Made by a program: the position numbers and the translations under genes. The notes beneath the pieces were generated by a model, which had not been told where the DNA came from, made no database searches, and saw only the letters and a list, made by a program, of their open reading frames with translations. From NCBI GenBank assembly GCA_964016885.1, contig OZ024742.1, positions 89,714,001-89,778,000 of the forward strand: a stretch of DNA of 64,000 bases. Reading direction: 5' to 3'. Below are positions 1-64,000 of this stretch, in pieces (positions within the stretch are counted from its first letter, which is position 1; the number at the start of each line of letters is the position of its first letter). The stretch is from Eledone cirrhosa (Eukaryota).

Positions 1-11
1 ACTATATAACA

Positions 12-92
12 TACGCGTACAAATCGAAAGAGATCTGTTTCGCCAGTAAGTTGTTGACTGAAATGGAATAGCCTAGCGTTCATCAGCGCCTG
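12..92 (-). ncRNA. Type I hammerhead ribozyme, mirror copy with weakened stem I
   Basis: Reverse complement of 604-684; core intact, stem I caggcg/cgcgta has mismatches. Confidence 0.65.
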
Positions 93-603
93 CTAAACTA
101 TACATTCCAGACAACTCTAACAGAATCTAAAGCGACCGTCCAGCTACACGCGGCAGAGAGATGTCACAGCGTGTTTAGGAAAGTGAAGCAGTGATATCTG
201 AGGGACGAGCTGCTAGAAAGGGCAGCCCCAAAACCACTCAAATAAGTGTGTTGAACCAAACAGAGAGGAACGACTGTTATAAGGAGCGAAATATCACGAT
301 ACATTAACGGAGCCATAGACTCTCCAGGATTCCTTTTCCTTTGAGCACATTATTGACAGGGAATAACAAGAGTCTATGGCTCCGTTAATTTATCGTGATA
401 TTTCGCTCCTTATAACAGTCTTTCTTCTCTCTTTGCTTGGTTGAGCACACTTCTTTGAGTGGCTTTTGGGCTGCCCTTTCTAGCAGCTCGTCCCTCAGAT
501 AGTACTGGTTCACTGCCCTAAACACGCTGTGACATCTCTCTGCCGCGTGTAGCTGGACGGTCGCTTTAGATTCTCTTAGAATTGTCAGGAATGTATAGTC
601 TAG

Positions 604-684
604 TACGCGCTGATGAACGCTAGGCTATTCCATTTCAGTCAACAACTTACTGGCGAAACAGATCTCTTTCGATTTGTACGCGTG
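604..684 (+). ncRNA. Type I hammerhead ribozyme
   Basis: Stem I tacgcg/cgcgtg; core CTGATGA (610-616) plus 2 extra nt (AC); stem II gctag/ctggc; GAAA (655-658); stem III acagatc/gatttgt; cleavage triplet GTA (676-678). Confidence 0.8.
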
Positions 685-925
685 TGTTATATAGTTATAG
701 AGGTGCGTATATACATTTTAATTTATATTTTTAATTATTGTGTGTCTACTCTGCCTTCCATAGATATAGATTCCATTCACTGGTGGTTTTCCCTGTTTTA
801 TTGATGGCACACTTTCTCTCTCTAGTGTGTTACCTTTTCAAGAGCTCAGGATTCCTTTTCCTTTGGGCACATTATTGACAGGGAATAACGAGAGTCTATG
901 GCTCCGTTAATTTATCGTGATATAT

Positions 926-971
<46 letters not shown>

Positions 972-983
972 TTCAAACAATCA

Positions 984-1282
<299 letters not shown>

Positions 1283-1674
1283 CAACTGTTCACTTTTAAG
1301 CTCAATGAAGAATTAATAAATTAAAATCAAAAAATCAGACCATTATATCATAAATCATGTCCATAGAATCATCAGATATTAAAATATATTTAATTTATTA
1401 ATTCTTCATTGAGCTTAAAAGTGAACATTTGCAACATATATATATATCTTTAATTTTATGTATATGATAACCTTTATATTTAATAATCTCCCAATTGGTT
1501 GAGATTAAATTTGGCGATATATGGCTGCGCTTTCTAGCAGCAAGCCTACCCACCGTAAGCAACCTATCACACGCTTTCTCTCTGGCTGGTACACAGCTAC
1601 ATAGCGATTTTAGCCATTTTTTAATCTAAATTTGGCGCGATCTGTTAGAAAAACTAAATGTCTGATTTTGAGTT

Positions 1675-1753
1675 TATCTCCTGAAGAATCCTAACTCTGG
1701 ATAATTCATATTATTTGGATGTCCTAAATAAGGAAGTAACCATGGTAGAGATA
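1675..1753 (+). ncRNA. Degenerate hammerhead (GAAA read as GTAA)
   Basis: tatctc CTGAAGA atcct...agga a GTAA C CATG GTA gagata; stem III region ACCATGGT is palindromic. Confidence 0.6.
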
Positions 1754-2344
1754 TAATTACGGTATGTGCGCATTTCTTCTAAGTTTAATTTTACTACTAA
1801 TTGTGTGTGGTTGATGGTATATTTGGTCGGATTCTGCATGCTGCCGAAATGTTGGATAAATAATGGAACGGGGCTGCCGCGAAGAGGCTACGATCAATTG
1901 TTTGTCGGAGATTTCCCCATCAGAAAATTTATTCTTAAATCTTGCTAGATTTGATTTTGTATATGGTTAATTATGCTAATTAGAAGAAGAAATAGTATAT
2001 ATTTTAATATCTGATGATTCTATGGACATGAATTATGATATAATGCTCTGATTTTTTGATTTTAATTTATTAATTTTTCATTGAGCTTAAAAGTGAAGAG
2101 TTGCAACATATATATATCTTTAATTTTATGTATATGATAACATTTATATTTAATAATCTCCCAATTGGTTGAGATTAAATTTGGCGATATATGGCTGAGC
2201 TTTCTAGCAGCAAGCCTACCCGCCGTAAGCAACCAATCACACGCTTTCTCTCTGGCTGGTACACAGCTACATAGCGATTTTAGCCATTTTTTAATCTAAA
2301 TTTGGCGCGATCGGTTAGAAAAACTAAATGTCTGATTTTGAGTT

Positions 2345-2423
2345 TATCTCCTGAAGAATCCTAACTCTGGATAATTCATATTATTTGGATGTCCTAAATA
2401 AGGAAGAAACGATGGTAGAGATA
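2345..2423 (+). ncRNA. Hammerhead ribozyme with minimal stem III
   Basis: tatctc CTGAAGA (2351-2357) atcct...agga a GAAAC GATG GTA gagata; 6-bp stem I. Confidence 0.7.
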
Positions 2424-2707
2424 TAATTACGGTATGTGCGCATTTCTTCTAAGTTTAATTTTACTACTAATTGTGTGTGGTTGATGGTATATTTGGTCGG
2501 ATTCTACATGCTGCCGAAATGTTGGATAAATAATGGAACGGGGCTGCCGCGAAGAGGCTACGATCAATTGTTTGTCGGAGATTTCCCCATAAGAAAATTT
2601 ATTCTTAAAGCTTGCTAGATTTGATTTTGTATATGGTTAATTATGCTAATTAGAAGAAGAAATAGTATATATTTTAATATCTGATGATTCTATGGACATG
2701 ATTTATG

Positions 2708-2739
<32 letters not shown>

Positions 2740-2872
2740 TTGGAGGCTTAGTAAAATAGAATCTTTGGCGGTGTGCGGGCACATTCGACCTACGATATGA
2801 ATGCGTTAGCAAATGGCTATGGATATATATGTATATAATATATATGTAAGTATGCATACGTACATATAAATG

Positions 2873-3450
<578 letters not shown>

Positions 3451-3595
3451 CCGACCATATATATATATATACATTCCACACAATACAATTAGTTAGCACC
3501 CCGAACGTTTAATTAGGAATATACTCACTTTGCTAATGTTTGTTGAGTGAGTTGGGATTTGGCCGGCGCATTGCTATTAGCTTTCTCCGATAATG

Positions 3596-3641
<46 letters not shown>

Positions 3642-3791
3642 CAAGATGTATGGTAGGTCGTACGTAAATCGCGATGATCACGCTTGATCTACCAAATATG
3701 CGACGGTAGCTAGTTAAGCTCTATGCGTATAAGCAGAGCAGAAATATTAATGAAAAAGAACAACGGAACTATTATGACATTATAACAAGTT

Positions 3792-3845
3792 TATAGCCGA
3801 CAGCCGTTTCGTCCGACCATATGGTGGCACTTTTCAAGGCATATA
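3792..3845 (-). ncRNA. Hammerhead ribozyme, U3-A8 core variant
   Basis: Minus strand: tatatgcc TTGAAAA gtgccaccatatggtcggac GAAAC GGCT GTC ggctata. Confidence 0.7.
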
Positions 3846-5508
3846 ACAGGTGATTGTAAGTTCATTATTTACATCAACGTTTCACTCAAGATTAGCAGTT
3901 TGAAATCGTGGTATACATCAACAGCTCTGCTTGTATATTTGGGGTCTATATTCTAAGGGGGCTCTTTTATATTAGTTGTAGAAGTTGTAAAATGGATGGG
4001 TTATAGGGAGTTAAGAGAATTTGAAAAGGGCCTAAGAGTTAGGGATTGAAGGTTAAAAATTAAAGAATTTATAAGTTACGCATTAAAAGTAAGAGACTTG
4101 GGATCTCGTAAAAGCACCTTTAAAAATCCCTCAATAAGAGCATAAAGCTTATAAGCCCCAATAAACCTAAAGGAAAGGGATGTTTCTCTTTGTTGAATCT
4201 AAGTCACCATTTTAGCGGAGAAGTATTTAGAGAGTTGTAATATTGCCACGAGGAACCACCGTTGGTAGAAAGATATGATAGGAATATCGACAATGACTTT
4301 AGCTTGGTTTTACATTATTTATTAACAGAGGTTGAGCTGGCATGCCAAGAGAAATAAAAAAAATCAATTAAGATTACAAGAGAAAATACGGGCGACTGGC
4401 TGAAGGCGTTTGGCCAGGCTCGTAGGTAATGTTTTGTCGTTACATATTGTTTGTGCTTACGGAGCAAAAGAACAAGCGTGTTTTACCTTAGCATGGTCCA
4501 GCTGCGAGTCATAGCGTCCTCAAATCTTTGCGGGCTATTCCTCCCCCAGAACGCGTAGGGATACATCCTGTTCTCCTGGCGCTGATTGGCTGAGCTGAGC
4601 CAAATCACGCACAGAGAATGTATGTGAGCCCGCGAAATGTAGGTCACTACAAACCTAACAAACCAGAAGAGATTAAGAGAATAAAAAAAAATTAAAAAAT
4701 AAAAATAAAAAGTTTCCTAAAAAATTCCTTCAAAAACAAACAAAAAAATTTTCTAAGAGATCCCCTTAAAAAATTTTAGAAAATTTACGATGATTTAATA
4801 ATCCCTACGAAAGTTCTAAACTCAAAAGTTAAAAATTAAAAATTAAAAATTAGGGAAAAGAACTTTCAATAAGATTTAAGAGGTTAATAAAGTTAATGAT
4901 TTAGGGAATCCATAATATAAAGATTAAGATTTAAGTTAGGATTTGAATTTTAAGAGTTCCAAACCCAGAAATTAAAAAAATTTATGAATTTAAGATTAAG
5001 CAATCTTATATATCCAAGATTAAAAATTAAAGATTAAGGGGTTGAACATTAAATTTAATTTTAAAAATTAAGAAAAAAATAGTTGAAAGAAATTAATCAA
5101 TTAAAGGTTAATTCAAAAAGCCTTCAAAAAATACCTCAGAAAAGGCCCCTTTAATATTTTTAACAAAAACCTCTTCCGAAAGACCCTTCAAAGATTTAAA
5201 ATTTTAGAGAACCTTTAAAAATATATATAAATGAATTGAGGAAATTTACAAATTTAAAATTAAAAATTACGGGATTTGGGAGATCCGAGGAATTTTCAAA
5301 GGGCTGGTTCAACAGATACAGCAACTTAGGTATAATAGATAAAGTAATTTAAGTAATTTAAGTAATCTAATTAAGGAGCAATTCAAAGAGCTTATCAAGT
5401 TGGGCAAGATTAAAGAAAATAATAAGTAAGGAAATATATAAACAAAAAGACAATAATTATAAAATGTATTTTTAATAGCTTCAGTAATGTATTATCAAAA
5501 AATTATTA

Positions 5509-5763
5509 ATATAGGATTAACAAAGACATAATAATATATTCCTGCCTAATTAACAAACAATCAATAAACAATTAACAGTCAAGCAAATTTACTCAGGGTT
5601 ATCCCACGCACGAATACTTTACACACATACAGCAATATATAGGATTAACAAAGACATAATAGTATATTCCTGCCTAATTAACAAACAATCAATAAACAAT
5701 TAACAGTCAACCAAATTTACTCAGGGATATCCCACGCACGAATACTTTACACACATACAGCAA
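5509..5763. repeat. Tandem duplication, 128-bp period, 2 copies
   Basis: ataggattaacaaagacataat...acacacatacagcaa starts at 5511 and again at 5639. Confidence 0.9.
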
Positions 5764-6565
5764 GATGAACAATACCGGTGACCTTGTGGGTGCGATATCC
5801 ATTGTGCCATGCAGTCATCTGCATAGCTCCAGGCACAGTTGGTCTTGTTGAAAAGTTCCGAGTTCACGGATTAACTGGGATTCACTATCAGCTGTGTGGA
5901 CTCTCTGGGAAATGTACCTGTGGATCAAATAGCTAGTGGTCGCAGGGTGTGGTCCGTTCGATCTTTTCCATGTAGTTTCGGTCGTGCCAGTTATTAATCC
6001 ATGCGTGGGATTGCACGCGTTTGCGATAGATCAGCCTGCCGGTTCTAAATCCAAGGTTTTGCTGTATAGGATATATTGGTGTACATGATATATTGGTAAA
6101 AAAGTCCAGTATGGACTTGACTGGGGTGGTATATTGCGTCTCTCGCTATTATCCCCTCCTCTCACCAATTCCAAGTTCACACACGACTGGTCAAATGCTA
6201 AGGGCTGCCCCCTCTTTGCTTGTTGTAGGGGTCGGTTCTAGCTTAGATGGTGATTGTGTTATCCATGTTGCTTCTATATCCCGTCAGTCATGCATATTCA
6301 AGACAGATCACGGTATATATGCAGATATTTGCGGGTATGGTCCGGCGTCTACGCTATCCAAAGGGTCTCTCTTGTGGTATTTTCAAATTCGCATGTCATC
6401 TCACGATTAAGTCTGCGCATGCTTCGGTGAATCCCGTGCATGGAATCTTGGGGTCTCATATTACACGGGGTGACTAGCAGAAAATACATACTCCATGCTA
6501 TCGCGCAGGCGCAGGCCTGTGGCTACGACCATGTCCAGTCTCGGGTAGTAGCAGACAGCATGTAT

Positions 6566-7509
6566 AATTCAAAGGGTTATATGTATATAATTCGACATAG
6601 TCACAGATACATATATGAGTTTGGCTACCTTTCACGGTGTGGCTCAATGAAGAATTAATTAGTTCTTCAAACTTGCAATTTATTATATATAGCACTGATT
6701 AATCATTATTTGCTTAATTAATTCTTCATTGAGCCACACCGTGAATGGTTGCCAAACTCATATATGTATCTGTGACTATGTCTAATTATATACATATATC
6801 CCTCTAAATTTAATATATACTCCCGTAAGGTTGAGTAAAACTTTAGGTAGTATCTGGATGCGCTTTCTATCAACCAGCCTACTTGCCGACTGGCAACCAA
6901 TCACTACTCTCTGCCTTGACCGCTAGTCACGTGATAGTTCTTAGCCATTTTTTAATTCATTTCTGGCGGGGATCACGGTAGAAATTTTAGTCCAGACTCG
7001 AGGTGTCTCTTGAAGAGTTCGAAGCCTTGTGGATAGATCCAGGATTGGGTATATCCGGAGAAAAGGAACAAAACTACCGGTAGTCGACATTAGAGGAATT
7101 TTGGTAAAGTTGATATGCATTTATTCTTCTAACTTCTATTTATACCTAACTCCGTGTAGTTGATTATTTATCTAGTCAATTTCTAAGGGCTAAAAGGAAT
7201 GACTAGGTAAATTTTATCTGGCTATCCCTCGAAGAAGATAGTCTGTATCATTTGTCTATTATTTCTTCATAGTTATTTTTTAAACTTATAGCCTCGTTTA
7301 AATGATTATTTATGTGGTTGATTTCTACGGGCTAGGGAAAGGAAATACTGTATATATTTTATCTAATAGTTCTTCAAACTTGCAATTTTATATATAGCTC
7401 TGATTAATGATTATTTGCTTAATTAATTCTTCATTGAGCCACACTGTGAAAGGTAGCCAAACTCATATATGTATCTGTGACAAATTATATACATATATCC
7501 CTTTGAATG
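6566..7509 (+). mobile_element. Fold-back pLTR element related to family B: arms 6566-6661 / 6715-6810, direct repeat of about 6660-6805 at 7367-7509
   Basis: Inverted and direct repeats visible; shares ctcaatgaagaattaat and tagccattttttaat with 1278-2709. Confidence 0.8.
7002..7091 (+). ncRNA. Degenerate hammerhead
   Basis: ggtgtc tc TTGAAGA gttc...gaac AAAAC TACCGGTA GTC gacatt; GAAA read as AAAA; 12-nt palindrome ACTACCGGTAGT in stem III. Confidence 0.55.
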
Positions 7510-7529
7510 TTATATATATATATGTATAT

Positions 7530-10200
7530 TAGAGTGTGCCATAAAAGGCAAGGTCACAATACTAACGTTCCCTGTGTATTTTCCCATTATAAATGCCCCA
7601 ATTGGTAAAATAAATCATATTTTGTATAAAATAAATTATTTTGAGACTTGTCTATATCATGGTGATTATAGTGGAAAGTGTGATTATGTTGTATGAAATC
7701 ATGAAAATGTGAAACCAAATATGACCATACAATAATTGTTTATTTTATTAATCCATTATATTAATAAATCAGCTTTGAATATAAACGCGTACAAGGAAGA
7801 AACAAGTTCAGTTAAGTTAACTCCAGTCATATTTTTTTCAGAGTTTCTTTTTGGAAATCAGCGACGACTAGCTTCGACTACTTGAAGAACACACTGATTC
7901 TCCTCCTCATTCTTGGTGATGGCAACAAAATCAGTCATCAACTTGACTGCTCTCTTCGTCGTTGACTACCTTGATATTGTGAACAACAGCACAGGAATTT
8001 TGATATGACGCTTGTGATGACCAAGTTGCAGGTGACAGCTCAAACCAAGCATCGTCGAGACCAAGGAGATCGAACAGAAGCCTTGATTTCTTCCCAACTA
8101 GATGAGGCAGCTTCGTGGACGACTTCAACTCGGGAAATACTGGAGCATCACGATCAAGAGGCCCAGACGTTTTCGTTTTGACAAGACGTTGGGCTATTTG
8201 TTTCCACTCGGACTCTTGGACCCGACTTCAAAACAGCGCTAGCGGAATGGCTTCCACCGTCAGGTACCAAAGATGCCTGCTCAGAACAGTAGTGGCTGCC
8301 TGCGAGAGATCTTTGTCAACCTTACTGTACTGTGTCAACTCCACGTAAAATTGGAGGTCATTGGATGGTGTATCAGCACACTTGACTGCTGTCAGCCGGT
8401 ATCGCACGTAGAACAGAGCATTGAAAATACACATCCGGCGCAACTTTTACATTTTAGCTTGATCGTAATTGTGTCGCTCACAAAATGCATACACATTTGC
8501 ACTATAGATGATTGTGGACATCCACCAAGCGTTATGATGTGCACCAGGCAGCATCCAATGAATTCCACGAGGAGGGGTGACACCAAGCAAGATCAACATC
8601 CACTCGGCACATCCTCGGTAGTCGTCAGATGTCAGCAAATCTTGGAGGAACTTGATGTTCTCAGAACACAGACGCTTGAGTCTCCGGTCGACAATGTTCA
8701 ATGTTTTAAAGTTGGTCTTGTCCGTGAGTAACACCCAATCTTTTTTTAACTCCTTGAAGTCTGGGGTGTCTGGACTGGACATTGCTCCGAATAGTTGTTG
8801 CCACACTGCACACAAGATACGCTCCATGAATGGTGCCGACAAGCAAAATAAAACACCTTTTTGTTGAGCATCTCTTCTAGTTTCACGCAGGCACCATTTT
8901 TCCATCCAGAATTCGAAGCAATTGTGTCGAAGACCAAGCCCACCACACACCCATCAACATTCCAATCTTTAACAAGATCAAATGATGCTTTGGCTTGGGT
9001 GGTTCCAGTGCCATCAGGAATTATGGGAACACCGAGGAGTTTACCTTCTCTGAAGTCCGGAGTTCCAGCAACTAGCACACCTAGCCTCTCGTGGTCACCA
9101 GGAATTATTTTGCCATCCCAATGCAAGGTAACAAAGTCTGGTACAGCAAATTGTTCCTTTATGTGTTCAGCCCCCACAGTTTGATCTTCTTAGCTGCACG
9201 TCTGCTACTATTCTTGGAGAGAGTTGTGGTGTCTATGTCAGTCCCATCCTCAGAAATAATCGATGCCATAAATGCTGTTTTCTGGCCCAGTGTCAGCTTT
9301 AAACGATCTGCCATTAGAGGAATTTTTGGACTTTGAAATGGATTCTTTGGGAGTTCCTCGTTTCTTGTCTGACTTTCAGCTGTCTCTGGGTGGGTTTGAG
9401 GCCTGATTCAGGATCCTGTTCATCTTCAGTTTCATCATTGGTTGAACTTGAATCTCTCAGTTCATTACGTGGAAGTTGTGCTGCTACAGGACCTGACAAA
9501 CGCTTTCTATGGTTCTCTGACTCTCAACGAGCCACAGAAACCTGATTACGCTTAAACTTTGAAGATACCTTTTTCTGGTAACCCTTGTCTTCAGCACCCA
9601 GAGATACTTTTTTCTGGCAACGCAGGGCTTCGAGAAATGTATCATCTTCCATTTTCTCTTCATTATTACGAAGACGGTCTTTCAAAATTTTCTTTTCTGC
9701 ATCAGCTTGTGCAATGTAGAAATACGAATCCATTTCAGAAATAAATAGTGCTTCCTTTTCTTTGTTTGACTTAGAAACTTTGTTTTTTTTTTGTAAATTT
9801 CTATATTCACTGTACATGTACATAATTTTCAGTTTCACTTTGCCTGTTCGTTGAGTCGCCACACCAGCTTTTTCCCACTGACTAACTATTTCCATCACAT
9901 ACCTATCCGCAATAGCACCATTGAAGCTCACATGCTTTTCGTGTTTAATAGAACCATCTTTCAGGTAGAAGAAATATCTTACAACATCCCCCTTTGTTGG
10001 TATTTTGTTTGGTGATAAGGATGTAACATATTGCCCCAGGAGCCATATTTCTCGATCATCACAACGGAGCGAGTAGCTACAACTAGGCCTACTGGTTTCC
10101 GCCATTATTCTGCCAATTTGCAACTATTAGGCAAGGCTTAAATTAGTCTGAAATAATCAAAATTACATTATAAATTGATAATATACAAAATGGCATAAGA
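7530..10200 (-). mobile_element. Decayed DNA transposon, hAT-related (hATm-like); only one terminus seen
   Basis: Terminus TAGAGTGTGCC at 7530; transposase fragments on the minus strand; the 5' end is replaced by a PLE fragment at about 10200. Confidence 0.65.
7830..10123 (-). pseudogene. Frameshifted DDE transposase
   Basis: ORF pieces 9524-10123, 8746-9177, 8447-8950, 8228-8443 and 7931-8128 carry LHWDGK, ERLGVLV, LLGVP, FDTxxSNSG, CRHH, PGAHHxAxWM, RHLWYL and VVND motifs. Confidence 0.85.
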
Positions 10201-10202
10201 AA

Positions 10203-10412
10203 ATGCATAGGGAGCTAAGAAAAAGACACTTTTGTGTAAAATTATCGACAGCAAATGCCTACAGCAATGGTATGTCCCACTGCGGCCTCTGTAATTTAGA
10301 ACTGCTGCATATTTTAAGAGACGATAGGATGCTGCTTAACAGCAAAATAGAAAAATCCATTTTCTGTAGGCATAAAATAGCTACTAGATTTACGAACTTC
10401 AAACCACCATGA
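10203..10412 (+). pseudogene. C-terminal fragment of a Naiad-like PLE GIY-YIG endonuclease
   Basis: AYSNGMSHCGLCNLELLHI...LLNSKIE...CRH parallels the CxLC..E...LLN.R.E....CxH tail at 20220-20379. Confidence 0.7.
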
Positions 10413-11322
10413 TTTGAACCAGCAATCCCAAAATTAGCACTGAACCACTAGATTTTAATATATTGAATACACACCATCGCACCACTATTAGCTATCAAAC
10501 AGCCAACTGATCACTGGAACATAAATCTCTGTACACTTCTTCCACCCTCTCTCCATCAACCTCATTAAGATAGAACAACCAGCAAAACATCTACAACAAA
10601 CGTTTATCAAACGCCCTGTCAGCCCATAAGTATCATACATTAATTAATCTCTAATTTATTATCTTTCCTTTATCGGACCCTCCACACAAATTTATCTACA
10701 TCTCAAATCTGGTTTCTCATGTTAGCACCAAAAAACACTTCCTCAAAAACTACTAAAATCTAATTCTACGTACACTCTCTCATTCTTATTTCTTTTATTT
10801 CTTTGTATCCTCCATTTCCTCATGTTCTTCTTATTATTATTACTTTTTAATGTACTCTATCTTATATTTTACTTTTTTACATCTGTAACATCCCTATCTA
10901 TTTACCATACATATTTTACTATTGATGTTATTGTTTATTTAAAATGTTATTATTGATGTTATTGTTTTGGTGTTACGCTACTTTTCTATATAAGTCTTGC
11001 CTCGAGTGAACTATTTTCATATGTACGTGCTTTTATGTATTAGAGTCGATTGACGCAACCTCAAGCGATTAGCGAACTCTAGACACACCTGATCAACGAA
11101 ACAATTGTCAGTACTTTAAATAAAGCCCTTATTGTACAGCCAACTATGTTACTCTTCTTTCTTTAACTATTATTACTCCAAGTATAACCTACATAGAAAT
11201 TAGCGCGAACTCGCTGCATAGCTATGAAACCATCTTGTTGAGTCAAACAAAGCCGTACGTTAAAACGATCCACGACGCGGAGTACTCTAACTGGATTACC
11301 TATAACGACAACTTGTTATCCC
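10413..11322 (+). mobile_element. 3' region of the 5'-truncated Naiad-like PLE, with a degenerate minimal hammerhead core at 11089-11109
   Basis: CTGATCA ac GAAAC AATT GTC (ACAATTGT palindrome; stem I poor); ends in (TA)n. Confidence 0.5.
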
Positions 11323-11349
11323 ATATATATATATATATATATATATATA

Positions 11350-11455
11350 AGTTTAAATTTGGTGGTTTACCACTGGATAGAATTGGTCATTCTGCAATTT
11401 TAATCATGACGTAATATGGAAAAATCACTCGAAGTTTGCAACACATCCATCTTCA
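11350..11455 (-). repeat. Diverged copy of the family E 3' tail (also at 18250-18390, 34560-34688, 41920-42047, 49376-49503)
   Basis: accactggatagaattggtcattc is the reverse complement of gaatgaccagttctatccagtggt with one mismatch. Confidence 0.75.
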
Positions 11456-11916
11456 ATGTTGAATCTTGCTGGTGATGCGGGAACGGAGTAAATGTATTAT
11501 AAAGTGAAATGACAAGAGGCCAAATATGTTGAATTTCCTTAATTTCTTATTACTGTAAACAGTCCTTAAAGCAGCTCCCTCCCCCATCCCACGTAAACTT
11601 GAGTGGATGAATCTATCGCAATGTTGCTACATGCATTCGCTACTCCTCCTCTAGCAATAAAGCACCAGCGCAACATAATTTAGCATTCCTCTCAAATACT
11701 ATACTTCCACAGCAAGCAGGACTCGTGAATCCATTTTTCGATAAAATCTGGGATTCACAGCAAATTTGAGTCACCTTGTTATAAACCTGGGTGTGTTCCA
11801 CAATAACCTAAAATAAAAATTAAAATAACGAATGTTAATATTGGTTAAATTTAGCAACGATATTAGTAAAATTGACATACATTCACACTTGATGTATATT
11901 TATATGTGTATATATA

Positions 11917-14900
11917 TCTATATATATAAATCTGAGGATGTGTGTGTTAAGGTTTGTAACGGATTCCCGTCCACAACTTCCGACGGATTCTATTCAAAGT
12001 CAGGACAATTATTGCTTTTGGTCAGGAAAAGGTCATGAAGCAAAAAGAAATTTAAATCCATCAACAATAAGGGCAAAAATCGAACATGATCATTCCCCCT
12101 CGCTATAATTTAACTGTTTTACTCACTCTCTCTCTCTGTCGCTCTTCACTCCCTAAATGACAACACTGCAGAGAGAGAAACAATGTGTATGATCAAATGG
12201 AGCGTTTCGTATATTCTCTCTCTCTATAATTTAACTGCTTTACTCTCTCTGTCGCTCTTTACTCCCTATAGGACAACACTGCGGTGAAGCATTCCGTATT
12301 GAGCGTTCCGTATTGACATACGGCTTATATGGTGCATTATATAAATCGAAATGTAACCCGTGAAATTTTTCCTAGGCAAAATTATTCGAACAGACATGAC
12401 CTTATTGCCAGAGTGTTCAGACTGAAACTGGCTAAACTCATGGCTTTTATCAAAAAGGGTCAGGTACTTGGGGCTGTAAAATGTGACATGTTCACCGTCG
12501 AATGGCAAAAGCGAGGGCTGCCACATGCTTACATTTTGATTTGGTTAGCTGATAAAATCAAATCAAATGCCATATACAGCTTTATTTCGGCTGAAATCCC
12601 TAACCCTGCAACTGACCAGGAATTACATGATATCAGCAAAGCTAACATTGTCCGTGTGCCTCGGGTCCTAATGAGCATCACACGTGTCTGAAAGAGGGCT
12701 CGTGCAGTAAGGGATACCCAAAAAAATGTGTTGACCAGACTCAGACTGTTGGCGACAGGTACCCCCTGTACAGGCCCGAGACGGCCTGAGAACGATGGCT
12801 TCACCACAACAGTAAAGGCAGGTCAAGTCGACAATAGATGGGTGGTCCCTTACTGCTCGCTTCTCTTGAAGATGTTCAACGCCCACATCAACGTTGAGAT
12901 TTGAAACTCCGCCAAGTCGATAAAATACATATGCAAATATGTAAATAAGGGCTCTGATGCCGCAATGTTCGCATTTCAAGCTGAAAATAGCAGGGATGAG
13001 GTTACAGAATACCTGGCGGGGCGGTACATCAGTAGCAAAGAAGCTTTATGGCGCCTATTTGGTTTATCCCTACACCAACGGCACCCCGCCATCGTACAGC
13101 TTGCGGTACATTTGGAAAATGGGCAAAGGGTGTACTTTACGGACCAAACCGCCGCCAAGTTGGCTGCCGATGCGAAAGAGACCATTCTGACGGGTTTCTT
13201 CAAACTTTGCCAGTTCGATGCATTTTCGCAAACAATTGTGTACCCCCAGGTTCTATCCTACTTTATATGGCCGAAAAACACTTGAGTGCGAAGAAAGTCA
13301 GGTCAGGCTGTTGAAAGACATCCTGGTGTAAAATTTGACAGCTGTCTTGGAAGGGTTTACACTGTGTCCCCAAGTCAGCATGAGTGCTTTCATCTCCGCC
13401 TTCTTCTGCATGAAATTGTAGGCCCACAAAGTTTTCAGGACCTTTGATGAAGAAATATGTGATACGTACCGGGAAGCCTGCTTTAAGCGTGGTCTTTTGG
13501 AAGGTGATTCGCAATGGGATTCCACTTTAGCATAGGGTGCTTTGTTGAAATCAACTAAAAGTCTACGAGAACTCTTTGCCATTTTGCTTCAAAAGTGTGA
13601 ATTGGGTGATCCCAAATCTTTCTGGGTCAAGTACAGAGACTTCATGTCTGAGGACTTCCTGCGCCTGGCTCATCTGCAGTATCCTTCAGTGGAAGTTGGT
13701 TGCAGCGACATTATCTACAACAAGGCACTCATTGATATCGAGGACGCCCTCCTCGACATTGTAGGGAACGAATTGGCGACGTATGGTTTGCTGTCAACCA
13801 TCAGAGAGGACGCTAACACGTTGGCTCCGGATTTGTTGCGAGAAACAGCATATGACATCGATTCTCTTTCCCAATACTTAGAGGAAAATGAGTCTAAACT
13901 TCTGTCGGACCAAAGGTTGGCTTATTTAACTATCATTGACGCGGTTCAAAATGAGACTGGGGGTATTTACTATCTCGATGCTCCTGGGGGTAATGGAAAA
14001 ATCTTGGGAACAAAATTGATTCTCGCTAAGATTCGTTAGGAGAAAAAAATTGCGTTGGCCGTTGCATCATCCTGGATCGCTTCTACTTTGCTGCCGGGAG
14101 GCAGGACAGCACACTCAACCTTAAACTCCCCTTGGATTTAGTAAAAACTGAGACACCAACATACAATATCAGCAAGAGTTCACACGAAGCTCTGGTTCTC
14201 AAAAAATGTTACCTCATTGTTTGGGATGAGTGCAAAATGGCACACAAGGGTGCGCTTGAGGCATTGGACAGGACTCTGAAAGACATTAGGGATTCTACGG
14301 CTCCTATGGGTGGCGTAACCCTTCTGCTATCAGTGGATTTTCGGCAAACGCTGCCTGTCATCCCCAAAGGGACAAGAACTGATGAAGTGCGTGACTGCCT
14401 TAGGTTGACCGTGTTTGGCCCCAGGTGAAGAGTCTGTAGCTGAGCACAAATGTGAGTGCTCATTTGCATGGTGACAACATGTCTGCAGCATTTTCTAACA
14501 TTTTAACATTTGGTGAGGGCAATGTTCCTGCGGATGACAAGGGCGGCATAGCAATCGACTCTCTGTGCAACATTGTGAGCATCCCTTCTGACCTTTGGGA
14601 AGCAGTTTTTCCTAATATCTTTAATAACTTTAAAAACTTCGATTGGCTCAGCGAAAGAGCCATCCTTGCTCCGAAAAATCCCATGGTTAATTTTATTAAC
14701 GAGCAGCTGATTAAGAAGATTCCCGGTAAAGAGCACATCTTCAAATCTATCGACCTGACGTCAGACCCCGTCGATATCGTTAATTATCCGGTTGAGTTAT
14801 TAAATTCCCTTGAGCCCCCAGTGCTCCCACCTCACATTCTGAAGCTTAGGGTTGGCTGTCCCATTATGCTAATAAGGAACATGCGTCCACCAAAGCAGTG

Positions 14901-15513
14901 CAACGGTACTCGCATGGTCGTCAAGTCACTGACGCCTCAATTGGTTGAGGCCACCATTGTAACGAGGTGCGGGAGAGGGGAGAATGTTCTCATTCCAAGG
15001 ATGAACCTTTTCCCCTCGGCGTCAGATATCACGTTCTATTTCCGGCGAATCCAATTCCCGGTGAGACCATGTTTTGCCAAGTCACAAGGGCAAACATTGT
15101 CGGTGGCGGGCATCCATTTGGGAGAACCATGCTTCGCCCATGGCCAAATTTATGTTGCCTATTCTCGCGTAGGGAGCAGGAATGGACATTTTGCTTACAC
15201 TCCTCAAGGGATGACACCCAATATCGTCTACAAATAGGTGCTATAGATGTTGATGCAAGTGTTGGAGGTGTTGGAGCAATGCCGTCTAGAAAACTATTTC
15301 CTGGTAGGGTCACCCTTGCTAAATTCGGTATTGGAAGATTATTAACCCATCATTGATTGTCCAAAATGCTAATTGGTTCGTAACTTTTAATAACCGGTTC
15401 AACTGCTTTATGTACTTAATTGATAAGCTTATTCGCTTTCAAGCAACGTTTACCTGGATGTAACTTTTCATAGAAAATGAACAAACCTGAGCAAGGCCGG
15501 GCTAAACTGCAAC
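11917..15513 (+). mobile_element. Helitron, internally deleted and decayed
   Basis: 5' TCTATATATATAAA start; 3' GC-rich hairpin cctgagcaaggccggg followed by a degenerate CTAG; RepHel inside. Confidence 0.85.
12329..15237 (+). pseudogene. Helitron Rep/PIF1-helicase (RepHel) with many stops and frameshifts
   Basis: VEWQKRGLPHAYILIWL (HUH motif), DNRWVVPY, KYICKYVNKG, GRYISSKEA, LDAPGGNGK (Walker A), IVWDE, DFRQTLPV, ERAILAP, CNGTR, QFPVRPCFA, KSQGQTL, HGQIYVA. Confidence 0.95.
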
Positions 15514-16004
15514 TATATATATATATATGTGTGTGTGTGTAGCTAGAACGAGAGAGAGTGAGAGAGATATTTAATCAACTTAAAAATCCGTATGTTGTAG
15601 CGCCCACAACGGTGTTGGGGAGAACAAAGTTCCTGCTTTTCGAGCCAGTTCATCTCATTAACAATCGTATCACACCGACTATTGATTTGTAATTGGCATC
15701 TGGGTTGCTCCATTATTCCTAATAATTTGTTTCGGGCATCAGTATTTAAAGTAAGGTTGGGCAAAGGTAGAATAAAGGAGAAACTTACTATAATAACGGG
15801 TGGAGGGCGGGACTGTGTCTTGTTTATATTTTTTTTATCCGGTTAGTAAAATAAGTTGGATTACTTTGAATAAATAATGAATGAATATTATATAATTTAT
15901 GTACTAAATTTCGTAACTCTTCATTAAACAGAGATCATTTTATTGCTTATTCCATTTTGCTGTAGAGTTAGGTTCGTTAGTCAGTATGTGTATGTATAAT
16001 AATT

Positions 16005-16181
16005 GTTTCTACTTTAGGCACCATGCCAGCAATTACCCAGTACATTACTAGTACTTTATTTTATCGACCCCGTAAGGATGAAAGGCAAAGTCAACCTCGG
16101 CGGGGTTTGAACTCAGATCGTAAAGGGGCGTAACTATGCTGGAAAACATGGCGTCCGACCCTCTACCGATACTGCCAATCC
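16005..16181 (-). mobile_element. tRNA-derived SINE (Meta-domain-like core)
   Basis: Minus strand: box A TGGCAGTATCGG, box B GAGTTCAAACCC, core gcctttcatccttacggggtcgataaaataaagtac. Confidence 0.85.
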
Positions 16182-16380
16182 GTATAATAATGACAATTAT
16201 TGTGTACAGCGCTCAGGTGCATTATAACTGTTGTTCTTCTTCTTTGATTTTTTATAAAATTAGTATCACATATCAACTACAACTACAACCACCACCACCA
16301 TCACCACCGCTTCAACTACCATATATATAGACAGAGCGGGAAAGAAAAAGAGAGACAGATAGATAGAGTGACAATGTGAC

Positions 16381-16443
<63 letters not shown>

Positions 16444-16499
16444 AATGACAGGAGGCTGGGCTGGTGTAATTCCTTAAAAGGTTTATTATACTATGATCA

Positions 16500-16551
16500 T
16501 TTCAATGACCGGTTTCAGTACGAATCCGGTGATATCATCAGGTAATCGAAA
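16500..16551 (-). ncRNA. Hammerhead-like motif; mutated mirror copy at about 18135-18186 (+)
   Basis: Minus strand: tttcgat tac CTGATGA ... GAAAC CG GTC attgaaa; ACCGGT palindrome; 3 extra nt before the core; weak stem II. Confidence 0.55.
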
Positions 16552-17096
16552 TATTACAAAGGAATATAATAGACAAAATCCATGGGGCTGAAAATATTTT
16601 CAGGGCTTTTGGGATTCACTTTGGATATTCAGACTCGAACATACACTAGGTATCACCTGATACCATTCCTACTCTTCCATCCTGTATATCTATATGTATA
16701 ACATTGCATTCTCCAACCGTGCTATATATTGCCCATTTACTGCACCTTGATCTGTATTTTATTTCTTCTGTATTGTGATTTCTTCTATGTTCTTATATAC
16801 TTCCTTTTTACTCCCTACATCACCACCCTAGGTATGACTGTATTTTGTATTTTACTTATGGTATTACTTATTCATTTATTTACTCCCTTTACTCTCATTA
16901 TATACGTATCCTTGTACTCATTAGCACACGACCCTAGAATATTGCTCTCTGTACCCTTATATCTGTCTATCTTTATTCACTCCCCCTACCCACCCAGGAA
17001 TCTTACTACATATAACCGGACTAACTATAGTCTATTTGCACATTTCATCAGATTTTATCACTTTCAACTTCACATTACAGGTGTGAATAACTAATA

Positions 17097-17262
17097 ATCG
17101 TTTGGTACACGCGATGATCCGACTGATGTGGCGGCTTTCCCGACTGCACACCAGTCGCTCGGGTCGATCAGCCTTCCTTGAGTGCCTAGAAAAATAAATT
17201 TCCCCTTCTTTCGGTAAACGAAAATACTCGGAACGGCTGCTTCGCCCTGGGGCCCTGTCGGA
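17097..17262 (+). ncRNA. Candidate structured RNA, copy 1 (unknown class)
   Basis: Stems atcgt/gcgat, tccgac/gtcgga, ggcg/cgcc, cgactg/cagtcg, cagcc/ggctg, tgagtg/tactcg; compensatory differences relative to copy 2. Confidence 0.6.
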
Positions 17263-17400
17263 CTTGGAACTCGCCTCGACACCGGTTATTGACTGCCAAA
17301 CCGTACCTTTAATTTCTAGGCTTAATCATAACTTTTAATTTTATCTAGCCTCCTTCTACTAGCACTTAACTAAATCCCCCACCAGTGTGAATCACCAGTA

Positions 17401-17572
17401 ATCGTTTGTTATATACGATGTCCGGCGGACGGCGGCGGACTTCCCGCTGGCACACCCGACGCTTATGACAGTTAACATTCCTGGGGTGCGCGGAAAAATA
17501 AATGTCCATTTCTTTCGCTAGACAATAATACCCGGAACGGCTAACACGCCATTGGGCCACGGGCTGGCCGGG
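17401..17572 (+). ncRNA. Candidate structured RNA, copy 2 (unknown class)
   Basis: Stems atcgt/acgat, tccggc/gccggg, ggcg/cgcc, gtta/taac, gggtg/taccc at homologous positions. Confidence 0.6.
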
Positions 17573-18388
17573 GGTACGCTACGTCGCTAAGCATGGGTTT
17601 AATCTTTTCTCTGTATTCTACCCTGAAACTTTATCGTGACTATCTATAATACACTTAAACTTTTTCATAACAGCCTCCTTCTATAAATTCTTTAACTAAA
17701 TCTCACAACTTCAAACTTAAACCTTATTTTTCTAATTTCATCTTAAATGGCATCTTCTAACTCTAAACATAAATTTAACGTTTCTAATTGTTAATCGAAA
17801 TTTCTGTCCATACATTATACCATGCAGACGCCCACTATATATTACTATATATAGTTTTGTTAAGATATATGTTCTTTGATAAAATATTTTTCGCGGCACT
17901 TCTAGCACGCATGACCAGCTTGATTGTGACCTGACTTCAACGCTGGCCTCTGTCTTTGAAGGGATGGTAGTATTACGCTATAAGCCTACGCCCCTTCACC
18001 AAATAGACATATGTAGGCTTAATAATGACCATATGAGGGCGGCCGACTGGGGTAGAAGCTGGTAAATGTTCGGTCGCCTTCATGTCCCTGATTTTCAGCC
18101 TCATGGATCTTGTCTATTATATTCCTCTGTTATATTTCGATTAGGTGATGATGTCACCGGATTTATTCTGAACCCGGTCATTGAAATGATAATAGTATAA
18201 TAAACCTTTTAATGAATTACACGAGTCCAGCCTCTGTTATTTTATAATAAGTAACTCCGTACTCGCAACACCAACTACACAAACGAAGACGGGTGAGTTG
18301 CATTACGTTGAGTGCTCTCCATAATATTACATCGAGGTTGACGATACGGAATGACCAGTTCTATCCAGTGGTGAACCAACAAACCTAA

Positions 18389-18447
<59 letters not shown>

Positions 18448-18453
18448 GATACC

Positions 18454-18486
<33 letters not shown>

Positions 18487-18491
<5 letters not shown>

Positions 18492-18694
18492 AACCAGTAA
18501 GACCCCGACAGCTGAGCTCAAGCCGTTTCGACGGCTAATTCTGGACGGCTAATTCCAGAATTAGCCGTCGAAACGGCTTGAGCTCAGCTGTCGGGGTCTT
18601 ACTGGTTCCTATTACCCACTCTACTACCTCAAGTATTGAGTACTTTGGTGCGTTATGGTCCACCTCACCTGGTTCCTTACCACATTTCCTTCGT

Positions 18695-18695
<1 letters not shown>
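18487..18695 (+). mobile_element. Short 5'-truncated PLE tail (family F) capped by a perfect 59-bp inverted repeat (18487-18545 / 18554-18612)
   Basis: Perfect palindrome with an 8-nt loop; the right half holds hammerhead stem II, GAAAC, stem III and GTC; homologous to 38357-38495. Confidence 0.85.
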
Positions 18696-18725
<30 letters not shown>

Positions 18726-18935
18726 ATATGAAAAGTGTAATTTACTACACAAAACGAAGGTTATAGAGAAAATTGAGGTTGGTAATGGCACATGGAATAT
18801 ATAAGAGACAGAATACTTTTTTGTGAAAAAACATATAATTTTATAAGGTAAGGAAATAATAATAATATATATATATATATATATTAAAATATAAGTATTA
18901 ATAAAATAGATGTTCTTTTGATCAATTACATTTTA

Positions 18936-18980
18936 TTATACATATTTCGGATGTACAACAGTACGTCCTCGTCAGACAAA
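18936..18980 (-). ncRNA. Hammerhead ribozyme with degenerate cleavage-site region
   Basis: Minus strand: tttgt CTGACGA ggacgtac tgtt gtacatcc GAAA TATGT ataa. Confidence 0.6.
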
Positions 18981-19247
18981 ATATAATGATACATGACATA
19001 TATAATTCTTATCGAGCCCTCTTCGGATTTTTTTCTTCACGTTTTTTATTATTACTATATATATATACAGAGGTATCCACAGTAAGTTGTGGGGTCTATT
19101 CTGCATGAAGAACTCGATGTAATCCACATTTTGAAAATGTTGTAGGTTAAGATAAATCTCGGAAAACAATAAAACATTAAAAGGAAAACAGAGTCATGAT
19201 ATAAGTTAAAACAATGAAATAAAAAATCAAGTCATTAGAGATATACT

Positions 19248-19391
19248 TCACTGCTTTACGATCGTTTCTAGATGATGATAATACATTGTAGCTATACTCA
19301 GTAATAGATCTATGTAAGGTTATTTACAAACTATCAGATAAAGAGAATATTTACTTTCGTGCATATCACCAGCTGTTTTCAAAAGCAATAA
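19248..19391 (-). ncRNA. Hammerhead, U3-A8 variant with ~107-nt stem II (mirror copy)
   Basis: Minus strand: ttattgctt TTGAAAA ... GAAAC GATC GTA aagcagtga; ACGATCGT palindrome. Confidence 0.7.
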
Positions 19392-19589
19392 TAATTTTTT
19401 TCAATAATGATTTTATTCTGAATTAGTAGTATGTTAGTATCATGTCCTTATTTGGAGTTAGTTGAAGAACTAACGAATCAAATTATTTTTTCATATGGTG
19501 TTAAGATGAAAAGTAATATACTTTAGTTGAGGAAAAGTAATATACATTAGTTGATGGCAAAAGTAATATACTTTAGTTGAGGTCAAACT

Positions 19590-20379
19590 ATTGGACAAAT
19601 CCCCCAAACATTTTCCACCAAACCACAGATAACACCATATATTTAACAAATATACTGTTGAATTCTCATACTCTACATCAAGCAATCTCAAACAAAAAAT
19701 AAGCAACTACAACATTTATAAACTTTAAAATAATATGACTACACCACCGCAGCATAAAAAGTCAAATAATACAATCCTTCAACCTAGAAAACACAACCAC
19801 CCAAATCACCAACACAAAAACAACAGAACACAAAATCACAATACAACCCGAACACCAAACCACTCACAAAGCAACCTTCATTCTCCTGCTATCATTAATT
19901 ACAATAGAAATAGCTCAAGGATTAAGGAGAATAATATATGCACCCCTAATAACCATCTTACGTATAGCTGTAATTGCAGAATTAGAAGCATTTGCCCTTA
20001 AATGGAAACTGTTTGAGTGATAATGTAAGATATAAATGCACTGTGTCTACTACAGACTCCAACAAAACATATATAGGATCTACATGAAACACATTTATGA
20101 AAAGATTTTACGCACACTCTAGTAAAACTAGCTAACACCACATCTTTAGCTGAAGCGGTAAATAATTATAAAAAGAAAAAAATAGATTTCAAGTTATCGT
20201 GGAACACCAATCTACAAAGAACTCCATATCTTGGGAACAGGAGGGAATGCAGATTATGTTCAGGGGAGATCTTGGAAATTACTAAATCTAAGGACGATTT
20301 ATTAAATAAAAGACAGGAATTGATCATAGTTTGTAATCACCGTATACGAAAAACATTTAAATACTATAAACCTAATTAA
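19590..20379 (+). pseudogene. Naiad-like PLE linker and GIY-YIG endonuclease, frameshifted
   Basis: CNCRIRSICP/NGNCL...VRYKCTV...KTYIGST*NTFMKRFYAH.../TSLA...W...PY...CRLCSGE...LLNKRQELIIVCNHR. Confidence 0.85.
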
Positions 20380-20639
20380 ATATTCTAAATAACAACTCAC
20401 TATAATTCCATATAGAGTAACATGTATTAGTACCTCTTTCCCCTAATTATCTGCATTCATGATTAGCTTTTGCCTTTTAATGTTTTAGCTTCATTAGATG
20501 TATGCGTTAATGACTAATGGCAACAAGATACACAACCGCCCGTAATTGCATGAGTAAATATATATCTATGTATGATATGGAAATATATTTATGTGTGTGA
20601 ATGTATATATATGTATATGTGTGTATATGTATTTATGTA

Positions 20640-20671
<32 letters not shown>

Positions 20672-20943
20672 CTTGTATATTTGTGTATGTGTGTATGTGT
20701 ATGTATGTATGTATATATATATACATGTGTGAATATATATATATATGTATATATATATGTGTGTGTTTGTATTTGTGTATGTGTGAGTATAGATGTATGA
20801 GTGTTTATGTGAGTATGTGCACATGTATGAGGAGTGTACATATACTCAAAAATATATATATGTATATATATGTGTATGGGTGGGTGTGTCTATGTATATA
20901 TATGTGTATTTATATGTATGTATATATATATATATATATATAT

Positions 20944-21765
20944 TTCGTTCCCGAAAGGTCTATTTTCTAAGCGCTCATATATTCACCTAGCTTATGCTAA
21001 CAGAATAACTATGTAGCTTGTTCCCTTCCTTTTACGGTTAGCCCTCCTCTTTGTTGTTATCTTGTCTCACTCGCTTTACGCGTTTTAATTGTCCTAATAA
21101 CTTAATTTAGTTATTATTGCACCGACGTGAGGTATATGATTTTTAATGCAATGAAATATCTATGATCGTCGGCAAATCACTGATGAGGGACTCATTTTAT
21201 TACATGTTTTCCATGTGCAACCTGCAGTATTCTTCTCCCCATTTTTTCACATATATTTACCTAAACTGCGATTCTGTTTTTTTTCTCTCTCTCTCTCTTA
21301 CTGCTCCCTCGTTCTCTCTGTTTCTCCTACTTTCTTTCGCCCCCTCTGTCATGTCAGTTAACTCTTCCTCACACTTCCACTCACTCACTCACTGTTTCTC
21401 CTCTTCTCACTTCACCCCGTTCGCGACGAAAACATTTTCTCTCTTTCTCACATTTGGATTCGTTCCCGAAAGGTCTTTTTTCTAAGCGCTCATATATTCA
21501 CCTAGCTTATGCTAACAGAATAACTATGTAGCTTGTTCCCTTCCTTTTACGGTTAGCTCTCCTCTTCGTTGTTATCTTGTCTCACTCGCTTTACGCGTTT
21601 TAATTGTCCTAATAACTTAATTTAGTTATTATTGCACCGACGAGAGGTATATGATTTTTAATGCAATGAAATATCTATGATCGTCGGCAAATCACTGATG
21701 AGGGACTCATTTTATTACATGTTATCCATGTGCAACCTGCAGTATTCTTCTTCCCATTTTTTCAC

Positions 21766-21770
<5 letters not shown>
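20944..21770 (+). mobile_element. Tandem pLTR-like repeat (family G), 515-bp period, each copy with a kink-turn hairpin; homolog at about 28130-28645
   Basis: 20944-21258 is repeated at 21458-21770 with a CT-rich spacer; flanked by (TA)n. Confidence 0.8.
21122..21172 (+). ncRNA. 51-nt kink-turn hairpin (copies at 21637-21687 and 28521-28571)
   Basis: ccgacg t GA ggtat ... atatc TAT GA t cgtcgg: NC stem, tandem G.A/A.G pairs, 3-nt bulge, C stem. Confidence 0.65.
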
Positions 21771-21830
<60 letters not shown>

Positions 21831-21831
<1 letters not shown>

Positions 21832-22566
21832 TCCATCCACTGAATTATTTTTGTATAAGTTCCCTGTGTCCACGCATCGCCTGGGAACTTAGCTGAGAAT
21901 TGACTTCCTGTTGACGAAAGGTATACTCCATGTTCCATTCGGAAACCATGTTTATTCCCTTTCAGAAACTAATTAGTTGGGGTGAAATTTTAGTAAGTAA
22001 GTTAATTTTTATAATTTTCGTATTTTACGTCTTTCATATAATTGTTCTGCATCCCCTTGCATTGAACCACAAAGTTACTAAGACAAAACCTGTATATTTG
22101 CTAGCAAAGGTATTCATCTGTATATATATGTTGGTAGATATGCTAATTATTTATAATTATCTCCAAATTATTTGTTGAGCAAAAATGTGCCAAAACTGCT
22201 ACTATAGTTCATAGTAATAGTCCGGCTACTGTCTTATTAACACCCCACTCCTCACTGATTAACCTCGATGTCACGTGATTGATTCTTTTTAATTTGCCAC
22301 AGACCAAGTAGGCAGTGATTTTTGCAATGTCTTGGAATTTAGTCCTCGCTTGCTTTTTTCCATTCACTGAATTATTTTTGTATAAGTTCCCTGTGTCCAC
22401 GCATCGCCTGGGAACTTAGCTGAGAATTGACTTCCGATTGACGAAGGGTATTCTCCATGTTCCATTCAGAAACCATGTTTATTCCCTTTCAGAAACTAAT
22501 TAGTTGGAGTGAAATTTTAGTAAGTAAGTTAATTTTTATAATTTTCTTATTTTACGTCTTTCATAT
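21831..22566 (+). mobile_element. Tandem pLTR-like repeat (family H), ~528-bp period, with a degenerate hammerhead-like motif near 21908-21958
   Basis: 21831-22040 is repeated at 22359-22566; CTGTTGA cgaa...ttcg GAAAC CATG TTT; homologous to 28876-29682. Confidence 0.75.
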
Positions 22567-23233
22567 ATATATATGCATGCGTGTAAATGTGTATTTAGAT
22601 TAGCATCTATTTGTGCGTATGTATATTTTTGGTTAGATATCAAGTTAACTGTACCTCTCTCTATATATAGTGTGGGTATATGCACTTTGTAATCTATGAA
22701 ATTTATCTGTTTTAACTATGCCAGCATGTATTTACCTGAGTTTGATTATTTATGCATTAACCTACCTGATAGTATTATAGAGCGTATCATATGTTATGTT
22801 ATACTAAATGCAATTTACCACACAGTACTATATTGTGTTGGTTAAGTTGTATATAATCGCATTACTGTATTTCATTATCTTATTATAATTTTCATCTTTT
22901 AATATACTATCTTTCCTAGCCATAACCTTAATTTATATTCACCTTAAAACTCAGTACAACACTAATCACCATTTATTTGACATTCCTTTTAAATTCACTA
23001 TACCAGATACATTCAACTATCAGTTTGACAATCCCTTTCCTCCTGATAGATTTTTATACCAAATATACTATTAACACCCTTCAACGATTCCTTTCAAAGG
23101 GTCATGACTTCAACTAAAGTATATTACTTTTCATATGAACACCATATGAAAAAAACAATTTGATTCGTTAGTTCTTCAACAGCCTCCAAATAAGGAGATG
23201 ATACTAACATACTACTAATTCTGAATAAAATTA

Positions 23234-23377
23234 TTATTGCTTTTGAAAACAGCTGGTGATATGCATGTAAGTAAATATTCTCTTTATCTGATAGTTTGTA
23301 AATAACCTTACATAGATCAATTACTGAGTATAGCTACAATGCATTATCATCATCTAGAAACGATTGTAAAGCAGTGA
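23234..23377 (+). ncRNA. Hammerhead, U3-A8 variant with ~107-nt stem II
   Basis: 9-bp stem I ttattgctt/aagcagtga; TTGAAAA 23243-23249; stem II tggtgat/atcatca and atgcat/atgcat; GAAAC GATT GTA. Confidence 0.7.
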
Positions 23378-23427
23378 TGTACATCTCTAATAAGTTGATT
23401 TTTTATTTCATTGTTTTAACTTATATT

Positions 23428-23459
<32 letters not shown>

Positions 23460-23639
23460 AAATATAAAACGAAATATCAGTGATGCATCCGAAGGATCTA
23501 TGGGGTAACACTACGCGATAGAGTGGTGCGTAGTTCGTATGTCACCAAGTCACTCAAGCTGGAGCTACTACTTCTCCGAATATATGGTTAGAATGTCTTA
23601 GGAAAGAATCGCTGGGAAGATTTTATGGAAGTGGTTAAA

Positions 23640-24397
23640 AAGAAGAGACATTAAAAAAGCTACAGAAGGAATGCTAATGGCTGCGCAAGATCAAGCCCTC
23701 CGAACGAAATGGGTGAAACACCATATTGACAAAGAGGAGACTAGCCCACTGTGTAGGATCTATGTAGAGAGAGAGGAGACTGTGGCTCACATTGTATCCG
23801 AGTGAAAACACCTAGCCAAGACTCATTATAAAGGCTGGAGACATGATGTGATAGGCAGGGTGATCAACTGGCATCTATGCAAAGTAAACAATTTACCACA
23901 TTCTGAGAAGTGGTATGAGCATAAGCCAGAGTCGGTGATAGAAAACTACCAGGTGAAGGTGCTATGGAACTTAGGATACAGACGGACAAGAAATTAGCAC
24001 ACAATAGGCCTAACCAGGTGGTTTTGAACAAGGAAAAAGGATCGTGCCTTATTATAGATGTAGCCTGCCCATTTGACACGAGAGTGCATGAAAAGGAGAG
24101 GGAGAAAATTAACCGATACCAGGATTGAAAGTGGGAGTTTAAAAGGATTTGGAACTGCCATGAAATCAAGGTCGTCCCGATTGTCATAGGCGCACTAGGT
24201 ACTATCTCAAAGAGTTTCCAAGGATGGTTAAAGAAGATTAGCCAAGCCCCGCTTTTTGGAACACTTCAAAAGGCATGCTTTCTGGGAACAGCAAGAACCC
24301 TCCGATACGTCCTGATTATCTGAGGCTGAAGGTAGCGGCTTGATATTCATTTCAACAAACTTTCCAGTTAAATAACATCAATGACTGAGACTCAAAG
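23640..24397 (+). mobile_element. 3' end of an R4/Dong-like non-LTR retrotransposon (RLE type), decayed
   Basis: TEGMLMAAQDQALRT, CCHC-type knuckle, RHD, HNRP, IIDVACPFD, PIVIGALG, LQKACFLGTARTLR; followed by (AAT)n. Confidence 0.9.
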
Positions 24398-24406
24398 AAC
24401 AACAAC

Positions 24407-24477
<71 letters not shown>

Positions 24478-24494
24478 TAATAATAATAATAATT

Positions 24495-24640
24495 TTTTGG
24501 AACGCTTCAAAAGGCATGCTTGCTTGGAACAGCAAGAACCCTCCGATACGTCCTGAATATCTGAGGCTGCAGGTAGTGGCTTGATATTCAATCCAACGGA
24601 CTTTCCAGTTAACCAACATCAATGACTGAGATTCAAGGAA
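24495..24640 (+). mobile_element. Second short 3' end of the same R4/Dong-like family inside (AAT)n
   Basis: Repeats 24253-24397; flanked by AAT repeats. Confidence 0.85.
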
Positions 24641-24999
24641 TAACAATAACAATAATAATAATAATAATAATAATAATAGGGAAGAAGAAATAGGGAAGAA
24701 GAAATAGGGAAGAAATAGGGAAGAAGACGCACATGGTGGATAGAAAGTCGTGAAATCGCTCCCGTAAGTTTTGATTTTTAACATATTTAAATCAATTGTG
24801 AAATAACAATTCTTAGTACAAATGATATATAAAACATTCGGCTTGAGTCCCAAAAAAATTCGGATCCATAATATATTGTTATATCGCTCAAATATTCAAT
24901 TTTGTATTATACATTTTATATTCAAAAAAGAAAATGGTTATAAATGGAAGAAAACCCTCTCTGTCTACACTATATAGAACAGCCAAATAACAGCAATTT

Positions 25000-25790
25000 C
25001 ACCAACACCAGAAACTAGATACACCACCTACTCCATCACCCCTCTGTGTACACTAAACACATCAACCAGATAACGGCAATTTCACCACCACCACCACAAC
25101 CAATCTCAGCATAATAATAGTAATTACTATTATTATTGTCTCAAGTTTTAACAAAATGTTTAATTCCAATATTAAGAAAATATGTCAACACTTATACGCG
25201 ACTAACCCCATAGATTCACCGATCAAACAAAAATACAGTTTATTCAACAAAACTCAGTAACGCCATCACTACAGTCACCGCTACCGCCGCCCATCCATCA
25301 TTACTACCACTATCCCATCACCGCCGCCACCACTCCTTCATTGCTACCACTGCTATCCCCCCATTACCTTCTGTTAACTTACGAAAGGGGAAGATGGCGG
25401 TATCACTAGACAATTAATAAACAAGATTAATATTTAATTTTGGATCAGGAATGTTAGAGTCAAAAAGGAGAAAAATGACAAAATGACTAAATAACTAAAT
25501 ATAATTTCACCACCAACACCACCACCACTACCACGATGAAAACTCTGGTTAAGTTGACTCAACCGCTATTTCTACTCCAACTTCAACACCATCACTACAG
25601 TAATACGATCACATCACCACCACCACTGCCTAATAATGATTTATCGCTACCGCCGCTATTCTCTCCCACTACCTCCTGCTAGTTGCTGCTAGCACAGCAC
25701 CACCACCACCACCACCACCACCACTGCCTCATTATCACTAACGCCGCTATTATCTCCCGCTACCCCCTGCTACATCGTAGAAACCCCACT
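25000..25790. repeat. Low-complexity (ACC/ACT/GCC)-rich decayed simple repeat
   Basis: Recurrent caccaccac, actacc and ccgccgctatt motifs. Confidence 0.7.
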
Positions 25791-26549
25791 AAAAGAGGAA
25801 GGCATCAAAATATATAAATAGACTGAATTGATGACCCGGTCAAAATCAAAAAAACAAAAATCAAAATCAAAGCAGCACAGCAACAACGAAAAACGTAAAG
25901 AAAATAAGAATGAAGAGAAAAACAAAAAGACGGACAGAGAAGGGAAGGGAAAAACTAAGTCAGACATTCAAACACTACATTACAATGAAACTTATGCTTA
26001 TTCATTTTTGGGGGTTTTTTACCTGTTTGTTTGTTTGTTTATTTATGTTCGTCTACAGCGTGATAATGCCACACAAAGATCACGTGGAGTGACAGAACCA
26101 CCGGAGACGATGAAATCACCGGTGGTTATGTAACCATACATTCGCGAATCATTCGCAGACATTTCAAACTGGGTCATGCCTCGACTTCATTGAGTTCTGG
26201 GATTGCATAAAGAATTACAGTCGTAGTCTTCTCATTGATGTGCGACAGCGAAAGACAGAATATGCCATCCCTTAGCATGCGCCCTCTTCTTGATATCTTA
26301 GCATTTTGGCGTTTGGTGAAGGATGCTAGATAGCTGTATTTTATCAGCAGATTTTCAAACTCTTTGGCGCTGTGTTGGTTTGGTCTATAACTACACTGTG
26401 TCGCTTTCTTATCCGGGAATCCACGTTGGGTACATAGGCTGTTTTTGCTCATATGGGTAGGGCTGACGCGTAGTGCATATCACCATGTTGCTGAATTTTT
26501 TTATACAAAGATTGCTTTTATGTGTGATAATTTTGGACATCTAGTAAGG

Positions 26550-27705
26550 AATGAAACTTGATGTTGACGGGATGCTTAATCTTGTGAACCCTATTGACAT
26601 TCTTGTGCATTCTGCAAGATTGGCAGGTAAGTATTCATATATGTGGTTGCTGAATAAACTTGGCAATTATCACAGTCTCGAATTCTGTTTGTAGATATAG
26701 GTCTCAGACTAGAAAGTTTACATTGATTGCACGGGATGATTTAGTAAGTTGAAACAGAAAGATTCTCGTTTGCGTAGTGTCCTGTCTCATCAATCAGCTA
26801 TTTCGTATTGAAATTATGTCCGAAATATCTGAGAAATAGCAATTGAACTTAATCGTCTGCATGAACATCTGTGATCTCGCCTTGGCATGATATGAATTCA
26901 GAAATAAGCCTAAGATTCCATATGCAAACAGATATACACAGCTACCGTGTTTATGTATATACGCTGAGACAGACACATATATGCACACACATAACGTGTA
27001 AAGCGCTGTGTATATGTGTGCAAAACATAAAAACATCAGTAAAACATAGACTTGCTGACAAGCAATAATTGAAATATTGAAAATTGATTATTGTTTCGAT
27101 GTTAAACTCTACTATGAACACCCTTCTCTAGCATACGATATATATACAGGAAATCTGGACAGAAGTGAGTAATTCATATTTATTTTCTTCGGTCTCCTCG
27201 ATTCTGTACTGGATATTCGTGCTAAAAGGTTTGGGGTGCTAAGCTGTCAATTACTCACCATCTAGTTATCTGCAAATTCAGGATGCCTAAAATAAAGGTA
27301 ATCTAAAAATTGGTAAGTACAGATCTATCTAGAGCTATAAAGTGGGAAATGCTGGCTGATGTAGAGGTGTCAACCAGGTATGCAGGTGATATTGCATCCA
27401 AATCCAGAGAAGTTCCTGAACAAACTGAGGACCTGGCAGTGTCTATTTCAGCTATTGAATTATGCAGATGAAAGTGGCACTGTGTGTCTCCGGCTGACTA
27501 GATATCTTGGTCATTCAGACATTTAAATGTTCCAATCGAGTAATGAAAGAGTCTGACAAAGCTTGGCTTGGAAATAAGTCTCCCTTTTAATTAAAGATGA
27601 TTCACCCCGTTAATCTTCCCTTGCAAAGTTTACACTAAATGGCTGGCAAAGAGATGTAAAGATATTGTTGCGTCCAAATTAGCTGGCGAACTGTGAGGCT
27701 CATAA
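26550..27705 (+). mobile_element. Decayed RTE-like LINE fragment, inverted homolog of 36230-37715
   Basis: 26780-27590 matches the reverse complement of 36885-37715, and 27600-27700 matches the reverse complement of 36230-36340. Confidence 0.6.
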
Positions 27706-28129
27706 GAGTTATACAGGCCCCTCAGACAATACCCACAAAGAGAAAACGGGCGTGCAGAGTTTGTCAAGGAGACATTCTTTGCTCTCGTGCTCGCGGGTGC
27801 GTTGAAAGGCGATTAAGTAAGTGCGTGTGTAGCATGACCGCGTAGGATTGCCTGATTTGGGGTCTCTGAATGTGTGTATTGGATGTACGGGTGTACTTGC
27901 GTGCGTGTGGGCTGTTAGCTTCGTGTATGGGGTGGGCCTAATTTTCGTGATACTGTGTTTGTGCATCCATCATTGGCTGAATACTAACATAGCAACATCG
28001 TTACTAAGAAGAATACATAGAGGTATGTACCACACCTAAGCAGAACGCGTATGCACGTAGTGCTGTCACCCCATAACCCGCCCCCACCGCCCGCCCCGCG
28101 TCAGAAAGCATACAAAATAACCATTTTTC

Positions 28130-28641
28130 ATATATTTGTAATTTTTCCTCTGCTGCGACCTGTCTGTTTCTTTCTTACTGCTTGCCCTTTCTCTCACCTT
28201 CTTTTTGCACACTCTGCCAGTCACTCTCTCTCAGCTGGCCCCTTCCTCACACTTTCACTCACTCATTCTCTGCTTCTCCCCCTCTTTCACTTCCTCCCGT
28301 TTGACCTGTGTGAAATCCTTTTCTCGCTAACATCTCACCCAGGTCGGATGGTTTGTATCGCTCGTCTATGATTTAACCAAGCTTAAGCTTATAAGATTTC
28401 ACGGACTTGTCTCCTCTCTTCTTATCTTTGCGTTGCCATACCATCTATGTTTGTTTACATGTCTCGCTCGTTTCACCCTATTTTACGTGACCCAATAACT
28501 TTCTTTAGTTATTGCTCACACCAACCAGAGGTATATGATCTTTAAAGCGATGAAATACCAATGAAGGTTGGGAGATCACTGATGAAGGATTAATTTTATT
28601 CATATGTAACCCATGTGTAACCACGCAGCACTCTATTTTTC

Positions 28642-28645
<4 letters not shown>
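28130..28645 (+). mobile_element. Diverged family G copy: CT-rich tract plus kink-turn module
   Basis: Shares tgtctcrctcg, the aataact...agttatt hairpin, ggtatatgat, atcactgatga and catgtgyaacc with 20944-21770. Confidence 0.7.
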
Positions 28646-28674
<29 letters not shown>

Positions 28675-28711
28675 TTTATATATACACACATATATATATA
28701 TATATATGCAT

Positions 28712-30215
<1,504 letters not shown>

Positions 30216-30271
30216 AAAGCGTCTAGGGAAACATTTTTTCTCTCTCTCGATACTTAAACATTCTATATATA

Positions 30272-31190
30272 TATAAGGAAAAAAGATGAAATCTAAAATG
30301 CAACAGGAGTTTTTTTTTTTTTAAATATATATATTTATTAGGTTCCTTTACCGGTTTTGCAGTTCTTCTGCTTTTCAAAAGTATAATTGAGATTGAGGGT
30401 CTGTGGTTTTTTTCACATCTGGTTGGTCTTTGAATGTTACTATGGAAAAAAGTGGCTCGAAATGCCAGGTTTTTAGAAAATTAATTCTAATTTAGAGAAG
30501 AAAGTCTGAATTCTGACACCCCAGCGAACCAGCCATATTCACGGAACCAGAACAAATCTCACAATCCCATTTCTCTTGACCATTATATTTTGTTTGGCAC
30601 AAAATTTTCTAAAAGGCTACAATATAAATTCCCAAATACGGGCGCAAATTTAATGAATTTGTTCACGTGACAGTCATAATTTCATTTATAACCAATCAAA
30701 TTACATTTAAAAAAAGCCTTCGTGAGCCACTTTTTTAAGTAAAAAGAAATTCAAACAAACTGGCGCGAAAGCTGATGTGCTTATTCACGTGACTGCATCA
30801 ACCAACCAAACTTCACTCATATATAAAAAAAACTACCTGAGCCCCCCCCCCCCCCCCCCCCCACCCCTTGTTTGAAGAACTTTGTAACGCGAACTGGTGC
30901 GAAATTTATTATACTTATTCACCAACCAATCAAATTACTTCTCTAAAAACCTGGCATTTCGAGCCACTTTTTTCTATATAAAACAAGTAACATTCAAAGA
31001 CCAACCAGATGTGAGAAAAACCAGAGACCCTCCATCTCAACTCTACTTTTGAAAAGCAGAAGAACTGCGAATCCGGTAAAGGAACCAAATAAATATATAT
31101 ATTTAAAAAAAAAAAAAAACTGCAGTTGCATTTTCGATTTCATCTTTTTTCCTTATACTTTCACTCGTGTAGGACACCTCGGTTATTTTT
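30272..31190. mobile_element. Fold-back element (family I): arms 30272-30478 / 30941-31157
   Basis: Arms are reverse complements, each with a hammerhead (30346-30381 minus, 31046-31081 plus). Confidence 0.8.
31046..31081 (+). ncRNA. Minimal hammerhead, U3-A8 variant (mirror at 30346-30381)
   Basis: ctt TTGAAAA gcag aagaa ctgc GAAT CCG GTA aag; the mirror reads AAAAC CG GTA; consensus GAAACCGGTA. Confidence 0.65.
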
Positions 31191-31212
31191 CATTTTGTAA
31201 AAAAAACCTCAC

Positions 31213-31245
<33 letters not shown>

Positions 31246-31333
31246 ATGGAAAATTTGAACAGGAACAAAACAGAGAGGCCGTTCAACGAATGTTTATTAA
31301 TTTCTAGCTCTGGAGAGTGGGGTGGTGGTGGGG

Positions 31334-31367
31334 AACGACGTTTCGGGCATAAGCCCTTCTTCAGGTG
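31334..31367 (-). ncRNA. Minimal PLE hammerhead
   Basis: Minus strand: cac CTGAAGA a gggc ttat gccc GAAAC GTC gtt. Confidence 0.7.
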
Positions 31368-32779
31368 AAAAGTGTGTGGGAAGAGAGTTCAAAGGGTGTG
31401 TAGGGGAGTGGTGGAGAGACATATAGCGAAAAGGGGGTGGGAGGAAACGGTGCGAATGAAATTAAAAATAAAAGCATGATCAAAATAAAATAAAATTAAA
31501 ATGGGGTAAAACAGGTGGTGGAAGGGTGTGGGGTGTGTAGGGTGGTGGCGGGTGGAGTGGGGAGAGGGAGACGGGTGTCCGAGCGGGGAGGGCTGAAGGT
31601 GGTGTGTGTGTGTATGTGTACGTGTGTGTGTGTGTGTGTGTGTATGTGAAAGCAAGGGTAGGGGGAAGAACGGGGTTGCATGTTCAGGAAGAGGTGTGTG
31701 TGGGGTGGGGTGTAGGTCGGAGTGTGTGTGAGCGTGTGGATAGAGGGGTGGGGGGAGAGGAATCCGGAGGCTGAAGGTGTAAATATGTGGTGGAAAGCAC
31801 GTGTGTGTGGGGTATAAATGTGTTGTGGGTGTAGGTGGCGTGTGGGGAAAAATGTCGGGGGTGTGTGTGTGGGTGAGTTATAAAGGTGATTCCGTAAGAA
31901 GATGTGGTTGAAAGGTTGGTAAACTCCTAGGATGGTAGTTGATTCCGCGGTCAAGCTCCACATACGAGTAATCCATGGAGAGATGGTCGGAAGAGGAGAG
32001 ATGTGGGTGCGCGCGCAACAGGAAGTGGTCAAGGCGGTAGGAGTGCTGTGTGTCTGTGTGTGCTGGGAGGTGGTCAGAGGGCATATCAGCAGTTGGGTGG
32101 AATGGTAAAGAGGCGAGGATGGGTAGGTGTGAAAGATGGAGTGAGGAGGGTGTGTGTGTGTATTAGTAGAGGTGTTAGTGGGATGAGTGAGTGTGGAGAA
32201 AGGGTTTGGGTGGAGCGGGGAGAGAAGTGTGTGGGGGTCGATGGAGGGAGTGTGGTGTACTGGTGTGTGTGTAGTTTGATGAAGAGGGTGTTAGTGGGTG
32301 TTAGCATACGGGAGGTGGAGAAAGGGTTGAATGCAGGTGTGAGTGCGGGTTAGTGTTGGTAGGGTGTGTAGAGTTGGTGGTGTACGAGGGTGTGTGGGTA
32401 CGTGTGCGTGGGGTTGGGGGTGTTAGTGATGTTAGTTGCGTGTGGGGTGGGTGGTGTAAGTGAGTGCGTGTGTTCGTGTGCTTGGGGTCAGGGGGTGTTA
32501 GTGATGTTAGTTGCGGGGTGGTGGGATGGATGTGTGGGGGTGAGGGTTAGTGGTGGTAGTAGGGTGTGTGTTTAGTGTGAGCACGTGTATATATATGCCG
32601 GTGGGTGTGTGCGTGTGATAAGGAGGGGGGAGGAGAAGAAGGGAGGGATGTTAGTATGTTAGTTGGGGAAGGGTGGTCGGATGAGAGGCGGAGTGGAGGT
32701 GTTAGTATTGTTATTTGTGGGGTGGGCGGTGAAAAGGAGGGGTGTGTTAGTGGGGGATATGTGTGTGGGGGGGCGAAGG

Positions 32780-34560
32780 CTAAAGGAATAAGGGTGGGGA
32801 CTTCAGGCCGGGGGTAGTGTGGGTCTGTAAGATGAAGATGGTTCTTTGTTCAACTCTGAGGAGATTGGAGGGTGTCCCGTGGCATTGGAGTAGGCCACAG
32901 ACTGTGAGATGGCGTGCGGAATGTCCAGAGGCACCAAAGTGGCGGGCGTTGGGGGAACTACCACCGAGACGAATATTCCGGAGGTGCTCAGTGAATAGGT
33001 CCGCCAGGCGACGTCCCGTCTGTCCGACATAAGTCGGGCTGCACTCCGTGCAGCGAAGTCCGTAGACTAGGTTGGAGGAGGTGCAGTGGAAGGCATGCCG
33101 GACAGAGAGAGAGTGGCCGTTGGGACCCTGGAAGGTGGTGGTGTTGCTGATGTGGGGACAGGTGTTGCAGCGGGGCCTGGAACAGTGAAAGGAACCGGGG
33201 GGGAAAGAGCGTGGGTTGAGGGTAGGGAGCTGTGGACGAGGAGGTTGCGGAGATTGCGTGCGCGTTTGAAGGAGAGGAGTGGTGGGGTTGGGAAGATGTG
33301 GGAGGTGGAGGGGTCGGACTGGAGGCGTCCGAAGAGGCGGCGGATGGTGCGGTGGAGGGGTAAGATGGAGGAGTGGTAGGTGATGGGGAAGGGGAGACGG
33401 TGGGTGTGTGTGCGGTGGCGTGGGGTGAGGGTGGTGGAGCGGTGGACAGCACGGGCGCGGGGGGGAGTTAACCTCTGCGGATGAAATGGCTGACTAGGGA
33501 AAGGGCCTGGGACTCGAAGTCAGCATCTCGGCTACAGAGGCGGCGGATCCTGAGGAGTTGGGAGTAGGGAATAGAGTGTTTAGTGTGTGTGGGGTGGGAA
33601 GAGGTGAAGTCGAGGTAAGAGTGGGAGTCGGTGGGTTTGAAGAAGGCGGAGGTGACGAGGGAGTGGTGGGAGGGGTCGAAGGCGAGGTGGTGAAGTGGAG
33701 GGAAGGGTGGAAGGAGCAGAAGAAGGAGAGAAAGGAGTCGAGCTGTTCTCGGGTGAGGGTAGTGGCTCCGATACAGTCGTCAATGTAACGACCGTACAGT
33801 TCGGGCGTGGGGCCGGTGTACTGGGCAAAGATTTGGGCCTCAACATGGCCAACAAAAAGGTTGGCATAGTTCAGGCCCATTCTTGTACCCATGGCTACCC
33901 CCGTGACCTGTTGGTAAAACTCACCCGAGAAGGAGAAACAATTGAGGGTGAGGACCAGCTCGGCGAGGCGAAGGAGGGTGGGGTGAAGGGAATGGGGGAG
34001 GGGCGAAGGTCGAGGTAGTGTTTGAGGGCGCGTAGGCCGTCGGCGTGGGGGATGACGGTATAGAGGGACTTGATGTCTAGGGTGAAGAGGAAGGGCTGTG
34101 GGCCGGGTGGGTAGGTGAAGGAGTCGAAAAGTCGCAGGGCGTGGTTGGTGTCGGAGGTGTCGGAGGGGAGGGTGGTGACAATGGGGGCGAGGATGGAGTC
34201 GAGAAAGGCGAAGATGAGTTCGGTGGGGCAGTTGCAAGCGGAGACGATGGGGCGGCCGGGGTTGTCGGGTTTGTGGAGTTTGGGGAGGAAGTAGATGGTG
34301 GGGGTGCGGGGGGTGCGGACGATGAGGTGGCAAGCGGTGGGAGGGGGGAAGAGACAAGGTGTTGGATGGTTGAGGAAACTTGTTGTTGGTAGAGGGGTGT
34401 GGGATCGGAGGGTAGAGGGCGGTAGAAGAGGGGGTTACAGAGCTGCCTGAGGGCCTCGGCCGTGTAGAGGTCCGCGCGCCACACCACCACGGAGCCTCCC
34501 TTGTCCGCCGGTTTGATGACGATGTCATCTCGGCTACGGAGGGAGCGGAGAGCGAGGAGT
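32780..34560 (-). pseudogene. Penelope-like RT-GIY-YIG, copy 1 (frameshifts and a ~40-bp deletion)
   Basis: IKPADKGGSVVVW, LDIKSLYT, GVAMGTRMG, YGRYIDD; lacks the VHFLDISV segment present in copies 2 and 3. Confidence 0.9.
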
Positions 34561-34685
34561 TCGTACTCGCACCACCAACAACTCAAACGAAGACGGGTGA
34601 GTTGCATTACGTCGAGTTCTCTCCCTAATATTACATCAAGGTTGACTATACGGAATGACCAGTTCTACCCAGTGGTGAACCAACA

Positions 34686-34733
<48 letters not shown>

Positions 34734-34795
34734 TAGGAAAAGGTATGATCCTTCGTTATATATATATATAGGTAAGTTATTTATTTTGGAAAGCC

Positions 34796-34843
34796 AGATT
34801 CCTGATGATTTCTAAAGAATGAAACAGTTCTAGTCCTGTAGAA

Positions 34844-34846
<3 letters not shown>
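34796..34846 (+). ncRNA. Compact type I hammerhead (copies at 42177-42227 and 49593-49643)
   Basis: agattc CTGATGA t ttc taaa gaa t GAAAC AG ttctagtc CT GTA gaatct; 6-bp stem I, 4-bp stem III. Confidence 0.8.
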
Positions 34847-34874
<28 letters not shown>

Positions 34875-35379
34875 CGCGTGTCTGTGTATGCAATGTGTAT
34901 GTTATATATGTATATATGTAGTTTTCCTATGTATTTATGTTCGATGTTATATATTTGTTTTGTTTTATCGTGTATAAATATAAATCTGCCTAAGTATTGC
35001 TGAATGATGTATGAGTATGTAAGTAATAGAATGTTTGTGCCTATTCGGAATTAGATGTACTTCCCTTTTTTATTGTGTATTTCTCTTTGTTTTTATATTC
35101 TTCTCTGTGTTTGCGCTCGTTTGCGTTTCTTTGTATTTTCTTCCTTCGATTAATGGCTGTAAATGAATTCTCTATATTGATTTGTATAAGAAAAAATGTT
35201 TCTTCATCTTCTTCACTCATATATCCATGGTGACATCATGCAGGTAGTATCTTCAAACACTTTCCGGGGTCCAAAAAGTTGCAAACATTTTCACGTGATC
35301 CAGCTAGATTCCCATGTGAAACTACGCGATCTCATGAATACTATCAAAACATCTTGCTTGAGGTCTACCTCTGGATCAC

Positions 35380-37715
35380 CTCCCTATTGATGTGGCCCGC
35401 ACAATCTAACCATATGTTCGTAGTTCGGGCGCTGTGATCTTCCGATGCGGTGAAGTTTGAGCGAATTTCCGATCTCCGAACTACGCAGCCTATCCAGTCA
35501 TTAATCAAGATCCATGACCATAGGAAGGTTTAAGCACGAACACCGAATTGAAGATAGCAAGTGTAGCCTTTCACGTACCTCGTGTACCTTCTGATGACCA
35601 CGTCTAGAAGATGGCGCATTATTGCAACAGCTTGTGCAATTCTTCCATTAAATTCAGCCTCCAGTCATCTATCAATCGTGAAAATGGGTCCGAGATACTT
35701 GAACGAATCCACCTACTTCAGTGTAATTCCTTTCACATGCTTAACATACTACGCAGATTTATTCATTTCTGTCCGAGAGCAATCGACTGCAAGGCTATCC
35801 TGTGCATATTGGAGAGTAGCTTCCGGCGAGATATGTAACAGTAAGTGGACTGCAAATATCAGCTACTGATCCTACACTCACCGGTTTTGATATCACTTCC
35901 AGCCCAGCTGCACATGTCAATCATGTTCATAAAGATTATGAACATGTGAGGTGATAATACGCACGCTTAATAGAGTCCGACTTCCACATTGAATGGATTC
36001 GACTAATCTCCATTTATCAGAACACAAATAATAGGGCATTTGCATGAAATTCAAGGCAATACGCTGTTCTCAAATGAATACTCTTTTTAGAAACTTTAAT
36101 AACACATTCCGTGGAAGTCTAACCATTAACATTTCGAGGTCCATACATTTCTAGGCAACATTCCTACGATTCCTCGAAGACCTACTGCAGTATAAATATT
36201 TAGTCGGCTGGCTATGCTATGTCTGCGGTGAAAGCCTCACTGTTCGCCAGCTAATTTGAACTCAACAATACTCCTTTATCTATTTGCCAGCCATTTAGCA
36301 TAGACTTTACATGAGCAGCTTAACAAGGAGATTCCTCTTTAATTAGAGCAATCCCTTTTTTTATTTACCATTTTTGAAAATTGGAATTATCACTCCCGAC
36401 AGCAATACTTTGGTACCTATTAAGATATCCAGGATACCCCGAAGAAACGAGTCACTCAGAACACACCTTCTCTATTTAAGATTTTTAACATCTCGGACTG
36501 AATGTTATCGCCTCCAGAGGACATGCTACATTTAAGTTCTTTAATTGCTCTACTGACTTCAACCATCGTGATGCACCACATATACATCAGAAGATGCTTA
36601 GCGGGCCAAACTTAGAAGTTCAATAAACTATTCTCTCTAACTCGTGAGGGTACAGCTCTCTTCAGGGAGCAGAGCCCCATGAGAGTTCCTGATGGCAGAT
36701 GTGGAGGGGGATGTCTAAATATGAAGTCGGTGTATTGTCTGCCAGAATATTTCATTTAGTAATCTAAAGTCGGATTCCAACTTAACTCCAGGGTCTTCCT
36801 TAACCACTTAGCCTTGAATGCCTTTACTATCACTGTTCCGACCTTTCTTACCTGCTTGTACTCGGAGTGCAAGAAGGAAGATGTATTTCCAAGCCAAGCT
36901 TTGTCAGCCTTTTTCATTACCCGATTGGAACCTTTAAACATCTGATTGACCAAGAATTCTTCTAGCCACCTAGAACCAAACAGAGCCGTTTTCATCTGCA
37001 TAATGTAATAGCTGAAATGGACACAGGCGGGATGAACAGTCAGCACTCAGTTTCAAGTTCCTCAGTTTGTTCAGGGAGTTCTCTGGATTTGGATGCAATA
37101 TCACCCGCATACCTGGTTGACACCTCAACATCAGTCAGTCAGCGGTTCTTCCTTTCAACTGTAGGTTGTACTTGTCAATTTCTAGATTTCCTTGATTTAA
37201 TTATCCTGAGTTTGCAGATAACTAGATGGTGATTAATTGACAGCTTAGCTCATCAAACTTTTTAGCACTAACCTCCAGTGCAGAATCGAGGAGACCAAAG
37301 ACAATAAATATGGATTACTCACTTCTGTCTAGATTTCGCTTATATATATCGTTGTGCTAGAGAAGGGTTTTCATAATAGTGTTTAACATCGAAACAATAC
37401 TCAATTTTCAATATTTCAATTACTGCTTGTCAGCAAGTCTATATTTCACTGATGTTTTTATATATGTTTTGCACACATATACACAGTGCTTTACACGTTA
37501 TGTATGTGCATAGATGTCTACCTCAGTGTATATACGTGAACACGGTAGCTGTGTATATCTTTATGCACATGGAATCTTAGGCTTATTTCTGAACTCATAT
37601 CATGCCAAAGCGAGATCACAGATGTTCATGCAGATGATTAAGTTCAATTACTATATCTCAGATACTTCGGGTATGATTTCAATATAAAATAGCTGAATGA
37701 TGAGACAGGACACTA
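35380..37715 (-). mobile_element. Decayed RTE-like LINE, repeated in each tandem unit (about 42755-45090 and 50175-52510)
   Basis: Minus-strand remnants FIIFMNMID and VDSFKYLGPIFT...EFNGRIAQA; many stops. Confidence 0.7.
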
Positions 37716-37879
37716 ACCAAGCGTGACTGGGGGAATTGTGGCAACTGTTGATGCAAAGCAAGTAAAATTAATCGCTACGATAAAAAGGGTACGATCAATT
37801 AACATCGAAGTGGGTGAAGAAACATCTGCATGGCAAATATGTTGCCCGTAGCAAAAAGCTGATGTTGATTGTGTTGACT

Positions 37880-38290
37880 AGAGGTACCTATATCAAAGAC
37901 TGCACCCACCTAATGGCTAGAGGCACAGAGTGAGGGCTTCATCTTAGCTGCCCAAAATTAAGTTAAGTGTCGATTCTGAAATGATGCGATTTGTGGTCCA
38001 CTTAATCTCTGCATGTAAAGTTTTAGCATCAGTAGCATTTAAATCAAGGCATGATAAAGATTGCCAATATTTACACTGGTTAATATGTCGGAGTTATCAA
38101 ATCAAACCTGACAAGTAGAAAAAACATTGACTTGATGGTATAACTGAGGGAGAAAATGTAACGATTATTTGCGACTTTCCTGTACATACAGATAGGACAG
38201 TCAAGGCTAACAAACCGGATATTATTGTAAATAAACAACATAACGCAGTGTGTTTATTGATTGATATGAGCTTCCCATGTCTCATTGTAT
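37880..38290 (+). mobile_element. Old R4/Dong-like fragment (also about 45256-45666 and 52676-53086)
   Basis: TE*GL/ILAAQ, RHD, ICQYLHWLIC, DFPVHTDRTVKANKPDIIV...CLLIDMSFP. Confidence 0.7.
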
Positions 38291-38356
38291 ACATTGGTAA
38301 CCCAGTTAACACAACATATTGCTTAAATTTACAGCTTAAAATATATACACAAATAT

Positions 38357-38495
38357 TCAGATCTAGCTGTCGAAACGGCCGCAGCTCAGCCGTCGGGTCC
38401 TGACTCTTTTCTTATTACCCACTCTACTACCCTAAGTATTGAGTACTCTGGTGCGTTATGGTCCACCTGCTATCTTACCACACCTTATTTGTTCT
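38357..38495 (+). mobile_element. Family F tail fragment (also about 45733-45871 and 53153-53291)
   Basis: tagctgtcGAAACggccgcagctcagccGTCggg...tattacccactctactac matches 18555-18695. Confidence 0.8.
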
Positions 38496-38553
38496 TTATA
38501 CGCACACATACACACTAACACACACATATATATATATATATATATACACACAC

Positions 38554-38587
<34 letters not shown>

Positions 38588-38616
38588 ATATATATATATA
38601 TGTGTACACACACGTG

Positions 38617-38691
<75 letters not shown>

Positions 38692-38734
38692 ATAAATGTA
38701 AAATATATCACTATAGCATCATATTTATTTCATT

Positions 38735-38918
38735 GGATTGGCAGTATCGGCAGAGGGTCGGACGCCATGCTTTGACGCATAGAGTTACGGCCCTTTCCAT
38801 TCTGAGTTCAAAGCCCGCCGAGGTCAACTTTGCCTTTCATCCTTACGGGGTCGATAACATAAAGTACCGGTAATGTAATGGGTACTTGCTGGCCTTGTGC
38901 CAAAGATAGAAACAATTA
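38735..38918 (+). mobile_element. tRNA-derived SINE (also about 46189-46372 and 53601-53784)
   Basis: Box A TGGCAGTATCGG, box B GAGTTCAAAGCC, same core as 16005-16181. Confidence 0.85.
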
Positions 38919-40097
38919 TATATATTTCAAGGATACTAGTTTATAGTATGCTTTCATCAGATAAAATATAATATATGATGTATCAGATAGTGACATGCCC
39001 CCAAAATAGACCTCATACGGTCAAATTAAAATGCGCAGGTGATTTAAAATTTCAAAATTTCTTAGGATGTAAATTAATTGAGAGAGAGATTGCTTTGTAG
39101 AGCGTTCATTATGAACATAACTCTGCTGAAAACTTGTCAACAAAGCATATAACACGTTGTTTATATATATATATATAAGTAATAACACAACAGTTAGTTC
39201 ACCATACCGAGAAAAATGTTTCACCTTAGCGGATCTTCAGCTCGGACTATTCATGGTTAAACGGAACAGGAAGAACAGACGTATGAACGCGCATGCGCAG
39301 AAACGGTCATTACACCCAAGCGATACAAATCCACGGGCGAAAGTCCGGAAAAGATGTTCGAGTTGATTAGAAAATTAGAATGTTTTTGTTATTCAATCCG
39401 GAGCTTTGTAGTTATGCAAGATGTGTTTCCAGACATGTGGACAACGTGAGAATATTCCATTTTTGATATTAGGTTAGTGTTAGTGGGATGAGTGAGTGTG
39501 GAAAAAGGGTTTGGGTGGAGCGGGGAGAGAAGAGTGTGGGGGTCGATGGAGGGAGTGTGGTGTACTGGTGTGTGTGTAGTTTGATGAAGAGGGTGTTAGT
39601 GGGTGTTAGTATACGGGAGGTGGAGAAAGGGTTGAATGCAGGTGTGAGTGGGGGTTAGTGTTGGTAGGGTGTGTAGAGTTGGTGGTGTACGAGGGTGTGT
39701 GGGTACGTGTGCGTGGGGTTGGGGGTGTTAGTGATGTTAGTTGCGTGTGGGGTGGGTGGTGTAAGTGGGTGCGTGTGTTCGTGTGCTTGGGGTCAGGCGG
39801 TGTTAGTGATGTTAGTTGCGGGGTGGTGGGATGGATGTGTGGGGGTGAGGGTTAGTGGTGGTAGTAGGGTGTGTGTTTAGTGTGAGCGCGTGTATATATG
39901 TGCCGGTGGGTGTGTGCGTGTGATAAGGAGGGGGGAGGAGAAGAAGGGAGGGATGTTAGTATGTTAGTTGGGGAAGGGTGGTCGGATGAGAGGCGGAGTG
40001 GAGGTGTTAGTATTGTTATTTGTGGGGTGGGCGGTGAAAAGGAGGGGTGTGTTAGTGGGGGATATATGTGTGTGGGGGGGGGGGGGGGGGGCGAAGG

Positions 40098-41920
40098 CTA
40101 AAGGAATAAGGGTGGGGACTTCAGGCCGGGGGTAGTGTGGGTCTGTAAGATGAAGATGGTTCTTTGTTCAACTCTGAGGAGATTGGAGGGTGTCCCGTGG
40201 CATTGGAGTAGGCCACAGACTGTGAGATGGCGTGCGGAATGTCCAGAGGCACCAAAGTGGCGGGCGTTGGGGGAACTACCACCGAGACGAATATCCCGGA
40301 GGTGCTCAGTGAATAGGTCCGCCAGGCGACGTCCCGTCTGTCCGACATTAGTCGGGCAGCACTCCGTGCAGCGAACTCCGTAGACTAGGTTGGAGGAGGT
40401 GCAGTGGAAGGCATGCCGGACAGAGAGAGAGTGGCCGTTGGGACCCTGGAAGGTGGTGGTGTTGGTGATGTGGGGACAGGTGTTGCAGCGGGGCCTGGAA
40501 CAGTGAAAGGAACCGGGGGGGAAAGAGCGTGGGTTGAGGGTAGGGAGCTGTGGACGAGGAGGTTGGTGAGATTGCGTGCGCGTTTGAAGAAAAGGAGTGG
40601 TGGGGTTGGGAAGATGTGGGAGGTGGAGGGGTCGGACTGGAGGCGTCCGAAGAGGCGGCGGATGGTGCGGTGGAGGGGTAAGATGGAGGAGTGGTAGGTG
40701 ATGGGGAAGGGGAGACGGTGGGTGTGTGTGCGGTGGCGTGGGGTGAGGGTGGTGGAGCGGTGGACAGCACGGGCGCGGGGGGGGAGGTAACCTCTGCGGT
40801 TGAAATGGCTGACTAGGGAAAGGGCCTGGGACTCGAAGTCAGCATCTCGGCTACAGAGGCGGCGGATCCTGAGGAGTTGGGAGTAGGGAATAGAGTGTTT
40901 AGTGTGTTTGGGGTGGGAAGAGGTGAAGTCGAGGTAAGAGTGGGAGTCGGTGGGTTTGAAGAAGGCGGAGGTGACGAGGGAGTGGTGGGAGGGGTCGAAG
41001 GCGACGGAGATGTCTAAGAAGTGGACGTGGGTGGTGGAGATAGAGGTGGTGAAGTGGAGGGAAGGGTGGAAGGAGCAGAAGAAGGAGAGAAAGGAGTCGA
41101 GCTGTTCTCGAGTGAGGGTAGTGGCTCCGATACAGTCGTCAATGTAACGACCGTACAGTTCGGGCGTGGGGCCGGTGTACTGGGCAAAGATTTGGGCCTC
41201 AACATGGCCAACAAAAAGGTTGGCATAGTTCAGGCCCATTCTTGTACCCATGGCTACCCCCGTGACCTGTTGGTAAAACTCACCCGAGAAGGAGAAACAA
41301 TTGAGGGTGAGGACCAGCTCGGCGAGCCGAAGGAGGGTGGGGTGAAGGGAATGGGGGAGGGGCGAAGGTCGACGTAGTGTTTGAGGGCGCGTAGGCCGTC
41401 GGCGTGGGGGATGACGGTATAGAGGGACTTGATGTCTAGGGTGAAGAGGAAGGGCTGTGGGCCGGGTGGGTAGGTGAAGGAGTCGAAAAGTCGCAGGGCG
41501 TGGTTGGTGTCGGAGGTGTCGGAGGGGAGGGTGGTGACAAGGGGGGCGAGGATGGAGTCGAGAAAGGCGAAGATGAGTTCGGTGGGGCAGTTGCAAGCGG
41601 AGACGATGGGGCGGCCGGGGTTGTCGGGTTTGTGGAGTTTGGGGAGGAAGTAGATGGTGGGGGTGCGGGGGGTGCGGACGATGATGTGGCAAGCGGTGGG
41701 AGGGGGGAAGAGACAAGGTGTTGGATGGTTGAGGAAACTTGTTGTTGGTAGAGGGGTGTGGGATCGGATGGTAGAGGGCGGTAGAAGAGGGTGTTACAGA
41801 GCTGCCTGAGGGCCTCGGCCGTGTAGAGGTCCGCGCGCCACACCACCACGGAGCCTCCCTTGTCCGCCGGTTTGATGACGATGTCATCTCGGCTACGGAG
41901 GGAGCGGAGAGCGAGGAGTT
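40098..41920 (-). pseudogene. Penelope-like RT-GIY-YIG, copy 2 (frameshifted)
   Basis: Same motifs; the DKG region, the YIDD region and the endonuclease lie in different frames. Confidence 0.9.
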
Positions 41921-42044
41921 CGTACTCGCACCACCAACAACTCAAACGAAGACGGGTGAGTTGCATTACGTCGAGTTCTCTCCCTAATATTACATCAAGG
42001 TTGACTATACGGAATGACCAGTTCTACCCAGTGGTGGACCAACA

Positions 42045-42118
<74 letters not shown>

Positions 42119-45100
42119 AAAAGGTATGATCCTTTGTTATATATATATATAGGTAAGTTATTTATTTTGGAAAGCCAGATTCCTGATGATTTCTAAAGAA
42201 TGAAACAGTTCTAGTCCTGTAGAATCTCATATATATATATATATATATACGCGTGTCTGTGTATGCAATGTGTATGTTATATATGTATATATGTAGTTTT
42301 CCTATGTATTTATGTTCGATGTTATATATTTGTTTTGTTTTATCGTGTATAAATATAAATCTGCCTAAGTATTGCTGAATGATTTATGGGTATGTAAGTA
42401 ATAGAATGTTTGTGCCTATTCGGGATTAGATGTACGTCCCTTTTTTATTGTGTATTTCTCTTTGTTTTTATATTCTTCTCTGTGTTTGCGCTCGTTTGCG
42501 TTTCTTTGTATTTTCTTCCTTCGATTAATGGCTGTAAATGAATTCTCTATATTGATTTGTATAAGAAAAAATGTTTCTTCATCTTCTTCACTCATATATC
42601 CATGGTGACATCATGCAGGTAGTATCTTCAAACACTTTCCGGGGTCCAAAAAGTTGCAAACATTTTCACGTGATCCAGCTAGATTCCCATGTGAAACTAC
42701 GCGATCTCATGAATACTATCAAAACATCTTGCTTGAGGTCTACCTCTGGATCACCTCCCTATTGATGTGGCCCGCACAATCTAACCATATGTTCGTAGTT
42801 CGGGCGCTGTGATCTTCCGATGCGGTGAAGTTTGAGCGAATTTCCGATCTCCGAACTACGCAGCCTATCCAGTCATTAATCAAGATCCATGACCATAGGA
42901 AGGTTTAAGCACGAACACCGAATTGAAGATAGCAAGTGTAGCCTTTCACGTACCTCGTGTACCCTCTGATGACCACGTCTAGAAGATGGCGCATTATTGC
43001 AACAGCTTGTGCAATTCTTCCATTAAATTCAGCCTCCAGTCATCTATCAATCGTGAAAATGGGTCCGAGATACTTGAACGAATCCACCTACTTCAGTGTA
43101 ATTCCTTTCACATGCTTAACATACTACGCAGATTTATTCATTTCTGCCCGAGAGCAATCGACTGCAAGCCTATCCTGTGCACATTGGAGAGTAGCTTCCG
43201 ACGAGATATGTAACAGTAAGTGGACTGCAAATATCAGCCGACTGATCCTACACTCACCGGTTTTGATACCACTTCCAGCCCTTCTTCACATGTCAATCAT
43301 GTTCATAAAGATTATGAACATGTGAGGTGATAATACGCACGCTTAATAGAGTCCGACTTCCACATTGAATGGATTCGACTAATCTCCATTTATCAGAACA
43401 CAAATAATAGGGCATTTGCATGAAATTCAAGGCAATACGCTGTTCTCAAATGAATACTCTTTTTAGAAACTTTAACAACACATTCCGTGGAAGTCTAACC
43501 ATTAACATTTCGAGGTCCATACATTTCTAGGCAACATTCCTACGATTCCTCGAAGACCTACTGCAGTATAAATATTTAGTCGGCTGGCTATGCTATGTCT
43601 GCGGTGAAAGCCTCACTGTTCGCCAGCTAATTTGAACTCAACAATACTCCTTTATCTATTTGCCAGCCATTTAGCATAGACTTTACATGAGCAGCTTAAC
43701 AAGGAGATTCCTCTTTAATTAGAGCAATCCCTTTTTTTATTTACCATTTTTGAAAATTGGAATTATCACTCCCGACAGCAATACTTTGGTACCTATTAAG
43801 ATATCCAGGATACCCCGAAGAAACGAGTCACTCAGAACACACATTCTCTATTTAAGATTTTTAACATCTCGGACTGAATTTTATCGCCCCCAGAGGACAT
43901 GCTACATTTAAGTTCTTTAATTGCTCTACTGACTTCAACCATCGTGATGCACCACATATACATCAGAAGATGCTTAGCGGGCCAAACTTAGAAGTTCAAT
44001 AAACTATTCTCTCTAACTCGTGAGGGTACAGCTCTCTTCAGGGAGCAGAGCCCCATGCGAGTTCCTGATGGCAGATGTGGAGGGGGATGTGTAAATATGA
44101 AGTCGGTGTATTGTCTGCCAGAATATTTCATTTAGTAATCTAAAGTCGGATTCCAACTTAACTCCCGGGTGTTCCTTAACCACTTAGCCTTGAATGCCTT
44201 TACTATCACTGTTCCGACCTTTCTTACCTGCTTGTACTCGGAGTGCAAGAAGGAAGATTTATTTCCAAGCCAAGCTTTGTCAGCCTTTTTCATTACCCGA
44301 TTGGAACCTTTAAACATCTGATTGACCAAGAATTCTTCTAGCAACCTAGAACCAAACAGAGCCATTTTCATCTGCATAATGTAATAGCTGAAATGGACAC
44401 AGGCGGGATGAACAGTCAGCACTCAGTTTCAAGTTCCTCTGTTTGTTCAGGGAGTTCTCTGGATTTGGATGCAATATCACCCGCATACCTGGTTGACACC
44501 TCAACATCAGTCAGTCAGCGGTTCTTCCTTTCAACTGTAGGTTGTACTTGTCAATTTCTAGATTTCCTTGATTTAATTATCCTGAGTTTGCAGATAACTA
44601 GATGGTGATTAATTGACAGCTTAGCTCATCAAACTTTTTAGCACTAACCTCCAGTGCAGAATCGAGGAGACCAAAGACAATAAATATGGATTACTCACTT
44701 CTGTCTAGATTTCGCTTATATATATCGTTGTGCTAGAGAAGGGTTTTCATAATAGTGTTTAACATCGAAACAATACTCAATTTTCAATATTTCAATTACT
44801 GCTTGTCAGCAAGTCTATATTTCACTGATGTTTTTATATATGTTTTGCACACATATACACAGTGCTTTACACGTTATGTATGTGCATAGATGTCTACCTC
44901 AGTGTATATACGTGAACACGGTAGCTGTGTATATCTTTATGCACATGGAATCTTAGGCTTATTTCTGAACTCATATCATGCCAAAGCGAGATCACAGATG
45001 TTCATGCAGATGATTAAGTTCAATTGCTATATCTCAGATACTTCGGGTATGATTTCAATATAAAATAGCTGAATGATGAGACAGGACACTAACCAAGCGT

Positions 45101-45935
45101 GACTGGGGGAATTGTGGCAACTGTTGATGCAAAGCAAGTAAAATTAATCGCTACGATAAAAAGGGTACGATCAATTAACATCGAAGTGGGTGAAGAAACA
45201 TCTGCATGGCAAATATGTTGCCCGTAGCAAAAAGCTGATGTTGATTGTGTTGACTAGAGGTACCCATATCAAAGACTGCACCCACCTAATGGCTAGAGGC
45301 ACAGAGTGAGGGCTTCCTCTTAGCTGCCCAAAATTAAGTTAAGTGTCGATTCTGAAATGATGCGATTTGTGGTCCACTTAATCTCTGCATGTAAAGTTTT
45401 AGCATCAGTAGCATTTAAATCAAGGCATGACAAAGATTGCCAATATTTACACTGGTTAATATGTCGGAGTTATCAAATCAAACCTGACAAGTAGAAAAAG
45501 CATTGACTTGATGGTATAACTGAGGGAGAAAATGTAACGATTTTTTGCGACTTTCCTGTACATACAGATAGGACAGTCAAGGCTAACAAACCGGATATTA
45601 TTGTAAATAAACAACATAACGCAGTGTGTTTATTGATTGATATGAGCTTCCCATGTCTCATTGTATACATTGGTAACCCAGTTAACACAACATATTGCTT
45701 AAATTTACAGCTTAAAATATATACACAAATATTCAGATCTAGCTGTCGAAACGGCCGCAGCTCAGCCGTCGGGTCCTGACTCTTTTCTTATTACCCACTC
45801 TACTACCCTAAGTATTGAGTACTCTGGTGCGTTATGGTCCACCTGCTATCTTACCACACCTTATTTGTTCTTTATACGCACACATACACACTAACACACA
45901 CATATATATATATATATATATACATACACACACTA

Positions 45936-45995
<60 letters not shown>

Positions 45996-46049
45996 ATATA
46001 TATATATATGTGTACACACACGTGTATATATATATATATATGTGTGTGT

Positions 46050-46130
<81 letters not shown>

Positions 46131-47553
46131 CATATATATATAGTAATAAATGTAAAATATATCACTATAGCATCATATTTATTTCATTGGATTGGCAGTA
46201 TCGGTAGAGGGTCGGACGCCATGCTTTGACGCATAGAGTTACGGCCCTTTCGATTCTGAGTTCAAAGCCCGCCGAGGTCAACTTTGCCTTTCATCCTTAC
46301 GGGGTCGATAACATAAAGTACCGGTAATGTAATGGGTAATTGCTGGCCTTGTGCCAAAGATAGAAACAATTATATATATTTCAAGGATACTAGTTTATAG
46401 TATGCTTTCATCAGATAAAATATAATATATGATGTATCAGATAGTGACATGCCCCCAAAATAGACCTCATACGGTCAAATTAAAATGCGCAGGTGATTTA
46501 AAATTTCAAAATATCTTAGGATGTAAATTAATTGAGAGAGAGATTGCTTTGTAGAGCGTTCATTATGAACATAACTCTGCTGAAAACTTGTCAACAAAGC
46601 ATATAACTCGTTGTTTATATATATATATATATAAGTAATAACACAACAGTTAGTTCACCATACCGAGAAAAATGTTTCACCTTAGCGGATCTTCAGCTCG
46701 GACTATTCATGGTTAAACGGAACAGGAAGAACAGACGTATGAACGCGCATGCGCAGAAACGGTCATTACACCCAAGCGATACAAATCCACGGGCGAAAGT
46801 CCGGAAAAGATGTTCGAGTTGATTATAAAATTAGAATGTTTTTGTTATTCAATCCGGAGCATTGTAGTTATGCAAGATGTGTTTCCAGACATGTAGACAA
46901 CGTGAGAATATTCCATTTTTGATATTAGGTTAGTGTTAGTGGGATGAGTGAGTGTGGAGAAAGCGTTTGGGTGGAGCGGGGAGAGAAGAGTGTGGGGGTC
47001 GATGGAGGGAGTGTGGTGTACTGGTGTGTGTGTAGTTTGATGAAGAGGGTGTTAGTGGGTGTTAGTATACGGGGGGTGGAGAAAGGGTTGAATGCAGGTG
47101 TGAGTGGGGGTTAGTGTTGGTAGGGTGTGTAGAGTTGGTGGTGTACGAGGGTGTGTGGGTACGTGTGCGTGGGGTTGGGGGTGTTAGTGATGTTATTTGC
47201 GTGTGGGGTGGGTGGTGTAAGTGGGTGCGTGTGTTCGTGCGCTTGGGGTCAGGCGGTGTTAGTGATGTTAGTTGCGGGGTGGTGGGATGGATGTGTGGGG
47301 GTGAGGGTTAGTGGTGGTAGTAGGGTGTGTGTTTAGTGTGAGCGCGTGTATATATGTGCCGGTGGGTGTGTGCGTGTGATAAGGAGGGGGGGGGGAGAAG
47401 AAGGGAGGGATGTTAGTATGTTAGTTGGGGAAGGGTGGTCGGATGAGAGGCGGAGTGGAGGTGTTAGTATTGTTATTTGTGGGGTGGGCGGTGAAAAGGA
47501 GGGGTGTGTTAGTGGGGGATATATGTGTGTGTGGGGGGGGGGGGGGGCGAAGG

Positions 47554-49376
47554 CTAAAGGAATAAGGGTGGGGACTTCAGGCCGGGGGTAGTGTGGGTCT
47601 GTAAGATGAAGATGGTTCTTTGTTCAACTCTGAGGAGATTGGAGGGTGTCCCGTGGCATTGGAGTAGGCCACAGACTGTGAGATGGCGTGCGGAATGTCC
47701 AGAGGCACCAAAGTGGCGGGCGTTGGGGGAACTACCACCGAGACGAATATCCCGGAGGTGCTCAGTGAATAGGTCCGCCAGGCGACGTCCCGTCTGTCCG
47801 ACATAAGTCGGGCCGCACTCCGTGCAGCGAACTCCGTAGACTAGGTTGGAGGAGGTGCAGTGGAAGGCATGCCGGACAGAGAGAGAGTGGCCGTTGGGAC
47901 CCTGGAAGGTGGTGGTGTTGCTGATGTGGGGACAGGTGTTGCAGCGGGGCCTGGAACAGTGAAAGGAACCGGGGGGGAAAGAGCGTGGGTTGAGGGTAGG
48001 GAGCTGTGGACGAGCAGGTTGCGGAGATTGCATGCGCGTTTGAAGGAGAGGAGTGGTGGGGTTGGGAAGATGTGGGAGGTGGAGGGGTCGGACTGGAGGC
48101 GTCCGAAGAGGCGGCGGATGGTGCGGTGGAGGGGTAAGATGGAGGAGTGGTAGGTGATGAGGAAGGAGAGACGGTGGGTGTGTGTGCGGTGGCGTGGGGT
48201 GAGGGTGGTGGAGCGGTGGACAGCACGGGCGCGGGGGGGGAGGTAACCTCTGCGGATGAAATGGCTGACTAGGGAAAGGGCCTGGGACTCGAAGTCAGCA
48301 TCTCGGCTACAGAGGCGGCGGATCCTGAGGAGTTGGGAGTAGGGAATAGAGTGTTTAGTGTGTGTGGGGTGGGAAGAGGTGAAGTCGAGGTAAGAGTGGG
48401 AGTCGGTGGGTTTGAAGAAGGCGGAGGTGACGAGGGAGTGGTGGGAGGGGTCGAAGGCGACGGAGATGTCTAAGAAGTGGACGTGGGTGGTGGAGATAGA
48501 GGTGGTGAAGTGGAGGGAAGGGTGGAAGGAGCAGAAGAAGGAGAGAAAGGAGTCGAGCTGTTCTCGGGTGAGGGTAGTGGCTCCGATACAGTCGTCAATG
48601 TAACGACCGTACAGTTCGGGCGTGGGGCCGGTGTACTGGGCAAAGATTTGGGCCTCAACATGGCCAACAAAAAGGTTGGCATAGTTCAGGCCCATTCTTG
48701 TACCCATGGCTACCCCCGTGACCTGTTGGTAAAACTCACCCGAGAAGGAGAAACAATTGAGGGTGAGGACCAGCTCGGCGAGCCGAAGGAGGGTGGGGTG
48801 AAGGGAATGGGGGAGGGGCGAAGGTCGAGGTAGTGTTTGAGGGCGCGTAGGCCGTCGGCGTGGGGGATGACGGTATAGAGGGACTTGATGTCTAGGGTGA
48901 AGAGGAAGGGCTGTGGGCCGGGTGGGTAGGTGAAGGAGTCGAAAAGTAGCAGGGCGTGGTTGGTGTCGGAGGTGTCGGAGGGGAGGGTGGTGACAAGGGG
49001 GGCGAGGATGGAGTCGAGAAAGGCGAAGATGAGTTCGGTGGGGCAGTTGCAAGCGGAGACGATGGGGCGGCCGGGGTTGTCGGGTTTGTGGAGTTTGGGG
49101 AGGAAGTAGATGGTGGGGGTGCGGGGGGTGCGGACGATGACGTGGCAAGCGGTGGGAGGGGGGAAGAGACAAGGTGTTGGATGGTTGAGGAAACTTGTTG
49201 TTGGTAGAGGGGTGTGGGATCGGATGGTAGAGGGCGGTAGAAGAGGGTGTTACAGAGCTGCCTGAGGGCTTCGGCCGTGTAGAGGTCCGCGCGCCACACC
49301 ACCACGGAGCCTCCCTTGTCCGCCGGTTTGATGACGATGTCATCTCGGCTACGGAGGGAGCGGAGAGCGAGGAGTT
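47554..49376 (-). pseudogene. Penelope-like RT-GIY-YIG, copy 3 (frameshifted)
   Basis: Linker CSRPRCNTCPH and endonuclease CTSSNLVYGVRCTECGPTYVGQTGRRL..FTEH in ORF 47554-48033. Confidence 0.9.
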
Positions 49377-49500
49377 CGTACTCGCACCACCAATAACTCA
49401 AACGAAGACGGGTGAGTTGCATTACGTCGAGTTCTCTCCCTAATATTACATCAAGGTTGACTATACGGAATGACCAGTTCTACCCAGTGGTGAACCAACA

Positions 49501-49534
<34 letters not shown>

Positions 49535-52500
49535 AAAAGGTATGATCCTTCGTTATATATATATATAGGTAAGTTATTTATTTTGGAAAGCCAGATTCCT
49601 GATGATTTCTAAAGAATGAAACAGTTCTAGTCCTGTAGAATCTCATATATATATATATATATATATATACGCGTGTCTGTGTATGCAATGTGTATGTTAT
49701 ATATGTATATATGTAGTTTTCCTATGTATTTATGTTCGATGTTATATATTTGTTTTGTTTTATCGTGTATAAATATAAATCTGCCTAAGTATTGCTGAAT
49801 GATGTATGGGTATGTAAGTAATAGAATGTTTGTGCCTATTCGGAATTAGATGTACTTCCCTTTTTTATTGTGTATTTCTCTTTGTTTTTATATTCTTCTC
49901 TGTGTTTGCGCTCGTTTGCGTTTCTTTGTATTTTCTTCCGTCGATTAATGGCTGTAAATGAATTCTCTATATTGATTTGTATAAGAAAAAATGTTTCTTC
50001 ATCTTCTTCACTCATATATCCATGGTGACATCATGCAGGTAGTATCTTCAAACACTTTCCGGGGTCCAAAAAGTTGCAAACATTTTCACGTGATCCAGCT
50101 AGATTCCCATGTGAAACTACGCGATCTCATGAATACTATCAAAACATCTTGCTTGAGGTCTACCTCTGGATCACCTCCCTATTGATGTGGCCCGCACAAT
50201 CTAACCATATGTTCGTAGTTCGGGCGCTGTGATCTTCCGATGCGGTGAAGTTTGAGCGAATTTCCGATCTCCGAACTACGCAGCCTATCCAGTCATTAAT
50301 CAAGATCCATGACCATAGGAAGGTTTAAGCACGAACACCGAATTGAAGATAGCAAGTGTAGCCTTTCACGTACCTCGTGTACCTTCTGATGACCACGTCT
50401 AGAAGATGGCGCATTATTGCAACAGCTTGTGCAATTCTTCCATTAAATTCAGCCTCCAGTCATCTATCAATCGTGAAAATGGGTCCGAGATACTTGAACG
50501 AATCCACCTACTTCAGTGTAATTCCTTTCACATGCTTAACATACTACGCAGATTTATTCATTTCTGCCCGAGAGCAATCGACTGCAAGCCTATCCTGTGC
50601 ACATTGGAGAGTAGCTTCCGACGAGATATGTAACAGTAAGTGGACTGCAAATATCAACCGACTGATCCTACACTCACCGGTTTTGATACCACTTCCAGCC
50701 CTGCTTCACATGTCAATCATGTTCATAAAGATTATGAACATGTGAGGTGATAATACGCACGCTTAATAGAGTCCGACTTCCACATTGAATGGATTCGACT
50801 AATCTCCATTTATCAGAACACAAATAATAGGGCATTTGCATGAAATTCAAGGCAATACGCTGTTCTCAAATGAATACTCTTTTTAGAAACGTTAACAACA
50901 CATTCCGTGGAAGTCTAACCATTAACATTTCGATGTCCATACATTTCTAGGCAACATTCCTACGATTCCTCGAAGACCTACTGCAGTATAAATATTTAGT
51001 CGGCTGGCTATGCTATGTCTGCGGTGAAAGCCTCACTGTTCGCCAGCTAATTTGAACTCAACAATACTCCTTTATCTATTTGCCAGCCATTTAGCATAGA
51101 CTTTACATGAGCAGCTTAACAAGGAGATTCCTCTTTAATTAGAGCAATCCCTTTTTTTATTTACCATTTTTGAAAATTGGAATTATCACTCCCGACAGCA
51201 ATACTTTGGTACCTATTAAGATATCCAGGATACCCCGAAGAAACGAGTCACTCAGAACACACCTTCTCTATTTAAGATTTTTAACATCTCGGACTGAATT
51301 TTATCGCCCCCAGAGGACATGCTACATTTAAGTTCTTTAATTGCTCTACTGACTTCAACCATCGTGATGCACCACATATACATCAGAAGATGCTTAGCGG
51401 GCCAAACTTAGAAGTTCAATAAACTATTCTCTCTAACTCGTGAGGGTACAGCTCTCTTCAGGGAGCAGAGCCCCATGAGAGTTCCTGATGGCAGATGTGG
51501 AGGGGGATGTCTAAATATGAAGTCGGTGTATTGTCTGCCAGAATATTTCATTTAGTAATCTAAAGTCGGATTCCAACTTAACTCCCGGGTCTTCCTTAAC
51601 CACTTAGCCTTGAATGCCTTTACTATCACTGTTCCGACCTTTCTTACCTGCTTGTACTCGGAGTGCAAGAAGGAAGATTTATTTCCAAGCCAAGCTTTGT
51701 CAGCCTTTTTCATTACCCGATTGGAACCTTTAAACATCTGATTGACCAAGAATTCTTCTAGCCACCTAGAACCAAACAGAGCCGTTTTCATCTGCATAAT
51801 GTAATAGCTGAAATGGACACAGGCGGGATGAACAGTCAGCACTCAGTTTCAAGTTCCTCTGTTTGTTCAGGGAGTTCTCTGGATTTGGATGCAATATCAC
51901 CCGCATACCTGGTTGACACCTCAACATCAGTCAGTCAGCGGTTCTTCCTTTCAACTGTAGGTTGTACTTGTCAATTTCTAGATTTCCTTGATTTAATTAT
52001 CCTGAGTTTGCAGATAACTAGATGGTGATTAATTGACAGCTTAGCTCATCAAACTTTTTAGCACTAACCTCCAGTGCAGAATCGAGGAGACCAAAGACAA
52101 TAAATATGGATTACTCACTTCTGTCTAGATTTCACTTATATATATCGTTGTGCTAGAGAAGGGTTTTCATAATAGTGTTTAACATCGAAACAATACTCAA
52201 TTTTCAATATTTCAATTACTGCTTGTCAGCAAGTCTATATTTCACTGATGTTTTTATATATGTTATGCACACATATACACAGTGCTTTACACGTTATGTA
52301 TGTGCATAGATGTCTACCTCAATGTATATACGTGAACACGGTAGCTGTGTATATCTTTATGCACATGGAATCTTAGGCTTATTTCTGAACTCATATCATG
52401 CCAAAGCGAGATCACAGATGTTCATGCAGATGATTAAGTTCAATTGCTATATCTCAGATACTTCGGGTATGATTTCAATATAAAATAGCTGAATGATGAG

Positions 52501-53343
52501 ACAGGACACTAACCAAGCGTGACTGGGGGAATTGTGGCAACTGTTGATGCAAAGCAAGTAAAATTAATCGCTACGATAAAAAGGGTACGATCAATTAACA
52601 TCGAAGTGGGTGAAGAAACATCTGCATGGCAAATATGTTGCCCGTAGCAAAAAGCTGATGTTGATTGTGTTGACTAGAGGTACCCATATCAAAGACTGCA
52701 CCCACCTAATGGCTAGAGGCACAGAGTGAGGGCTTCATCTTAGCTGCCCAAAATTAAGTTAAGTGTCGATTCTGAAATGATGCGATTTGTGGTCCACTTA
52801 ATCTCTGCATGTAAAGTTTTAGCATCAGTAGCATTTAAATCAAGGCATGACAAAGATTGCCAATATTTACACTGGTTAATATGTCGGAGTTATCAAATCA
52901 AACCTGACAAGTAGAAAAAGCATTGACTTGATGGTATAACTGAGGGAGAAAATGTAACGATTTTTTGCGACTTTCCTGTACATACAGATAGGACAGTCAA
53001 GGCTAACAAACCGGATATTATTGTAAATAAACAACATAACGCAGTGTGTTTATTGATTGATATGAGCTTCCCATGTCTCATTGTATACATTGGTAACCCA
53101 GTTAACACAACATATTGCTTAAATTTACAGCTTAAAATATATACACAAATATTCAGATCTAGCTGTCGAAACAGCCGCAGCTCAGCCGTCGGGTCCTGAC
53201 TCTTTTCTTATTACCCACTCTACTACCCTAAGTATTGAGTACTCTGGTGCGTTATGGTCCACCTGCTATCTTACCACACCTTATTTGTTCTTTATACGCA
53301 CACATACACACTAACACACATATATATATATACATACACACAC

Positions 53344-53382
<39 letters not shown>

Positions 53383-53435
53383 CGTATATATATATGTGTA
53401 CACACACGTGTATATATATATATATATGTGTGTGT

Positions 53436-53548
<113 letters not shown>

Positions 53549-54199
53549 TATATAGTAATAAATGTAAAATATATCACTATAGCATCATATTTATTTCATT
53601 GGATTGGCAGTATCGGTAGAGGGTCGGACGCCATGCTTTGAAGCATAGAGTTACGGCCCTTTCCATTCTGAGTTCAAAGCTCGCCGAGGTCAACTTTGCC
53701 TTTCATCCTTACGGGGTCGATAACATAAAGTACCGGTAATGTAATGGGTAATTGCTGGCCTTGTGCCAAAGATAGAAACAATTATATATATTTCAAGGAT
53801 ACTAGTTTATAGTATGCTTTCATCAGATAAAATATAATATATGATGTATCAGATAGTGACATGCCCCCAAAATAGACCTCATACGGTCAAATTAAAATGC
53901 GCAGGTGATTTAAAATTTCAAAATTTCTTAGTATGTAAATTAATTGAGAGAGAGATTGCTTTGTAGAGCGTTCATTATGAACATAACTCTGCTGAAAACC
54001 TTGTCAACAAAGCATATAACTCGTTGTTTATATATATATATATAAGTAATAACACAACAGTTAGTTCACCATACCGAGAAAAATGTTTCACCTTAGCGGA
54101 TCTTCAGCTCGGACTATTCATGGTTAAACGGAACAGGAAGAACAGACGTATGAACGCGCATGCGCAGAAACGGTCATTACACCCAAGCGATACAAATCC

Positions 54200-55380
54200 A
54201 CGGACGAAAGTCCGGAAAAGATGTTCGAGTTGATTAGAAAATTAGAATGTTTTTGTTATTCAATCCGGAGCTTTGTAGTTATGCAAGATGTGTTTCCAGA
54301 CATGTGGACAACGTGAGAATATTCCATTTTTGATATTAGGCAATCGCTATTGAGTAATCTCCGTCTACCCCTTGCACCTTTTAGTAGTTAAGGGTAGAAG
54401 GCTCGCAAATGGGTTGCTTCTTCGTACACGAAACAATGCGGCCTTTTACGGGAGTTTTTGATGCACCTCAGCGTCGCTTCAATGTCTGTTTGGGCAATTA
54501 TAGCCATTTTCTTTGTCTGCGCTGAAATGCACCGTTCTTCGCTCCACCGCTTCTATGGCTTCCGCTGAGACAGTTCAGTTGGTCCAGGTTTTCTCTTGTT
54601 TGATGAGCTTTCAAGCCTGGGACAACTTTTTAGTTTTATCAGTGAGGTCCATGACACTTTTTGGCTGCCGTCACAGCGAAAGTGTGTTTGTTGTTGGCAG
54701 TGTTGTGGTTGTTGGTAATGTTGTTGTTGGTATTGTCGTTGTTGTTGGTGTTGCCATTGTTGTTGGTGCTGTCGTTGTTCCTGTTGGTGTTGTTGGTGTG
54801 GCAGTTGGTGATATCTTTGGTGCTGCTGTTGTTTGTTCACGGTGCAGTTGGTGTTAGTGCTGTTGCTGTTCATGTTCTTGTTGGTGGTGTTGGTAAATTC
54901 GTTTTTGTTTTTGTTGTCATTGTTTGTGTTGACTGTGTTTTAGTTGTCGCTGTTACAGCTGTTGTCATTTTTTTTAAAAGTTAGTGTTCTCACTGTTGCT
55001 GATGCTGCAGGCATTGTTTATGTTGTTTGTGGTGGGTTTGTTAAATTTGTTGTTGCATGTTATGTTTGTCATAAATATATTTTTTTTTACTATGTTAGCA
55101 ATGGTGTTCGTTATGTTTGCCGTATCCCTCCTCTCAGCGTTGAAGCCGCTGTGACACGAGAGCAGAATTAAAGTTGAGGGGGAGAGTGGCTCAGCCATTT
55201 TATTTTTTTTTCGAGTAAAAGTTTTTTTCAACGAAAGTTCAAATATTTGGTCTTCACAGGGCAAAGACTGAAGTCTTACGACCCTTTTCACAAAATGCAA
55301 CAATCATTACAAATAAAAACAAAACTTAAATTTTACCACTTTTGCAGAGCCCACAATACACGTCTACATGTCTGACAGCC
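54200..55380 (-). mobile_element. Possible 5' end and ORF1 remnant of an L1/Tx1-like LINE with a Thr/Gln-rich low-complexity N-terminus
   Basis: Minus-strand start gacgtgtattgtgggctctg, then broken ORFs (MAEPLSPST...; poly-ACA tract). Assignment is by resemblance only. Confidence 0.35.
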
Positions 55381-55394
55381 AATAATCATAATTA

Positions 55395-56700
55395 TTGTTC
55401 TTTGAGTCTAAGTCATTGATGTTATTTAACTGGAAAGTTTATTGAAATGAATATCAAGCCGCTACCTTCAGCCTCATATATTCAGGACGTATCGGAGGGT
55501 TCTTGCTGTTCCCAGCAAGCATGCATTTTGAAGTGTTCCAAAGAGCGTGGCTGGACTAATCTTCTTTAATCATCCTTGAAAACTCTTTGAGATAGTACTT
55601 AGTGCGCCTATGACAATCGGGACGACCTTGACTTCATGTCAGTTCCAAATCCTTTTTAACTCCACTTTAAATCCTGGTATCGGTTAATTTTCTCCCTCTC
55701 CTTTTCTTGCACTCTCGTGTTAAATGTGCAGGCTACATCTACAATCAGGCACGATCTTTTTTCCTTGTCCAAAACCACCTGGTCAGGCCTATTGTGTTCT
55801 AATTTCTTGTCCGTCTGTATCCTAAAGTCCCATAGTACTTTCACCTGGTCGTTTTCTATCACTGACTCTGGCTTATGCTCATACCACTTCTCAGAATGTG
55901 GTCAATTGTTTACTTTGCATAGATGCCAGGGGATCACCCTGCCTATCACATCATGTCTCCAGCCATTATAGTGAGCCTGGACTAGGTGTTTACACTCGGG
56001 TACAATGTGAGCCACAGTCTTCTCTCTCTCTCTCCACAGATCCTACACAGTAATCTAGCCTCCTCCTTGTAAATATGGTGTTTCACCCACTTTGTTCTGA
56101 GGGTTTGCTCTTGCGCAGCCATTAGCATTCCTTCTGTTGCTTTTTTAAGGTCTCCTCTTTTCAACCAGTTCCATGTCTGTGGATCTCTAAATTCATTTTT
56201 TTTAAAGAAGGTACTATGAAGTTATTTTTCATGAAGGTTGCTCTTCCTCCTTGTTGTTATTTCCTCATTGGACATCCCCTGGTCTATTGTCTTCTCCTTC
56301 AGTACAATTTTGGGCGTTGGCTCCCTACTGTCAGTCACGTATTTGTACAGGATGTTTTTCTCCATCTGAACACAGTCCTCTATTCTGATAAGACCTCTTC
56401 CACCTTCATATCTATTTAAGTAGAGTCTATCGACATCACACCTCTTGTGGAACATGCTGTAGATAGTCAATAGCTTCCTAGTCTTCCTATCCATTTCTTT
56501 TTGTTCAGCAACATTCCATTTCAGAATTCCCGCACTTTACCTAATAATAGACACAGCTCGGGAATTCACTGCACTTATGACATTCCTACTATTTAGATGT
56601 GATTTTAACACGCTCCTTACTCTCCTTATGTACTCAGATCTTATCAGTTCCTTCATTTTTTTGTTCTTGGTGTCATCTGCCTCCAGAACACCTAAATATT
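55395..56700 (-). mobile_element. 5'-truncated R4/Dong-like LINE, same family as 23640-24397
   Basis: YKYLGVLEAD, DRKTRKLLT..DVDRLYL.R.EGGRGL, TEGMLMAAQEQ, HNRPD, IVDVAC. Confidence 0.9.
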
Positions 56701-56777
56701 TATTATTATTACTAATTTATTTTTATTTTATTTTTAGATGGAGATGATGATGTTTTCTTTATTAACCAATAATACTT

Positions 56778-56962
56778 GTTTCTACTTTAGGCACAAGGCC
56801 AGCTATTACCCAGTGCATTACTGGTACTTTATTTTATCGACCCCGTAAGGATGAAAGGCAAAGTCAACCTCGGAGGGATTTGAACTCAGATCGTAAAGGG
56901 CATAACTATGCTGGAAAGCATGGCGTCCGAGCCTCTACCGATACTGCCAATCCACCGCCCTT
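56778..56962 (-). mobile_element. tRNA-derived SINE, full length
   Basis: Minus strand starts aagggcggtggattggcagtatcgg; box B GAGTTCAAATCC. Confidence 0.9.
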
Positions 56963-56982
56963 AAACCAATAATAATAATAAT

Positions 56983-57170
56983 TGTTCCTACGTTTTGGCA
57001 CAAGGCCAGCAATTACCCAGTGCATTACTGGTACTTTATTTTATCGACTCCGTAAAGATGAAACAAAGTTAACCTCGGCGGGATTTGAACACCGAATGGC
57101 AAGGGCCGTAACTCTATACGTCAAAGCATGGCGTCCGACCCTCTACTGATACTGCCAATCCACCGCCCTT
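56983..57170 (-). mobile_element. tRNA-derived SINE, tandem neighbour
   Basis: Same head and core; flanked by AAT repeats. Confidence 0.9.
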
Positions 57171-57622
57171 AATAATAATAATAATGATAGCGATAACGAT
57201 GATGGCGATAACGATGATGGTGACTCCGACAACGGCGATCCTGTTGAGAACGACGATAACGAGGAAGATGATAGTGATAGCGATGATGCTGATGATGATG
57301 GTGTTAATGAAAAGGCAAATTAATATGATGATGATTATTATGAAATCTTACGATCTAATAAATATCTGGAACAGAATTAATTATCCCACGATTCAGGTTT
57401 ATTGTACATTTACCTAATTTCAATAATCCATTTAATTATTTAATTTATGATAAAGTACCTATTGAAATTATGCAAAGGCGTGAGAAACTCTTAAGCATCA
57501 AAGTTAATTTTGACACATGCGTGGGAATTAATGTGATTTGTTTCGGTGCTAGAACACCATAAATATGTCTCTCAGTTCAATATTAAATTGAATTTGGAGT
57601 CAAAAACAAAATGTATAACATC

Positions 57623-57758
57623 ATGTCGCAGATCCTTGTTATCACTGTTTGTATTCTATTGACTGTCGTTGGAACAACTGCATCGCATTATCCATGGCAA
57701 ACAACATGGTATCCAACTCCTATACCACATTATTGGCCTCCTTACAGTCCTCAAACAA
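57623..57758 (+). CDS. Candidate first coding exon of a secreted Pro/Tyr/Trp/His-rich protein
   Basis: MSQILVITVCILLTVVGTTA-SHYPWQTTWYPTPIPHYWPPYSPQT; hydrophobic signal-like N-terminus; phase-1 donor AA|GTAATT at 57759; if unspliced it stops at 57790. Confidence 0.5.
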
Positions 57759-58699
57759 GTAATTATTCTATATATTCTTTAAATATTTAAAAGTTAGTAA
57801 TAATGTTACTCTAATTTTAAACTCTGAAACATTTTTTAAAAATCTATCTGTATACCGAGGTTGATATCATTTTAACGATTTTGAAGTGATATTTATATTT
57901 ATAGATATTTATTGGTTTTATATCGTGTAACGCGAATTCAATTTAAATTCCTAATTATCAATATTTCACCTGGTACGTCTCATTAGAAAATAAGGTATGA
58001 CGATAATTCTTTCATATTTCCTGTACACCGAAGTATTGGTCGTTCGGTGTCGGTAAGTTCAAACAAATTAATATATTTATGCCATATATTAGATTACACC
58101 GTGTAATAATTGATTTTGTTCTTGTCTCTGATGTCTTCTATTCGATACTGACTTTCTAAAGATTTAATTTGGGGGTTTGGCTACTAAGTTGATTGAAGTT
58201 GTGGAACACTTTTGTCGGAACATGATGGCATGAATTTATCTCTTTTTACAAATATCTACATTGAGACAGAGTGTTTTCGGTTATATTGGTAACAGTGTGT
58301 GATATTTTGGGAGAACCTTTACTCATAAAAATCACTATACCGAACTTGCATCAATTGTGATTGTCAGTTTTATGGGTGCGAATGATAAGTTAAAATCAAA
58401 TTATAATTACATAGTTTCCAGTACTGAAAAAAAAGAAAATAATGCTACTATAGTTAGGAGTGTGGTGGCGTTTAGAAAACCATAAAATGACAGTAAATGT
58501 ACATTGTTGTATACAGTTACATCCCATTAACTTTCCGAGTTCAAATCGCATCGGTGTAAATATTGCTCTTCATCTTACCTAGGTCGATAAAATAAGAACT
58601 ATTCAAATACTGGGGACTATAGATTGCCCTATAATTTAATGCTATGAACCTATCTTATATACTACAGTCAATAATATCTTTACATTTTGAGTTTAAGTA

Positions 58700-61600
58700 C
58701 CAAATCTAGGGGAGTTTGTGTACACAGATAAACAGATATACAGTGATTATACCATTGGTTTTGGGACATAATTGATTTTTCTCCTAATCTATATGATGAG
58801 TTGCAGGTTGTCACCTAGACTCGTAAGCTATATTTCTTTGTAGGCATTCATTTTTCAGTGGGCACTTATTAGAGTCTCTGCAGTTGCATGTTCTGTTCAG
58901 TACCGTTGTATCTGCAGTGAGTTGTTATTTTTCTGTGGTAGAATGTGTTACCTCCTGGTTCTTGCTCATGTTAAGGGATGGATATTTGCCGTTGCCTCGT
59001 ACCACCCGCTTTTGTTCTGTCCATGGGACTTGCTCTGTCAAAGGTAATCCGGTCCACTCTTTGGTTTTTCGGCTGATTACTGTTGTATCTTAACATATTG
59101 TGATTGTTATTGATATTATTGTTAATATTTCAGTTGTAGGGAATTTTAACGGAATAGGAATTTTAGAATGTATTATTTCCATTCATTGTTATGTTCACCA
59201 CTCGCTTTTGCACGGGATACGATATGCTGGGACCGTAATTTACAAAGCCAGGATCGTTGTTCATGTTGTGGTTGTTGCTGTTAGCTTTACATCTATTTTT
59301 ATTGTTATTTTTATTGTTTATTTTGATGACTGACCAAATAATATAAACAATGACCAGTTCACTCGTCTGAAGCCAACCATAATGACAAAACATACTTTCT
59401 GTGAAATATGAACTGATTAACCGAGGACTGCCCTAAGTATCAAATGAAACAATAAACTGGAGAATATTTTGGGGGTGACAAAAATGTGAATGTGCAAACA
59501 CGAACCATGTCAAAAAAAAAAAACCAAAGAAAGTCCACGCCCGACGTAATACACAAAAGGAAATACATCTGTGGATAACTCCATATTCATGCTGAGCAGT
59601 GAAGAAACAAAACCTAAGCCCGCCAACTACTGTATCGGATTGATAATGACACCACTAATGATTATATAAGTAAAGTACTAACTGACGAGAGCGTGTCTGA
59701 TTATTATATAACTGATGCCATCTAAATACGTATCAAAGGATTAAGTATTAAATAGAATTTGATGAAATTATAACATACTCTCATCTAATTCATTATTATA
59801 GTAATACTCTGCTGTGCACACACTTCCGTTATACATAACGGTGGAACTACACCACGTCGAGTGCTCAATCCTGCTTACGATATTGATTATAGATATGTAC
59901 CTAAAAACTAACAAATGATTTATTCACACTTATTTAACATAACATAATCATATACATAGAGAAAAGAGACGGAGTGAGTTAAGGGGGGGGGGGGGGGGGA
60001 GATACAGAAAGTAAGCGGAAAACGATACAGCGCATGGTGGTGGAGAGCTGAAATAATTCCGGATGGTGATTCTAGGATGAAAGATAACTGCTTGGTCCTG
60101 GTGCGAGTCACTAGAGATGCTTGATGTAATATAATGGTTGAGACAGAGAGATGCTGTGCTGAATGTTTGTGGGAAACGGAAGTGACGATGTGTTTTTGCT
60201 AATCCTAGGTCAGGTGTTCTGCGAATCGATGTGTGTCTGCCTTGAGAACTTGTTGGTAGAGGTCAATAAGATACATTTGATAGAATATCAGTTTTTTGTA
60301 CAAGTAGCCGACAATAATGTCTCTTCCTGGTGTTTTCTTATGTTGGAGTTTTCCTATCACAGTATCAAGGGCATCCTCATTTATTTCGTATGTTTGTGTT
60401 GTAGTGTAGGAGCAATAGTTCGTTTTGATTTATTTTATCCACACTGCATCTTTGTTGAAATTCTTCTTTTCACCCCATATTTTTCTCCAGAAGGAATCTA
60501 TGTCTTTCTAGGATGGGGAATCAGTGACCTTTATTACTTTGCCCTTCATATCTCTCTAGACTGATGTTTGGTTTCGTCTGAATCTTTAATGAAGTACTTT
60601 TCTTTCATCTACCCTCTTCAGCTATCGGTGTTTCTCACTGACAACTCTCAATTCTTGTTTGAGGGTGATCAGCTTATATTGAAGATTTCTGGTTGTACTG
60701 TCACCAAACATCGTTTCTATTTTATTTTTCACTCTTTGTTGTTGAGGAGTGAAGTTTTATTTTTGTTTTTGTTTGCATGTAAGGAGCATTGTCACATATC
60801 CTATAGTTTTTCGTATGTCAACAATCTTTTTTTCTATTTTAGTTATACACCTTCGGGTGGTTTTCTGCTAGCATGTGTAGTGTCCATATTGATATTATAC
60901 GCAAATATATATGCATGTAGATATGATATGTCAAATAAAATCGTAATTGACAATATGCACAGAAATTGAAGAGGGACTGTGTTGCACTCTCTTCTGTAAT
61001 CTTTAAAGTAATCCATGATACATTTAAAAAAGACGATATTATATATAAACTGCACTGCGGCAAATTTTATGAAAACGAAAAAGAAGAAAATTAGCGACAG
61101 AAATATAAACCTTATATAACGATGAAATTATATGAACGTTTACATAAGCAATGTAATAAGTGTTATGATATAATGAATGCTAACCGGAAGTGTTGACATT
61201 TCAAAATTTTAAAAGAAGTGAATCTTAAAATAAGCAATTATTATATATAAGAACAATTATATTTAATCAACAGCTAAGAAATTTAGTACATAAATTATGT
61301 AATATTCAATCATTATTCATTCAAAGTAATCCAACTTATTTTACTGACGGGATAAACAAATATATGTAGGACGCAGTCCCTCACTCCTCCTTTTATTATA
61401 TTATGATATGATGGTGTTTTTGTGGTGTTTTGTTCTTAATATCTCTCCTATCACCGATATAAGGCTTCATTGTCGTTGCTATATATAAACAGGCGTTGAT
61501 TTTCCAAAATATGGGGGTTTTAATCGGTCGTTAATATTCATCCCAATTTCGTCAATAGCACGTAAGATTTCATTATTTGGTTTCATTTTTTTTAGTATTG

Positions 61601-62130
61601 TTGTTTTATTACGTTCAGCAAGAGAAATGTTTATACATGAATTAATTTCTTTCTTGGAGATTTCGTTGCGAGAAAATTTTAATTATTTATACTTTTGATT
61701 ATTATTATCGATAGTGTTTCCACAACAGTCAAGGCAGACTCAGATGGTACACGTGGTCAAATTTCTTACGGGCATAGTTGCTTCAAGGCACTGTTTGACC
61801 TGGCTGCTAGAAGGTCTAGTAGCATAACGACCTGTAGAACGTGTTGTTGATTCCATGTTTGTTCTGGGGGACTTACAATTAATAAAATTTATCTTATTTT
61901 TATTTTTAAAAAAATTCCTTTGTTGGCGTAATTGTTTGGCTGTGAAGTGATTTAGCTCTAGATGTATTTTCTCCCAGTTAGGCTTCATTCTATACATATA
62001 GCCAATGGAGGGATTGTTTTCACCATTTTATAACAATTAAATAAATCATCATTAAGTTGGCAACTCCAAGAGAACTGCGATTTATAATTTCGGTTTCTTC
62101 CGTAGCAACAACCGAATAAGTTTATTTACA
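58700..62130 (-). mobile_element. Highly decayed N-terminal fragments of RLE-type (R4-like) LINE(s)
   Basis: YMYRMKPNWEKIHLELNHFTAKQLRQQ (61740-61997) resembles the R4/Dong N-terminal domain; the other pieces are weak. Confidence 0.4.
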
Positions 62131-62668
62131 TTTCTCATTGATTTTCTCACTGGTTTTATTCGGTAAATTATTTTTGTTCCTTGTGTTCGGTAAATTGTTA
62201 CTGTTGATGCTGTGTCCACCCATACTGTTTATACCAAACCCTTATAAAATGAAGTATATATTTAGTCAGATATCTCTACGAATTCGAATAAAAGGTGTCA
62301 TCAGTGGATATAGTCAGAAGAATACCCAGTTATTCAACACGACTGTTAGTTGAGGCATTCCTGTCGGAGATATTATTCATCATAAATTCAATAAATAGTA
62401 TCCCCGCCAAAATGTGCGAATGATCGCGTTGACTTACTGTGTATGTATGTTCTTCTGGTTTTATAATTTCACAAATGTTTACCAATAGAGAGAGAGTCTG
62501 TTTCTAACATAGACACAAGACTCTCATTGGAATTTAGACAACATCAACGAGGTAGATTATGTATGCATGTCTAGATATGGATGTTATTGTATGTGTGGAT
62601 GTGGATGTTTTGAGTTGTATGTGTGCATGTGTATATGCTTTGTATCTGTACATGTGTATATGCAGTTA

Positions 62669-62945
62669 TTAGATGCAAAATATTTGGAATGTTTTACATA
62701 TTTTTACTGTTCCATTAATGGATTGCACTTGTAATTTCCTAACTAGTTGTGTTCTGTGTGTTCCTGTGAAGCCTAGCTCCTCAAGATTTGTATTGAGGCA
62801 GTTACTAACATAACCCAGTGCCCCAATAATCACAGGCATAAATCTGAAGGTGTAATCAGGGTGGAGAATCTGCAGATTTCTCATCAGTTCTGCATAAATA
62901 TTCTTCTTTTCGCTAATCTTTGTTATTATATTGGCATCTGCTGTG
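62669..62945 (-). pseudogene. C-terminal restriction-like endonuclease end of an RLE LINE
   Basis: ADANIITKISEKKNIYAELMRNLQILHPDYTFRFMPVIIGALG...LQVQSINGTVKICKTF. Confidence 0.75.
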
Positions 62946-63099
62946 CATACACACCCACGCACGCATAAAAAAAAAATATATATATATACATAAATAGAAT
63001 AGACACACAAAATCATATAAAGATACACAATGTGTCATACATGAAAGGATGCAGCTTGTTATAAACATGTACATACATAGAAAATACATACATACACAC

Positions 63100-63182
<83 letters not shown>

Positions 63183-63216
63183 TATATATATAAAAGAATA
63201 GAGGTGTAACACACGA

Positions 63217-63598
63217 GTTGTGATATATTAGTAAAAGGAAACGAAAATGCTGACAAATTTTTCCCAGTGAAAAATAGTTTAATTAGGAATAAGTATTGGT
63301 TATCAGTTTTAGGTTTAAGTTTTTACCGGTTACGAATTTCTAATACTTTTCAAAAATGATTTTGAGGTAGAGCGTCCGTGATGTTTACTCTAATCTGTTA
63401 TAATTTTTAATCTAATCTGATTAGAGCAAACATCACGGACGCTCTATCTCAAAATTATTTTTGAACCGGTAAAAATTAAAACTAAAACTGAATACTAACC
63501 AATACTTATTACTAATTTTTACTTATTCCTAATTAAACTATTTTTCACTGGGAAAAATTTGTCAGCAGTTTCTTTTCCTTTTACTAATATATCACAAC
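63217..63598. mobile_element. Fold-back element (family J): arms 63217-63395 / 63419-63598, degenerate U3-A8 hammerhead at 63320-63357 (-)
   Basis: Reverse-complement arms; minus strand ttt TTGAAAA ... GTAAC CG GTA aaa; the plus arm has an internal deletion (ttttgaa|ccggtaaaa). Confidence 0.8.
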
Positions 63599-63617
63599 GC
63601 TCAGCTTTATAATAATA

Positions 63618-63906
63618 CTAGCTGTCCCGACCGGCTGGCGCCGTCTAAGTATACCTGCCACCACCACTCCACTGCAAAGATACCACACACCAACCAGTGT
63701 CACATTGTCCTTCCGACTCTCTCTCTCTCTCTCTAATCTCTCTCTCTCTTTTTCTCTCTCTCTCTCTATCCCTCTCTCTCTCTCTCTCTAAATAACTAAC
63801 ACTTTAATTGTATCTCTCTCTGTCTAACGGCCTATCTATTTTCCCCTCCCTCTGTTTTTCTGTCTCTCTAGATGTGTGTGTTTAGTTTTCCTAATCTGTC
63901 TCTAAA

Positions 63907-63950
<44 letters not shown>
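63618..63950 (-). mobile_element. Probable non-autonomous Helitron (3' end)
   Basis: Minus strand gacggcgccagccggtc hairpin, then gggacag and the CTAG-T terminus at 63618-63621. Confidence 0.55.

Positions 63951-64000
<50 letters not shown>

Follow-up and report, generated by a model that had tools for sequence, protein, structure and literature searches.

A window of 64,000 nt from the genome of Eledone cirrhosa (contig OZ024742.1, positions 89,714,001 to 89,778,000 of the forward strand) contains two adjacent units that had been described, in a sequence-only reading, as a tandem pair of diverged structured RNAs within a fold-back element. The locus raises the question of whether such an RNA exists, what kind of element carries it and what it might do for that element, a ribozyme, an IRES-like element and an RT-recruiting signal having been suggested. 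The existence of the feature is supported by the present analysis, in that an undescribed, predicted structured RNA of the + strand, with no Rfam match, appears to be under selection in a mobile element. The multi-junction set of stems drawn for it did not survive, consisting mostly of private mutations of the window copy or of pairings in the wrong register.

Two related units in the window

The two units are related and spaced 304 bp apart, sharing a gapless 125-nt stretch of 72% identity and a 36-nt stretch of 81% identity, and their cores are GC-rich within AT-rich DNA, as had been noted. The motif contained in them measures ~220 nt rather than the ~170 nt first estimated. Copy 1 (17081..17297, + strand, 247 bits) consists of a dispensable 5′ leader and a predicted rod of ~180 nt (about 17112-17292) with a Y-shaped tip; the conserved 50 nt of this tip (17180..17229, + strand) are predicted to form a closing helix and a three-way junction with two 5-bp hairpins, and carry two private changes. 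Copy 2 (17385..17590, + strand, 175 bits) is damaged, with a 14-nt deletion near its 3′ end and several private changes in its tip (17484..17533, + strand).

The host element

The stretch holding the units is a dispersed repeat with 1,852 candidates, of which 40 were scored and are 86-100% identical. Among 30 loci examined, six (L001-L006) share flanks as a local segmental duplication and the other 24 are independent insertions. The window copy (16598..18395, + strand) is a 5′-truncated member of a ~2.1-kb non-autonomous Penelope-like family, for which the full copy L025:448-2822 served as comparison, with its order of pLTR, body and pLTR and its (TA)n end. The pLTRs are direct repeats in this copy (448-736 repeated at 2532-2822) and likewise in L007, L009 and L013. 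Element copies further display the hallmarks of Penelope-like elements (PLEs), namely 5′ truncation, inverted partial pLTRs and insertion at AT-rich or microsatellite sites. The arms of the fold-back are real and lie inverted at 16436-16595 and 18091-18249, the former being a minus-strand pLTR segment (16436..16595) created by 5′-inversion of the window insertion; near 16541 on the minus strand it retains a minimal hammerhead core that is intact. The 24 independent insertions differ from one another in 5′ structure, and the fold-back is therefore specific to the window insertion; as it varies between copies, an essential role for it is not supported. The AC-rich pLTR tail (18250..18395, + strand), which ends before (TA)n, is likely the region in which reverse transcription starts, by analogy with what is described of the anole Poseidon element (PMC11167929).

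The hammerhead reported for the right arm on the + strand was recovered by motif scan at 18140..18200. In this family the pLTR hammerhead is of minimal type I, with a CTGATGA...GAAA core and the palindromic helix III TGATCA, a type described for Penelope-like elements (PMC4209133), and the core has 6,325 exact genomic matches against 0 in the control. The window core reads GTGATGA, found in 2 of the ~150 cores listed compared with 125 for CTGATGA. This C3 to G change likely renders the ribozyme inactive; in the hammerhead of the anole element, the same C3G change is reported to abolish cleavage (PMC11167929). Because of the altered core, the window copy is taken to be a decaying insertion. A scan of the window detected no hammerhead in the 304-bp units, whereas non-LTR retrozymes carry a complete hammerhead in each tandem unit. 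The tip lies upstream of the hammerhead at a median distance of 716 nt (10th-90th percentile 646-971, n=122), and in 70 loci selected by hammerhead and blind to the motif, motif matches were present in 9, most of the others appearing 5′-truncated.

Neither the ORF lists nor tblastn revealed an RT or GIY-YIG endonuclease frame in the element body, the tblastn matches being confined to neighbouring unrelated remnants. Similarly, the 70 loci picked by hammerhead alone, from the 6,325 places, had no RT or endonuclease frame joined to this pLTR. The coding Penelope family of the window (32-50 kb) was considered as an autonomous partner and rejected, since the tail match that it has at 41921 results from a local fusion and 0 of 24 other, independent copies share sequence with the element. 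The host element is placed as an ordinary non-autonomous PLE derivative. One locus, L177, holds two identical 2,077-bp units head-to-tail. Contigs of a second organism cover the 3′ body and pLTR and not the motif of L025, with only a 37-nt piece having 6 mismatches and unlike flanks on L340; these contigs were left out of the evidence.

Just upstream of the pLTR, a second conserved GC-rich hairpin is predicted in the window (18031-18085, + strand) and in 6 of 6 family copies (L025, L062, L228, L264, L269 and L288), with sequences that differ among families and predicted energies of -20 to -30 kcal/mol. Many element copies are 5′-truncated or inverted near this hairpin.

Abundance and history of the motif

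Allowing up to 3 mismatches, a 24-mer from the tip has 2,651 genomic matches compared with 1 in the control. Pattern and DNA searches place the motif across a succession of subfamilies ranging from ~11% to ~3% divergence from their own majority, ordered by divergence and shared deletions. Old families, which were compared over the motif only, are 10-11% from their majority, with one subgroup at 5%. Elements with a single motif are about 9% diverged, followed by the tandem duplication (about 6%) and the window family (4-5%). Later lineages (about 3%) have a decayed unit 2 and a unit 1 shortened by loss of the 5′ leader and of some of the 3′ arm, and in an abundant young family (also about 3%) the leader-less unit was kept and duplicated anew at about 505 bp. 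The motif was therefore duplicated twice independently from ancestors that carried one, and an essential role for the tandem pair is not supported. The second copy decays freely in several lineages; from F-u2 to G-u2, 15 pairs are broken compared with 14 expected. Since other body segments of the young family are tandemly duplicated too, duplication is no sign of function. Between groups, divergence of the whole motif amounts to about 0.6-1.0 of that of the flanks, and intermediates between families are graded. The tree of these sequences is midpoint-rooted and includes chimeric flanks. One old-family copy (L293:2345-2590) has a 5′ arm grown to about five tandem repeats of ~50 nt.

Conservation of the tip

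The 50-nt tip has been kept about as strictly as the element's own hammerhead while the rest of the element was rewritten. Between L025, of the window family, and L228, of the young family, the tip is identical at 49 of 50 positions and the hammerhead at 62 of 65, compared with 30/55 and 32/54 (~55%) for the two rod arms and a noise-level 38-47% for the flanks. The majority sequence of the oldest families agrees with window unit 1 at 45 of 52 tip positions and at 37/66 and 29/53 positions of the arms. A hairpin loop of the window and young families contains AAUAAA. This sequence is not ancestral: the oldest families have AAAUUAA or a close variant in its place, and some second copies have a loop with AUUAAU. 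Old families keep the second tip hairpin in a shifted register. Complementarity of the tip to the rest of its own element is limited to short AT-rich matches, and searches of metagenome and viral contigs with the tip pattern returned 0 and 0 matches.

Predicted fold

Before sequences were grouped, 8 truncated or chimeric rows were left out; in another clustering, 174 of 238 segments fell into clusters of at least 3 members, and 15 of those 17 clusters were used further. Majority sequences, of the old families as well as of most of the 14 groups, are predicted to fold as an imperfect rod of ~180 nt whose end is a three-way junction bearing two hairpins of 5-6 bp. A natural family copy resembling the majority is far more stable than its shuffles on the + strand (z -6.0, with 0 of 200 shuffles as stable) compared with the - strand (z -1.2), in agreement with the strand preference proposed earlier. 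Stability is lower for a young natural copy (z -2.45) and an old decayed copy (z -1.3), and the window units fold weakly alone, at z -1.65 for unit 1 (-1.87 with rod boundaries) and z -0.02 for unit 2 (-0.50 with rod boundaries).

Several tests on the + strand suggest that substitutions have been tolerated where they spare the pairing. Along lineages, 190 substitutions broke 51 pairs compared with 66.3 ± 5.4 expected (p=0.004), and 48 compared with 59.3 in the reverse direction (p=0.012); the minus-strand trend in this test was weak (p=0.09 and 0.055), the private-mutation control was also in slight deficit (443 vs 473, p=0.02), and the youngest decaying copy yielded no signal. Refolding after the real substitutions was better than after random placement in 21 of 22 comparisons on the + strand (mean z -1.37), while on the - strand 17 of 22 were negative (mean z -0.73). 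A 5′ arm pairs better with its cognate 3′ arm than with a swapped one, the residual being -5.9 kcal/mol and the permutation test giving p=0.0002 on the + strand (p=0.026 on the - strand), although the cognate arm was the best of its row in only 2 of 14 cases. Two-sided change was seen in 16 of 41 pairs compared with 8.4 ± 1.8 in shuffled data, for a 41-pair structure derived from the same, related sequences as were tested. Because the families are related, these tests are not independent, and the covariation signal, obtained from families of one genome, is positive in aggregate and modest per pair.

When the structure of an old family was carried in register to 11 younger sequences, breaks fell below the null mean in 11 of 11 and reached p<0.05 in only 2, indicating that the modelled rod architecture persists while its registers slip. 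Following a deletion within the 3′ arm, the rod is predicted to re-form using downstream sequence. Tip pairs are nearly invariant, except for the re-registered second hairpin and one G-C/G-U/A-U series, and since they hardly vary, pairing within the tip is derived mainly from energy models.

The stems drawn in the sequence-only reading were compared with 20 unit-1 and 20 unit-2 copies. The cagcc/ggctg and gagtg/tactc helices are genuine parts of the family fold. The compensatory gggtg/taccc version of the latter is absent from all 20 other unit-2 copies, of which 14 have gagtg/tactc as in unit 1, and the tccggc stem assigned to unit 2 is present in 1 of 20 copies, with GCC(G/A)GC/GCTGGC instead in 9. 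The CACAC loop of unit 1 is confined to the window copy (1 of 20), the loop being CACGC in 15 of 20 copies and CACCC in the older groups. In constrained folds, which are a rough measure, 39 of 40 copies were less stable with tccgac/gtcgga and ggcg/cgcc imposed together than with the long basal helix imposed.

Other pairings were considered and set aside. A pairing between 5′ GUGUG and the CAC(A/G)C loop agrees with the window family, whereas the older groups have CACCC and the young families have no 5′ leader. A pseudoknot between columns 43-48 and 183-188 (tccgac/gtcgga) is perfect only in groups of the window family, gives way to the rod in energy models and is deleted in young families; it is a possible alternative pairing only. 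RNAalifold applied to mixed decayed copies gave weak, inconsistent consensus folds.

Comparison with known RNAs and elements

Rfam 15 gave no match to the motif in the window, L062, L109, L166 or L228, weak matches included; no match in the window reached the gathering threshold, the units had none at E<=10, and L340 gave just two chance-level matches of 14-17 bits. The comparison thereby extended to window, intermediate, young and old versions of the motif, and to Rfam families such as tRNA, 5S, SRP, snRNA, SECIS, known ribozymes and IRESs. ARAGORN called 0 tRNA genes in the window, a search that decayed SINE heads could escape. The sense strand of the full copy has no ATG-initiated ORF longer than 72 aa and none of at least 40 aa starting downstream of the motif, and the young family has no meaningful ORF. 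Likenesses to SRP RNA, telomerase RNA, the 5′ ends of group II introns, the lariat-capping ribozyme and U1A sites were also weighed and dropped, with neither Rfam nor the older families providing support.

A long stem with a branched apex is found in retroviral export elements and in the Y-shaped 3′ translation enhancers of plant viruses, which the motif resembles in predicted topology only, with no sequence or Rfam similarity. SINE central domains and the Alu/SRP domain are structured non-coding modules kept by parasites of another element's RT. The motif differs from modules of this type, including the Helenus type, in lying mid-body in a PLE derivative, with no tRNA call and no Rfam match to tRNA, 5S or SRP. 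Among non-autonomous LTR elements, the tRNA and 5S modules described for Helenus, Ajax and Cassandra (PMC10886601) are a further instance of a small structured RNA kept by such a parasite.

The available portions of reports on PLEs with minimal hammerheads (PMC4209133; PMC8557442; PMC11167929) describe what is seen here as well: pLTRs in direct repeat, a minimal type I hammerhead whose helix III is palindromic, a tail, 5′ truncation with inversion, and insertion at AT-rich or (TA)n sites; the element described here differs in lacking an RT/GIY-YIG frame and in carrying an internal conserved structured module. Non-autonomous PLE derivatives have already been noted (PMC8557442), and animal retrozymes have been argued to be PLE derivatives as well (bioRxiv 10.64898/2026.07.22.740005). 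Like the MRC1-type Chlamys elements, which are non-autonomous PLE derivatives (PMC8557442), and the animal non-LTR retrozymes (bioRxiv 10.64898/2026.07.22.740005), as far as these are described there, the present element is non-coding, derived from pLTR or hammerhead and sometimes arranged head-to-tail; it differs in its length of 2-3 kb, its fast-evolving body, its separate conserved RNA module and its 304-bp units lacking a hammerhead. No internal conserved rod was found in PLE derivatives in the portions of the literature covered, and a consensus without annotation may sit in Repbase or Dfam.

Proposed function

The units are tentatively interpreted, at somewhat less than an even chance, as copies of a conserved module in a non-coding, hammerhead-bearing PLE that would serve as a protein-binding handle aiding reverse transcription by a Penelope enzyme supplied in trans. 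The element would be transcribed into a sense RNA, predicted to fold as a ~180-nt rod that would present its Y-shaped tip, and the tip would bind either the RT-endonuclease itself or a host factor delivering the RNA to it. RNA bound in this way would more often be reverse-transcribed by the Penelope enzyme acting in trans, and one intact copy of the motif would probably be enough. A protein-binding tip that aids copying is suggested because the tip was kept like a ribozyme while the rest was rewritten, and because being copied is the only selective currency of a non-coding element. Of the three functions proposed earlier, RT recruitment comes closest, as a candidate only. Direct binding of the RT is disfavoured by the anole Poseidon element, for which the RNA required in vitro is reported to lie within the first 172 nt of an ORF that begins in the hammerhead, with synthesis starting in the tail (PMC11167929), and an internal handle is thus not required there. 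A stronger version, considered rather doubtful, is that the Y-tipped rod is a new class of RNA through which non-coding derivatives of Penelope recruit its telomerase-like RT in trans, as a functional PLE counterpart of the Alu domain; if true, it would explain the thousands of non-coding copies outnumbering their coding partner.

The conservation and covariation results also fit a role in RNA stability or nuclear export, an unlikely alternative that overlaps in part with the handle reading and in which the rod would use a host factor to protect or export a transcript that is unspliced, cut by the hammerhead and lacking poly(A), with no contact to the RT. PLEs are described as retaining introns through retrotransposition (PMC8557442), and a GGTGAGT resembling a 5′ splice site in the tail, with a TTTCAG resembling a 3′ site where the window copy starts, would suit such a role, but both only resemble consensus sites, and do so less well in the young family. 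Retention of the tip in sequence, not through covariation, and the position of the motif as the sole GC/CpG-rich part of the body would also be in keeping with an internal promoter or enhancer acting at the DNA level, the tip consisting of inverted transcription-factor sites clustered in a CpG-rich patch, with folding a mere by-product. This explanation appears quite improbable given that the arms co-vary, that the + strand is strongly preferred through G-U pairs, and that PLE promoters have been mapped to the pLTR and 5′ intron in the work available (PMC8557442). A similarly low probability is given to a functionless relic, left by a captured RNA or an ancient fold-back inversion, its tip homogenised by template switching between families. 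Inversions of the 5′ end are routine in these elements, and both the free decay of one motif copy in several lineages and the motif-to-flank divergence ratio given above speak for a relic; persistence of the tip in families of every age, oldest and youngest included, despite turnover of the body, the graded intermediates, the strand asymmetry and the covariation speak against it.

The two remaining proposals fare worse. A new self-cleaving or self-ligating ribozyme would account for the conserved nucleotides at the three-way junction, and would be at home in an element that already carries a ribozyme and in an RNA matching no known class. It is nonetheless very unlikely, since full-length copies span one or two intact motifs, peripheral parts are freely lost, and the 5′ ends upstream of the tip are scattered, no end within 140 nt being shared by over 2 of the 234 segments, a survey that cleavage in the tip or 3′ arm would escape. 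Least probable, and hardly to be expected, is an IRES-like or poly(A)-signal element: the AAUAAA loop of the window and young families would suit the latter, but it is replaced in the oldest families and in some second copies, and cleavage there would presumably remove the pLTR needed for copying, while the former is at odds with the absence of a conserved ORF, there being none of sufficient length downstream of the motif and none meaningful in the young family.

The handle reading is of interest in that Penelope RT is the closest relative of telomerase RT, and the motif bears on how non-autonomous derivatives reach it. Through many waves of amplification that rewrote the surrounding 2 kb, the tip stayed as strictly kept as the catalytic hammerhead, and together with its natural variants (single, duplicated, leader-less and re-registered) it presents a small mutable target. 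Should it prove to be a handle for the RT or RNP, PLE-derived non-coding elements would have their first known internal cis element of this type, as far as the literature covered shows.

Other features of the window

Three tandem units of ~7.4 kb, 97-100% identical, occupy about 31400-54300, each with a minus-strand coding Penelope-like element that is frameshifted and in which RT- and GIY-YIG-like frames were recognised by eye; Pfam gave no match for its four frameshifted frames. This family numbers 3,477 candidates, and its pLTR bears a hammerhead-like motif of its own. At 41921-42095, 34562-34735 and 49377-49532, a short piece of the pLTR tail of the non-coding element joins the coding Penelope copy head-to-head at its truncated 5′ end, a fusion absent from 24 other copies of that family. 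The window region as a whole belongs to a large local segmental duplication (G000:C3 89.46-90.35 Mb, L001-L006) of at least 6 copies that are 95-99% identical.

Frameshifted Helitron-like Rep/PIF1-helicase frames were identified by eye from the ORF list at about 12300-15240. Following (TA)n, a near-perfect inverted repeat of ~120 nt (18490-18612) constitutes a small fold-back element, relatives of which flank other loci, such as L062, L109 and L228. An abundant SINE-like repeat, often beside or inside these elements, lies at 16001-16182 and, on the minus strand, at 38730-38915. Two more types of minimal hammerhead-like motif, belonging to other repeat families, are located at 34802, 42183 and 49599 on the + strand and at 39240, 46696 and 54107 on the - strand.

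Follow-up and report, generated by a model that had tools for sequence, protein, structure and literature searches.

A predicted split-core hammerhead ribozyme of S-G-C order at the 3' end of a (TA)n-inserted non-coding retroelement in Eledone cirrhosa

The closest described relatives of the motif studied here are hammerhead ribozymes of type SGC. They were named by Eckert and co-authors (2023, PMC10085705), who demonstrated cleavage at 0.007-0.19 per minute. According to the available text of that paper, type SGC was found only in metatranscriptomes, and known genomes gave no match except for one GCS candidate. CUGAnGA and the stem II strand were assumed there to be inseparable. One extra nucleotide at A9/10.1 is tolerated in a viroid hammerhead, as the available text of PMC3705267 states; apart from this tolerance, we found no published test of a core opened at that position.

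Animal retrozymes carry type I hammerheads, and their RNAs are about 170-400 nt long (Cervera and de la Pena 2020, PMC7229834; Li et al. 2026, 10.64898/2026.07.22.740005). The non-LTR retrozymes of animals were proposed in the same papers to be moved by Penelope-like elements. Naiads, a Penelope-like group, target (TA)n and show partial tandems, 5' truncation and inversion (Craig et al. 2021, PMC8557442). In the available parts of that paper they are reported to lack canonical hammerheads, unexplained 'cores' or 'half cores' are noted in some of them, and some carry SECIS elements.

We analyzed 64,000 nucleotides of the Eledone cirrhosa genome (contig OZ024742.1, positions 89,714,001 to 89,778,000, forward strand); this whole stretch is called the window below. 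An earlier note on the window had described the hairpin at 21122..21172 as a kink-turn (k-turn) in a repeat family and had suggested that it recruits host proteins. We conclude, with a probability of about 0.82, that the hairpin is stem III and the kinked closing helix of a predicted self-cleaving, non-circularly permuted, split-core hammerhead, which lies at the 3' end of a non-coding tandem retroelement. That the hairpin belongs to a permuted hammerhead had been missed.

The element resembles a type-SGC hammerhead placed in a retrozyme but lacks one defining feature of each. It shares with type SGC the S-G-C order, a short linker between stems I and II, a helix joining the other strands, and the full catalytic core. 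Unlike type SGC, block C is split: the 5' strand of stem II lies upstream, and two helices, P4 and P5, are inserted at A9/10.1. The joining helix runs on into stem III by way of a k-turn or a bulge, and no k-turn is mentioned in the available text of PMC10085705; also unlike the reports collected there, the motif is found in an animal genome. Like animal non-LTR retrozymes (PMC7229834; 10.64898/2026.07.22.740005), the carrier is a low-GC non-coding tandem repeat with one hammerhead per monomer. It differs from the retrozymes described in those papers by the monomer length of 515 nt and by a pseudoknotted split-core ribozyme, which type I descriptors would miss.

Two insertions of the carrier are present in the window:

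20944..21770, + strand: family-A insertion, 827 nt, flanked by (TA)n tracts; its non-coding monomer of 515 nt is present in 1.6 tandem copies
28100..28642, + strand: family-B insertion, from a related subfamily whose ribozyme end shares about 76% identity with that of family A; the 5' limit of the insertion is approximate

The family-A insertion has a fixed 3' end and a truncated 5' end. Its monomer includes no long ORF; the longest stop-free sense frame is 112 codons. A search of the 3.0-Gb host genome with 21461-21770 resulted in 2,619 candidates, and the 40 that were scored have 96-100% identity; family A is young, with about 98% identity. With the family-B ribozyme copy as a query, 4,289 candidates were obtained. 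A pattern spanning the motif gave 5,742 matches in the host genome vs 3 for the reversed control.

Partial tandems of the family-A element span 374-1,874 nt. In a set of 26 independent insertions, obtained with a query that favoured copies with the whole 3' part, the 3' end falls at monomer position 511-515 in 25, a TA tract flanks the 3' end in 25 and the 5' end in 22, and the 5' ends vary. Such ends would be expected from target-primed reverse transcription, and due to the fixed 3' ends, variable 5' ends and TA flanks we took the + strand to be the RNA sense. The traits expected of a non-autonomous Naiad, i.e., (TA)n insertion, a fixed 3' end, 5' truncation and partial tandems, are all present, and the carrier is likely a Naiad-type (Penelope-like) parasite. 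The (TA)n targeting, partial tandems, truncation and inversion are shared with the Naiads described in the available parts of PMC8557442; the ribozyme fold likewise occurs in the 3' UTR of 7 of 49 Naiad loci that we fetched (see below) and in published consensus sequences. Unlike Naiads, the element in the window has no ORF.

Both insertions recur almost identically about 452 kb away (G000:C3:90187022-90194196). Thus the region around the window is either segmentally duplicated or doubled in the assembly.

The ribozyme copies and the parts of the first of them are as follows (the pairings of P4 and P5 are from RNAfold):

21091..21191, + strand: whole predicted split-core S-G-C hammerhead, copy 1, 101 nt; the hairpin is its middle
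21091..21094, + strand: 5' strand of P4, pairs with 21188-21191 just after CUGAUGA
21095..21116, + strand: P5 hairpin, between the 5' strands of P4 and stem II
21117..21121, + strand: 5' strand of stem II, displaced upstream, pairs with 21147-21151
21122..21127, + strand: 5' strand of P6 (formerly called the NC stem), pairs with 21167-21172
21128..21130, + strand: non-bulged strand of the k-turn (3n, G2n, A1n)
21131..21136, + strand: 3' strand of stem III, ending in U16.1 (21135) and then A17 (21136)
21137..21142, + strand: 3' strand of stem I, pairs with 21174-21179
21147..21160, + strand: 3' strand of stem II, GAAA core (21153-21156), 5' strand of stem III
21161..21172, + strand: bulged strand of the k-turn (UAU, G1b, A2b, 3b) and 3' strand of P6
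21174..21191, + strand: 5' strand of stem I, CUGAUGA core (21180-21186), 3' strand of P4
21606..21706, + strand: ribozyme copy 2, predicted cut 21651/21652
28489..28590, + strand: ribozyme copy 3, predicted cut 28535/28536

The order of the parts is P4a, P5, the 5' strand of stem II, P6a, the k-turn, stem III-U-H with the cut, the 3' strand of stem I, a short linker, stem II 3'-GAAA-stem III, the k-turn again, P6b, stem I 5'-CUGAUGA, and P4b. The block order Site-GAAA-CUGAUGA is the non-circular S-G-C order, and all core nucleotides of a hammerhead are present. U16.1 (21135) pairs with the last A of GAAA, and cleavage of copy 1 is predicted between 21136 and 21137. The core is split, with the 5' strand of stem II upstream and P4/P5 inserted at A9/10.1. 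A21116 can pair in P5 or alternatively with U21152. P6 is the counterpart of the stem I/II interaction helix of type-SGC ribozymes, as far as the latter is described in the available text of PMC10085705. Copy 2 lies 515 nt downstream of copy 1. Copy 3 has private mismatches in P4 and stem II in comparison with other family-B copies, and so may be decayed.

The earlier note had reported three 51-nt copies of the hairpin (21122-21172, 21637-21687 and 28521-28571), and all three are there with the stems, the GA/GA pairs and the 3-nt bulge as described. ATCACTGATGA indeed follows each of them directly; it comprises the 5' strand of stem I and the CUGAUGA core. Both hairpin stems are recovered by RNAfold, with z of -1.7, -2.0 and -3.5 for the three copies. 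Only two independent lineages are represented in the window, though, since copies 1 and 2 are tandem monomers with 98% identity. The letters ATGA...ATGAA, formerly read as a K-loop closing the apex, are present but not conserved in related families; they are the cleavage site and the GAAA core. As the earlier note held, the hairpin is an RNA structure that has been conserved, and the element carrying it is mobile and inserted at (TA)n.

Words such as TGA and ATGA together with a k-turn also occur in box C/D snoRNAs, U3 and SECIS elements, and some Naiads carry SECIS; a retrocopy of one of these RNAs would be an alternative source of the hairpin. Rfam reported nothing in the window at the gathering score, and with the limit relaxed to E<=10 there was still no match over 21091-21191; at the level of Rfam 15 models, such a retrocopy is thereby refuted. 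In addition, the NC helix opens outward and is not capped by an AA loop, and there is no long ORF. We consider this alternative extremely improbable; a selenoprotein role of the hairpin was rejected as well, on account of wrong geometry and the absence of an ORF. A tRNA search of the window found none.

The predicted hammerhead was assessed by covariation. A 34-pair model is 94.2% paired in 20 subfamily representatives aligned with MAFFT; 22 of the 34 pairs change on both sides, double changes occur in every helix, and all six helices covary. The covariation score, for a model built from the same, related sequences and with shuffle counts that are not probabilities, is 0.458 vs 0.211 in shuffled and at most 0.106 in slid controls, the slid controls being 27-49% paired. 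P4 (helix 1 of this alignment) is 95% paired, with double changes in two of four pairs, and P5 (helices 2-3) is 97% and 90% paired, with double changes in six of eight pairs. A canonical stem II after CUGAUGA was tried and rejected: it is only 40% paired, and the downstream bases pair as P4 instead.

A wider alignment of local copies has 93 rows (two of 95 were dropped as frame-shifted). The two double changes that had been noted in the NC stem hold up in the family at large: pair 7n.7b is A-U in 49 and G-C in 40 of the 93 copies, and pair 4n.4b is G-C in 45 and C-G in 35. The upstream stem II behaves similarly (pair 10.3-11.3 is C-G in 46 copies and U-A in 44), as does stem I (pair 1.5-2.5 is U-A in 48, C-G in 27 and U-G in 14). 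Pair 10.1-11.1 is formed in only 53% of the copies, which counts against the model.

As the rows are related and the model was derived from them, less circular tests were run. One copy was taken from each of eight families, and cognate pairing was compared with partner swaps over all permutations. Cognate pairing was better for stem I (P1, p=1e-4), stem III (P3, p=6e-4) and the upstream stem II (P2, p=3e-3); the rows had been chosen for pairing of stems I and III and not for stem II. A looser pattern without any stem requirement (GAAAC..TGA..CTGATGA) gave 720 matches vs 9 in the control and revealed further families. In the fetched loci it had 46 unique matches, 19 of them with at least 8 of 9 stem I and III pairs at the expected place; the same level of pairing was reached by 0 and 0 matches in two control windows.

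The search patterns required CUGANGA and GAAA. They did not demand U16.1, which is U in 92 of the 93 local copies. Position 17 is A in 91 and C in two of these copies, and in all 27 intact distant copies (looser-pattern score at least 7) N17 is never G, in agreement with the NUH rule.

The distribution of genomic 5' ends lends indirect support to cutting. TA-joined 5' ends on the minus strand number 171 in a 30-nt interval at the cut vs 61 in the adjacent upstream interval, and 13 in a far interval specific to one subfamily. On one contig (C1), 30 of 36 loci among the matches listed begin at or 3' of the cut. The excess is spread over 0 to +15 nt and not peaked; microhomology to (TA)n or stalling of the reverse transcriptase could be behind it. 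Three of the 26 family-A insertions begin at TATA just before the cut site. Separately, two loci are 5' inversions of families C and D (L099 and L120), with breakpoints that coincide with the predicted cut or lie a few bases from it.

One could suppose that the fold derives from a hammerhead but no longer cuts in the short elements, serving instead as a handle by which the reverse transcriptase/endonuclease primes about 120 nt from the 3' end. The 23 of 26 insertions that start elsewhere than the cut site, the frequent mismatch of pair 10.1-11.1 and a location near the 3' end, which suits protein binding, would agree with this. Yet diverged families still obey the NUH rule and retain the catalytic positions, read-through is explained by circular templates, and sub-threshold twister matches in the same place of two other Naiad UTRs (E=0.04) suggest that cleavage is under selection. 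We regard a handle that does not cut as rather improbable, and prefer the self-cleaving ribozyme.

To look for the fold in autonomous elements, we used a stop-free fragment of a decayed Naiad from the host genome as a query. Full-length relatives obtained in this way have an N-terminal GIY-YIG-like region and a reverse transcriptase. A representative search returned 1,391 relatives. A protein search with a 117-aa fragment gave no match, none of six reverse transcriptase/endonuclease fragments was named by Pfam, and no Naiad was found in viral contigs. We fetched 80 Naiad-like loci from metagenome contigs; 49 of them have at least 250 nt after the ORF match. An order-blind scan of these 49 3' UTRs, which required NUH, found seven hammerheads, all of them on the sense strand and all in S-G-C order; the reverse strand and shuffles of the same UTRs gave 0.

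All seven have an unbroken 6-bp upstream stem II starting next to GAAA, P4 right after CUGANGA, P5 and P6. Downstream of CUGANGA, a stem II run is 0-1 bp long in six of the seven and 4 bp (offset) in the remaining one (L230). Identity between the proteins of the seven elements is low, about 29-63% in the best tblastx segments, and an N-terminal endonuclease match is present on six of the seven contigs. A relaxed scan added no further hammerheads, so 42 of the 49 UTRs are without the fold, which counts against our reading. Any CUGANGA is absent from 41 of these 42, and seven of the eight UTRs with the core word hold the whole fold.

Rfam had no match at the gathering score in the 40 of 80 Naiad loci that were scanned. 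Below the threshold, type-P5 twister matches (E=0.04, 11 loci scanned) were seen in two Naiad 3' UTRs (L240:3076-3135 and L242:3014-3073). Three others (L246, L265 and L285) share a motif that is also found in published bivalve Naiads and has no Rfam match; it resembles a twister core. It may be that Naiads swap ribozyme classes. A sub-threshold SECIS match (L256:3318-3385, E=0.29) lies behind a Naiad ORF, which fits the reported selenoprotein Naiads.

The published Naiad consensus sequences were inspected by eye in the available parts of the PMC8557442 supplement. The same layout was recognized in sequences from Octopus, squid, coral, box-jelly and acanthocephalan, where the fold is labelled 'HHR_core' or 'HHR_half_core' or is unlabelled. 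In Naiad_Obim and Naiad_Ovul the 3' end shows this layout with the k-turn included. The layout without a standard k-turn was seen in Naiad_Esco, three Acropora records, Naiad_Plae, the record preceding Naiad_Plae, and one further record in part 8 of the supplement; no fold was seen in Omin, Adux, Skow-1, Dcar and three bivalve records. Four nematode Naiad records have C-S-G order (type-CSG) with an intact block C, an order that Eckert and co-authors found in only two metagenome sequences (PMC10085705, available text).

The earlier note had proposed to identify the autonomous partner, and the search in the host genome ended with neither an intact Naiad nor a coding partner. Two pattern matches and 60 protein matches (out of 88 candidates) included no intact Naiad, and the remnants examined are decayed, with no readable ribozyme; given the youth of family A, this counts against our reading. 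No sequence similarity was found between the element in the window and any Naiad 3' end in the host genome; the RNA fold that it shares is that of the fetched and published Naiad 3' UTRs. DNA searches with the most Naiad-like local motifs did not reveal a coding partner. Candidates for autonomous copies were selected by motif spacing (L031, L092-L098), but the ORFs of L092, L094 and L095 belong to unrelated nested elements, and a motif scan for a Naiad reverse transcriptase found none in these and other loci then fetched.

In the hammerhead fold, stem III is directed away from the tops of stems I and II. Thus a sharp bend would be needed by the layout; the same distance problem was raised by Eckert and co-authors (PMC10085705, available text). 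We propose that P4 and P5 stack end to end and would hold A9 beside stem II in place of the covalent link, and that the k-turn would fold stem III back, bringing P6 to the tops of stems I and II.

The junction has the features of a standard k-turn in the superfamily of the window, i.e., two helices joined through a 3-nt bulge and then tandem G.A/A.G pairs, as in Kt-7, U4 and box C/D (PMC4382518, available text). Unlike those k-turns, it is part of a ribozyme scaffold, and plain bulges can take its place in sister families. G2n is found in 88, A1n in 91, G1b in 92 and A2b in 93 of the 93 local copies, L3 is U in 92, and 3n.3b is U.U in 47 and A.A in 36. The GA/GA pairs, formerly considered invariant, are thus near-universal in this superfamily and are also kept in the distant local families E, G and H, but the 5'-strand GA is found in only eight of the 27 intact distant copies. 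Families C and D have lost it, and family C closes a plain 3-nt bulge with Watson-Crick pairs. By eye, none of the seven fetched Naiad ribozymes has a standard k-turn in the stem III/P6 orientation; 5' bulges or inserted hairpins are seen instead.

What all these variants have in common is a joint between stem III and P6 that is flexible or bent. As the k-turn is kept in most local families and in Octopus Naiads and plain bulges occur elsewhere, it probably acts as an architectural bend and not as a universal protein site. Since GA/GA is not family-wide, recruitment of a protein would be at most lineage-specific.

K-turns can be folded by ions, tertiary contacts or a protein, and 3n=G or 3b=C favours ion-driven folding (McPhee et al. 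2014, PMC4382518, available text). Neither is present in the two common 3n.3b pairs here, so folding may depend on a protein. A stronger version, close to the earlier note, would have the k-turn serve chiefly as a binding site for 15.5K/Snu13, L30 or SBP2, which it would bring to the element RNA, with a possible role in gating the ribozyme. This is suggested by the standard k-turn with L3=U, by 3n.3b pairs that fit neither ion-folding rule, by GA/GA in families E, G and H and the Octopus Naiad consensus sequences, and by the helper protein that Eckert and co-authors considered for SGC ribozymes (PMC10085705, available text). It is opposed by the loss in families C and D, by the bulges and inserted hairpins of the fetched Naiads, by the ability of tertiary contacts to fold k-turns (PMC4382518, available text), and by the K-loop letters being hammerhead parts. 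In our opinion such a primary role is unlikely.

A combined reading is that a core opened between A9 and stem II is common to Naiads across phyla and that the k-turn of this lineage folds only with a host L7Ae-family protein (15.5K). Its ribozyme half is highly probable and the protein switch is the uncertain half, so as a whole it is doubtful. If true, it would be a natural ribozyme switched by a host protein, which would control when the element RNA is cut or kept circular.

Returning to the self-cleaving ribozyme with an architectural bend, the life cycle could be as follows. By analogy with animal retrozymes, tandem transcripts would self-cleave into 515-nt monomers, and a host ligase would circularise them. 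A Penelope-like reverse transcriptase/endonuclease would then prime at (TA)n from a fixed site about 120 nt downstream of the cut and copy round the circle. Copying of a circle from a fixed priming site would explain why the 3' ends are fixed, the 5' ends vary and the tandems are partial. The mobilising partner could be a young Penelope-like family of the same window, which has a canonical hammerhead and might act in trans.

Outside subscription papers, we found no description of a split-core S-G-C hammerhead or of a k-turn in a Penelope-like element. Hammerhead variants 'with additional helices' are ascribed to Weinberg 2015 and Forgia 2023 in a 2026 paper (PMC13725137, available text); a term search of the available text of Forgia 2023 found no such passage. 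An earlier precedent for helices at A9/10.1 is therefore possible. If our main reading is true, non-circularly permuted hammerheads, so far metatranscriptomic or metagenomic, occur in animal chromosomes at thousands of copies. It would also give a testable answer to how Naiads thrive without canonical hammerheads: some of them carry orders that descriptors miss, namely split-core S-G-C in several phyla and, by eye in the available records, intact C-S-G in the four nematode ones. The assumption of a contiguous CUGAUGA and stem II would be broken, ribozyme censuses would miss a class, and the motif would provide a natural example of a ribozyme scaffold that incorporates a k-turn.

The neighbourhood of the insertions is rich in other elements. 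A second tandem repeat, with a spacing of about 527 nt, contains a canonical type I hammerhead at 29435-29516 (+), the stem II of which is long. Related copies of this ordinary, retrozyme-like repeat are found near 21.83-22.56 kb and 28.93-29.68 kb and adjoin both insertions. Motifs similar to type I hammerheads are located at 29971 (-) and 16546 (-). Fragments in several frames at 12317-15237 (+) resemble a Helitron Rep/PIF1 helicase, and a decayed C-terminal GIY-YIG remnant of another Penelope-like family is present at 19990-20379 (+).
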